64,000 nucleotides of DNA, taken from contig JYFJ02001832.1 in NCBI GenBank assembly GCA_000934665.2, positions 1 through 64,000 of the forward strand, read 5' to 3'. The translations under genes and the position numbers were made by a program. Shown in pieces: positions 1-64,000 of the stretch; within the stretch, counting starts at the first letter, position 1; every line of letters starts with the position of its first letter. Under the pieces are notes generated by a model. The model saw only the letters and a program-made list of their open reading frames with translations. It ran no database searches and had not been told where the DNA came from. The DNA comes from Catajapyx aquilonaris. Lineage: Eukaryota.

Positions 1-65
1 GATTCGAATTTCCGAAATTTGACGGCTCGCCATGGCCTTACCGTTCGTCTCTCAGGAAAACTGCT

Positions 66-135
66 TATACCCTCGGAATCAGGATTTTTTGCCCGATATT
101 TAGAATCCAACTTGTATTTTGAGTGGAGTGTCCCT
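66..135. mobile_element. Right end of Kolobok/T2-like MITE (same family as 54332-54744)
   Basis: ...GGATTTTTTGCCCGAT...TTTTGAGTGGAGTGTCCCT followed by TTAA; matches the TIR of the complete copy at 54332. Confidence 0.75.
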
Positions 136-326
136 TTAAAAGAAATATTAATATCTCGATAACTAAATTTAAACTCGTAAAACTGATTGCTCCATAAAGG
201 TTCAATTGGATGGGGGTTTCACATATATTTTTTCCACAAAAATCTATGACTATGACTTGACACCCACTGGCTGATCTGAAATGGAACCACCCTACTACAA
301 ACTTACAAAAGTTATGCATAACTTAC

Positions 327-2794
327 TTTGCCAGCTATCTTCGACCATGCCTGATTCATACCATGTTGATTACACAATGGAGTAAAAGCAGGCCTGGCAT
401 TCTTCATTGCAGAAACTTCACCTAGCATCTGACCACAAAAATCTCCCACATGGTATCTGGAAAAACCAATGTTATAAAATATATTCAGCTATTAATGTCC
501 TCTCAGTCTCTCTCCCATCATCTCACCTCTTTTCAAATATCTCAACTGTCAAATGAAGTAGCTCTCGCTTAGTCTTTTCTCGCCTTTTTACCATCTCTAG
601 CAATGTTACAGCCCGGCTTAAATCACGCCTAAGCTTGAGCATTTTTTCATACGAGGTTTCATCGTTCTTCCTATTTTTCCTTGTCTGCATCTTTTCAGTT
701 CTCCTTCGAAATGCAACATAAGGATTGTTTGTGGATGACCCTATTCGGTTTTCCGTTTTCACCTGCGGTATCAGTGGATGTTGCTGTAAACAAAAACTCA
801 ATAAAAATTTGCTCCAATGGGCAAAATGTACAATTACTTACCATTGTCAGCCTTTTGTTGAGCCAATAATCATAAACAGCAATTATTAAATCATCATCCT
901 CCTTCAGGAGGGTCTTGGCTTCTTGAAGAGTCACAACCGTCTGACCACTACTCTTTTCTAGGCGGTCCATCATTTCTTCAAACTGAAATGTTTAAACAGT
1001 TAAAGACAAACAGCCTTGACAAAAGAGTCACTGTATAGATGTAATGCTTCCATACCTTCAAAGGAGTGAGGTCCAACCTTTCTGACTGACTATTGACCCA
1101 CTTCTCGTCATCTGAATCCATGTCGTAATCAGGTATATCTTGCTCCATGGCAAATGCTATTAGAGGAAGAAAAGTAGCATCAAGTTTTGCACTAATGCAT
1201 CCCCTAGCAGTGTCATAGGGCATATGGGGAAATCCATGTGGCAAAGCAGCACCAAAGACAAAGTTGCTGTTTAACTCCTAAGAGGTTTTCAGGCTACCCT
1301 GTACCCTTTAAGTACCTCTAGGACTTTAAAAATATATATGAACACATTCCCCCTTTAAAAACCACAGCTCTGCATGATGGGATCTTGAGCTGTTATTGCA
1401 CGCAAACACCATGTCAACCAGGCATATTTTAAACCATAATACCAGATTTTGTACGCCTACAAGGGCTGTAAAATGATTTATAATGTATGTTTTTGCCACA
1501 AATACAGGCCCCGTACAGGTCAGCAGATAGTCACACATTATAGCTAGAATCCTCCTGGAGCGGAATGCACTACCACCACAGGTGTGTCAACCTCTCCAGG
1601 CCCTCCAGAAACCACTTTTTAGAGGTGCGACGCACCCACTACTGGAAAACTGGGCACAACGACGTAAACAACTGTCAACAGTGTCCTCGAAATGGCGTCG
1701 GCGCAGGTTTTTTTTCCTGGATCTGGGTTTGAGTGCTTCCACACCCGCTGCGCTCACCCGGCTTGGCCCCCAGTGACTTTCACCTGTTTAGATCCTTGAA
1801 AAGAACTCCTTCACTGATGCAATTTCAAGGACATTGTTGACTTTAAGCAGTTGTCTGGGAGGGGGTGTGCCGAACTTCCAAAACATGGTTCCTGGAGGGC
1901 CTGGAAAGGTTGCCACACCGATGACGCCTGTTCATTCAGCTCCAGGAGGATTCTCTCTATAATGTCTGACTATCAGCCGACCTGTACGGGCACTGTATTT
2001 GTGGCTTAAAAATCAACTGTAAATCATTTTAGTACGGCCTCATATATTGAGCATTCTTGCCATCAAAACCTATTCCTACACATCTTTCAGTCACTTCCCA
2101 GAAGTCGATCTGCCCCAAATTTTTCAAATGTGGAGAAACATGTGAAAGTCCCTTGATGAAAGGTATGAACTATGGTCTGGACTGTTTGGAAATTGCTCAA
2201 CAATGTTCCACTTGCCTTGTTGGAGGGAGCATGATAATGCTTGACTGCACTAGGCAGTCCTGTAAGTCTCTAACTGTTAAAGTGAGATACCTTCCAGAAC
2301 CCACAGTCATGATCCAGACCTTTCAGCAAGTGACCTTTGGTGTTTCCTCCCCTTAACATTTTTGGCAGGTGTGTTCCCAGACTCTATCAGGACGTATCCC
2401 TAAAAAAAGTTATATTGTTTCAGCTAAGATGCCAAACTGATGTTAAACCTTGCCACGCAACTGACATTGTACTGCTCCTTTCAGCGAGACAAACATCATT
2501 CTTCCATACTCACGTTGCATGTGAATTAATTGCCGAGGCATCTTGAATACCGCAGGATAAAATTTTTCATATTCGCTGAGGTCTTCCAATTCAAACACCT
2601 CAGGTGTCGGAATGATGAGACCTGCACAGATGGCACGTTGCAGATGATGCTCCTGTGCAAAAAACATACAAGCATATCAGAATAATCACAAGATGTGCAG
2701 AAATAAAATTTTCTACATCATTCTAAGTAACTATGTACTGGCAGTACATAATTATGACTGAGCTCAGAGCTTCTGAGAGACAATCCCTCTCCCT

Positions 2795-2825
<31 letters not shown>

Positions 2826-4180
2826 CCCCCCCCCNTACACTAAGAACAAATACACAAAAATAACTGCAACCATCAAGTTTTAAAACACTGGCAATCAAGC
2901 ATCGAGCTTTGGGCCATGGTGATCTAGTGGTCATGCCACTGGCCAGTCACGGGGGAGGTATGCGGTTCAGAACCTGTCACCTTGGCTAGTTTGGTCTTAT
3001 GCCACTTTCCCAACAACGAATCCTGGAAGATTTTCACTTCCTTCTCTACCCAGAGCCAAGAGAAAAATTCTGGCATTTTGGAGATACAAAATGACTCAAA
3101 AACTACTTAGCCGAGGCCTCCCTTTGGTACTCTCCCCCTTCCCCAATTTCAGCCATTGCAAGAGGTCTATACCATACAGGAACGGCAAACCCAATATTAT
3201 TGTTGTTGTTGCTAGTTTATTATGATCATATTCCATTAAAAATTATGGCGGTGCATGAAAAACATTTAGAAAGGGATCCTTTTTGTGCTGCAACTAGTCA
3301 ACTGAATATTAGCACTTAAAGTAACTGCTTAAAACTAAGCAGCTTAATACAAATTGCTAACGACCACTGACAATAACATTGGAACACATTATATCAATTG
3401 AACACTTGGAGGCAATGTTGTTGCTACATGAAGCACATCTCACTAGTTACATATTAAAACTTCACATTGAATTATCTAATGACAAGTTCCTCCACACCTG
3501 GCAAACTTTCGAACATTTAAGCAGCCATTGCCAGCATGTGAACAATTACAGCCTTGGCAGGCAACAATAGGGAGAGAACCAAAGGCAGCCATCGATTTAA
3601 AAAATTGTCATTAGGGCCATTCACACACGCCACTAAAATCACGATCTGCCCCGAGATCACGATTATACTTTATTATTCATTGTTAACAACAATGAATAAC
3701 AATGGTAACCAAGGTAACCCGGTGAGAAGATCATGATTTTGGTGGCGTGTGTGAATGGCCCTATTATGACTTGACATTCACACCCTTCATGAAACACCAC
3801 ATGTCAACACCACTATCTGCTGTTTTTGTCCAAAATTATGCTTCCTCAAGATTGTCAACTCTTCAAACAGCCGCCAATTCCAAACCCCAACCCTTTCCTG
3901 ACTGCCAAACTCATTTCCCATGACCTATCCCCAAACCATTTCAAACTAGCCGCGCACGTGAGCACCGCTAGCCGAACTCCCGCCATTTCAATATGGCCGC
4001 CAAAGGCCCTTTCTTCTCCGCACTTACACTTTCTTCCTCTTTCTCCATCCCGCTCGGCATTTGCGGCACCGCCCGGTTGATTGCCGAATACTCCGGCAAG
4101 TCGGGCAGCTCCTCCGCCATGAAGATAGGCACGGGCTTGGACGCATCCAGCGCCCGAGCCCTGAACGATAGCTTGCTCAT
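327..4180 (-). CDS. E(Pc): Enhancer of Polycomb (EPC1/2 homolog, NuA4/TIP60 subunit), 5' part; exons 4180-4028, 2652-2514, 1156-1056, 982-842, 783-527, 456-327; continues beyond left edge
   Basis: Spliced translation MSKLSFRARALDASKPVPIF...EHHLQRAI...IIPTPEV...PFAMEQDIPDYDMDSDDE...FEEMMDRLEKSS...NPYVAFRRRTEKMQTRKNRKNDETSYEKMLKLRRDL is the EPcA N-terminal domain. All junctions are GT-AG with phases 0,1,0,0,2,0. Confidence 0.96.
1462..2040. mobile_element. MITE with ~150-bp imperfect TIRs in E(Pc) intron 2
   Basis: 1462-1613 is the approximate reverse complement of 1887-2040 (e.g. CCGTACAGGTC..GATAGTCA / TGACTATC..GACCTGTACGG). Confidence 0.75.
2912..3190 (+). mobile_element. tRNA-derived SINE family C (second copy 52216-52500)
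   Basis: TGGTGATCTAGTGG A-box and GGTTCAGAACC B-box-like motif; body aligns by eye with 52216-52450. Confidence 0.65.
3614..3761. mobile_element. Tourist/Harbinger-like hairpin MITE
   Basis: GGGCCATTCACACACGCCAC ... GTGGCGTGTGTGAATGGCCC; fold-back over almost its whole length. Confidence 0.75.
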
Positions 4181-4760
4181 TGTTGACTCTGAAGGGGGAG
4201 CGGCAGGCGGCAGACACACTCAATCCTCCCCCTCCTCTTCCTCCCAACCCCTCACTCCCACTCTCCCCAAACCCCAACCCCACCGCCCCCCACCCCTAGG
4301 CACCGAAGCCTACACTGGGCCCGGAGTAGCCTAGCGCGTCCCCATGTTGTCCTCTTGACCCTCACAGCCGACGGGAATGGCCCGGTGTTGGCCCTGCGCT
4401 TTCAGGAGGGGCATGCTGCGGGATCCATACTCCCTGACTCCCATCATGCAATGGCGGCCACTGCTGCTTCTGCTTCGCTTCCACTACGCACTACCTAACC
4501 AGCCCATCCCGCACCACTTATCTCAGACCCCAAGTTCTGCTGCTTCTCTTGACTGGATTCGGCACCAAATATCGGGGGACTAATTTTGGGCGGGGGTTTA
4601 GGACCGGTTGGGTAATGCTTGCTGAACTGGGAGAGGAAACAAGGGGTGTGGGACGCTGATTTGATTGTGTGCTTGTAGTTGGCTATAGGTTGGGAGAGAT
4701 GGCGCTGGCGTGGGCATCCGGTAGCATGGTTGTCGCTTGTGATTGGATGATCCAAGGCGC
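3950..4760 (-). promoter_or_regulatory. GC/CpG-rich promoter and 5' UTR region of E(Pc)
   Basis: Sharp GC/CpG enrichment around the first exon against an AT-rich background; AATGGCGGCC (YY1/Pho-like) near 4450. Confidence 0.55.
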
Positions 4761-7096
4761 CATGCCATGTTATGGAAAGTTAATCATATGATATTGTATT
4801 GTTTGCTATTTTTAAGGATTACGTTTATGATAGTGAAATTTTCGGGCCCGAATTTATAGAGTAAATGCCATATATAAAACAGGAGGACACAGTGACCTGC
4901 AGTGACCCAATGCAATTACAGTACTGTATAAAGAAGTCAGCAGTACACTGCAGAATTACAAGTTATCAAGACAAAAGCGCATTACAAGTTATTAGTACCT
5001 GCTGAAGTAGAGCTAAATATACCTTGACGGTAAATTTGGACCATGCATTGATAAGACATGTCATACCTCTTGCTTATTTTTCCCTCCTATTTTTCTTCCA
5101 GTCCAACACTGACAGCATGTCGTCAGATACTAGTTAGAAGCAGCTGCATTCTGGTACAGACATTCACCATCATTGAGATTCTTTTTGGCTGCCATTGTAA
5201 CAATCAAAGGAATTTGCATACCAGAGATAAAGTAGTGTTTTCCAGGAACTGACTGGTACCAAGAGCTCTTGCTGGTACGCACGACTTCCCTTATGAGAGA
5301 TAAGTGGCTGCAATCTGAACTCCCAACATCAATGCAGAAAATCAAGACAGATGTGGTCCCAGAATTTTTTTTTAAAACGAAAGAAACTATACATTTCCAT
5401 GAGCACAGAAAAGATATACGTCGGAACCATCAGTAATACCTAAAGGGGCATTTTTGCTCGCTGGGCAAATAAACATTATGTACTTACTACAGAGCCAATA
5501 ATATATTTGCTTTATTTCAGGGCCAACATGCCTGACCTAGCTTACTAACAGTTATTATGAGATTTTAAGTTGTATGGAACTGCCATGCAGTGTTGGAGAA
5601 ATAAAGATATAACTTTAGGCTATACAGAGTAGCCTAATAAAATCATGGGAGAGTTTACAGGAATGTTGAATCCACCTTTGTGTACGGTATTGCACCCAGA
5701 AAGTTCGTCATTCAGCATTCCAATGAGTTATCTTTCTTTGTTTTTCTTTTTTATGTTAAAACCTTGACATTTTAAACTAAAGGCACCCTACCATTATATA
5801 GCTTGGCTTCTGTAAATGTGCGGCACCTTCCAACCAGACCCACTCTTCACAACCTCAATATTGTAAGCTGGTGAAAATTATAGAACTGCAAGGACCCCTG
5901 AGACTTGAGAAGTTATATCTGATATGTGAAGTTGGTGGTGCCAGCCACAAAGTTACAGATGCCAACTCATAGTAAGGCATGGAACTCCAGGTGATCTCCA
6001 TACAAACTTTCCTTCAGTTTTTCTTGTTTAATATGTAAGTCAAATGCTAGGGCAGCTCCCAAGACTAGGCCTACTAGTACTATTTCAATAGTGTCAATTT
6101 CATTTCTGGGGCTAGCACCCGGAGAAGGTGGATGCAAGTTGGGTGGGTTAGAGAATTTTTACATCCTGGCTCCAGCAACACAATCGCCTTGGAGACGATT
6201 GTCAACAGCACCTCTGGGTGAGACATCGCCTGCCTTGGAGACTGGTTGTTTACATCGCCATCAAATTCAACATCTTGTGTCGCAAACTGTTTACATTTTT
6301 ATATAGGTTTTATGTGATTGTTAAAAATAGGTTTATATGTGTAGCCTACATTGCATGAATGTTTTGAGTGTACGTATATGTTCATGCCATCCATTTCATC
6401 ATGATCCTATCCATTACATCTTCTACGTGGCCTGACCAATCACTAGAGGATCCATTGTAATGGTCATACGAGATGACCAGGTGAATGTACCTGGTCGTTG
6501 CTGGCAACCCCATTTTGGGAAAATGCTGTGCTTGTAGCTTGTTTGTGTATTGTATGTCAATTTCATTATTTCTATCTCAAGGAGAGGCAAAATTGAGACT
6601 AGGACTGCTCTATTTGAACAGCATACAGTGTTTTGGAAGTGAGCTCACATTCATTTTGGTGGATTTCATGGATGCTCATCCTTATAATATTCGCTGCCAG
6701 CTTCAAGGTGGCATGGAATCATACTACACAGCTGGAAAGCGAATATAATTTATAATATTGTGTAATTCACTGCTACTCTTGAAGGTGAGGTGATAGCATC
6801 AGCAAGTGGAGATGATCATACTCCATTTTTTACATTATTACTTTTTATGGAAGTGAATTAAACAAGCCATTTTGAACTGGCTAAACTGCTTTGTAAGCAT
6901 ATTTATCACAGGTGCCACAGCAGCTCCTGTATTGTGACAAAGTGAGCATAAATAGGCACATACACAGTAGTAACTTAGCAAAAGCTGTGCCATCTCAACC
7001 TGGGCCAAACATGAAGAGCTCACACTCCATGTGGGTTATTTTTCTTGCTGATTCACACTGCCACAGAGGCCTTTTACATTGCCTTGTACAGTTGTA

Positions 7097-7235
7097 CTAT
7101 CAGTCCACCAAGAATTGTCGCAGCGGCAGCGCACGAACTACAGTTACGAGCACTTCCGGGGGGAGAAGTCAATGGAGAAGTGCTCGTAGACTGTAGTTCG
7201 TGCGCTGCCTACGACAATTCTTGGTGGACTGATAG
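7097..7235. mobile_element. Palindromic MITE with TA TSD
   Basis: TA|CTATCAGTCCACCAAGAATTGTCG ... CGACAATTCTTGGTGGACTGATAG|TA; near-perfect hairpin. Confidence 0.8.
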
Positions 7236-8495
7236 TACCTACTCTACTTACTCCTCATGATAGTAGCCTGCTGTATCATACATACATGCTTTGCAGAATT
7301 GTGGTGGGAATCTCGACAACTGAAAAATTAGTAAGTTATATCAGAAAGGACCACTTCAGAATTGTGAATTATTTTAATAAAACACACGCTCAAGTTTGGA
7401 ACTCGTGTTTAAAGCAAGTCCTACGTATTCTTTCATTCATGTTATCAAACTATGAGGCACATTGTGTTAATTAAATTATCAGCCTCATGGCAATGATTAC
7501 GGTACTTGCTGGACAACTTGTAAGACTTGATATCTATTACACAATTTTTACATTTATCTTGAAAGAGAGTCCCACAAGGAAAAAGAATTTCTGCTCTCCA
7601 AGCGACAGGCTTTACTGGAAAGGGTGTTCCAAGTTCCTGCAATTCTAAACATTAATTTTGGTAACTTACAGCAATTTTAGATCAGATTCTGTGTTTTCAA
7701 TTTAGGCAAAATGATCCATAATTTTCATTGTTATGAAATTAAATAGGCCTATTGGCATCACAATAAGTAGGTAGGTAGAAGAGAAAGATTTTCCAGAAAA
7801 GCAACAGTATATTTTTAAATGGTGGGGAATGGAAAATTGGGAATAAGGTGTTTACATGTGAGCGTGCATGTGAGCGATGAAACCAATATTATTGAAGACC
7901 TTTGGGGGAAGAACGATCAAGGTCCACCTTTTGTCAAAAATGAGTTACACATCTCAGAAGATTGTTTCACTAGTAGAGAATTTTATGATGGTTTGGTCGT
8001 GGTTGTGGAATAATAATAATCATAGGTCACTATATGGAAGCCCCCGAAAGTGGGATTTACTATAGAAGCTTATGGGCCTTCGAAATTTAAAATGGGAATT
8101 TCTCAGTTTCACCTCAGGTCACCTTGATCGTTCTTCCCCCAAGGTCTTCAATTGTTTGGGCACATACTTTCCTTATCTTATACATTTGTGCTCCCTACCT
8201 CCCAAAAGGCATGCCAAGAATATGATCACCTTCAACATAATAAATATATTTTTCATCATGATCACTTTCTGATGAGACCCAACCAACAGCAGCGTGTGGT
8301 GATGCCCTCTAACACAGAGTGCTTCATGCGACTGGGAAAACTCAGGGCCCCCCACCTGAAACTAGAAATTCCCCCCAGCAAGCAGTCTCACACAATGACT
8401 TAGCCGCTCTCAGCAATGTCTAGGAGTGGTGGATCCAGCCATTAATATGACATTTTTCTCTCCTGTGTAGTGTTTGAATATTAGAATATAATATA

Positions 8496-9480
8496 AGGTA
8501 AAGTAGGGGAAGTGCACAATCGGGGGAAGTGCATCTCTGGTTGCTAGCTGGCCAGCTGGGGATGTGTGAAAGCTGAAAGGTATTGCTGTGCCATGTGTCG
8601 TCCTACTAGTGAATACTATGGTCTTGTAATCTGGCACAAGAGGGCAGGTTTACCTGCCCTTTTTGTCCAGAAGCACATGCTGTTTCGCGAGTTCTGCACT
8701 GCCTACTCCTGATGTGAGATACCTGCCAGCAACATCTGAGCGAGTTTTTCCGGAAAGTTTCCATCACCCAGTGTCCCTACTACACAGTTGTGGTGGCGTT
8801 CAACAGTATTATATGTATGTACAGTATGAGTGATGGAAGTGGGTAATCATTGAATGTGGCGGGGGGGTATGCACTTCCCCCCGGAAAATGTACGGCTGGG
8901 GCAAGTGCACCTCTGCTGCTTGGGGTAAGTGCACTCATGATGTGAGTTCATTTTCTGTGTGAATGTTACATTTTACACTTACGCTACATTTACTTTACAT
9001 GTTACACTTACTGGCACTAGCTTACTCTGAGCCTTCTGTGTTCCAAAGCAGCAAATGTCAAAATGGGGAGGACTTACTTACTTACTACTTACTTACTTAC
9101 GCAGTTATACGCAATGAAGTTCGTATCTCCTGAACAAATTGAGATATCATCATTCTGTAAATGGCATGTTTTAGCTCTGATTTTGATTATGACGCACTGC
9201 CCCCATCGCAGCAGAAATATAATTGCATGCAGGAATTGGATGGGGGGGATGCACTTACCCCGGGTGCCGGGGGAAGTGCACACCTCATGCATTGTTCCGC
9301 ATGATTGTTGCTGCCTTGGAAGCACTTCGTTATGAACCATTCTCCTTCTAACAGTGTCTTAGTAATGGACAGGAGTAACTGCAGGCAAAATTTCATTCAG
9401 ATACAAGGAACAGGTGGGATGCGATAGATGATTTAAAGTGATCTATTACAAAACAGGGGTGCACTTCCCCCACTTTACCT
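8496..9480. mobile_element. pogo-like non-autonomous DNA transposon
   Basis: TA|AGGTAAAGTAGGGGAAGTGCAC ... GTGCACTTCCCCCACTTTACCT|TA; internal repeats of the GGGGAAGTGCA motif in both orientations. Confidence 0.75.
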
Positions 9481-10258
9481 TACTGTATTTTGGCTGATAA
9501 TAGTCTGTTTTAAGTTTTGGATGGGAAATGTTTGAAGGTTTAAACTTAAGGCCCGTTTCAACGTAAAAGTTTCTCAGGCACAAGTCCTCTTGAGCGAGGA
9601 ATCTTGTTCATCGAGACGGACTCTATGTCGCCTCAAAGGCCCCTCTGGTCCCTCAGAAAGGGGATTAAAGTTGAAAATTGTCTACTTTTCCTCGTTCCTC
9701 GGATCCAGTCATGCACAGTTGGCTCCTCGTGCGCATGAAATCTTTTACGTGGATACCGGTCATTAGAGGGCTGGGGTTCCTGCCGAATTCAGGGGGTCAA
9801 GGTCAACAGCCCCTTTTAAATATCTTTTCCATGATGGATTAAAAAATTCTGAAATCAGGAAAGTTTTTGGTCTACATATTGTTAACTTTATGGCTGAAAA
9901 AATTTCGATATCCATTCTAGCTATAAAAACTGAAAAAGCCACAGAGAAACCACTTCACCTTGGAGAAAATCACTTTGGTTTCACTGACAAAAAATTTTCT
10001 CTGCTGTACCTGCATTTTAGATGCCAAACCATTATTTAGAGTTAACATTTGCAGTTTCAAATATAACTATTTTAAAATCCGTCATTTTTTCTTGACTCAT
10101 ATAAACAAGTCATAAAATTTTGGACTCTTTCTAACAGGCAATGGAATGAAATCCTAACTGCTGCCTTGAGTAGCAAGCCTCAATTTGAAATAAAACTCGG
10201 AATATTAGCAACATTTTTTTGTACCAGTCCATATACATTTGGATATCAGGAACATATA

Positions 10259-10489
10259 CAGGGTGTTCCAAGTTCGTAGGTCACTTTTCTATCACTAATG
10301 TTGGCCGAAGTGGTTATGTTTTTGTAGCATGTTGTGCCCCTACAGTTGCCCTATTCTCAAGCAACTGCTACATTCGACCACCTAGGAGTAATGGGGCAAC
10401 TGATTAGGTGCACAATAAGCTACAAAAAAATAACCACTTTGGGCAATATTAGTGATAAGAAAAGTGATCTGCGATCTTGGAACACCCTG
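10259..10489. mobile_element. Tc1/mariner-type MITE (CAGGGTG termini)
   Basis: TA|CAGGGTGTTCCAAG ... CTTGGAACACCCTG|TA; fold-back throughout. Confidence 0.85.
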
Positions 10490-10996
10490 TATACCCTTAA
10501 AGAGAATTCAGCGTTGTAATTTTTAAAATATCAGAGTCATACAATGACAATGTTCAAAATATCTTAAATTAACTCTGACAATATTACATAATTTCTATTA
10601 TACAATAAATTATTGGTCACAAAGTGACAATATATTTTCATACAGAATATATTATCAAGGAGAGATTGGAAGAGACTTCAGATTTTATTCAACAGACATG
10701 GTAAGGTAGTAAATGGGAGTCGAAGCTCATTGGTGAAATTTGTATAAATTTTCAGTCATGTAACTTGGGCTACACAATATCAGTCCTATGGTATTAACCA
10801 CAAATATTGTTCACAATACTCTTTCCAAAGCAATATTATACAGAAAAACTCTGATTTCATGTTTACACACTATTTCTGAGGCAATGCACAGGATGTACCT
10901 GTAAAAACACATTTTCTTATAAATTAATAAGTTATTCAAAGCCTGACACAATCCTGCCACAGGTAGAACAACCATGTGCAAGGACCCAAATAAATA

Positions 10997-12114
10997 CGTG
11001 GGTTGAGTCAAAAGTCATGGCGCATATTTTTTTATTCAAAAACGGTAACACATACAGAGATGACCTTTGCTGAGTTTTGAAGATCCGGCGATTACAATTT
11101 TATCTGGGATATAGATGTCGCCCATATCGCGCAGGGGGGGGTGGGGAAACAAATGCGGAATGTTNCCGCACCATCGCCCAAAGGCGGCCCGACCCTGACA
11201 CGCTTGGAGCTGTTGGGCTTTGCATGCTGGACGCTCGGCGATGGACAACACGGGAGCTTGCTTTCGAGTGTGGGACAATTCAGAGAACTATGCTTAGGAC
11301 TCTGAAAGACTGAAGGGTCTCAGGAAGTTGGCATCCTCACTGGTTCCTCGCCATCTCTTTGAGGTGCAAAAGTGCCGCCATTTTTCCCTCGCTAGGAACT
11401 CTTATAACACTGAGGGCGATGGTTTTTTAAAACTGTCTGTGGTGATAGATGACACATGGCTCCGGTCATAGTGCTCTGACTTGTCCCACACTCGAAAGCA
11501 AGCTCCAGAGTTGTCCATCGCCAAGTGTCCAGCATGCAACGTCCAACAGCTCCAAGAACGCCAGGCTCGGGCCCCACCTTAGGGCGATGGTGTGGTGGTG
11601 GTGGTGGTGGGGGGGGGGGGGTGTACGGGTCTTCAATTAGCTCTGGGGATGGAAATGGGACTTTTAACTGTAACTGTGGGGACATCTTCAAATAGTGGGG
11701 ACATTTCTCGTCCCCACAATTGAGTTGACCGGTTTGGTACATACATAGTGGGGACATGTCCCCACAATTGGGTCTGTTTAAAAACCATTTATCTCAGCCT
11801 AGGTTAGATAGGGTAGGGTAGGTTAGGTATGTTAGGTTAGGTTAGGTCAGGTCATGTTAGGATAAACTAGGTTTCAAAAGTTGTGTTAGCCATGTCCCCA
11901 CAGCTTATGGCGTGCAAACATACTTGTGTGTGTGTGTGTGTGTGTGTCACATTTCCCCTTTGTTTCCCCACCACCCTCACGATGTGGGCGACATCTATAT
12001 GCCGGATAAAATATTGTTATCACCGGATCTTCAAAACTCAGCAAAGGTCATCTTTGTATGTGTTACCGTTTTTGAATAAAAAAATACGAGCCATGACTTT
12101 TGACTCAACCCTCG
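10997..12114. mobile_element. mariner-derived fold-back element with transposase remnant and a nested insertion
   Basis: TA|CGTGGGTTGAGTCAAAAGTCATGG ... CCATGACTTTTGACTCAACCCTCG|TA; remnant DARRWTTRELAFECG...GLRKLASSLVPRHL (HTH plus WVPHEL-like motif). Confidence 0.85.
11621..11925. mobile_element. Element with GTGGGGAC/GTCCCCAC motifs and a degenerate (TTAGG)n tract, flanked by (TG)n; second copy 20337-20650
   Basis: Interrupts the right arm of the mariner fold-back; same motif order in both copies. Confidence 0.7.
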
Positions 12115-12924
12115 TACAGGGAATGGCTTCAGTGACACTGCAGTGTTCATGGCATTATTCATGCTCTTACAGTTAGTGTACAAATGTAACTTCCAATTTC
12201 ACATTCTTTTGTTTTGTGAGTACCTAAATAAACAGAAATATGACCTAATTTGCATTCATCAAACTGGACCCTATGATCTGGCTTAGATGATGCAAATTTT
12301 TTTCAAACTTCAAATAAACAAATAAGTCCAGACAGAGTTAATAATGCTTATTTAAATTTTTATGGCCAGGCTAGAATGGGGCCAATTTTTAGAGTTGAAT
12401 AGAGATAACTAAAATTGGCATTAGAATAATGTGTATTAATTCCTTGTTACCCACTTTATGAGCCCATATCAGGGGTATCCACATTGTTCAAGCCGGGTTG
12501 CACATACGTATATTTGGTGTACTATTACTTTTCGTGAGACAAAAAAACTGTAAAAAGTACGCATTTTCTAACATTGCCAGAAAATTATATAACCAGTTGC
12601 CAATATTTCAAAAGAATTTCTGTGGCCATTTGAAATCAAAAAAGTTGATATTTTCATCATTTTACAATCCAGATATTTGTCCATTGGAGATCTAAGTTCC
12701 GCAAAAAGTGAGTTTCACATTTTCATCCAATATTATTAGTAACAACTCCACTAAAAATTAGTGAGATATGAGCCAAAACCAATGTGCTCATATAGTAGTT
12801 AAGTGTCCTGCCTGTCTTCTACCTTAATTTATATCTCCATCTGCCACTCTTACCTATCTTCCAGATAGCCATAGTTGCTTTTGTTCATGGTTTTAGAATA
12901 CTCAGGTTAGATCACTCCCACCTA

Positions 12925-13220
12925 CCCCCTGACGGGGCAGTTTGCATGGGGTGCTCACCTGAGAACGCCATGAGACATCACAGAGCTGGACTATGTGGCG
13001 ACCCTACCGGACTACGCTGAACTTTATAGGTACGAAAGGGAAGCGCTACATTGGGTGACCCAACATGGTCGCAGGCGGCCATGTTGGGCCCACATGACGC
13101 TCTTCCCTTTTGTACCTATAAAGTTCAGCGTAGTCCGGTAGGGTCGCCACATAGTCCAGCTCTGTGAATTCTCATGGCGTTCTCAGGTGAGCAACCCATG
13201 CAAAACGCCCCGTCAGGTGA
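12925..13220. mobile_element. Near-perfect palindromic MITE (~295 bp)
   Basis: CCTGACGGGGC..CACCTGAGAACGCCATGAGA ... TCTCATGGCGTTCTCAGGTG..GCCCCGTCAGG; TA flanks. Confidence 0.8.
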
Positions 13221-13401
13221 TAAGATCACACTGTAGGGGTAGTGTCCATGGGCTGTTTTTGTTCCGTCCCAATCAATCATTAATATGTTTTGCTTTGGCT
13301 TCATCTCAGCTGTGATTTCCAGTAAATTACCCACCTCGAGGAACAGACAAATTACCAAAATAATGACAACCCTTGCCCTTTCAGTTACTCTAAGCTTATT
13401 C

Positions 13402-13629
13402 CAGGGCTATTCAACTGGCGGACCACGGGGCAATTTTGTCAGGACTGCGACGATATACCACTACAGTCATATGACTCATGAAAAATGTTTCAATGTCCTG
13501 TCGAAAGGGTAGTTTGGGGCACCCGTGAAGAATAGGGGGAAAGTGACTCGGAGGACAGGATCAAAAACAATAATTACCGAAGCTATATGAAAATGCAACT
13601 TTTCTCCCTGGAAGGTTCTGAGAAGTAGA

Positions 13630-13661
<32 letters not shown>

Positions 13662-13743
13662 TTTTTTGGGGGGGGGGGGNGGGGGGGGGGGGGATCCAGG
13701 AGGTAAATCCTGGACGTTGTCATATACTAGTTGAATAGCCCTG
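13402..13743. mobile_element. hAT MITE
   Basis: 15-bp TIR CAGGGCTATTCAACT/AGTTGAATAGCCCTG with perfect 8-bp TSD GCTTATTC. Confidence 0.9.
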
Positions 13744-13843
13744 GCTTATTCAGAGAGCCCAGGTGCTGTGAAAAATGTGCAATTGGGTAACTTGTGTATG
13801 ATGGCCAATGATTACACCTCAGAAACTCTTTACCACCACAACT

Positions 13844-14115
13844 CAGTGGCGGAACTAGGGTAGTTCAGACCACTACCACCATATCGTCCGCAAACAATGT
13901 CGCAAACAAATGTCCCGTATTGTCAATTCGTATGTTATCAATGTAAATATGAAGTATATTTGGCCTCGGCAGTAATATTGCACTTTTCTATGGGTTATTT
14001 TCCGTTTTGCCCCAAATTTGGGGTCGCCAGGTAGGGTTGTGACCTTGAACCGGAAAAAAAATCGCCCGCGGCGCCCCCCNCCCCCCCCTGAAATTAATTT
14101 CTGGATCTGTCACTG
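13844..14115. mobile_element. hAT-like MITE (CAGTGGCGGA-type termini); related element at about 57270-57630
   Basis: CAGTGGCGGAACTAG ... CTGGATCTGTCACTG; no clear TSD. Confidence 0.5.
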
Positions 14116-15523
14116 TGTGTGTGTGAGAGAGAGAGAGAGCTAGGCTCAACTTTGCCCTTTGAAACGTATGTATAGCAAAGTGTTTGATGAGTTTCTCTGT
14201 GCGCCCCTTATTTTTGTTCCAGGGATCTGGTCACATTTATTTAGTTCGAATAATTTATTGGTAGCACCTATTTTCAAGGTTAAATAAGCAATGTTGTCAT
14301 TACTCCCATGTACAGAAATATCTGGGCCTTCTGCATTTTTCACATTATGTCTTATCCTACTACTGACACAATTTTTAGTGGAATTTGTTCATAATGTCAA
14401 GATGAAAAAGTGAAACTCAGGTTTGTCCAAACTACTCTCGTATTGCAAAAATTAACATTGTCAAGAATCACACATTCTGAAGTCAAGCTCAAGTTTCGGT
14501 AAGAGGTAGGTCACAATACCTGTTCTATACCTTGGAATGTGTGACTTTGTGGCTGAGTACCCCCTTCCTGAACTGTCACCCTTCCACCACTCTCAGGCAG
14601 GGCCTTCTTGCAAGTGCAATACCCTAATCACATCTTGCAGGTTGCAATTCAGACACACACCTAAATGGCAGAAGGTAAGCCATTTCCTTATGGGAACTGC
14701 AAGGAATAGTGAAAGGGAGATGTCACAAGTTGAGGACAGTAACTCAACTCCTCCCCCGAGCTATTTCATTTGCAGGAGCTGATTTCACTACCAAACCCGG
14801 GGAGAAATTACACTCTTGGCATCCACAATAATTGAAATAGTTTTATATATGCAGTTAACACAACTTAATGTGTACTTGTGAAAATTCCTGCTGGCCACGC
14901 ATTAGGAATCCTTGACAGGTGAGATCTCCCATGTTAAGTTGGTGGTCCCAGTCACAAAGAAACAAGTGCCAGCTCATGCAGTGGTCAGTTCTTTTGTCAG
15001 AATTGTCCCTGCCCTCAGAAAAAAAGAACAATATTCCTCTTTTCAGGCAAGAGGGATTTCCTCATGGCAGGACTGTTGGTATTAACCACACTAATTTATC
15101 CGTTAATTTACTGAAACACTTAAAAGCCTGAGATTAGCAACACAATGGCACTAACAATATGTAGAATATGTATATCAAAGCTGTAAGTGAGGAAGTCCCA
15201 CCTACAATTCAGAAGCACAAGTGGCAATAATCACATGAGATAATGTAATATAAACCTATACCTTGCCACAAACTGGAACCTGTGCATTGCCTCTCCATTA
15301 CACTAGACTGCCTTGAAGCTAACAACCACTTGCTGAATTCTGCATGACATACTTCCATCACATTGTTTACAAAAAACAATAGAAAAATTCAAAATCTTTA
15401 CATTATACATTTATCAGTCACTTCCTCAATGAAAGGCAGTTAAAAACATAGAAAAAATGGATGTAAGTCAGTGGTTGCCACTTGCCAGCTTGCTTATAAA
15501 ACTTCACTTCAGTCAATTCCATT

Positions 15524-18218
15524 TTAGCCCTCATCTCCCATTCCCCTGTCCTTGGTTTTTCCCTTGTCCTCAGGTACCTCTTTGTTGCTAGAAGCCAATC
15601 CCTTACCACCCACATCCTCTGCCTGCCTCTCAATTTCCAGATCCATGTCATGTTTGAGTCCTCGAATAGCTAAGTCATAGACAACTTCTTCCACTTTTTT
15701 CAAGTCATACTTCAGAGCATCATATCTCTTGCGCAACTGGTCATTTTTGAGGTTCAGAAGATGAAATCCAGAGTTCAGCTCCTTCATAAATTTCAGGATC
15801 TGCAGGGGGCGATCATAATCACCAGCAGTCACACTGTTTACTGCAAAGCGAGACTGAAAAAAAAACATGTCAACACAAGTTTTAAATATTAGAATTGTCA
15901 GATACTTTACCAGCTCTGATGCCAATTGCAGCAACCCATTCAGGTAGTCTTCCAAGTCAAGGTGAAAGTCACCCCGTTCAACAGCAACTAAAAATACCAA
16001 GTAACATATTAATTCAGTGGATTGTCCATAAAATCTGTCACGCTGGTAGAAGATATGGAAGAAGTTCAGGCTGGTGAGAGTTAAATGCCGAAAGGCAAGT
16101 GTATGCCTAATCATATACAGAGTGTTTGTTACTAGTCCAGCCAATGGGTGTCAATGTATTCCTTGAGCCAAAAGAAGTCGAAAATGTAGGGGGGAGAAAT
16201 GTCGAGGGAGAAACCAGTAAAATCACCTTGACCAGAAACATTGGTCAATGGTTGCCGAAGAAGCAGGATATGAGCGTGAAAATTGCGACTGTTGGTATTT
16301 GCAAGGTGACCTCTTTCACAGAAATGATTATCACTGCTCATATCCTGCAACTTCGGCAACCACTGGCCATTGTTTCTGGTCGTCTACCTCATTAACGGTT
16401 GGTACCTCGACATTTCTCCTCCCTACATTTTCGACTTGTTTCGGCCCAAGGAATACGCTGACGCCTGTTGGTTGGACTAGTTAGTAATACCCTGTAGATT
16501 GAACGCAGGCAAGGCAACCCTTTTATGATACATGAACTCTCCATGTTCATATTTTGAAAAGTGCTGGTTAGTAATAAATGTAAAACACATGATGTATCAA
16601 AGGTACATTCACACAACCTTCTTTTTCATAATTTACCTACACTTATCACATACAGGGGTTGGACAGAATAATAGGCCCCCCTGCAAAAACGGGTTGAAAC
16701 TTCGAGACTGTTTCATTCTAAAACTGGAAAAGGTACAAAGATGACTTTTACCTAGTTTTGAAGCTCCGTCGATGTCCATTTGTGGGGACATGCAGGCAAC
16801 GCAAAAATCTCGAGAAGGGGAGAGAAACAAAAGACGAACCCTCCCCCCCAGGCCCCATTTTTGACCCAAGTGTCCCACCCTTTTCATTTGAAAACGAAAA
16901 CAGTTATAAATTATGAACTTTACTGGGTTTTGAAGCTCTATTGATGTCACTCGTGTGGTATAGAGATGTACTAAAATTACTGACAGGAGGCAGGGGGAAA
17001 AATATAAATGACACCCCCCTTCCCCTGCACTAAATCTGAGAAGAGGTTGGACAAAATCATGTACATTAAGTTTGGGTCGAATTTTCGTCCCACTGCTAGT
17101 AACTACTAACTTAGCAGCAGCATATTTGGCACTGGTACTGCTAAGTTAGCATTAACTATAGCAGTGGGACAAAAAATTTCCATTGTTAGCATTAATGCAG
17201 TGCAGGGGAAGGGGGGTGTCGCTTATATTTTTTACCCCGCCCCCTGTCGGTAATTTTGGTCCATCTCTATACCACACAAAGTGAAATTGATAAGACCTTC
17301 AAAACCCAGTCAAGTTCATCTGTAACTGTTTTTGTATTCAAATGAAAAGGGTGGGACACTTTGGTCAAAAATGGGGCCAGGGGGGGTAACGTTCGTCTTT
17401 TGTGTCTCACGCCTCTTGTGATTTTTGCTTCATCTGCATACCTCGACAAATGTACACCAACAGAGTTTCAAAACTAGGGAAAAGTCATCTTTGTACCTTT
17501 TCCAGTTTTCGAATAAAACAGGCGAGATGTTTCAACTTCTTTTTGCAGGGGGCCCTATAATTCTGTACAACCCAATGGTACAACCCCTGAACGTACATGA
17601 ATCCAAAGTGTGCCTATGCACTTCCTGAGGATCAGAAAATGTATTTCACCTTCGGATTCAGGATTTTTAGCCCTATTTTTAGAGCCAAACTTGTTTTTTG
17701 AGTGGGATGTCCCTTTAAGGCTGAGCGCAAATCATGCAATGAAGGTGCAACGTTGCCCCTATTTGTTGCATTGAGACAGGATACGCGCGCAGCTTTCGTA
17801 CAACAATACGTCACATTGCACACCCGACGCATATCATCCAATTTTGATGCGATCTTAGGCGCGGAATTGCAGTACAGTACTCCATAATTTTAGGGAAGGA
17901 ATACCATTCACAGTTCATGAATGAGGTCATTCTCGATCACTGTTTGTGTACTATCCACGCTCCATGGGCCACTGGTACTGGTACAAGGTAACCGGTACGT
18001 CACATACTTTGGTACAGTATTGCCTAGTATTTACTCATTGCCAGCAAGTCACAACATTAGCATGGGTCCCCCTACACTCGTGGGGCCCTCGGGAAACTGG
18101 GCAGCGTGCTCATGAGTTAAGACAGCCCTCCTTCCAACACTGCATCGAAGATTCACCGAGATTCACTCCGACCTGGGCGCCGCCATCTTGGAAATTGCCT
18201 CCGATTGGGGGGGGGGGG

Positions 18219-18265
<47 letters not shown>

Positions 18266-19948
18266 AGAGTGTTTTCAAGCAGTGCTGGAAACCTGCAACA
18301 CCCCTGCGACCTCGGAGGAAAGCGGCGCGCACACCCTGCGCCTGCAACGTCGCTGCAACTTCACATGATTTGCGCTCGGCCTAAGGTGACTACTGCAGGA
18401 ACATCAGTTGCAACATATCATGGCAACCTTATGTCGTGTCCACTTTTAAACCGAGATATACATAATGCCCATGCAGGGTCTTGCCCCACTTCACCTTACT
18501 ATGTGTTTAATAATTTAGCTCACATCCATATTGGTTGAAATACCATGCACTGTTCTGTGTGAAGTTGGCATTCCTGAGCCCACCCAATTTTGGTTGGTAT
18601 GAAGACCCGAACACACACCACCCTCCCTGCACAACTTCCAGAGCTCTCCCTTTCCTCACTCCCTTCCCACCACCTCAGAGTGCAACAGGCCTTGTGGGCA
18701 TACACAACATTTCTTAACATGGGTGAAAGCTTAATTATACAGGGTGGTTGGTCAATGGCGTACAAGCTTCACGTAGCGAGATTCCTTGTGAAAAACCAGC
18801 ATAGGGAAGTAAAGGTCCGATTGCTCTATGATGCGTGGTTATAGCTCACGAGTTCTTCAAAAGCTGGAGCCAAATGGTGACGTCACATCCGCCTGCAAAA
18901 TTCAAACAATACCATATCGCTACTGTATGCAGTGTGTTGCCAGATGTTCCCATACCGCCGTCCCCCACATTCCCACGTGTTTATAAGGTTCAAGATTGTT
19001 GGGTGGGAAGTGGGTGGGAATGTGGGAGATGGCAACATCTGGCAATGCAATGCATACAGTAGCAATACAGTATTGTTTGAATTTTGCGGGCGGAGGTGAC
19101 GTGACGTAACAATTTGGCTCCGACTTTCGGAGGGCTTGTGAGCGATAACCACGCATCATAAAACAATCAGACCTTCACTCCCTTATGCTGGTTTTTCACA
19201 AGGAATCTCGCTATGTGAAGCTTGTGGGCCATTTACTCACCACTCTGTGTATAGTAGTGAACCTTCTCATGATCACAAAATCAGAGAGGACAGCATTGAA
19301 TGCAACATGTGTAAAGTTACTATCAACTTCTACAAGCAACATCATACTTTCTGCTTATTGAAAATCAGTTAAGTGAGGGGAATTTCTATAAGCTTTCCTG
19401 TGGGACCATTCTGTATATTAGACATATGCCCTCTTCCCATGCAAGAATTTACACAGCCAACAGGATCTCCAGACATAAAATAGGAATTATGCCAAAATAA
19501 GGTGCAACTATTACAGCAAAATCATAAATTGGATATTCAGATCAAAAGGGCAAAGAATGACTTTGAACAATGAAGCTAACAAAGTCTAGTGAAAGGGACA
19601 TTTCTGGGCCTATAAACATATCATCCTTTACAGATGCCCACCCGACCAAAAAATAACCACCTTACCTCCCAAAAGATTGCAAACTTGTTCACGAGTGGCC
19701 AAAGTGTCAGTCTCTAAGTATATGGTCAGTGCAGCTAAGAAGACCAGACGCTGGGTGGAAAAGCGCCAGTGATCATGAAAACGGTAAAACTGGTTGGCAG
19801 GAACCTTCAGTTTCAAAGTAGCATAGTGATCTTGAACCTTCTTAAAGGACTGACGAGAACGTTCACATATGCTTGGTACTGAAAAATAAATTACCACAAT
19901 TAAAATATTTAATATCTGGCCCTCCCTGCATTTGGAGACAGGGAGGAA

Positions 19949-20008
<60 letters not shown>

Positions 20009-20861
20009 TATTATTATTATTATTATTATTATTATTTTATGAGGAAGTGCTACAGTGTTATCTGGTGGAGAGGAAAAGATCCTGCATAGATTTCCCAAGG
20101 AGAGAATAACACCCAGCTGATGTGTTTGCAGCTCTGATTACTAACATTGGGTCTTTCCACTTTTGCACTGATGCTAATATTAGGCTGAGTGGACCCACCT
20201 TTTGAAGTGAACCAGGGTAATAACTGCAATCAACCATGATTTTCAATAGGCCAAGGGAACAGGGTGTTTCTTACTAGTAGGTCAACCCGAAGTCAGCATA
20301 TTCCTTATGCCAAATCAAGTCGAAAATGTGTGTGTGTTCCCGTCTGTCATAAGCTCAGAGGACAAAAACCCAGGTATTTACTATAACTGTGGGGACATAC
20401 CCAATCGTGAGGACATTTTCAGGTCCCCACAGCTAAAATCACCTGTTAGGTACTACTTTAGTGGGGACATGGTGGACCATGGTCCCCACAATTAGGGTCA
20501 CAAAAAATCCATTTTTCTCAGCCAAGGTTAGGTAGGTTAGGTTATAGGGTAGGTTATAAGTTAGGTTCTGGTAGGTTAGGTTAGGGTAGGTTACACTAGC
20601 TTAGAAAAGTTGGGTTATCTAAGTCCCTGAGCTTATGGCGCATCAGTCTGTGGGGTGGGGGGGGGGGGGGGGTGTGTGTGTGTGTGCATGTGTGTTGAGT
20701 GTCGAGGTACCAACCATTACCAAGGTAGATGACCAGAAACATTGGCCAGTGCAGTGGTTACCTCTTTCACAAAAGTGATTATCTCATATCCTGCTCCCTA
20801 GGCAACCACTGGCCAATGTCTCTGGTTGTCTATCTCGTTACAGGTTGGTCCCTTGACATAT

Positions 20862-20892
<31 letters not shown>

Positions 20893-23800
20893 ACCCCACC
20901 CCCACGCACACACATTTTTCACTTGTTTTGGAGTACGCTGACTTTGAGTTGACCTTCTAATAAGAAACAACCTGTATGTAAATTCCTTAGGCCCCTGTCC
21001 TGAGACAGACTCCCTCTCTTTCAATAACAATGAAAAGTAACTATGCAAAGTAGCTGCTTAACCCTTTGTTTCCCACTGGATTCCGCACATTTTTGTGGGG
21101 GTATAAAAATTACACCCTAGGTGAAAATCACTGGATCAAAAAAATCCAAGATAATTCTATATGGTTCACCAGTCCCTCTGATGAATTATGAAAACATAAA
21201 GTGTCCGCTTAAAAACTTTTATAAAGGTCCGGTTTAAAAGGATGTAATGTGAGCCACCAGGTGCAAAGAAAATGGCTCAAGTGCCAAGCGGCCACCGCCT
21301 CGAGCTCGGAGCAGTCCGCCCGGCCAATCAGGAGCGAGGAGGCCATTTTCATGGTCGCAATGGCACCGGGGGAGTTTGCCTAACATTCACAGATCATTCA
21401 GATTTTCCCCCGGCGAAAATTAAGTCGCAGAATTTTGGGAATTTTAAAAATGGGTTTCAGCTGCACGTCCACTTACCAGAATATATGTGGCAGGGAATCT
21501 ATTTAAATTCGTGCAGTATTTGTATTCTATGAATGAGACCTTTGGCCTATGACGTCATGCCATTAAAAATATCATGCGAGTGGCGTAAATACCCAGGAAC
21601 ATACACACTACGAACATTACCTCATTTTCGTCAGGGTTGTACCAGTGAATTGTAACAAATTATTTTGTCTTGCGATATTATAATATCACAAGATGGCCGC
21701 GGGAGACAAAGGGTTACTCATTCATTCATTCATTACATCACAGCATTAATCCCATAATAACCTTCTTAGTGCCAAAAATATCTAACTACTAACAAGGGAA
21801 TGACCAAGGGTGGTCACTTCCGATTTGGCTGAAACTTGCATGAGGGGTCAATCACGTGCCATAAACACAGTGGTGAAAGTCTTAAATTCTCATTTTCAGC
21901 AGTTTCCGAGATATGAGCGACAGAAACATCCAAATTTAGAGGTCAGGCGGGAAAGGACAAGTGCAAGGCCCCTATACGTGCGGGCAAAATTCGGATGTTT
22001 CTGTCACTTGCATCTCGGAAATGGCTGAAAACAGCAATTTAGGGCTTTCACCACAGTGTATATAGTACATGATTGACCCCTCATGCAAGTTTCAGCCAAA
22101 TCGGAGGCGACCACCCTTGGTCACAACTTGGTCATTCCCTTGTAAGCATACTTCAAATGGACCACCCTTTATAAATAGTATTTTTGTATAATATACTAGT
22201 GAGACGTTACCCTACAAGCATAATTATTTACATGTCAAAATTGTAGGGGTGAGAAATATCAAAAGACCAACCAATAGAGAGATACATGACCAGACACATT
22301 TTCTTTTCCATAGGCAGACTTGACAACACAGTCATTTCATTGCCTAAAGCCTGTTTTACGAATTCGCTTTTCGCGTTATAAAGTAACTTCATAAGGCAGG
22401 ACGGCAAGCAACGCGCGCGGCAGACCAATTTATCACAAGACAACACACAGCACACAGACGGGTTTTGCTGTCGGAAGAGCGAGCTGCCGGCTTCAAATTC
22501 TCCAGAAGTCGGGCAGCATGCTGTCGTGTTGAGCCTATCGAAAGGATGGTCTTCCAGTCCTGTGACAACCACGCCCTCCTCACCTCCTTTCCTCCTCGTG
22601 CCCCCCACCTTGCTTCTTTTCCCCCTGTTTTTTTCCAGTCCGCCTGGCCGGTAATGTCCCGTCCTTTTGCCCCCCCCCCCTCCCCNTCGCCTCGTATGTG
22701 GTCCAGGACACTGCCCTCACCCGGCTAACCGCCCCAGAGCCCGCCCGACCCCAGGTTGGCCTAGCTCATGTACAGTACCGCTCAGAAAGAATGGTACGCC
22801 TCTACATGGAAATTTGTCACCCTGACTGTCGAGGGCTTCCCCGCAACACATGGGAGGGGGGAGCAGGGGGTGGTAAGGTGGGGAGGACAACCCCCGCCTC
22901 CTCAAGACCAGACCCGATTAATGCCCGCTTGAGAGGTGAAAGCGAGGTCAGGGCATTTTGGATAGCTTTGAAGGGTCATGCATTGAATTGACTAGATTAT
23001 TGCTCAATGCTCGTTGCAGTTATGTCCGCGCCGAACAAATATAATCTTTACAATTATTGATCATCACAAAATCACACCTCAGCCTTCATTCCAAGTGGTA
23101 GGAAAGTGTCACAACACCATCACCATCTCTAGAGGCTGACCATTTGGCATTATAATGGGACCACGAATGGGACCGACATTGTGCAACCAACATGTATCAG
23201 CTCCACTGTCACATTTCGTTGAAGAATAAGTAACACCAGGTTTTGTCCGCCGCCACTTAATGCCACGCATTATTGCATGTCAAACAGCAGACAGGTGAAA
23301 ATGTCTAACTTGTAAAGGTGTCACGTAAGCAAGAGGGGTACTGATGCAGCTTGATCACTGGCGTCGCAATCGTTGTCGCATATCTTTATGATCGTCACGA
23401 CGACCAGTGTAATATTTGCAGAGGCATACGGATATTGTTGTGTCACATGGGTAACACATGGGGCTAGAATGCCTACCACATCAGGCATGAAATACAATGT
23501 GAGTGGCGTAATTTCACCAACTTAACCTATTCACATGAAACATGCCATAATGCGGCCTGGCAATTTTTGGGAAAATTTCGAAAGACCAGAAAGCAGTACG
23601 AAAATAGGAAAACACGTAATTACATTGTAGGCGTGATGTGTACTATATGTTAGATGTTGCTTAACATCAGTGGTTCCCTTTGTTATTATTGGCGACCACA
23701 AAAAATCGTTCCGTGAAATTCACGACCTCCTATAGATGTTCATATTTTGATCCCCCAACATGAAAAGACAGGTAAAAAATGAAAGAAAAATCATTGATAA

Positions 23801-26800
23801 CCATTGTAGAGGATCGGAATTGTTTTGTAACTGGGCCTAATTTACGAGAAATAGCATAATTTTGTGTGGATAAATTTTTGCCCTCCCTCGCGACCCCAAG
23901 TGGGGTCTCGACCCACAGTTTGGGAAGCACTGATTACCATGCATATACGGTTGCTGGTATTATTTAATTCAGATATTGTTCCCCCCAAGAGACCACTGCT
24001 CTATCACGGGGTAAACAAAATAAATATAAATAAATAAATAAATTCAGATATTGACAAGTAGCAGCCAATACGGGCTTTTCAGGATTGAAACGTAATCCGC
24101 GGTCAAGGATAACGCATGGTCAAGCAGCTTTGTATTGCTCGTGGTTTTATAATCACTCCCAAGTAAAATGACACAAGTAACATACAAAATAAATGGGCGC
24201 CATCTATCACATAGGGTGATCCAGAGCATCTAAACTCGGCCCCGTCTTTACTACTGCCTTCAACTTACCAATACAAATCTGTTTAATATCTGCTTCGTTA
24301 TCCTGATTACTTTGCAGATGATTAAATTGGTGAAAATGCTGCTTCACTTTTCTACCGGGGGTAAGCATTTTTGTCAATGGAACTCTTAGGGTGACATCTT
24401 CATTTATTGTGGTGTGCTATTAGAACATTATTTGCTACACTTAATTTTTTTTTTATTATTATTATTATTATTTTTTACGTTACCCCGTGATAAGGCTGAG
24501 CCTTTTTAGGGGGGTGGAATACCACCATTTTACTCCATTTTCATATATTAACTTCATTCACCGGTGCAAGGAGTCAAGGATGTAGGGTAAGGATAGGGAT
24601 TTTTGAGGAGGGAACATAGGGTGCAAGTGCAAGGTCTGTAAAGGGGTCATGTGCTGTTCCCCAGGAGGTTAGGTTGCCAGACACCTCCTTGGTGCAGGTC
24701 AGAGACCCTCCTGACGCAGGTGAAAGGAAAGTTCCCCAGGCGGGGATCGAACCTGGGGCCTTTCACTCAGCAAGCCGAGACGTTACCATCACGGCCACCA
24801 CACCTCCCCCTGCTACACTTAATATATATCTTGAAAGTATCTCGTTTCAATCCTGAGAACGTCAGATTTGCTGCTCCTTGCCAATATCTGAATTAAATAA
24901 TGGCCCCAACCGTATATGCGTGATAAGTAACATTTAACTTACACATCTCCTTACAATGCAATTACGTGTTTTCCTATTTTCGTACCGCTTTCTGGTCTTT
25001 CGAAATTTTCCCAGAAATTGCCAAGCCGCATTAAGCGATGTTTCATGTGAATAGGTTAAGTTGGCGAAATTACGCCCCTCACACTGTATTTCACGCCTGA
25101 TGTGTTAGGTATTCTAGCGCCATGTGTTACCCATGTGACACAACAATATCCGTATGCCGATGCAAATATTACACTGGTCGTCGCTACGATCATGAAGATA
25201 TGCGACAACGATTGCAACGCCAGTGATCAAGCTGCATCAGTACCCCTCTTGCTTACGTGACACCTTTACAAGTGGGACATTTTCACCTGTCCGCTGTTTG
25301 ACGTGCGATAAACTGTGGCATTAAGTTTAGTGGCGGCGGACAAAACCTGGTGTTACTTCTTCTTCAACGAAATGTGACAGTGGAGCTGATACATGTTGGT
25401 TGCACAGTATCGGTCCCATTCGTGCTCCCATTATAATGCCGAATGGTCAGCCTCTAGAGATGGTGACGGTGTTGTGACACTTTCCTGCCGACACAGCTGC
25501 CGAAGGGTTTTGATGTCTGGAGACATGGCTTTTGGCGCCTCAGTGAGCATTGCCATTCATTCAGTCAATTCTCAAGTGTATCTGTTGGGTGCAGCTTGAT
25601 GTCCTCTTTCGGGGGGCGATTTCTGTATGAGTCATTTTCGGTAACGAACCTGAGACATCTGCATGAGTTGGTTCGTTATCGGCAATATCAAAAAATTCCC
25701 GTACGCACCCTATAGGTACCAATGATTTGGAGCATCTCACTTGCAGACCTCCATGGGAGTCATGAAATAAAGCAGTGTGCAAAGATTCAGCCGAATACAA
25801 TAACTTCATGTATTTATTTCGACGGTAACGAACCAACGCATCCACCTTCCACCTCGCGCGCTCCCTCTGATGTCGGCTTCCAGCTCACGACAGCGACTTC
25901 CACAGTAGTCAAGAATCGTGAAAACACGATCGTAAACAATAGAGTCTTAATTCAACTACTTAAGTTGATTGACATAATGTCATCCCAGCCTATGCCACGA
26001 CGATCAACCACTTGCAGGACCAGATCAGCAAGTTAGCATTTCCCTGGATGAACCTGTCTTCTCACAATCATGGCCAGCTGCATGTGGCACTGTCCTGATC
26101 TCGCAACCCAAGTCAGGTCAAAGTGTTCACTACTCCTACTGCTCAACACGGAACATTGCTCTCCAACAACAGAGTGTTTACACACAATGTTGTGTATAGC
26201 GAGGTTTTATGAAAACTTTTCTCATGTCCGATTCAAGAAGTGTACAGTATGTCGTTTAATTCAATGCCACTCAATTTTTCAACCCCGTATTACGACCAGT
26301 TATACGCGAGCCCTCCCATTCCATTTTTTCATTACCAATGTCTTCCTCATTGCAGGTTTTGCCAAATTTTGGCTACGGGTGCGCTAGTTACAAATAATTA
26401 TTTTAGTCTTTGTGGCAAGTAATAACTGTCATCCAACCATTCTTCTTGTAAAAGATGTAGGGCCTATAATTTTTTGAAACAGCTATGCCAAATGGCTCTG
26501 AACCCATGTTCTGCAAACTAACTAAACAGTACTTCCAGTTGTTTTTTCATCCCAATCATGGTCCATGTGAAGTGGCATCCTAACATTTTTTTTTTTACTA
26601 AAACGTGTAGATTTCCTGCATTCATTGGTCAATCATAGTTCATCATTTCCAAGCACACCACTTCACCTACTTTCTCTCCCGCATACCAGAACACTGTTTG
26701 GCAGCTAAGGCTATACTAATGCAAAGCTTGCCCTTACATTTCTTGACACCATCCACCTGATGCATCTCTTGCAGAATGGACAGAATTTCTCTAGAATCCT

Positions 26801-26974
26801 GCTCAATGTCCCGAACCACAAGCCGAATTTCCTGAAAAAAGAATCCCACCCAGTCAACACCACATGATATCACTTGCTATCAAACCATACTTCTCGTGCC
26901 TCCTGATCTGCAGTCATGCTTTCGAGAGCATCTTGAAATAAATCCGACATGTCTGCCGGTGCGTCAAAAACCAT
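15524..26974 (-). CDS. TSN: Translin (C3PO subunit); exons 26974-26891, 26831-26738, 19878-19666, 15987-15911, 15853-15524; 265 aa (257 aa if the ATG at 26950 is used)
   Basis: Motifs DQEAREEIRLVVRDIEQ, QFYRFHDHWRFSTQRLVFLAAL, FHLDLEDYLNGLLQLASELSRFAVNSVTAGDYDRP, NLKNDQLRKRYDALKYDLKKVEEVVYDLAIRGL. GT-AG junctions with phases 0,1,1,0. Confidence 0.96.
16132..16480. mobile_element. Fold-back MITE (CTAGT termini); related copy 20274-20960, fragment about 22228-22300
   Basis: CTAGTCCAGCCAA ... TTGGTTGGACTAG; shared internal motifs GACCAGAAACATTGG and CTCATATCCTGC. Confidence 0.75.
16653..17589. mobile_element. Long fold-back DNA element (~940 bp) in Translin intron 3
   Basis: TA|CAGGGGTTGGACAGAAT ... 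GTACAACCCCTG; ~380-bp inverted arms; central hairpin 17078-17180 also found at 45929-46032. Confidence 0.8.
17632..17714. mobile_element. Solo right end of the Kolobok/T2-like MITE
   Basis: CACCTTCGGATTCAGGATTTTT...TTTTTGAGTGGGATGTCCCT|TTAA. Confidence 0.7.
18740..19247. mobile_element. Tc1/mariner-type palindromic MITE
   Basis: TA|CAGGGTGG ... CCACTCTG; ~240-bp inverted arms with a ~25-bp loop. Confidence 0.8.
19948..20036. repeat. (AAT)n followed directly by (TAT)n microsatellite
   Basis: Read directly; source of the poly-Ile in the ORF track. Confidence 0.95.
20274..20960. mobile_element. CTAGT-type fold-back MITE carrying the nested TTAGG-tract element (20337-20650)
   Basis: CTAGTAGGTCAACCCGAAGTCAGC ... 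GCTGACTTTGAGTTGACCTTCTAA; homologous to 16132-16480. Confidence 0.7.
21062..21713. mobile_element. piggyBac-like MITE (second copy 41740-42570)
   Basis: TTAA|CCCTTTG ... CAAAGGG|TTAC; body aligns with 41740-42570. Confidence 0.8.
21793..22142. mobile_element. Fold-back MITE with CAAGGGAA termini and 3-bp TSD (TAA)
   Basis: TAA|CAAGGGAATGACCAAG ... CTTGGTCATTCCCTTG|TAA. Confidence 0.85.
23668..23932. mobile_element. hAT MITE nested in the left arm
   Basis: CAGTGGTTCCC ... GGGAAGCACTG; degenerate 8-bp TSD CTTAACAT/ATTACCAT; absent from the right arm. Confidence 0.75.
24446..24810 (-). mobile_element. tRNA-derived SINE family A, full length
   Basis: A box TGGCCGTGATGG, B box GGTTCGATCC, (TAA)n/poly-A tail, 13-bp TSD TGCTACACTTAAT. 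Confidence 0.9.
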
Positions 26975-27300
26975 GGGCGTATCAATCACACTATTCTGTA
27001 GCCGGCTTACACTGAGAACACGTTGGCCAGCGAATGTTGCGATGACTCGGCACCCTTCGTGGCGGCTCGTGCACTTGTACTGCGACTGTGCGAGGACAAA
27101 CCGGCTAGGGCTGGAACAGTATGGTATGGAACGTCAGTTGGAAGCAGTGGACGCCGCCTTCAGACCATCGTTCCAAACAGGGTGTGAAACCGTAGTGTTT
27201 TGGCTACCCTGTCCAGACTGCATCAAAAATGGCGGCCCAAGTGGACCTAAATGCTAGAGGATGCTTACATCATTCATGTTCATGGACCACATGATTCGGT
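26975..27300. promoter_or_regulatory. Probable bidirectional promoter shared by Translin and MPP6
   Basis: CpG-rich segment between divergent start codons about 650 bp apart; AAAATGGCGGC (YY1-like) near 27226; candidate MPP6 5' UTR intron 27487-27613. Confidence 0.55.
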
Positions 27301-27621
27301 AGGGACAAGAGTAAATAATACTAAATTTACTCTTGGTAGGGACAACTGGGGACAACTAGAAAGTGTAAATCTGGTGGATATCGGAGGAAGTGTACCAGGG
27401 ATTACCTGAAAGCTGCCTAAAAGTACCAACCAGGTACGGTCGGTAGACTTACAGCTTTGGACTTGGCACTTGGTTCGCATACACAGGTGAGGTTTGGCAC
27501 TAGAGAGTTAGTGAAGTGTTTCATATTTATATATTAACTATTCCCAAAATATTGGTATTTTTTGCACTTAAAACTTGGGGAAAATCTGTACGCACCATTT
27601 GATGTTCCAACAGCAGGAAGC

Positions 27622-28596
27622 ATGTCGTCTGAAATCATGGATGGGCCAACTCGGCTGTCAAAGAACATCCTAGAGTTGCAGTTTATGAGGAAGAGCAAAC
27701 TGGCAGCGGAGAGGTGGAGAGATGAACAATTAAGGAGACTTCTGTATGGTCATCAAGTAACTGAGGCAATGGAGTTGATTCGCTATGAGAAGCAGGCGAG
27801 TTACACTTTTTTTATGGAGATGAGGCCCAACAGGATGTCTTTTCAAGGTAGGAATCCAGGGTGGCAGACTTCCTGAGGGCCAGTTGTACTGTATTAACTA
27901 CAGAGTTAGCACCCGTTTACATATAGACTTACTCTGTAGTTAACCCTGGAACCGTGCCGTGCCTGAAAGTTACGGCAACCGTGCCGTGGGGTCTTTTCAG
28001 ATCCCATCCATATTTTTATTTTTATTAATTATTCTATAATACTTTTCAATGTATTAACTATATACAATCATTCTTTGAACAATGCCTAAAATGATCGCTA
28101 ATTCAAAATAAACATGCACTTCCTGTTATATACTGTAAAAAAATTGGCAAAAGTTCATTGTAATTATCATTTTAATGCATTTTAATTCCTTGGGGTCCAA
28201 AAAGACCCCACGGCACGGTTCCAGGGTTAACCTTAACTCATATTCCTACAACTGGCCCTACATGGCTGCATCAGGTTTATCATGGGGTATTCAGTAATTA
28301 TTAATTACTCTTATTATTTTCAAGGTATGAATCCAGAGGTGGAGGCAAAAATGAAGCGATATGAAGAAGAGAGACAGAAAAGATTGAAGTTTGGGGAAAA
28401 GAGGGAGGAGACGAGTGAGGAAAAGGAAAAGCGTGCAAGAGAAAAGAGCATTACAGATCTTGAGATGGCCCAAGTGTGGCATCGTGAGAGGAACATAAGG
28501 GGTGGTCGAGGTCGTGGTCGTGGTCGAGGGCGTGGTCGAGGGGGTGGTCGAGGGAGTCGTAATAAAACGTGGTACAGAGGTGGTAATGGAAAGTAA
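27622..28596 (+). CDS. MPHOSPH6: M-phase phosphoprotein 6-like (nuclear exosome cofactor); exons 27622-27847 and 28325-28596; 165 aa
   Basis: RLSKNILELQFMRKSK and RMSFQ-G-MNPEVE match the two conserved MPP6 blocks (LSKxLLxMKFM; GRMSFxGxNPEVE); later SITDLEMA; phase-1 GT-AG intron; AATAAA at 28736. Confidence 0.88.
27877..28258. mobile_element. Harbinger-like MITE in the MPP6 intron containing a nested piggyBac-like MITE (27944-28226)
   Basis: Outer GGGCCAGTTGTA/TACAACTGGCCC; inner TTAA|CCCTGGAACCGTGCCGTG ... CACGGCACGGTTCCAGGG|TTAA. Confidence 0.8.
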
Positions 28597-29416
28597 AATG
28601 ATCACAGTATGTCCTGTGCCAGATAAGTGAAATGATCCACATTAAGACCCACCATTTAAAATTTTGGGTGACACACTTCACCTTATGACAGGGTTTTGCA
28701 AGGTATTTATACAAAACAGGTCAAATCCCGTACTCAATAAACATTGCCAACATAATGGTTTTACTTGAATTTTCCATTTCATCATGAACCAAAGTGACGT
28801 ATCTGTGGTGGGTGATGGTGATGCCATGCTGGTGACTGATCTTCACACACACACCCTGGAGGACAGAGGCAGATGGGTCAGAGATTTAAACTTGGTACTG
28901 CAGTAAAGGGTTTTCAGGTCTTTAAATTTTGATTTGAGGTAAGTGCAGATGGATTTAGATTAGTTGAGTTTAAGAGCACGCTACTTCCTCAGTAATTAGC
29001 AAGTGAGAAAAAAATGTACCAGACAATATACCTTATTGACTTTCAAAGTGGTCTATTGCATAATATTCATCTATGTGGGTGCTCTGAAAAATAATTAAAA
29101 TATGCACGTGGTGCACTTGCCCCGCTATATGGGGTAAAGGCGATTGTGGAATTCTCTCACAGTAATAAATCTTGTTCGGATTGTATACAACTAGCGCCAC
29201 AAAGAGTCAAACTTCCTCTGTCAGTCTGTTTTAACCAAATAAAAATATTCCAAGTAGTTATTACAGGAGGAACTGTTATTCACTGCTCTGTAACAGGTTG
29301 GCTAACAGTACTGGCATTATCTGAAGGGTATAGAAAAACCAAGTGGCTAGCACAGTCCATAATACGAATGTAAGGAATACTTAAAATCCAATGTTATTGA
29401 AGTAATTGAAGTAATT

Positions 29417-30386
29417 GAAGGGGTTAGAACCATAGTGGGCCATGTCCATATTTGGGTTAAATGCAGATTCCGCCATCTATTAGCAGAAGAGGCACTTCTC
29501 TGTCCCTACACGACATGTTGAGGCCATCCTGCCTCTGTCGTGAGATATTCAGGTTGTGCAAATATCACTACTTTCCCTGTAGGGGAATTCATTGAGGGAC
29601 ATACTGGGCCATGTCCCCATGAGCCAATAGGATAGCCCCATTCTGGTCACATGGGCATGCATTCCAACATGGACGCGGACGGTGACAGGACAGCTCGAAA
29701 ACGTGTCAGTTCGTCCCATTTCAGGTGCAAAATACCGTGATTTGCAGATGTTACTGAAATATTTACCACCAAACTGGCATGACTTTTATAACAGCTTGGT
29801 TCATGATGATTAATATTGTGATTATTAAAAGATTTTCCTTGTGCCACCTATGAAAATCTTGTTTCGTTATTAAACCATGCTAGGAACAAGTATACAGATG
29901 GATTATCCAAAAATATGACAATCATTCATAATATTGATAAGAGCAAAAACATTCCCTTCAGTGAAAAAAAGAGAAGTAAGACCTCTGTGGCGGAATGAAA
30001 GTAAGCCTACTGAAACAAGGCAGGCGCACGTAAGACCTTCCCCAATTGATTTAAGCTGTACCAAAGGCCTTACTCAAGCAATTCTCAATTTACTGCTCAT
30101 ATTGATATGTTATTTTCCATTCTAGGTTGTCATTTCTTTCTGTTGAGAACCAAAGTGGTCCATGTCCAAACACTGTTTTTTCCGATCTCATGAATTCAGG
30201 TTATTTTGTGGATGCTACACAAGGTTCTACAACTTGATCAAAATATAATCAGAGGCACATAACTATGACGAATGCAATGATGTATGTATTTTGAAGTAAA
30301 CCTGCCCCAGTGATGTGGGAACTTTAGGCCACAATTTCTCAAAACTCCTCCAAGTGGACATGGCCCACTATGGTTCTAACCCCTTC
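29417..30386. mobile_element. Sola1-like non-autonomous DNA transposon
   Basis: Perfect 32-bp TIR GAAGGGGTTAGAACCATAGTGGGCCATGTCCA flanked by AATT on both sides (AWWT TSD is typical of Sola1). Confidence 0.75.
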
Positions 30387-30520
30387 AATTTATGTAGAGT
30401 ACTCTCAGAGACCTATCCCTATCCTTACATCTGACAGAAATTAGTGTGCAGCTATTAGTGCATTAGAAACTTCGTATAGAAGGCTCAAAACATTCAATTA
30501 GGTTATAATAATCATGCCTT

Positions 30521-30890
30521 GGGAGGTGTGGTGGCTGAGATGGTAACGTCTCGGCATGCTGAGTGAAAGGTTCCAGGTTCGATCCCCGCCTGAGAGTTCC
30601 ATCTCACCTGCATCAGGAGGGTCTCTAACCTGCACCTTGGAGGTGTCTGGCAACCTAACCTCCTGAGGAACAGCACATGACCCCATATCAGACATTGCAC
30701 TTCTACCCATGTTCCCTCCCCCAAAAATTCCCATCCTTACCCCATGTCCTTTCATCCTTGCACCGGAGTTAGAAGAAAAAATCAGAAAATTGAATGACAA
30801 ATGGTGGTATTCCAGCCCCCTATAAGGGCCTCTGGCCCTATCACAGGGTAACATTAAATAATAATAATAATAATAATAATGATGATGATG

Positions 30891-30927
<37 letters not shown>

Positions 30928-30930
30928 TGA
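30521..30930 (+). mobile_element. tRNA-derived SINE family A with (AAT/GAT)n tail
   Basis: Reverse-complement homolog of 24446-24810. Confidence 0.9.
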
Positions 30931-33504
30931 TGATGCCCTTGGACATCTTATCCCATCTGTGGACAGGTAGTGACCAGCACAGACGTAAAGAATTACCTGG
31001 TTATTCCATGTAAAACATGATAGATTTGGGTTGCAAACATGTAATATATTGAAAGAATAAGCTCTTTGTACCTAATAGTACACGTAATTAAGAAAATATA
31101 TATTTACGCGTATACTGATTACTTACATTTAGGCCAACTAGGTGCCACGGACGTACTGCTCTCGACGCTTCTCTTAATCTGACGTTTAAGGAAAAATAAC
31201 ATACATTCAAGCAACCAAACCCACAGATAATTGGTTGAGCTTCTCAACATGCCTGCATGAGCAAGCAAAAAAGAGACAATCCTTGCACAGTAGGCTACTG
31301 CTACACGTTTTTGTTTCTGTCCACAGCTGTGATTCAAAAACTTGTGACAAGATGGTTTGTGCAATAAAATCAATACAAATTGGAACTTGAGCACAAAAAG
31401 TGCATTAACCTTTACCTTAACTATTTCTTTCTCTGTTACTCTGCTTTAAAAAGTGAATGAATATTTTATGCCTCGCATAAAAATTGATAAAACTATGAAA
31501 GTGAGGATTGTGACATGGCGTGAACGTGACATGTCACCCTTTCGGTAGTCTAAATAAAAATGAAATAATTTTGATGGAATAGTTTTAATCTGTGTGTAGT
31601 CCACATTTCTTTGAATGTTATTTGGTTTTTATGTTGTTTTACCTTCATAAAAATTAGGGAAGACAAGAATCATCATTCTCTATATTATTTCACCTACTAC
31701 TGTATCGGGATTGTTGGTTGCATCGATGTTTGCAAAGTAATCGCGCTCCCCACTAGGTGCACCACCTTTCTGCCTCACATCCCTGCGTAGCCCCTCACCA
31801 CCGCACACCTTCCACCAGCATCTTCCCCTAGATGGTGCTCCACACGCTCCCAGGTGGCGCTTCTGTACGGACACCCAATGTATGTGGAGACCTCTTGAAA
31901 CACTGAAAATCCTGTACTGGGACCAATCATAAGTACTGTGATGACCTGGGTCATGACCTGATTAATAGTGTGCCCATTATAATCCTTATTAACCCTCCAA
32001 TAAATATTTAGTTCCTTCCATTTGCCTAGGCCCAACCTACACTCCTTCCTTTTTGCCTTGCTCCTGCTGATGTAAGGTATATTGTGTAGCATGAGGCAGA
32101 GTGGAATGTAGACCCTTGTAATGTACTATGGCGGGTTACGTTGCTGACTAGTAACTTCTCTTTTTGCTTCTCTTGGTGTCATTCAAAAGCCAATAGGAGT
32201 TAGTTAAGTATGTACGTAGATGATGCAGTCATCTGTGGCCAACCAGGTTAATTTTTGTATATAATTTTGGACCAATGATGTTATTCTGGTCACTCCGAAG
32301 CTTGAGCGAGACCAGAGAAAAAGAAGCCCGAGAGGGAGAGGTGCATGTAGTTTTTGTTGGTTAAATTTTAACTGTGAGCCGGGAGCTCTTTGAGAAATAA
32401 GATGTAACTTCTCACTGAGTCAGGTGCCCAGCCCCGGGCGTCTGGTTGGTTGGGGCAATTGGTCAGAATGGTTCATAATTACATAATAAATTGTAATTAT
32501 CATGCGAGTTTGCGGCATTGTTTTCGTTTGTAATTTGGGCGTTTGTTCCGGAACAATGCGATGTTTAGTTTCTGTTGTTCAGTGGTGATTCTACCAAAAG
32601 TTTAGTGCTGTAATGCAAATCGTGAACATTGTTGTGGAAGTGTTAATTAGGGGATAACTATGTCCTCCCAAAAGTGCATGGTTCGGTTGTAAGTGTCGTG
32701 CCTACACACATACTTTTGGTGCGTATTGTTGGCGTCCGGACAACCATCCCGAGAATCCTGAAGGAAGTCCTGAAGGATGATCACCTGCAGGAAGTCCATT
32801 CCGGAACCACCAGATGACCGCACAGTGACTTCACGTGGCCATTCCTGCGGCATGCTTTCCATCATGGACAAACAAAGCAGGAGTCAGGCACGGGCCACGG
32901 GAAAGTGCACATTGTTGATTTAATTGCAGAGATTGAAACTGCACAAACATAACTGTATTTTGTTGCTTTAGATTAATAATAACTTTATTTTGTTGCCAAC
33001 ATTCTTCCACAATTTTCCTGCGATTGCCACAACTTTCAGATTCTCAACGCGGATAAATCGGGAGTTAATCTCAATTATCCCGAGGCCTGACAGTACTGTA
33101 ATGGGCAAGTTTCTGTATGCATCATGCACCAACCTAACACCCTTTTAAGCCATACTTCAAAATAATACAGTTATCAATATTTAAAAAAAGAGTACAACCA
33201 TCAAAACTAAAATTCTTACTTTGCCCTTGTAAATCACAAACACTCACCATTGATAAGTAAATGAAAAGGCAGTAAAGTTATGTCAGCATACATGTTTATT
33301 AACTAAGGGCTTTCTGTAATCCACATGGGCAGGAAATACATTGTATTGAAACTTTTGGTCATCATACTATCATTTTTGGTAGGTCATTAAAGGGATGTCA
33401 GGTATTACTCAGGATATTTTTGGCATCTGGAAGCATATCAAGAATTCCTGCCAGGAATTGAACCTAGGGCCATGCCTCTTCTTGAGGCATTGCTCTACCA
33501 CTGA

Positions 33505-34928
33505 CAAGGGAACGGTCAAGGTCGACCTCCTCCCATTTGGTTGAAACTTGCTTGAGGGGTCATTCATGTGCGATAGACACAGTGGTGAAAGTTATAGCTG
33601 ACACTTTTCAGCCGTTTCCCAGATATGAGCAACAGAAACATCCGAATTTTGGCCCCCCTCATAGAGGTCGGGCGAGAAGGGACGAGTGCAAGAAAGAGCT
33701 GATGGTAGTCAAGTGGATAGAGCATTGGACTTGTGGTTTTGCCGGGAGCCACTCCGCCAGCTCCAAATCCCTTCTACCTTGATTCCCCCCGCCCTCTTTA
33801 CCCCCTTTTTTTCGATCCCATACACCATCCCCCACTCCCTGACAGCCATTTTTGTTTTCCATTGTTTCTTTCCTCTGGTATTTAGTATGAGACCATCAAG
33901 CTGCTTGCTTTCACTTCTGTCAACTGTGAATAAAGAGCTTCTGCACCTAAAATTTCGTAATGGGAACCTCTTCAGCATTATCAAAATATGTATGACATTT
34001 TATAATCTCTCCTGCCGCCTGGGGAACTTTCCTTTCACCTGCGTCAGGAGGGTCGCTGACCTGCACCAAGGAGGTGTCTGGCAACCTAACCTCCTGGGGA
34101 ACAGCACATGACCGCTTTACAGACCTTGCACTTGCACCTCTGTTCCCTCCCCAAAAATTCCTACCCCTACCCTACATCCTTGACTCCTTGCACCGGAGAC
34201 TGAAGTTAAAATCTAGAAAAATTGAAAGAAATGGTGGTATTCCACCCCCCTAAAAAGGCTCCACCTTATCACGGGGTAACGTAAAAAAGAAAAAGAAATC
34301 TCTCCTGCCCAATCCGATTGAGAATATGTCGATATTTTAGCAAAGCTCACATTATTTTGTAAATGTGATGTGTTTACAATTTTGTGTTCTCGTTGGGGAG
34401 CCGCGGCAAACTTATCTACTACAAACACTGATAGCGGGATAATTTTTGTGTCCAGCTTTTGCCCACTTGTTTGAACTTCGACTCACAGGTGGTATAAGCT
34501 GTGAAAGGATGGATGAGTCATCTCTAGAGGATGGTCACAGAAGTGCGCACATGTAAGTCGTAAATTGCCAGGTGGCAGAGCCGGGCCCCAATATGTACCG
34601 AAAAACGGTAGTGGGCTGCCAGCTTTTGGCCTAGGTTGAGATGAAATAGCCAGTGCGTCAGGAGCATATCGGTGTGTCAATTATTAGCGTAATATATACC
34701 CTGCTGTGAAGCATTCGCTTTGGTTATCCTTATCCCATCCATCCTTCTCGCCATCTTGCCCGACCTCTATATGCGCGGGTCCAAAATTCAAATGTTTCTG
34801 TCGTTCATATCTGGGGAACGGCTGGAAAGTGTCAGCTAAAACTTTCACCACTGTGTCTATCGCACATGAATGACCCCTCAAGCAAGTTTCAACCAAATCA
34901 GAGGGGGTTGACCTTGACCATTCCCTTG
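33505..34928. mobile_element. CAAGGGAA-terminus element, long form, 3-bp TSD TGA
   Basis: TGA|CAAGGGAACGGTCAAGGTC ... GACCTTGACCATTCCCTTG|TGA; ~175-bp TIRs homologous to 21793-22142. Confidence 0.85.
34017..34296 (+). mobile_element. 5'-truncated SINE family A nested in 33505-34928
   Basis: 13-bp TSD AATCTCTCCTGCC; A-rich tail. Confidence 0.88.
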
Positions 34929-37900
34929 TGAGCTGCAGGAACTCAAGTGAATGTATAGAAAGAGCTCAAGTGGGAGGAGGACGGGAGGGAACCACATGGG
35001 ATCAAGACCATTACAAGTCTACCTCGATGTGCAATTGGAACTACCAGTGTTCAAAAGTATTATGTTCGTACCAGAATAGTATACTTATGGACGCAACTTT
35101 TATTCAGGATTGTGAAGATTTCCACAATTACACACTGGGCAAAGAAATAACTTGCGACGCAACTGCAGTAAAAATTACTTGCAGATTTCCGAAGCAAACA
35201 CACTGGGTCATGAAAATGTTGACAGACTGCTCCACAGGAACATCAACTTTAAATCTGTGCCATAGTATTAAACTAATTAGTGGTGTGACTTGTTTGTAAG
35301 TACTTGAGCCAGGGATCAAAAGTGGGGCAGTATTAATTCGGAGCTTATGTAATATTGAAAATGTTTGTACAGCATTTACAAGTTAGTAGCACTGGTCTAA
35401 AATTGTAGCTTATTGCATTGGAACTGTCTTGGTCAGTCCACAAGTGCAAAACTATGTTGAGACAAGAAGCACTTGTAGTAAGCACACAAGGTGATGTCAA
35501 AATTAAAGTTCTAATCTGTCTTTAGTGGTAGTAGGAAGAAGCATTCTATTAACATTGTACAGTTTTACGAAGACTATGTACACTGGCCCACACACACAAA
35601 CATGCACACAATCACACACATGGCCTTCCCTGGCTGAAATACATTTCCAAAAAGAAAAATAATTGCAAGATGTATGAGATCATTTAGCTAACCTCATGGA
35701 ATGTACAACCCTGAATATCTGCCTTGACTGCATATGGAAATATACTGCATGAAATTTAAGTTAGCTCACACCTGTATTTGTGGCAATTTCGCAAGTGGAA
35801 GCTACCAGGTCATGTTGTTGCTCTGACTGCAAGGCAAGGGGAAGTGTGTGTGAGGAATAGCATCTTCCGTTCTCTTACCCACCATATACTAGGCAGGTGC
35901 AGGAATACCAACTTGACTCAGCAACATCTGCAAATTTTCACCAACATGGATATGAGCTAACTTCTGTTCCACATGGTACGTTGAACTGCACTTAATAATT
36001 AACAGTCAAACCACTATTTGCAAAAGCTGCCTGCAGGCTTACAACTTTGGACATGAGCTACGAAGGCAAGTCCCTGCAGATCAAACACTGTCATGTACTG
36101 TACATGTTTACAGAACTTTTGTCTGCATACAAACTCTCTTTTCACAACAGGTTTTGTGAGTGCTGGAAAAAAGCTGACATTGAATCTATATACCAGCATA
36201 TATACACAAAATGCAATAGGATTCTGTGTGTGCCATGGCAGGTCAACTTGTATGAAGCGTCTCACATTTTGGGGGAAGCACCTAAAGAAAAATAATTTGT
36301 TCGCATTCTACTGCTGCACAATTCTCTCTCAATTACTGTACAGCACATAGTACCAACACTTTGCTGTATGATGTATGCTCCAGCCACTTAATTTTCTCAA
36401 AAATCAATCAGCTCATAGCAAATATGGTCAGGAACAGAAAGTACAGTACCTTTCCATATCTGTAATGGTAATTTATTATATTTGTATGTCTAGCAAGGTC
36501 AGGTCAATGCAGAGGTTCATTCAGATTTGTCACAATTTTTGGCAGTTCCTATCTTCTCGACACAAAATATTCATCCATGATCAGGACTTGAGGCGGTAAA
36601 CCAAGCCTTGATACTATTGTCTAACATGGAAGCTTTTTTGCTGCAAAATTCTCTATGGTAGCTTATGATTTTGAGCCAGGTGTCCCAAGTAATGTTCTTC
36701 ATAATTTTTGTTGTACTTAACAGAATCATTTATTTTGCTCTCTGCAAATTCTTGCTGTAACCATATCAGCAAGCTCTGTGACACTTTCTTAAAACCTGAT
36801 AACTACATGATACCTTGCTGTAAATTAATACAGGTCAAAAATAAGCATCCATCATGCTGAGAATCAAGTTTCATGCTTCTCATTTTGTAGACGAATTTTT
36901 AAGAATATTGTACTGGAGAAGAGTCTTATTGATAAAGAAAAACACCAAATGAAGAAATTTTCAATAATTACACCAAATATCTTTTTGGATCAATTTGGGA
37001 AGGTTCCCAGACCCCCAGTACTAGACTGCTGCCCTAGGACTCAACAACTTCTAACACCTACCCTTGCCCAAGACGGATCATTTTGAGGATAGGCATCGTG
37101 GGCCTCCACAGCATAGTTGCTCAGATAATTGGCTTCAAACACATGGTATAAAATATATATCATGGCATGCATGCGTCCCTCTATGCAACCCTACCTGTTT
37201 CATTTAAATTTTAGGTGTTACCATGCAATTTAAATTTAAGGTATTATCCCATCAGGCGCAGCCGGCAATGGCCTAGGCGATGGATGTGTCATAGGCTGCA
37301 TCCATGATATACTTGCCCAACCTCAGTGTAGTTTGCCCACCCCCTCCAAAAAATGGAGAGGTGGGGTAATTTTAAAAATGTGATAAAAAATCACCATTAA
37401 GATTATCTGGACTTTAGAATAGATAATTATTATGAAACGTAACAATGTAGTTAGGGGGACACCAAAGTTGAAGTTGATTTGACAGTTAACAACTGAAATA
37501 AATATCATTATATCTTGGATTGTGAATTTCTGTGCGGTCTGGTGAAAATTGCTCCCACGACATTTTGTTACTTAGCAGGACATTAATTTTAATAATGAAC
37601 CTGAGGGGCCACACAAACCCGAACACAGGATTAAAATTAATTACAAAAAAAACACCAGGTTGGGCAAGTAGCACTCATTATTTAATGCTAATTAGCTCAG
37701 TAACTAGCCTGCTGAGACCCATGATGGCTATACTTAAAATGATAGCCTAGAACCCCTCCACCATCCCCTAATGTGAAGGCATGTTAGATTCCCACACCCT
37801 GTATATCCATCAAGAAAGCAAATGGCAATCCAGACCCCCAGTCTCCTCTGAATCCCACTCGGGCTCTGACCCAAAGAAGGTACATAGGGATGATGAAACC

Positions 37901-38100
37901 TGGTAGTTAAGGTGGAGTAAGTGATGTTAGGATACAGTCCAAAACACCTGTGGCATTATCTCATGCATCACGTGGCAACTCCACCTGAACCACTAAGCTT
38001 AATCATCCCAATATATCTGGTGTGGGTCAGATGAGGGGTGTGGAATGAAAAAAAGTCAATGGGTCTGGACTGCCATGCTCTCATTGTCATCCTGATGCTA

Positions 38101-38459
38101 TTTTTCTCTTAGGCACAACTTTCAAATTGAATCTCAAAGAAGCACTTCACCAGGATGTCACAAGATGTAATTATTGCTATACCTGTGTTGGTTGTACCAA
38201 AGCAACTAAGGCTATCTGGCAATCGTATAGTGGGTTTTTGGTAGTGGGAGGAAATGAGAGAACCCCGAGAGAACCCCGAGAGAACCCCGAGAGAACCCCG
38301 AGAGAACCCCGAGAGAACCCCGAGAAAACCCAGGCAAACACGGTGAGAACACATTGAAACTCTTTCCACGTAAGTGTCCTCCACCCGACCCGGGGATCGA
38401 ACTCAGGACCTTAGAGGTGGAAGGCTGAGGCATTAACTACTACACCACCGGGTCGCCCC
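38101..38459 (-). mobile_element. tRNA-headed SINE with V-domain-like core and internal 11-bp tandem array (38256-38321)
   Basis: TGGTGTAGTAGTT A box, GAGTTCGATCC B box, GAGTTT..TGTGTTCTCACCGTGTTTGCCTGGGTTTTCTC core; (GAGAGAACCCC)x6. Left boundary is approximate. Confidence 0.7.
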
Positions 38460-39327
38460 TAAACTTATAAGTATGAGATGATTGCTTAATGCATGAAGTT
38501 CATAGCAACCTGGCCTGTTGGTCTACGGAAATCTACCAGAGACATAGACAGACATAGTGTGTTCCTCATGAACTCCTTTCAGATAATCATAGTTCTGAAA
38601 TCAAAACTACCATACATCTAAAACCTTGCATGGACAACCAAACTGCCAAAAAAATGTTTCATGGACCCAAATCAACTCTGCACTCACAAACCCCACTTAT
38701 ATTTTCACAATACTGTACTAGCCTTTTGGAATGCTTACAAAACTGAAGCACTAACAATATTAATGTTGCAGTACTGTACATATTGCTTAAGTTCCTCTTC
38801 TTCAAGAGCAAGAAAGGTCAATGGGAATGGCTCAGTAGGGTAAGAGGTACATTAGGAAAGTACCAGCAATTGTGCTTATGGCTGCCAGTAAGAAACAGCA
38901 TCACATGTTTCCAATAATTGTTTAAATATTAAATTCAATTACCAGACTTACTGGTCAGCTCAAAAAAGGTATCTCATTCTGAAGAGAACTGTTGTTTTTT
39001 CCATTGTACACTGGGGAAGGAAGTGCGGGCTTAATTATATTCCTGGCAAGTAGCCCTTACAAATACCTGAACTTGTCATCAAGAACTAGAACAATTTCCC
39101 TACCCTGAGTATTGGTTCCAGAAAAAAATTAAATTTTACAAAGGTTCTTGAGATTCCTCCCCTCCATNCCCCCCCCAATAATATGGAAAATTTTCCAGTC
39201 TTTTCAAAGTCACATACTAGCCTCCTTAATAATGCATCATACACAATGACCATGTCGGCATCTGTCAAAATCTCCACTTCCTCATGGCCTACTTGCCTTA
39301 GCTCTTATGACTGACTAGTAATAATAA

Positions 39328-39651
39328 GGACTGGTCACTCCCCCTCTTATCGCATTGGGAGGCTAACGGGATGGTTATGCACTCCGGAGCCACAGGTGGC
39401 GCTGATCAAGGCCCAGATTATATATACTTCATGGCCCATACCTCTAGCGCTCCTACAAGGGCCCTATTCAAATCTGGCTTCTCTCACTGATTCTCTTCGA
39501 CCTCATTGCATAGGGCCCAGGTAGGAGCACCACAGGTATGGGCCATGGAGTATATATAATCTGGGCCCTGATCAGCGCCGCCTGTGGCTCCGGAGTGCAT
39601 AACCTCCCCATTAGCCTCCCAACGCTATTAGAGAGGGGTAGTGTCCAGTCC
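39328..39651. mobile_element. Palindromic MITE
   Basis: TAA|GGACTGG ... CCAGTCC|TTA; ~130-bp arms (GGTTATGCACTCCGGAGCCACAGG / CCTGTGGCTCCGGAGTGCATAACC). Confidence 0.8.
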
Positions 39652-41337
39652 TTAGATATCTAGCCTGTGGCTCTTATAAAACAAATCTCCCAGGGAAAAT
39701 GGTTGATAATTTTGTAAACATTTCTCTTGTGATTTGCAATGTCTATTACAGGAACTTGTGTAGTTCCCAAAAGGCAACACCGTTTTGCAAGAAAATTTAT
39801 CATTTTGTTCCAGTATTGTGCACCAACATATCCAAACTGTTTTAAAAGCACAGCCTGAATACAGTAGTGTGGTATTGAGATACAGGAGTGGGAAATATAA
39901 TGTGTCTAGTCAGCTCAGATCCACATTGAAGGAAAAATAATAATTTATGTCTCCCATTTTGGGGCAGCCTTGGAATGCTCTCTCTCAAGGAACCTGCCTA
40001 CCTACATACCATTAGAATGATAAGATGACCTCTTGCAAATTGATCCATGTTACCCACTGTATGACCCATGTTCACATTGACTCTGCACATTGTATTTGAC
40101 AGTTAAATTAGCCAATCCATTTATTGCTCAGCTACACTGAAAGAATTAATAAGAGGCACAAAAACCTGGACAGAATAGTCAGGTCTAAAGGACAGACTAC
40201 TTTCAAGTGTCCTGCAGGGCCAGTTGCTTGATTGCTAGTAAAGCTACGACAAATGATTAATCATACATGAATAACATGGATCAACCACTGAAGAATTCAT
40301 CATTATTCATGCAACCAACTCTAGGTGTACTTTGTGGCCCAAAAATATTGCAACAAAATGTATATTTTCCTAACTCGTTAAAAATACCTTTGATATAATA
40401 TACAGAGCCATAAAGCACTACCTATATTGATGATGAAAATGACCAAATACAGGGCCTTGCTAATGATGTACCACAGCTTGATAAAATGAAAGGGAGTAAG
40501 GGATGGGAAGAAAAATATGGGTGAGTCATCCTTGCAGGAATAGTAATGCCAAGTAAGGTACTATCAGAGCAGTATTGTCGCAGACACTCTCCCATAAGAA
40601 AAGCATGTGAAAGTGGCCCAAATAATACTGTAGTTGATAGTACATCATATTATAGTATGAAATTGAAATTCCCTGTCAAAAAAGAGCAGGAGGAATATGC
40701 AGCAAAAGAGAATGCAGGCTTGGCAACTGGCATGATAATATATTACACCACTTTCCAACACCCTGTTGTTACATGCATTTTTGATGTAAAACTTGAGCCA
40801 CCATTAGGCCTACTGCACATTGCAGGTGCAACAGCCAGGATTCATAGGTTTGGCAGGCAGGTTGCCTGGAAGGTGTTTGACTTTGTCATGTATTGTTGCG
40901 AATACAAGCAAGTTCACCTCTCAGCGAAGTTGCCAGCTCAGAGGAGAGGAAAAATTGCCCACTAGATATCCATCAATATGGATCATGAGCTTATTTTTGG
41001 GATTCATTGAATATTGCATGTTTGTATTTCATCACAATAAAAACAAATGCCAAATGGGGGCAGAAGCATACTTTGATTTTCCACATTTTAAAAACTTGAA
41101 CAAAAAATGTTGCTGCGCATAAAAACATTGCGTTTCTTGTAAATTCCTGGTACAATATGTGCAAAAAATACATTAAAAAACAAACACATTAACGTGAAAA
41201 GACCAATCATGGCACTACATTACAAATGGCTGGGTGATACTGTACACTGTCACTGAGCTGTTGTGCATCCAACTGGTTACTGTTGATGAAGGCTACTCCA
41301 AAGTTCAGATCCATTCCTCAGATCTGTAAGGTGGTGA

Positions 41338-41392
41338 TTATTTGATCCCTTTCTTCCTTTTTAAGTCTTGAATCATTAGCTGGAAGTCTAAC
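41338..41392 (-). CDS. Candidate alternative last coding exon of the BCH gene (Q-LDFQLMIQDLKRKKGIK*)
   Basis: TTGTTGCAG acceptor at 41393-41394, in phase 2 with the donor at 44871; open to TAA at 41340-41338. Confidence 0.55.
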
Positions 41393-41739
41393 CTGCAACA
41401 AAGAATTGCACTAATGTATTACATCAAGACAATACAGCATGGTTGAAAATGACTCCAGAGCTGTCCTGGAGAATGGAAAGGGGGGACATTTTTTCAGTAT
41501 ACGGTACTTAAAGACTACTTTCACATCTCTCCAAACACTCAGTTGGCAAGTGTCCTACCTCCATGACGTGGTTAATATTTAATTGAGATAGTGTTTAAAA
41601 TGAATCAAATTGAAAAACTGACCACCTATTTGGAATCAGGAAGTCCTTTTCTGGTCGTTGGAGCCCAACAAGTACAATGACTGACCTCACCCTCTTGCCC
41701 TATTATAGGCCCGTGGCCTTTTGGCGGCTCCTCTTTTAA

Positions 41740-42570
41740 CCCTGTCTACGGCTGGATTCTGCACTCTTTGGGTGGGGGTTTTAAAATAGAGCCCTAGGTG
41801 AAAATCATTGGATCTGGTACCATTGGTTTCGCTCTCGATTCACGCACAAGATGAGGATGAAGCGTCTGAGACCTACAAACCTGAGTTTCATCTTGAGAGA
41901 GCCATGTACCGCCTCATATAGTATGCACAAGGTGATGTCTTCCTATTGCGACATCTACATGTTTTTTTTAGGTGGCTTCCACCCCTCGTAATAATCCAAG
42001 ATAATTCTACATTGTTGCCCACTCCTGATGAATTATGAAAACATTAAGTGTCTGTTTAAAATTTTTTAAAGGTCTCTTTTAAACAGAGGTCATGTGAACC
42101 ACCAGGTGCAACAAATGGTGGCTCAGGTGGCAAGCGGCCACCACCTAGAGCTCGGAGCAGTCCACCCGGCCAATTAGGAGTGAGAACACCTATTACGACC
42201 GAAATAGGGGCATGGAAGTTTGCCTACCCTTGACAGATCGTTCTGATTTTTTGCCCAGCGAAAAGTAAGTCGCCGAATTTTGGGATTTTTAAAATGGTTT
42301 TCAGCGGCACATCCACTTACCAGGAAATACGCAAGGAGCTATGTGTATTTAAATTCGTGCAGCGTTTGTTTACAATGAATGAGACCTTTAGCCTATGACC
42401 TAATGCCATGAAAAATATAAGTGGCATAAATACTCATGAATAGAGCCTTAGGTAACTCTTCTAGTTTCTATGGTGAAATATTTCCATCGGGGTTATACCA
42501 GTAAATTTAAACAAATAATTTTGTGTGGTTGAATTATAATGCAACCATCATGGCCGCAGTAGACAAAGGG
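41740..42570. mobile_element. piggyBac-like MITE
   Basis: TTAA|CCCTGTCTAC ... GTAGACAAAGGG|TTAA; homolog of 21062-21713 with about 180 bp extra internal sequence. Confidence 0.8.
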
Positions 42571-42680
42571 TTAACTGACCAACTTTCATCATGCACTGTT
42601 GATTGTGCGAGGAAATGGGAGAATCTCTATAAAATTCATGCAAACATGAAGAGAACCCATACAAATTCTTTACACATTTA

Positions 42681-43234
42681 CTGTATTACCTCACTTAAAG
42701 CGGCATGCCAGTGTAGTCAAGGTCAACCAGTTTTTAGAAATGCATGATCTGGTGGCTATACCGGCATGTCGGTCTAAGTGAGGTATGCCGGTATAAGTCG
42801 AGGTTTTAACTTACGTTATCTTTCCTAACTTGATAATTTTTGCCTGATAATCGAAATCCACGTAAAGGCTATATCAAAAAGGCACATTTTCCACCCAGCG
42901 AACAATTGAGCAAAGCAAAGTAATGAATGAGTGTGTTAATCCTTTGTGATGGAGTAGGGGGTTCCCCTCTCAAAGCAGGCTGACGATGGGATTGGTCACA
43001 CTCTATGCACTGTGCAACAGAACTTGCTTATGCTCACAGCCCTGTACACTCCCATTTTTCATCATAACATTATTTTAGAAGGGTACAAGAAGCACTCCCA
43101 CCAGAAAATGACAAGGGTAAAAAGGATGGTAATCTACTGCGGTTTTTGAGGCATTCCGGGCACCCCCGGGTTATACTGCCATGCTGGTAGACCTCGTTTT
43201 ATACCGGAATGCCGCTTTAAGTGAGGTAATACGA
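42681..43234. mobile_element. pogo/Tigger-like MITE
   Basis: GTATTACCTCACTTAAAGCGGCAT ... ATGCCGCTTTAAGTGAGGTAATAC, TA flanks. Confidence 0.75.
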
Positions 43235-44316
43235 TAAAAAAATCCTCTGTCCAACCCAGGGATCGAAATCAGGTCGAGAGAGATGAAGGCTGTGCTGGTG
43301 TTAACATTTATACTTCATTCATACAAGCCTGCCATCCATGCACACATGCCACTTATGGAGGTTCAGTAACTCCTGTGTGACGTCCGCCTTATTTATTTAT
43401 TCACAACAAGTAGAAATGAACATTTGCCTCTCTGTTTAAATTGGTTTATATAGATGTATAAATTATTTATTAACTATGACTTCTGTCCCAATACATCATA
43501 CATAGTACCAGAATTGACTATGTTTTGGATGAGAGCAACCAATGTTAACTGCACTGTGAGACAATTACATGCCCTCTTTTCTTTTCACTTGGCAGTATAC
43601 TTTATTCTAAAAGCATAAATGTAAGAATACCAATAAGAAGAAGACATGCAGAACAAGGCCATGAAATTTGACTAGCAGTGGTTATTTTATTGCACAAGTG
43701 GAATACACTACTATGAACAAAAATCCAACTGTATTTGAAAAGTAATGCACCTATAAAACACTTTTAATATGGCTCAGGTACACTCTGTGGATATATGCAT
43801 CTGACAACCCCATGAATCTTGAACAAAATGAAGTGAACCAAATTTAGGTTTACTTCATTTTTTTCATGCACCAAATGTCACTGCAACCCAACAAAAATGT
43901 AATGGCATTAGGAAGTAGCCCAAGGGCAACTCATGCGGACAAATTCTGGATCAAGCATGCCAATACTATTCACACACACATTCACACTGAAAATGAATAA
44001 ATTATGAGTCACAACATCACACAGGTTCCCATTTCCAAAAACTGCTTCACAAATAATACGTCTCCCTATGTGGTTGGCGGTTTCTCTGCAGAAGCGCTTG
44101 ACCCATGCAAGCAAGGTACAATTACAATTAATGAATTTCAGCTACTTGGTGCACACAATTCTTTTAAAAGTTTGAAACAAAATTGGCTTTAAAATAGTAA
44201 TGTTGCACCTTCTGCTGAGGTTCATAATTATAATAAAAATTTTGTGATCATGCCATATCATGCTAACATCTACAAGCAAACTTCACTTGAGATGTTACCT
44301 TCCAGAAAAACAGTTC

Positions 44317-45822
44317 TCATTTGCCGACTTCCAGAGCTTGTCTGATTTCATCATACCTTTGATAAGAGAAAGTGTATTAGTAAGAAACAGGACTTGATGT
44401 TAATGACTACCGCAGCACACCACATTAAAGCACTTGAAGAATTCTTTGAATTCAGAACTTCATGCATCACACTAACCAACTGTGTACATTTATTATAAAA
44501 TATTACATGCATATACCAACCACTGATGCTACCTCATTTGCAACTACAGATCACCATGCATTTTCCAGGTTGCAATAACTTCGGATTCGAAGATGACATT
44601 GTATGACATTGTATGACAGACACTATGTGGAATTTACCCAAGGAAATTACCCAAAGCACAGGTGGTTTTCAAACACACACCAAGCATTGCATAATACCAA
44701 CACTTATAATTTCCTTTTAATAATAATAAAACATTACTTCACACAGATCAAACAGCAACCTTAATTTAAATTCATTGTTCCCATGATCAATAATTCACAT
44801 TTTAAACTGGTTTGAGGAAGATTAGTAACACCGCTGAGCAAAGCTGGCAAGATGAAACTGAGCAGACTTACTGTTTCACACGGTCCGGTATACACACTTG
44901 ATCCATTGGTATCAACTGGGATAAATCATCTAGGTTGCTTACAAAGCGAAGTTTACGAGTAAATTTGGAACTGTGAAATGAAGGGTTTGTGATAAGTGCT
45001 GTAAAAAGGTTTCACATGTACCCATATCTTGGTAGAACCTACCTTACAAAAGGCCTAGTCATAAGGACAATAGTTTTGAGCCAGAAAGTTGGATGCACAA
45101 GGTAAAGTCCTTTGAGATTTTTCCTCAGGCGCCGATCAATCATCTGATAACAGCGTTTCAACCACCCAAATGTAGGCATACACCTTCCCAGTGTAGCTCC
45201 ATGTAGATAAATAAGGACATAATCTTCTGCCACCAACTGGTCTAAGGTCGTCAAGACGTAGCTGCAAAGTTTGTTTTACATTATTTGCTAACACACTGAT
45301 GCAGAAGATCCACCCTTTAATGATAAATTAACCTTTACAAATGATGACATGCTTTTCACAACAATCATAATTCGTGTATCTAATGATTGAGCAGCAAAAG
45401 ACAATGTGACTTAAAATTTCGGATTCCCTTTATGCATAGCCTACAGAAGTTCCTTCAGTTATGTACATACACTGTACTCCCAATTATCTGAGGGAGGCGA
45501 AGTGGCGCTGCGGTAACGTACGCGCCCACGGATGTTAAGGTCCCGGGATCAAATCCCGCCCGGGGAAACCCCCTTCATCTCGTGCAGAGTTCAGGGTCAC
45601 CTCTGGCTTTGTCTCGGGTGGTATTTCCAATGGACTAAACCACCTGGGGGAGTTCACTAAAAATGGCCACACAAGGACATTGCACTGCACCTTGCACATC
45701 CCCTCCTGTCATCCTGCCTGTGGGCCCGGGCGTTTCAATAAATAGGCACCGAAATGTACTTCTTAAATAAAGGTCAGTGCCATATGCCCCCAGGTGGGAG
45801 CGAAAGCACATTACCCCAGCAC

Positions 45823-45854
<32 letters not shown>

Positions 45855-48800
45855 CCGATTATCTGGGTGCGGATGACCCATGCATCACCAAAATATAAAA
45901 TTTAAAATGAAAGTCCAAAAATATGTATCGAATTTTCGTCCCACTGTTAGATACTAACTTAGCAATATCAGTGCCAACACTGGTAGACCTACTACTAAGT
46001 AAGCAGTAACTAGCAGTGGGGCGAAAATTCCGCCCACACACGCTGTATATACAGGGTGTTCCAGAGTTGACGACTCACTCTTTGAAACGTAATTACTTTC
46101 GAACGGAATAACATATTTATTTAATGTACGTACCAAAACATCAAGGAAATACTAACTTAAGACCTGTTCTCCATGGTATGGTCAACCACCCCCCCTTCCA
46201 CGTCGATGCAGGCCTGCAATCGCAAGGCGACGTTGTCGCACACCTTCCGACAGAAGTCAACAGGAATCGCGTTGAATTCTTGTGTGATTATGTCACGCAG
46301 ATGCTCCAGGGAGCCGATTCGATGGTGGTAATACTGGTGTAAACCTTTTCCTTCAGATAACCCCACCAGGCATCGGACTGCTTTTGATGGAGAACTTTCC
46401 AGTGCATCTCGGATGCGCTGTTTGTTTTCCTCATTCACAACTACTGTTCTCCCTTTGCCGGGTTTCTTTTGATCCAAGACACTTCCAGTTTCATCGAACC
46501 GTTGGTTTATCCTCGCAACAGTTTTTCGGGTAGGAGCCGGTCCACCGAAAAGGTTTGCCATTTGACGGCACACTTCTGTAACATTTTTTGTCACTGAATA
46601 CAGTCGAACACACTGGACACGTTTGAGGTTTCTCTAACGACAGTCTTGCTTCGGCCATTTTTGTTGCAAGACCTGAGCATTTCTTAGTACTGCCACCTAC
46701 ATGGAAGATTTTCGCACCCTCCCTTGATGTTTCGGTACGTACTTTAAATAAATATGTTGTTCCGTTCGAAAGTAATTGCGTTTCAAAGAGTGAGTCGTCA
46801 ACACTGGAACACCCTGTATATCTCGCCAACAAAAAAATATAAGACATTTTCAAGAAGACAAAATAAAAATTTATGGTAAGTTTTATTATTTTAATTCAAC
46901 CCAGCATCATACTCTGTATATAGTAGTGCCTTAAACCTGCGAATAGCTCATTATGTACTATGTCTGGGACCATTTTCAGATTATCCGTGTTTTCCGCTTA
47001 TCCGGCAACTCCCATGCAGTCATTAGCCTGGATAATCGGGAGTACAGTGTATGACTTGGCCATTCTTGACTCTAATGTGGTGGCCAATGAAAATGGTGCA
47101 TGAGCAGATTTTAAAAAGTTATGTTGCCTAAACTGAAGAATTTTATTGTGTGTGGCTTTTTCACACTTTCCTATTACGAAAAACGTTTTTCTGACCACAA
47201 AAAGTTACATTAGGCAGAAAATTTTGCCAATGTCATCATTTCTAGCCTCACACATAAGAAATACTGCTAAAAGACACCAATGACCTTGACTTTCCCAATT
47301 CTGTCATGGAAGACTTCCCCTAGACCTCCATAATTCTTCACCCAAATTTAACTCAACATCACTATTTTTAGTTTTAATACCATTTAACTGTTATTAACTG
47401 TGTAGTTAAGGAGGGACCTGAAGGACTTGTGCTACCCCCTCTCAGGTGGGCCTTTTAAGAGATGCAGTAGGGGGTTGTTTCTTAGCTTTTCAAGGGGTTT
47501 CTTAGTTTTCTCAGTCTGATTGCACATCCCAGGTCAGAGAGCACCACTCGACACTGCTGTTGGTGTGGATTGCATTGAACACAGATCATATAGAGAGAAA
47601 AAAATTATTTAAAAAGTGTCATGTGAACAACACGTAACTCGGCTTCACATCTACACCCTTCTCTGACCCTTCCCTAGGACAGTGAGGTTGCCACATCGTC
47701 GCAGGTGTAATAGTGCATTACAAGGGAACTCTTTCCAAAACTCCTAATCTCACACGGCAGCTACAAGGCACTACCAGGCAATCATCAACTAGAAACTAAT
47801 CAGTAATTATACACTGAATTAAAAGTTGACTTACAGAAAGAGATTGTCCATAACATAATCATAGTCTCGACGACTTCGATCTGGTAGGTAGCATGCACTA
47901 AACACTATGATTGCATTGTGACCACCATCACCCAAATAACCTCCATGTGACAAAACCTGCAAAAAAAATTCCATGTATTATTAGAGCAGGCAAAGCTAGT
48001 GAGAGTTGCTCAAATTAACCTCATGACTAATGGAGCAATACAAAAATATCAATGCAGGGCTAGGTGTATTGAAGAGGGCAAACCTATCACTTTCATGGAC
48101 ACAGATTGGTGCCTTTAAGGCTCACCTTCTTGTAGGGTTCGATAACTTTCATGTCTATGCGTCGCTCAATGCCTGCAATGATGCACTTTCTCCAACTTCT
48201 CTCCTCAGCATATTCTTCAGCAGCAGTGTACTCAGGGATTGGTTCAGGGTGTAACTTTCCAAGACGTTCTGCTATTGATTCTTCCATTTCATCAGGTGTG
48301 TCTATATCAGGAGTTAGAATTCCAACATCCTCATCATCAAAGGTCAAATCAGTAGTTTCTCCATCTAAAGTTGCTTCATCTGCTGTGCTGTGGTGGCCCA
48401 GCATTGAGTGAGAGTCATCTTCGACATCAGGTGCACTGAGGATATCTTCACTAACTAGGATTTTTTTCTTCCTTTGCCGGCCTAAATGACTAGGGCGTTC
48501 TGCAATCAAAGAAAAATAAGTTGCCTCATGTTGGAATGCAAAAGGTATGGTATTTTAGTAAAAGTGGATAATGGGCTCAGTGCAACATCAAAGGGCATAC
48601 TAAAGCAAAATTTTTGAAATCAATGAAATCCATAAAATCAAACTCTTTCAATACTGATTTGAGAACTACTCTAAGTGATATTCACAACAAATACATGCCA
48701 ACACTATAACACACTTATATAGTGGAAAGTGTGAACAAAAGGACCGACCTGGACCAATGCTTGTTGAATTCTGGTTACCTCCATTGTGCATCAGTGCATT

Positions 48801-51800
48801 TGTAGTTGAAAATGGTGGCAAGTTGACAAATCCATTAGGCTTTGGTTGTATCACTTGTTGATCCCTGTCCATAGCTGCTAGTGGAGATGAGTCTCCTGAA
48901 GAAACCCAGCCTTGAAGATTTTGAACATCTAACACTACACCTGTAGCAAGGGATGAAGTAGGCAAAATCTCTCCATTTTCCCTTGGAGAATCTAGGTGAA
49001 CTTCGATCATTGCCGAGTCACTTGCACTTGTAGGTGGTCTTCTCCCCGACTCAGCTGTTACATGCATCACCAAAGAGTCACTGTTGTTACTCATTCCAGA
49101 ATCATCCAGGCACAGCTTTGGTGCAATAACACGTTTAAGATGAGGAGTTGCCAATGTATCATTACTTTCAATGAAGAAGCCTTCAACAACCCTATCGTGA
49201 TTTCGCTTGCGAAACGAGCTGCGACTCTCCAGCCTGCAGTTCTCCGGTAAGGCTTCCTTACCCTGAGATTGTGGAACTTTTACTTGACTTCTAAGAAGCT
49301 GAGACCCACTTATATCATCAAAAGTAGCACTGATCTTAAACTGATCCCCCAACACTTGACCAAAACTCTCATCTAGTTCTCCATTCACGGAAATCTTCTT
49401 TTTTGTCACTGATGTGTGTAGAGGTACATCACTTGAGTTTGAACCAGGGTTAGAATATGACCAGAACAGAACCTTCATCACATCCCTATCAAGAATACTT
49501 GCATATGCCTCACTGTTGCTGACAATCTCTTCAATTTCTGATGGAGTCAAGATGTCTTGCAAGTAGCCTGACAGAGTGTAATTATCTTTGCACTTCTGTT
49601 TATCGAAACACTCATTGATTCTATCCACAGTTTTTTGATCGATGACTAGGTTGTCAGAATTAACACTCAAATTTTCCAAGTCACTGTCTGCAGCATCATT
49701 TGTACAATTAGTGTCAAGGATAGGGCTAGCACCACATTCAAAATGCACCTGGTCTTCTTCTTTATCTGGGGTTGAAGTCTTTTGTGCATTATTGCCCATT
49801 TTTACCTTTCTTGTGAGAACGGGCTCTTCATGAAGAAGGCTTTCAAGACGCTTAATGTGCTCCATGACCACTTCATTGTCATTTATGGAATCACCATGAC
49901 TAACCCCCGACTCTTCCTCCAAGGGCTCTTCCAAAACAACATAATGATCCAAATCTGCTGGATGAGGAACAATCTTTCGCCTGATGCTACCATGCCTGCG
50001 CAGCTCTCCAGACTTGACTATGTTTTCAATACGATCAGCATCAGGCATGTTGATGGTAGTTTGCCTTAGTTTCTGTCTGAAACTCCTCTGTCGCGACATG
50101 ACATTTTGATGTGTTAGTGGCATGTGATAATCTTCATAGTAGTCCTCCAGATCACTATCACCATCAGAAGTTTCCCTTTTCCCCTCTCTTGCTTCACCCT
50201 GAGCATAATCCATATTGTCTACAGGGTTTTGACAGGCTGTGAAAAGGTGCATTCACAACATAAAAGGAACTGAAAATATAGCCTATAATTTTTTAAAAGG
50301 CCAACATGCTTTGCATTCATTGCACATTGATAGATATTGAGGTGCCTTCTATTATTGCAGCTCACTTTTTTTCAAATTATTGACAACACTAACTTTTCAT
50401 CTTCTCACAACTTATTTGCATAACCCAGTGGATCTAAGTGAATCCCAAATTCCTCCTACCACAGCATTATCTTCTGTCAAAAGTCCCTGAGAAGCCATAC
50501 AGCCAGGTTTTTACTAGCAGTCGCAAGCAAATTTCATGAGCATAAATAATAATTGTGGAACAATTTTTTAAAAAAAAACAATGCAATAGTTGCACTGCAA
50601 ATGAGAAAACATTTTAAACAATTTTTAACAACCTCATTGGTAATAATATATTAATCACAGCAAGGAATTTTTTAACCAAATTGGGGCAACTCATTATGTG
50701 AGAACTGGGTAGTTGTAATGTGCAAAAAATGCTAAATGTTGACATTAACTACATAATCAATACAAACTAAATAATAATGCAAGCCAACATTTACAAAACA
50801 CATGCTTTGCATGAATATGGACATAAATCATCTTTGTCACCTACCTTTCTTTAGGCGAACATCTCCCAAACCTGGTGAAAGAATGGCACGATACGTGGAC
50901 GGATCATCATCATCGTCTTCACCATCCTCCATATTACCTGCAAAGCACAAAAACCTTTACTTCAACTTTTACCTTAGATACTTAAGTTGTGCACAGACAT
51001 TTCCAATCTCCAGGTGAAAAGCATGAAGCCCAACCAAGTGTCAGGCAATGCAGTTCATACCTGCATTATCTAATTCCTCTTGTGGCACTGCCATCCCCTG
51101 GGCTCCATAAGAACTTTGTGCCAATAATTTCATTTGCTTGGGACTGCTTGGAAAATCAACTGGAAAAACAGTGACACAAATGTACTCGACTCTCTTTTGA
51201 AATTAAATGCAGGTCAGAGAAATTCTACGTAGAGCAATTCTAGTGAATAAAATCCTTCCAAGTGACAAGTTTATCTCTATGTGGAGAACTTCTCACTGAC
51301 CTGTTTCAGCTTGGTAACTCCCTGAGCTTGGAAGTTCCAATTCCAAGACGCCACCAAAATTCGCACCTGATGTGGACTGACTCCTGTTGACTGGTGACAT
51401 CTGAGGCAAATCATTGGAACTTCTGTTATCTACATTGCTGTCCCAGTTTTCTGCTATCTTATCACGATTGTCAACACTCTGTTCTCTGTTGTCTATGTTG
51501 CCATCCTGATTGTCCAGTGTCCCATTCCTGTCGCTAGTGATGGAATTCACATCCTGAAATGATAAGGTACATAACATGAAAAATTACACCAAGAATTGTT
51601 ACATATGCTTTTCCAAACTTACTATCTGTTTCGGTTAGAGTCTTTCTCACTGCAAGCTTGCTTATGCTGTAACTTTCAGTTCATTTTAAGAACTCACACA
51701 ATTATTTTATATTACAAGGTTGAATGGAAGAAAACCTGAATTTCAATGAATTTTTGAGCAAAATACATTGGGAATAACCCACATGGAACCTTACTGGCAT

Positions 51801-54800
51801 CAGAGATCAAATTTTTCACCATTTTCCAGTACTAAAAAATACGGGGCCATTCCATCAAATATTAGCAGCTGGTCTAGAATTGTTCAAAAGTAACTGCATA
51901 ACAATCAACACAATTATGCAATTTTTTACACCAACCATCACAGACAGTGAATTCTCGAAACAACTACAGGTAGGCTATAAGGAGTAAGCTACTGCCTCCT
52001 TCTAATATCAATAAGAAATCTTTTAATTCTCCTGGGGTTATCTGTAATCCAGAAGCCTTGAATTGAAAAAGAAACATTCCCGTGGCGGTTTTAAGCTAGA
52101 AAATTCGCAAATTTGTGATTTTCCAACCTGGATTTCACAATTGGGATTAAGTAGGCAAACACCTAGTTTCAATTTTTCAACTATTACTATGAGAAACACA
52201 CACTAACAACATAAGGGGGCATGGTGGTCTAGTGGCCATGCTACTGGCCAGCCAAGCGGGAGGTCAGGGTTTCAAATCCCGTCACCTCTGCTTGGTCGGG
52301 TCTTATTCCCCTTTTCACCTGACATGTCCATGCAGATGCGCACTCCCTTCTCTGCCCAGGGTCAGGATAAAAGGTCTGGTATTTAAGGACTACACATGAC
52401 TAGAAACTATTTAAGAGCACCCTCCCTTGGGAACCTCCCCTTCCCCCCACACCCATGGACCAGGGCTTTGCAGCAGCAGGATGTATTGTATGTATGCGAT
52501 TAAAATAAAGGTCCGTGTAATACCTCATGTGAGGTCCACCCAATATAAATACAGGGTGGACCAACTTCAAGTGTCGTTTTATAACGGCTATTAATAGAAG
52601 CGCTATACGATTGACGTAGCAGCGACGTGTTAAATGTCCCACTTCGGCGCCATCGAAAATATTAGCTGCCAATATTAGCGTACATGTAATGAACCTGCTG
52701 CAATGAGTGCAACCACATGCGGCACCAATGCCAATCCGGCAGTCCGCAAAGAAGGCATTTCACCCAGGCGTGTATCTCAGGTCATGTGTGCACCTACTTT
52801 TTTCCAGGTCAACACAGCAGCAGGGTTGATTACATGTGTGCTGCTATTGGCAGCTAATATTTTCGATGGCGCCGAAGTGGGTCATTTTACACGTCGCTGC
52901 TACGTCATCGCAAAATCACTGCTATTAATCACCGTTATAAAACGACACTTGAAGTTGGTCCACCCTGTATAACAAACACACTCTAACAATTATTGCGATT
53001 CACACCAAAATGATCCCCAACAGATCCTTTTAAAATATTTGACAAATCTCACTTTTCAAATGTGGACTTCATTCCAGGTAAAAGAGTACTGTATTGGTAT
53101 TTATTAGCCCAGCGAGCTGCAAGGTCCTTTTGGGGGTACTTCACCATAATACATATACAGTAAAACTTCCATAAGTTGAACTTCCCTAAGTCGAAGTTCT
53201 CTATATGTCGAAGAAAATGATGAGCTTGGTTGGTCACATGTAAAATAATAGGAAATAAACTTCCCTAACTCGAATTTCTACAACTCGAAGTTCTCCATAA
53301 CTCGAAGTGTAGGCAGGGCCTTACGATGGGATATCAATGCATTGTCAGTCTCCCTAAGTCGAAGTTCATGTTGGCGAGTACAGAAAATTTTCTCATTTCC
53401 CAGCCGAAGGGTTGAGAGTAGGCCACATGTACAGAAAGGCTCAATTTCCTGATCTCCGTCTATCTACCGAAAGAAGTGTTTGACTCGATTATGACAATTG
53501 AATCTTTGAATCTAAGAGTACGGTAGGCAAATATCCATAACGGAGTTTTTTTTACACCAAAACAATGAGGAACATTGTAAGTGTGATAGTGACAGTTATT
53601 TTTAAGTTTTGAAAACCTTTCGTCGCTGGATATAAGGGTAGGCTTCCTTATAGAGTTCTGTGCTTTAGAAAATCCAAATTTCTCTAACTCGAATCTTCTA
53701 GAAGTTTTTTCCGGGTCCCATGGAGATTCGACTTATGGAAGTGTACAGGCTGCCTTGATTTACAATTGTATCCAATATTATTGTCATTACAAGCTTAAAA
53801 TAATCGTAATTATTATTCAATGTAGAGCCTCCTGACCCCCTTCACTATCTTTGGATGCAGAAGGTTAGGTAATACTACATAGAGAGAAAGGCTATATATA
53901 AATTCCTTGCCAGATACCTCCTGTCCATCACCTCAATTAATTGGATTTCCATTCAGGGCTGTAACACTTATTTTTGTGTGCACTATGCCCATACAGAGGG
54001 CACACAAAAGTATGCCCTACACAGGCATTCTTAAATGATTAGCATGTCAGAAAAGACTGCAAGGACAGGTCTCTGTTTATAAACAACAAGGTATTTGACC
54101 ATTGTCTGGCTTGTTTTTTCCTGCAGTTCAACTGTCAGTACGTCGTATAATAATTATGCCTGCATAGATTAGTGATATGTGGTATTTAATATGGCACTAC
54201 ACCGAGGAGCATGAGGGGGGCCTAACTCGCGGCCAATCGCCAGGTAAACTTATAGTACTCACAAAACTAATATAGGGATGTGCAATGAGTTTTTGGCTCC
54301 GTTGCGTAGTTAATGCGTATGGCACCCTTAAAGGGACACTCCACTCAAAAAACAAGTTTGGATCTAAAAATTGGGCAAAAAATCCTGAATCCGAAGGTGC
54401 AATCCGTTTTTCGCTACGCGAAACGGTAATCCCAGGGCAAGGGGTTCAATTGGGGAAGTTCAAATAGAGCGCTAGAAGCTGGCCGTCCGCCAGCGACGCC
54501 CTCGGGACCTTGGGAACTGGAGGGCTGCTCCTGCCTGCCCGCGCACTTAGGCCCATCCCAGAGCGGTGCAGCCCTCCAGTTCCCCTGTTCCCCGCGTGGC
54601 GGCGCCGCTCATTAGCAGACGACACACTTTGACACGTCGCCCTGGGATTACCGTTCCGCATAGTGAAAAACGAATTGCACCGTCGGATTCAGGATTTTTT
54701 GCCCGATTTTCAGAGTCAAACTTTTTTTTGAGTGTAGTGTCCCTTTAATGTGTAGAGGGCCGGATGGTGGAATATAAGGCAAAAACGACAAAGTACATGG

Positions 54801-55173
54801 GTGTCGTACCCGGTTTCTTACTCTAATGGGATTTCATCGCCTGTTGCACATGGACGATGTGTTAGGGGACCAAGGCAAGGACCGGAGGCCCTCGAACTGA
54901 CTTTTGCTCCTTAGAAGCTGGCGGAACGGACATGACGTCACGAAACTTTGACGGCGAGGTACACATTAACTATGCAACAGATCCCAAAACTAATTGCACA
55001 TCCCTATATTAGTTTACGAGTATTATCAGTCTACCTGGCGATTGTCTGCGAGTTTCCCTTCACCCTGTAGATCAGATGCTACAATCGGCCACCTGGGAAT
55101 AACTGGGCACCTGAATCAGGGTGCAACAAGTAACACAAAAATAATAGTGATAACTATACAACAACAATAATAA

Positions 55174-55263
<90 letters not shown>

Positions 55264-57341
55264 TAATTCATACCCCCATCGGCTCTTTATGGGGGAAGTT
55301 TTGTTTTTGCCTGGAACTCTTTGCTTTCATTTTACTGCGCTTTTTGGGATAGGATAGGGACGGATATAATAGTGATAACTAAAAATGACCATGATTCCTA
55401 GAACACACTGTATAATTGGCACACCTCAATTTTCTTATCAAAGGGCCTATTTTCCAGGTTGATAAAAAAACTGCCAGATACCAAAGAATCAAGACTTTCA
55501 GTGTAATTGGTCTACAGTACAGTCATTTAGAAACATGAAAAATGTAATTTATACAGCAGTACCGTAGTCATCTGAGCTGAAATATCAAAAGTGAACTGTT
55601 ACACATTATGTGATGTTTTACATGACATTTCCACATCATGGACTTGCAACAGTTGATATTTTTGACTAATTTCTGTAGTAATGGTAGATCACTCCCAATG
55701 TTTCATATGATGCATAATCATCCCCTCCATTAACCCCTTTGCTACCAGACAGGCCCAAACCACATAGATTTTGGCTAATGTGTATTCTGTAGATAAGGAC
55801 AAGATATTTTACAAATAATAACAGCTATACTGACCCATTCAGGGAAAACACTTATGTGTCTGGAACAATTTTACTCATCTAGAAGTCCCTAAATTAATTT
55901 CCAAAAAAGGCTATAAAAACTCGAAATTTGAGTCCTGCAGATCAACTGTTAGGCTGATTTAATTATGAAATATGCTAAAATAGACTGAACCACCTTGAGA
56001 ACCATTCCAGACGATTTGCTGATATCGTCGTACTTTGTGAGAAATAAATCAATACACTTATTATAGTACTTATTTGCCGCTTTCTGGCATATTGACAAAC
56101 CCAAAAATTCATTTAGTTCTTGCAAAGTGTCAAAAAGCTGCAAATAAGCATTTATTTCTTGCAAAGTACGACAATTTCAGCAAATTCGTCTGGCATGGCC
56201 ATCAAGGTTGTTGTTCCGTATAATTTAGCGTATTTCATAATTAAATCAGCCTAACAGTTGGTCGACAGTGCTCCAATTTCGAGTTTTTATAGCCTTCGTT
56301 TTGGAACTTAATTTTTGGACTTCTAGACGAGTAAATGTCTTTTCATTGTCTTTTAAAAATTAATTAGCTCCAGTATTGAAAACAAACACATGAGATTATA
56401 TACATACATAACAGCATGCAAAACGCAATAAAAGTGTCCCTATTTACCCCATTTTATGGTACATTGATTAAACTGGTTATAAGTTATTGTCATTGTGACA
56501 ACATTACCTGTGATAAATGCTAAAGTTAGGAATGACTGTACCAAAATTGCAGTTTTGCTAAAAAGGCAGTATTAGCATATGGGATGTATGCATCATGGCC
56601 CACGAATGGAAAAATGCATTAATCTATAGCACTACTTTCAATAAAAAGGTTTCAAGGTTTTGTACTTTAGCTTTCTAGAATGAAGCTAAGGCCTATCTTA
56701 CTTCAGACCTAGGCAGAATGAAACACTGCAATCTCAAGGTTTACATATAAATGATAAGTCAGCCTGCAAACAAAATAATATTGACTTCATATCACTAACA
56801 GCCACAGATAACAGCTCTCTAAATTTAGAAAATATTGGGAACATTGTGTCCAAGATGCAAGTGCAAGCTGAGAACTGGAGTCACTGAAGCAGGTACCACA
56901 TCACACAAAGTATTGCAGTAAGCCAGCCAAGGGTGTCACACTGATTAACTTGTAAAGTGAAATTCAATTTCATTGCATGTCAGTGCTATTTACTGACATT
57001 GTATTCATAAAAAATAAAACCCAAGGCAATGGGGTGCCAGGAATGAATGTCAGTTTCAGGCAAAATAATACAGAAGTTATAAATAAATATTTGGTTAATT
57101 TGCAATTATTAATACCATTGGCATGCAGTTACTGAACAACATGGTACTAACACATTAGATGTGGTCTAACAATGAGACAAAAATCAAATATGTCATCATC
57201 TTTGTGATTCATATGGCCATTTTAAATTCATAAAAATTGCTATATCTTATCCAAAAAATTTAGCACCTAAGTGGCGGATTTAGGGCGGTCCGATTGGTTC
57301 GCGTTTTCCTGCACAGGGTGCCAAGCCGAGGGGGCCGTGTA

Positions 57342-57418
<77 letters not shown>

Positions 57419-60400
57419 GGTACTTATTTAAAAGCCTTGCCCATTCCCTGCTCTTGGAGAGCCCTCAAACTCCCCTGACTTAATCCAATCAGTTTTTTAC
57501 CCATTTTAAAAATCTAGCAAAACAGCAACATACCAAAAGCAATTATTGTAAAAATTAGCTGTCTTTGATTGGAGCAGGGGACCAAATTTTGGCCTGGCAC
57601 AGGGTGCCATATTGCCTAGCTCCACCTCTGTCTTCCATACTAACATTTTTTTGGCTTTGGATAAGTCCTCTCTACCCTAGCAAACCCATATCCCATATCT
57701 TAGATAACTGACAATATTTTCCACTAAAGCTTTTTTAAATTCCTTCAATTAAAGCAAGACTGTTCTTTTTGCTAATTTTTTAAAATTGCATTAAAATTTG
57801 TTGTTAAAATAGAGCAGAGTGGCACAGTGGTCTTTTGCATATTAGAAATATTGAATATTTACTTAACTTGGAACCAATTGTTACTAATGAATACTGCACT
57901 TTTGGTAGCCTGGAAATTATATTTAGTCGTAAGTTGAAAAATAGCGTTGAAATGTGGAAAGCTGATATGAATATGTAAAAGGTGTTCAAAGTATGTGGGT
58001 CACTTTAGTTATACTGTAGGAAATGTTGATTGAAGCTGTTATTTTGCATAGCTTGTTGCACCATGATCCAGGTGCCCTATTATTCCCAGGTGGTCAAACA
58101 TAGCAGTTGCTACATGGTATAATAGGGCACCTGGATCAGGGTGCAACAAGCCATGCAAAAATAACAGCTTCAAGCAAAATTTCCTACAGTAAAAATAACC
58201 TGCATACTTTGAACACTGTGTATTTTTATAATTGACAATGACAAGGGATGATCACCATGTGCAGTAGTCCACATGCTGGTTTGGCACCCAAAAAAACAGG
58301 AAGCTCATTCATTGACTCCTCAAACCTGTCCACATAAGTGCAAGTAATACAAGCACAGGCACTGATTTCCACAATAATCTGGCATGTCTTGTGAGAAATA
58401 GTCCACTTCTTGAAAGAATGAAGGTTCATAATTTAACAGAAGCACACAATAATTCTATTCTGAGAGTTTAACAACAGATAGCATAATGGAAAAAAACAAC
58501 ATAATAACTGATCTGGTTCTACACTTATGTATAGGCTATATTCAGATGGTAACAATAATCAAGACTTGGCGACTCCTGTACCCCTGCCTTGAGTATTCAT
58601 CCAAAATTACGTGCCATAATTTTTCAATTTTTAGTGCTGCTATGAAAACACTAATTTGATGGGTGTGGTGGAAAAAGGTGATAACCCACAAAAGTGTAAT
58701 TTTTCAGGAGAGGGAATTGAAGTTTGCCCTCTCTTCACAAATCATATGCTGATTTTGATCTAGTCCATGTGGCCGTCTCGTGCATGATACATGAACTTGG
58801 GAGTATACCAAACTGTTTGTCATGTCTTTTACATAGTTGCTAGGTGTTTAGGTCAAAAATGACAAAAAAGGAGGGTTATCGCCTTTTCACACCACCTCAT
58901 TTGTCAATTTAAAAATCAGGTCGAGCCTTCATTACATTCTTGTTCTAGTGAAAAATTTCTAAATAAGCACATTTACTAGAAACTACAAAAACTGCAATGT
59001 TAAAAAGTGGACCACTGTTGCAGTCCCTCCTATATTGTCTCCTCACGAAAATATCATCACAATTTCACTCCGGGCGAAAATGGTAACACTTTCATTACTT
59101 TACATGTTGCTCAAGCAGTGAGGCATGGAAGACTGGCAGCCTTATCACTTGAAATGCTAGGCAACTACTCACTTTGAACGAGCCTGCATAAAAATAGCAG
59201 CATTGGAAGCCAGTCATCCGTAAGCTTGCTTGCAGCAATGTCCACAATATAGTGCAACTTAACATGCAATCTGATGCCATAAAGATAAGCGCTACCTTTT
59301 GAAAACTTGTGGCCACCACACATTGAAATACTCCATCATATAAATACTTGTTGACACTGCGTACACTGAAACCTTGCGTAAATTCTACAGTACTGTACGG
59401 CTGTACGACCGAAGCAGGTTGGCATAGTGGATAGGGCGTCCGACTGCTAATCGGGAGGTCCAGGGTTCGAATCCCGGGGCTGGCAACCCTGACCGTGGTT
59501 GCCCACGGTCTTTCTAGGATAATTCCGGGGTCGCTTCCGTATATAATAGGCCACAGCCGCTTCCTTCCTTCCCTATCCTTGGAGGTTGAAAGGCAATGCT
59601 GGGCCAACCTCCTTAATATCAATTATAAAGTACTGTACGGCTAATCATTACAGCAAATTTTCTACCACAATATTTGACCCATTGTACACATGACCATATC
59701 CCAAATCCGTATCCCTCCCACCGATGAGGCCATCCGTGCAACCAGAACACACCTTCATTTCACACCTGACCTACCGCTTTCTCATCACTGTGACACCTTT
59801 ACCACACCACACACCCTTCCACATACCTGATCGCCCATCCCCATTCCGATTGTAAATGACTGCACGGGAAGAACCTACTGGCCCATCTCTGCAGGCTGTT
59901 TTGGACCCTTCACCTTCCTTCCACCACCAGAGAATACCAATGAATTGAATGAAACAGCCACGAAGAGAAGACCCCAACAAAACGGTCTGCCTTCCCCACT
60001 TCCCGCGCTGTTGCCAAATGCGGTACACACAGCACACCTGGCGGCCTATTTGCATCGGATGGATTTACACGAGCGTACAATGCACCGCACACTATGTACT
60101 ATTGGCTACGATGGGCTAGGAGTAGACGGGTAACCAATCAGATCCGTTGGGTGTCCTAACATCTCAAATAGTGTTATACCCAGTCGTACCAAAAAAAAAA
60201 AAATGTCATTTTACAGAGTGATAACGGAGGGTGACCGTTGGTGAAGGTCATATTTCATATTTAGCCTCTTTGAGTGGTGTACTGGTGCAACTTGCACGTC
60301 AACAGGTCGGACGCATGGAGCGCGGAATAACTGAATATTTTTGCGGCCACTTGCTGCATGTTTAATTCATGTAGTGCATCAGTCATTTTATGCGAATCAA

Positions 60401-61477
60401 CTTCCCCATCCGTTTCTTGAGGATTTTTTCACCTGGGATTGACGTAGACTACAGTTACGTTGCGAAAAATGCATAGACCGTGTAGTCTCATTTAAAATGA
60501 TGGGACTCCCATTGTAATTAAGTTAATTGTCGAATTTAACCAAAGCAAGTTGGTGTGGTCAGGGAGCATATAGACCTACTACATAAGAGGCGCAAACTTC
60601 TGTCGGCGCCTTTGATGTCCGCGTCTCTCTGTTTGGAACCTTTGCCAAGGCTGGCGGCCATTTTGAAGTGTGGGGAACGCCAACGAGGTATAAATGGGGT
60701 ACAGTCAAAAATAGGGTCCGCCATCTTTGATGGTTTTGGCGGCCATGGCAACTACACGGCAAGAACACGCGCGAATCAAAGATGGAGGGCCCTCTTTTTG
60801 CCTGTACCCTATTTATACCTCGTTGGCGTTGCCCACACTTCAAAATGGCCGCCAGCCTTGGCAACGCCCCAAACAGAGAGACGCGGAAATCGAATGTTTG
60901 CGCCTCTTATGTAGTATATGCTCCCTGGTGTGGTGGTTAAGGAGCCCGACTGCTAATGGGAATGTCCTGGGTTCGAATCCCGGGGCCGGAAACCCTGACC
61001 ATGGTTTTCCACTGTCCCCCCAGGATAATTCCGGGGTTGTTTCCGTATAAGCCACAGCCGCTTCCTTCCCTATCCTTGGCCACATCCAATGGTGGTACTC
61101 CACCCCCCTAATAGAGAGCCTATTCTCCCAATGGGGTATAAATAACAAAAATTAATTGTCGAATTAAATATTGAAAAGGAACTGACCGGAAGAAATCAAT
61201 TAGTCCATGACCTGGATTTGACCAATTTTATAGGACGAGAATTTCAGGACAGAAACTTGTTCAATGCGTGATGTACAGTCGCGAGCATAAAGATGTGGAC
61301 GGACTAATGCTCGGTGAAATTGCCCGTGACCAACATTACCCATAAGCCATAACTGACCTTTTCTGTGGAAGACGATGACGAGCCAGCAGCTGCTAGTGAT
61401 CCTAAATCACCTTCTTCAGCATCAGTGTCCGGTGAATCCAATTCCTTGTCCGAAAGAGTGGCTTCGCTCACGTCCAT
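44317..61477 (-). CDS. BCH (BNIP2/Cdc42GAP homology) domain protein, BNIP2/Caytaxin/PRUNE2-like; exons 61477(or 61529)-61358, 51553-51301, 50937-50845, 50236-48749, 48499-48126, 47956-47835, 45261-45043, 44970-44872, 44356-44317; about 935 aa
   Basis: C-terminal exons give [48 protein letters not shown]...[48 protein letters not shown]...[30 protein letters not shown]...[11 protein letters not shown], a typical BNIP2/BCH domain. All junctions are GT-AG and in phase. The 5' exon and start codon are less certain. Confidence 0.9.
45491..45852 (+). mobile_element. tRNA-derived SINE with (TAT)n tail
   Basis: TGGCGCTGCGG A box, GGATCAAATCC B box-like motif; TSD TCCC(A/G)ATTATCTG. Confidence 0.75.
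46052..46816 (-). mobile_element. Internally deleted Tc1/mariner-superfamily transposon with transposase pseudogene
   Basis: ~95-bp TIRs TA|CAGGGTGTTCCAG; N-terminal HTH ([22 protein letters not shown]) joined directly to WGYLKEKVY and the C-terminal [11 protein letters not shown]; catalytic core missing; frameshifts. Confidence 0.92.
52216..52500 (+). mobile_element. tRNA-derived SINE family C
   Basis: TGGTGGTCTAGTGG ... GGTTTCAAATCC; homolog of 2912-3190. Confidence 0.65.
52552..52967. mobile_element. Tc1/mariner-type MITE
   Basis: TA|CAGGGTGGACCAACTTCAAGTGTCGTTTTATAACGG ... CCGTTATAAAACGACACTTGAAGTTGGTCCACCCTG|TA; ~150-bp TIRs. Confidence 0.88.
53158..53746. mobile_element. Tigger/pogo-like MITE
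   Basis: TA|CAGTAAAACTTCCATAAGT ... ACTTATGGAAGTGTAC; repeated internal TAA(C/G)TCGAA motifs. Confidence 0.7.
54224..55054. mobile_element. TIR element hosting the Kolobok-like MITE
   Basis: AACTCGC..CAATCGCCAGGTA..AACTAATATAGGGATGTGCAAT / ATTGCACATCCCTATATTAGTTT..TACCTGGCGATTG..GCGAGTT. Confidence 0.7.
54332..54744. mobile_element. Kolobok/T2-like MITE, complete copy
   Basis: TTAA|AGGGACACT ... AGTGTCCCT|TTAA; ~105-bp TIRs. Confidence 0.85.
55175..55265. repeat. (AAT)n microsatellite (another at 57343-57418)
   Basis: Read directly. Confidence 0.95.
55870..56335. mobile_element. Fold-back MITE
   Basis: TTTACTCATCTAGAAGTCC ... GGACTTCTAGACGAGTAAA; ~180-bp arms. Confidence 0.75.
57980..58218. 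mobile_element. Palindromic MITE; related fragment about 55085-55135
   Basis: GTGTTCAAAGTATG..ACTGTAGGAAAT ... ATTTCCTACAGT..CATACTTTGAACAC. Confidence 0.7.
59403..59628 (+). mobile_element. tRNA-derived SINE family B
   Basis: TGGCATAGTGG A box, GGTTCGAATCC B box, 14-bp TSD AGTACTGTACGGCT. Confidence 0.88.
60540..61151 (+). mobile_element. SINE family B interrupted in its A box by a fold-back MITE
   Basis: TSD TTAATTGTCGAATT; head and body homologous to 59403-59582. Confidence 0.82.
60560..60927. mobile_element. Fold-back MITE with 7-bp TSD
   Basis: GTGTGGT|CAGGGAGCATATA ... TATATGCTCCCTG|GTGTGGT. Confidence 0.85.
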
Positions 61478-64000
61478 TCGGTCATCAGAAGGCGGGTCGT
61501 TCTGACTTCCTGTCTCACCTCCGTTTTCACTGAAACATTATGTCACATGTTATCTACCCCTATTTTTACATATCTGCACATGTTATCGTTCATCTAGTTG
61601 CCTAATGATGGTCTGGTGTAAACATGGTTGAGATAGTGCTAGTTGATGATAACTATATAATTGTGAGAAGGAAAACTTCGGACTTCCGGTGAATCTTACT
61701 TCCGCACGCGTATTCATTAGTGGGCTGGAAAAATGCATCCGTGAGTTTCATGGGAAGATAGACACGAGAGAAAACTGCTACATTTTCCTCCATATTGGAG
61801 AAAGTCGACAAAAGAGCGAATCCATATATGGTACCGTAAATGAAATACTAGCAGGTAAATGAACTTGACGCATCTGCAAATGTATGCGTGTACTCGCTGT
61901 GAAATGAGTCCAAAGTGCAAAAATTAAACATGCAAATGATTGGCCTTGGCACCAACTGTACCCGCTTCAAGGGATGGCACACAATGTCTTTCTCTTTGAT
62001 CAATAGCACCAACTTTCTCTTCTTTTGTAATCGGTCGGATCATCTCCGATCCGGACTGGCTGAATTCAAAATAATGTGACTTATCACACAATACGCACCG
62101 GTGTGTACGGAAGTACAGTGAGTTGGGGAATAAATTTGACTGCAATTAAGCACGCGGTCATTAAACCCTAGGTTGCCAGCTCGCAACCCGCCTATATATT
62201 CATGAAGGTTCCATTTACTCTTTATGAGAGAGTGATTCGTTTTTCCACAACCTATCCCAGACACTGTAACTGATATATCAATTTCGACGAATATGATCAT
62301 CTAAATGGCATTTTCAAGGCTCGACGAGCCCCAGACGTATAGTGAAATTGATCCGACTGTCACACTTTAGAAGCTTTCTACCAAACGGACTATAAAAGCA
62401 ACGTTTGATGGGGCTTGTTAAGAGCCAATAAATCCAACCAGACAGGGTGTGTCACATGAATTGGAATGTAGTCGCAAACTTAGAATCAAGCAGATTGGCA
62501 GTGGGTTTCAGTACGACCTACATATCTACGCTCCTTTTCCTGACCCACCTTTCACACAAGTTTTCAAGGAAGGCTTAGAAGCACCCCCAGCAAACTAATG
62601 TACTTATTTGGCCATGCTCGATGCTACAACAATTTTGTATTCTTGCTACATAATGATTACAGTATTACGACACAAAAAAAGGCCGCATGTGTGCAGTTGA
62701 TAGGGCAAGGATGTGGCAAACTGCATCAAGCTGCTATAGAGATATCACAGGAAGAGTAGATCGATTCAATGCCTGAGGGATATACAGATAATGTAACTCA
62801 ATTCGTATTTAAGCCTATGATGTCCTATGCATATTTTCTAGTCAAACCAATTTTTTCTCCTCCCCTTATCCTCCTGAGACCCCTGGTACAGTATACTGTA
62901 CCTTTGTTTTTTCCAGCACCTTCTGACTAACTCAAACGCGTAAAAAAGAACAAAAACAAAGGTGATTGAAAGGTGTACTAGGGGTCTCAGAAGGTTAATA
63001 AAATATGCATGTTGTATGGTATGCGAGTTTCTTATTTGTTGCCGGCCTGAAATATGGAGAAAGGGTAGCGTTTGCATAATTGACGGCAAACTTGAAATCA
63101 GGTGTGCTTGGTGGGAAGTTGTAGGAGTTGGTGTGGGATTTAACCTGAGTGACCTCCTAAACCTTAGCTAAAAAGGAGTCATCGACCAAAGGGGAAAGTG
63201 GGGTGGATCACTAGAATATGCACAGGGGAGCAACGTATCCATGGAGACTCCACAAAATGACTATTTTATATGTGCCTGGTGCTAATATGTTCATCTCCAA
63301 CTTGGTTCAAAACAGTAGGGGAGGGGTTGGAATTAAGCTTCCTATTGGCTCGAATAATGCATAAAACGCGTTGCGGACTAGATGGTGTGATTGCCACGAG
63401 ACATTCTGGCTCTTGATTGATTACAGCTAGTCACGAATAGGGAAACTGAAATCAATCGAGGTTAAGAAACTTGGACCCATCTGTTAATACTTAGCTAGTC
63501 TTACATTGTTACGTAATTGTCATGATCGCGGTCCGTTCTGGAGCAAAAATTTTTTATCGCGTGTTCGGCATAACCTTGGAACTTGGGCGTTAATTGCGGG
63601 CTTTTCAGCCGTACTGTACGCATGGTTAAAATCAGTGTCATAATATTGACCAAGTTCCGTGCGTTTTCCCAATCCACATGATCCGGCAAAAGGGGTTTTC
63701 GAAAATAAATTTCCGGCTTCCTGTATACTAAATGCATGACCTTGTAGAGACTGAGGTGAGCCGATAAAGCTCCAACAACATGAACTTTAAATGGGGAAGT
63801 GACTCAGTGTTGTTCTTTACTGTAGAGGAGCTGGCAACGCGAGAATTCCATAAACGTTAATGGTCAGGAAAAAGTGGTACAGTAAACATCGTCGGAATGT
63901 CCTATTTACCCTGCAGTGCACTCTTATGAATGAAATTCCGTCAAGTACAACCAAACAATGGCAATACCCAAATGGAGGATCTGGGTGACGTAACCGGCAA

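Follow-up and report, generated by a model that had tools for sequence, protein, structure and literature searches.

How new introns arise is still debated, and few cases have a readable footprint. In the window analysed here (64,000 nt of contig JYFJ02001832.1 of Catajapyx aquilonaris), the sole coding intron of the gene MPP6 starts and ends inside the two copies of a direct repeat. Is this a new intron, and if so, by what event was it made? The initial annotation had read the repeat as a duplication that supplied both splice sites, and had named three routes to it: tandem duplication, TSD or staggered-break repair. The MPP6 intron is a clean case, lying in a conserved single-copy gene and being removed exactly in a transcript contig. 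We consider it probable that it is a lineage-specific intron, born in a single insertion of the break-repair type.

The naming of the gene as MPP6 was confirmed with the PF10175 profile. The two coding exons, matching profile positions 2-79 and 74-116, together scored 34.3 bits (cut-off 29.4), each of them alone remaining below the cut-off. The spliced coding sequence had 498 nt and encoded 165 aa, with no internal stop. Against a profile of 17 MPP6 proteins the spliced product reached 67.7 bits, versus 53.4 bits for the unspliced one. MPP6 was a single-copy gene in the 286-Mb assembly, and searches at the DNA, protein and family level turned up no parent or paralogous MPP6 gene in it, these counts being lower bounds. 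The best database matches were damselfly and tick proteins, with 37–38% identity, plus one unnamed protein. Homologues of the first exon were not found among longer proteins (0 of 64 candidates). The MPP6 encoded here (27622-28596) was divergent, with a C-terminal RG-repeat tail replacing the usual basic KFxKP end. The features of the locus are collected in Table 1.

Table 1 Coordinates of MPP6 exons, introns, repeat copies, MITEs and filler, as positions of the window.
Feature	Position	Strand	Details
MPP6 5'UTR exon	27303..27486	+	X5 piece 27303-27482, joint shifted +4
5'UTR intron	27487..27613	+	127 nt, GT..AG; X5 only; internal control that X5 is spliced
First coding exon	27614..27847	+	ATG 27622; ends at base 1 of the SFQG Gly codon (phase 1)
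Intron	27848..28324	+	477 nt, GT..AG, AAG acceptor; X5 joint, absent from X1-X3
Repeat copy 1	27840..27864	+	last 8 nt of exon and first 17 nt of intron
Left filler	27865..27876	+	ends with the outer MITE's left 3-nt target copy TGA
Outer MITE	27877..28258	.	old foldback element, about 107 nt long in full, of which 95 nt remain; 12-nt deletion
Inner MITE	27940..28230	.	283 nt (27944-28226) between two TTAA; younger, high copy
Right filler	28259..28316	+	right target copy TAC at its start; AT-rich; no stop in the MPP6 frame
Repeat copy 2	28317..28342	+	last 8 nt of intron and first 18 nt of last exon
Last exon	28325..28766	+	GMNPEVE onwards, RG-rich tail; stop 28594-28596; AATAAA 28736-28741; X5 end 28766

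Of the five runs that cover MPP6, four were compared, namely the DNA runs X1–X3, all from one sample that is the likely source, and X5, from another sample and study. X5 is available as assembled contigs only and is not on record as RNA. One of its contigs (contig 25, 860 nt) was composed of 27303-27482, 27610-27839 and 28317-28766, with 0 other letters. The two joints skipped 127 nt (cut shifted by +4) and 477 nt (cut shifted by +8), both with GT..AG ends, and a third X5 joint, on the minus strand, corresponded to the first intron of Translin. The DNA runs were unbroken over both intron junctions and had no joint. The X5 contig ended 25 nt past the only AATAAA of the region; position 27303 is the start of this contig and not a mapped start site. 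From these features we infer that X5 is a transcriptome.

Among the 12 registers possible in the exact core of the repeat, GT..AG ends were found in one only, 27847/28325. This is the junction that had been predicted beforehand, and one X5 contig matched it; removal at GT..AG was thus seen in one transcript contig of one run, whose RNA status is deduced. The "exon 1" of the initial annotation turned out to be exon 2 of the transcript, as a 5'UTR intron precedes it. Missing X5 cover inside the coding intron does not speak against retention, as contigs drop rare forms. Read-through into the intron would end at a stop at 27874-27876.

Through the nested MITEs, the intron folds up as a single long hairpin (-159.9 kcal/mol, z -6.69). 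Direct repeats placed at the base of a hairpin give rise to reverse-transcription jumps (PMC8240250, in the portion available). The X5 joint could then be such a jump between the repeats, a 'falsitron', in a disrupted gene having no intron at all. Both the hairpin and the assembled nature of X5 would allow it, but the joint fits a canonical GT..AG intron with a pyrimidine tract and restores the frame of the only MPP6 gene of the genome. Moreover, the joint lies to the left of the mismatch between the repeats, and the joined contig had equal depth over all three exons. We find this explanation scarcely credible. Spliceosomal excision of the MPP6 intron is favoured, indirectly, by the joint and the restored frame.

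The last exon opens with GTATGA (28325-28330), right behind the acceptor AG. This is a second usable donor, ratchet-point-like, with no downstream acceptor known.

The repeat itself was found as initially annotated, at 27840-27864 and 28317-28342. In a local alignment the two copies were identical in 24 of 26 columns, with one mismatch and one gap of 1 nt, and the exact core across the junction was 11 nt (8 before, 3 after). Copy 1 forms the donor AAG|GTAGGA and bears both the mismatch and the gap, while copy 2 supplies the acceptor TTTTCAAG. Five neighbouring introns (four in Translin and the MPP6 5'UTR intron; two with transcript support, three predicted from the open Translin frame) had exact junction repeats of 1, 0, 2, 1 and 4 nt.

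The chance of such a repeat was assessed on every same-strand AG|GT pair 60–3000 nt apart in 463,779 bases (the window and 40 further 10-kb stretches). The ungapped score of the MPP6 pair, 17, was reached by 17 of 33,721 pairs in real sequence, with 11 of these 17 lying in a pair of tandem arrays (L054, L074). After local shuffling, not one of 91,646 pairs scored above 13. Together with the alignment, this test upholds the view that the repeat is a duplication giving both splice sites: the MPP6 junction repeat is a genuine duplication, far above chance.

Isolated local repeats of 17–29 bp numbered eight in 464 kb, the MPP6 one included (~1 per 58 kb), and two shuffles yielded 0 and 0 non-low-complexity repeats of this length. 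Since such repeats occur in the 464 kb sampled and not in the shuffles, the raw material for introns with duplicated ends exists in this genome. Seven other AG|GT-containing local repeat pairs were inspected as candidate new introns, and none appeared intron-like in a recognisable gene.

Most of the intron length came from mobile elements. Two nested MITEs made up 385 of the 477 nt, and both belonged to real repeat families, in agreement with the initial annotation, which had them enlarge the intron. The outer MITE, which we take to be PIF/Harbinger-like from its ends and TWA targets, had decayed target copies (TGA / TAC). Its terminal 13-mer had 87 matches in the genome (control: 1), and TAA or TTA preceded 21 of 28 other matches examined. 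From the family majority it differed at 14 of 94 columns (~15%), the median being 11% in the family (20 copies kept of 26 fetched). Short copies with both ends perfect were not found in the genome, which fits an old family. The inner MITE is presumably piggyBac-like, judged by its hallmarks. Its terminal 18-mer had 332 exact genome matches, versus 0 for the control, one copy (in L087) had 92% identity, and loose ends at 27940 and 28230 were found in many contigs. The nesting order is plain, the inner element having landed in the outer one. Neither MITE was linked to a transposase.

Removal of both MITEs leaves 92 nt, of which 17 + 8 nt are repeat and 67 nt are filler. The right filler holds a pyrimidine-rich stretch and a candidate branch site. 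The filler was unique, its sole match in the genome being itself, and no source was found by genome search or in the flanks, ~2.7 kb to the left and to the right. The sole significant flank match was to an ATT microsatellite. Compared with the exons, the filler had no resemblance as DNA (p = 0.84 and 0.95, 300 shuffles) or as protein (-1.9 bits against the MPP6 profile).

Because this non-repeat remainder is unlike either exon, tandem duplication fits worst among the three routes proposed earlier. A tandem duplication of the Rogers type, in which 93 nt of exon around AG|GT were doubled and the middle was later overwritten, has two points in its favour. The route was proven in vivo for ATP2A1/2 (PMC3265369, as far as the available text goes), and the insert without MITEs, with the gap filled by N, is 93 nt long, made of whole codons and open in frame. 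Such an insert would arise by chance at about 1/3 x 0.20 = 0.07, a post hoc figure to be taken as a hint only. However, the identity has sharp limits, reaching 17 intronic bases in from the left end and 8 in from the right. Some 67 of the 92 non-MITE bases have no relation to the exons, and uniform decay cannot keep 11 of 12 unconstrained bases beside 67 unrelated ones. This makes a Rogers-type origin very unlikely. The combination of repeat and unique filler favours an insertion with a duplicated target over plain tandem duplication.

As for TSDs, the repeat is not the target duplication of either MITE. The MITE ends (27877 and 28258) lie 12 nt and 58 nt away from the repeat, and the targets are 3 and 4 nt long. 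Both MITEs are passengers in the intron, as their ends and short targets lie away from the splice sites and there is just one copy of the terminal filler. The repeat could instead be the long target duplication of a retroelement or another mobile element, the body of which is now reduced to ~67 unrecognisable bases; the intron would still be new. Target duplications of variable length are typical of non-LTR elements, a TTA-rich stretch lies at the filler end beside the repeat, and isolated local repeats are as frequent in this genome as given above. Against this stands the filler, which lacks a second genome copy, on a contig at single-copy depth in three DNA runs, and neither MITE ends at the repeat. 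We regard a retroelement remnant as unlikely.

The ages of the layers can be compared as well. The outer MITE was ~15% diverged, versus one substitution and one gap in the repeat. For 3.5–1.5 expected substitutions, the Poisson chance of one or fewer is 0.14–0.56, and the ages are compatible. The outer MITE may be older than the repeat; the order we infer has it landing after the duplication, and not arriving with the filler. This layered history, an insertion followed by two MITEs, lets relative dating be done.

We looked for the intron position in other animals by scanning metagenome contigs with a pattern made from the 17-protein alignment. The 94 matches gave 15 MPP6 loci, all distant, five of them open throughout (some may be transcripts). 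The intron at the Gly codon was absent in 15/15, the pattern crossing the site, so that only intron-less loci could be found. This shows that the intron-less state at the Gly exists in several animal groups. Four of 12 short database proteins covered the motif and all four crossed the Gly, in a sample biased to intron-less sequences. The gain of a new intron would be the simplest reading and a likely one, made without a tree. The earlier proposal of intron gain thus stood for the duplication supplying the splice sites, and the novelty of the position, judged on 15 distant loci, is likely only.

Alternatively, the position may be old and common to unsampled relatives, the repeat having been formed later by local copying between the junctions. 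There is room for this, as the outgroup search would have missed an intron at the Gly. Still, several distinct animal groups are without the intron, and no simple process would copy across both junctions exactly in register. The MPP6 intron ends in AAG, derived from coding sequence, versus CAG (4) or TAG (1) in the five neighbouring introns. An old position is highly improbable.

The coding introns found in MPP6 of other animals (15 loci) were all absent here, making the sole coding intron the odd one out. A phase-2 intron before the aromatic-IIE segment was found in 10 of the 15 loci. Eight of them, insect-like and closely similar to each other (L037–L040, L042–L045), had this intron, which lies upstream of the Gly, but no intron after NPEIE. 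The two others, L048, matching a fish protein best, and L049, matching a snail protein best, had the upstream phase-2 intron plus a phase-0 intron after NPEIE, the latter 20 nt downstream of the MPP6 intron site described here. The vertebrate-like L048 had three introns after residue 40. These structures suggest that the older coding introns were lost, by cDNA-mediated loss or retroposition. Possibly, the MPP6 at 27622-28596 is a retrocopy that took its parent's place beside the Translin promoter.

The intron of L048 and L049, which the initial annotation did not take into account, opens a further explanation, intron sliding. Here MPP6 would have retained the old animal intron that follows NPE[IV]E, with its splice sites moved 20 nt upstream. 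For this, the last 26–28 exon bases would have been copied to the far end of the intron, with splicing switched to the AG|GT in the copies. As an example of a cause, recombination with cDNA at one end during a failed intron loss could have left the repeat as a surviving molecular intermediate. Several observations would suit sliding. GT stands straight after the NPEIE codons in L048 and L049, and three of the four motif-covering short proteins depart from the family sequence directly behind NPEVE or NSEVE. The clear part of the repeat stops at 28342, just 2 nt before the old junction at 28344, which a second gap lets it reach. The loss of the other coding introns means that cDNA recombination or retroposition acted on MPP6, and the outer MITE appears somewhat older than the repeat. 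On the other hand, the old donor place reads AC and no GT, and no AG lies directly before copy 2. An intron after NPE[IV]E was missing in 13 of the 15 loci, including the eight insect-like ones, and may be long lost. In addition, the repeat end allows other alignments, and its coincidence with the old junction was noticed post hoc. Sliding is quite unlikely, and the failed intron loss as its cause is doubtful to the same degree. If sliding were true, a single mechanism would underlie intron loss, near-intron pairs and 'repeat-flanked gains'.

Returning to the insertion with a duplicated target, the history was probably as follows. A staggered break, or an equivalent event, would have hit the MPP6 coding exon at SFQ-G-MNPEV. 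Its repair would have brought in about 67 nt of filler DNA, flanked on both sides by a copy of about 25 bp. Within the duplicated piece lies TTTTCAAG|GTATGA, and the left copy of the piece would have become the donor, the right copy the pyrimidine run and the AAG acceptor. As the duplicated piece holds the splice motif, the spliceosome would remove exactly the inserted length and leave the protein unchanged. Being in frame and stop-free, the 93-nt insert would also have made the first allele tolerable. The intronic repeat copy would then have decayed by one substitution and one 1-nt loss. Later, an old PIF/Harbinger-like MITE would have inserted into the filler, and a younger piggyBac-like MITE into the first one at TTAA, bringing the intron from about 93 to 477 nt.

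Junction repeats are a feature of other young introns, and reportedly Li et al. described Daphnia pulex neointrons with them in 2009. In a later study, 33 junction repeats of 4–12 bp in D. pulex neointrons were explained by the repair of staggered double-strand breaks (Li et al. 2014, PMC4202315, part of the paper). The MPP6 intron resembles these in having exon-terminal bases repeated at the opposite intron end, GT..AG ends, a filler of untraced source and later lengthening by secondary insertions. Like them, it has an above-background repeat over both splice sites and a filler unlike the exons. It differs by its repeat of 25–26 bp, by its enlargement through two identifiable MITEs, and by being known without an intron-less allele or sister gene. 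Because the repeat is about twice as long as the longest Daphnia one, ordinary end-joining overhangs may not be its cause.

In Drosophila pseudoobscura, the Bap170 intron has an imperfect 16/18 bp repeat at its splice sites, which left tandem duplication and break repair indistinguishable to the authors (Farlow et al. 2010, PMC2809761, in the sections available). It is similar to the MPP6 intron in the long imperfect repeat and the untraced origin of the inner sequence. In Bap170, however, 218 bp were gained, 206 are spliced and four residues were added, whereas excision in MPP6 is exact. The Bap170 gain has a phylogeny and the MPP6 intron has none. The MPP6 repeat exceeds the Daphnia and Drosophila examples compared.

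The Rogers model is represented by introns from tandem duplication in vertebrate ATP2A1 (PMC3265369) and potato RdRp (PMC4974935), on the evidence of the available text. There, as in MPP6, a duplicated AG|GT gives both splice sites and the peptide is unchanged. In contrast, the intron body in these genes is duplicated gene sequence, which in MPP6 holds for only 25 of about 92 non-MITE bases. Introners, as treated in the accessible part of a review (PMC3443670), likewise have mobile elements as most of the intron and a target duplication giving splice sites. Unlike introners, the MPP6 intron has its MITE ends off the splice sites and its terminal filler in single copy; the intron as a whole is not multi-copy.

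Short junction repeats are weak evidence, since about one in four conserved Drosophila introns has flanking repeats of at least 5 bp (PMC3296678, PMC3443670, as excerpted); a repeat of 25 bp is outside that class. A table of the same review counts five unambiguous break-repair intron gains as of 2012 (PMC3443670). Most likely, the MPP6 intron is a well-preserved instance of this already known type of intron gain. The present evidence does not point to a new mechanism. A search of the literature for a link between MPP6 and intron gain found none.

MPP6 lies head to head with Translin, on the minus strand (ATG 26950, window 15524-26950). Because only about 350 nt separate the Translin ATG from the start of the MPP6 transcript contig, a two-way promoter common to both genes is likely. 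Synteny with Translin was found in none of the 15 related MPP6 loci. Translin had five exons and 257 aa with a long acidic/basic tail, its first intron (26832-26890) being skipped in X5.

Further direct repeats were observed around the gene and in the sampled stretches. Just 3' of MPP6, at window positions 29426-30168, there was an isolated imperfect 23-bp repeat without AGGT, its copies 720 nt apart. At 42757-43228, an isolated imperfect 29-bp repeat had its copies 443 nt apart, both ending with AG|GTA; joining them gave no open frame, and it is probably repeat-derived. L068 had a 39-bp repeat with AGGT (7780-8572), 754 nt apart, and here too joining gave no open frame. A medium-copy repeat starts 3' of the MPP6 end (28960-29300), with a DNA depth of up to about 1,400, versus 23–25. 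Further downstream, at 48093-50252 on the minus strand, there was a gene of the BNIP2 family (PF12496), which we assume to be Caytaxin/Prune2-like, with a 528-codon open frame upstream.
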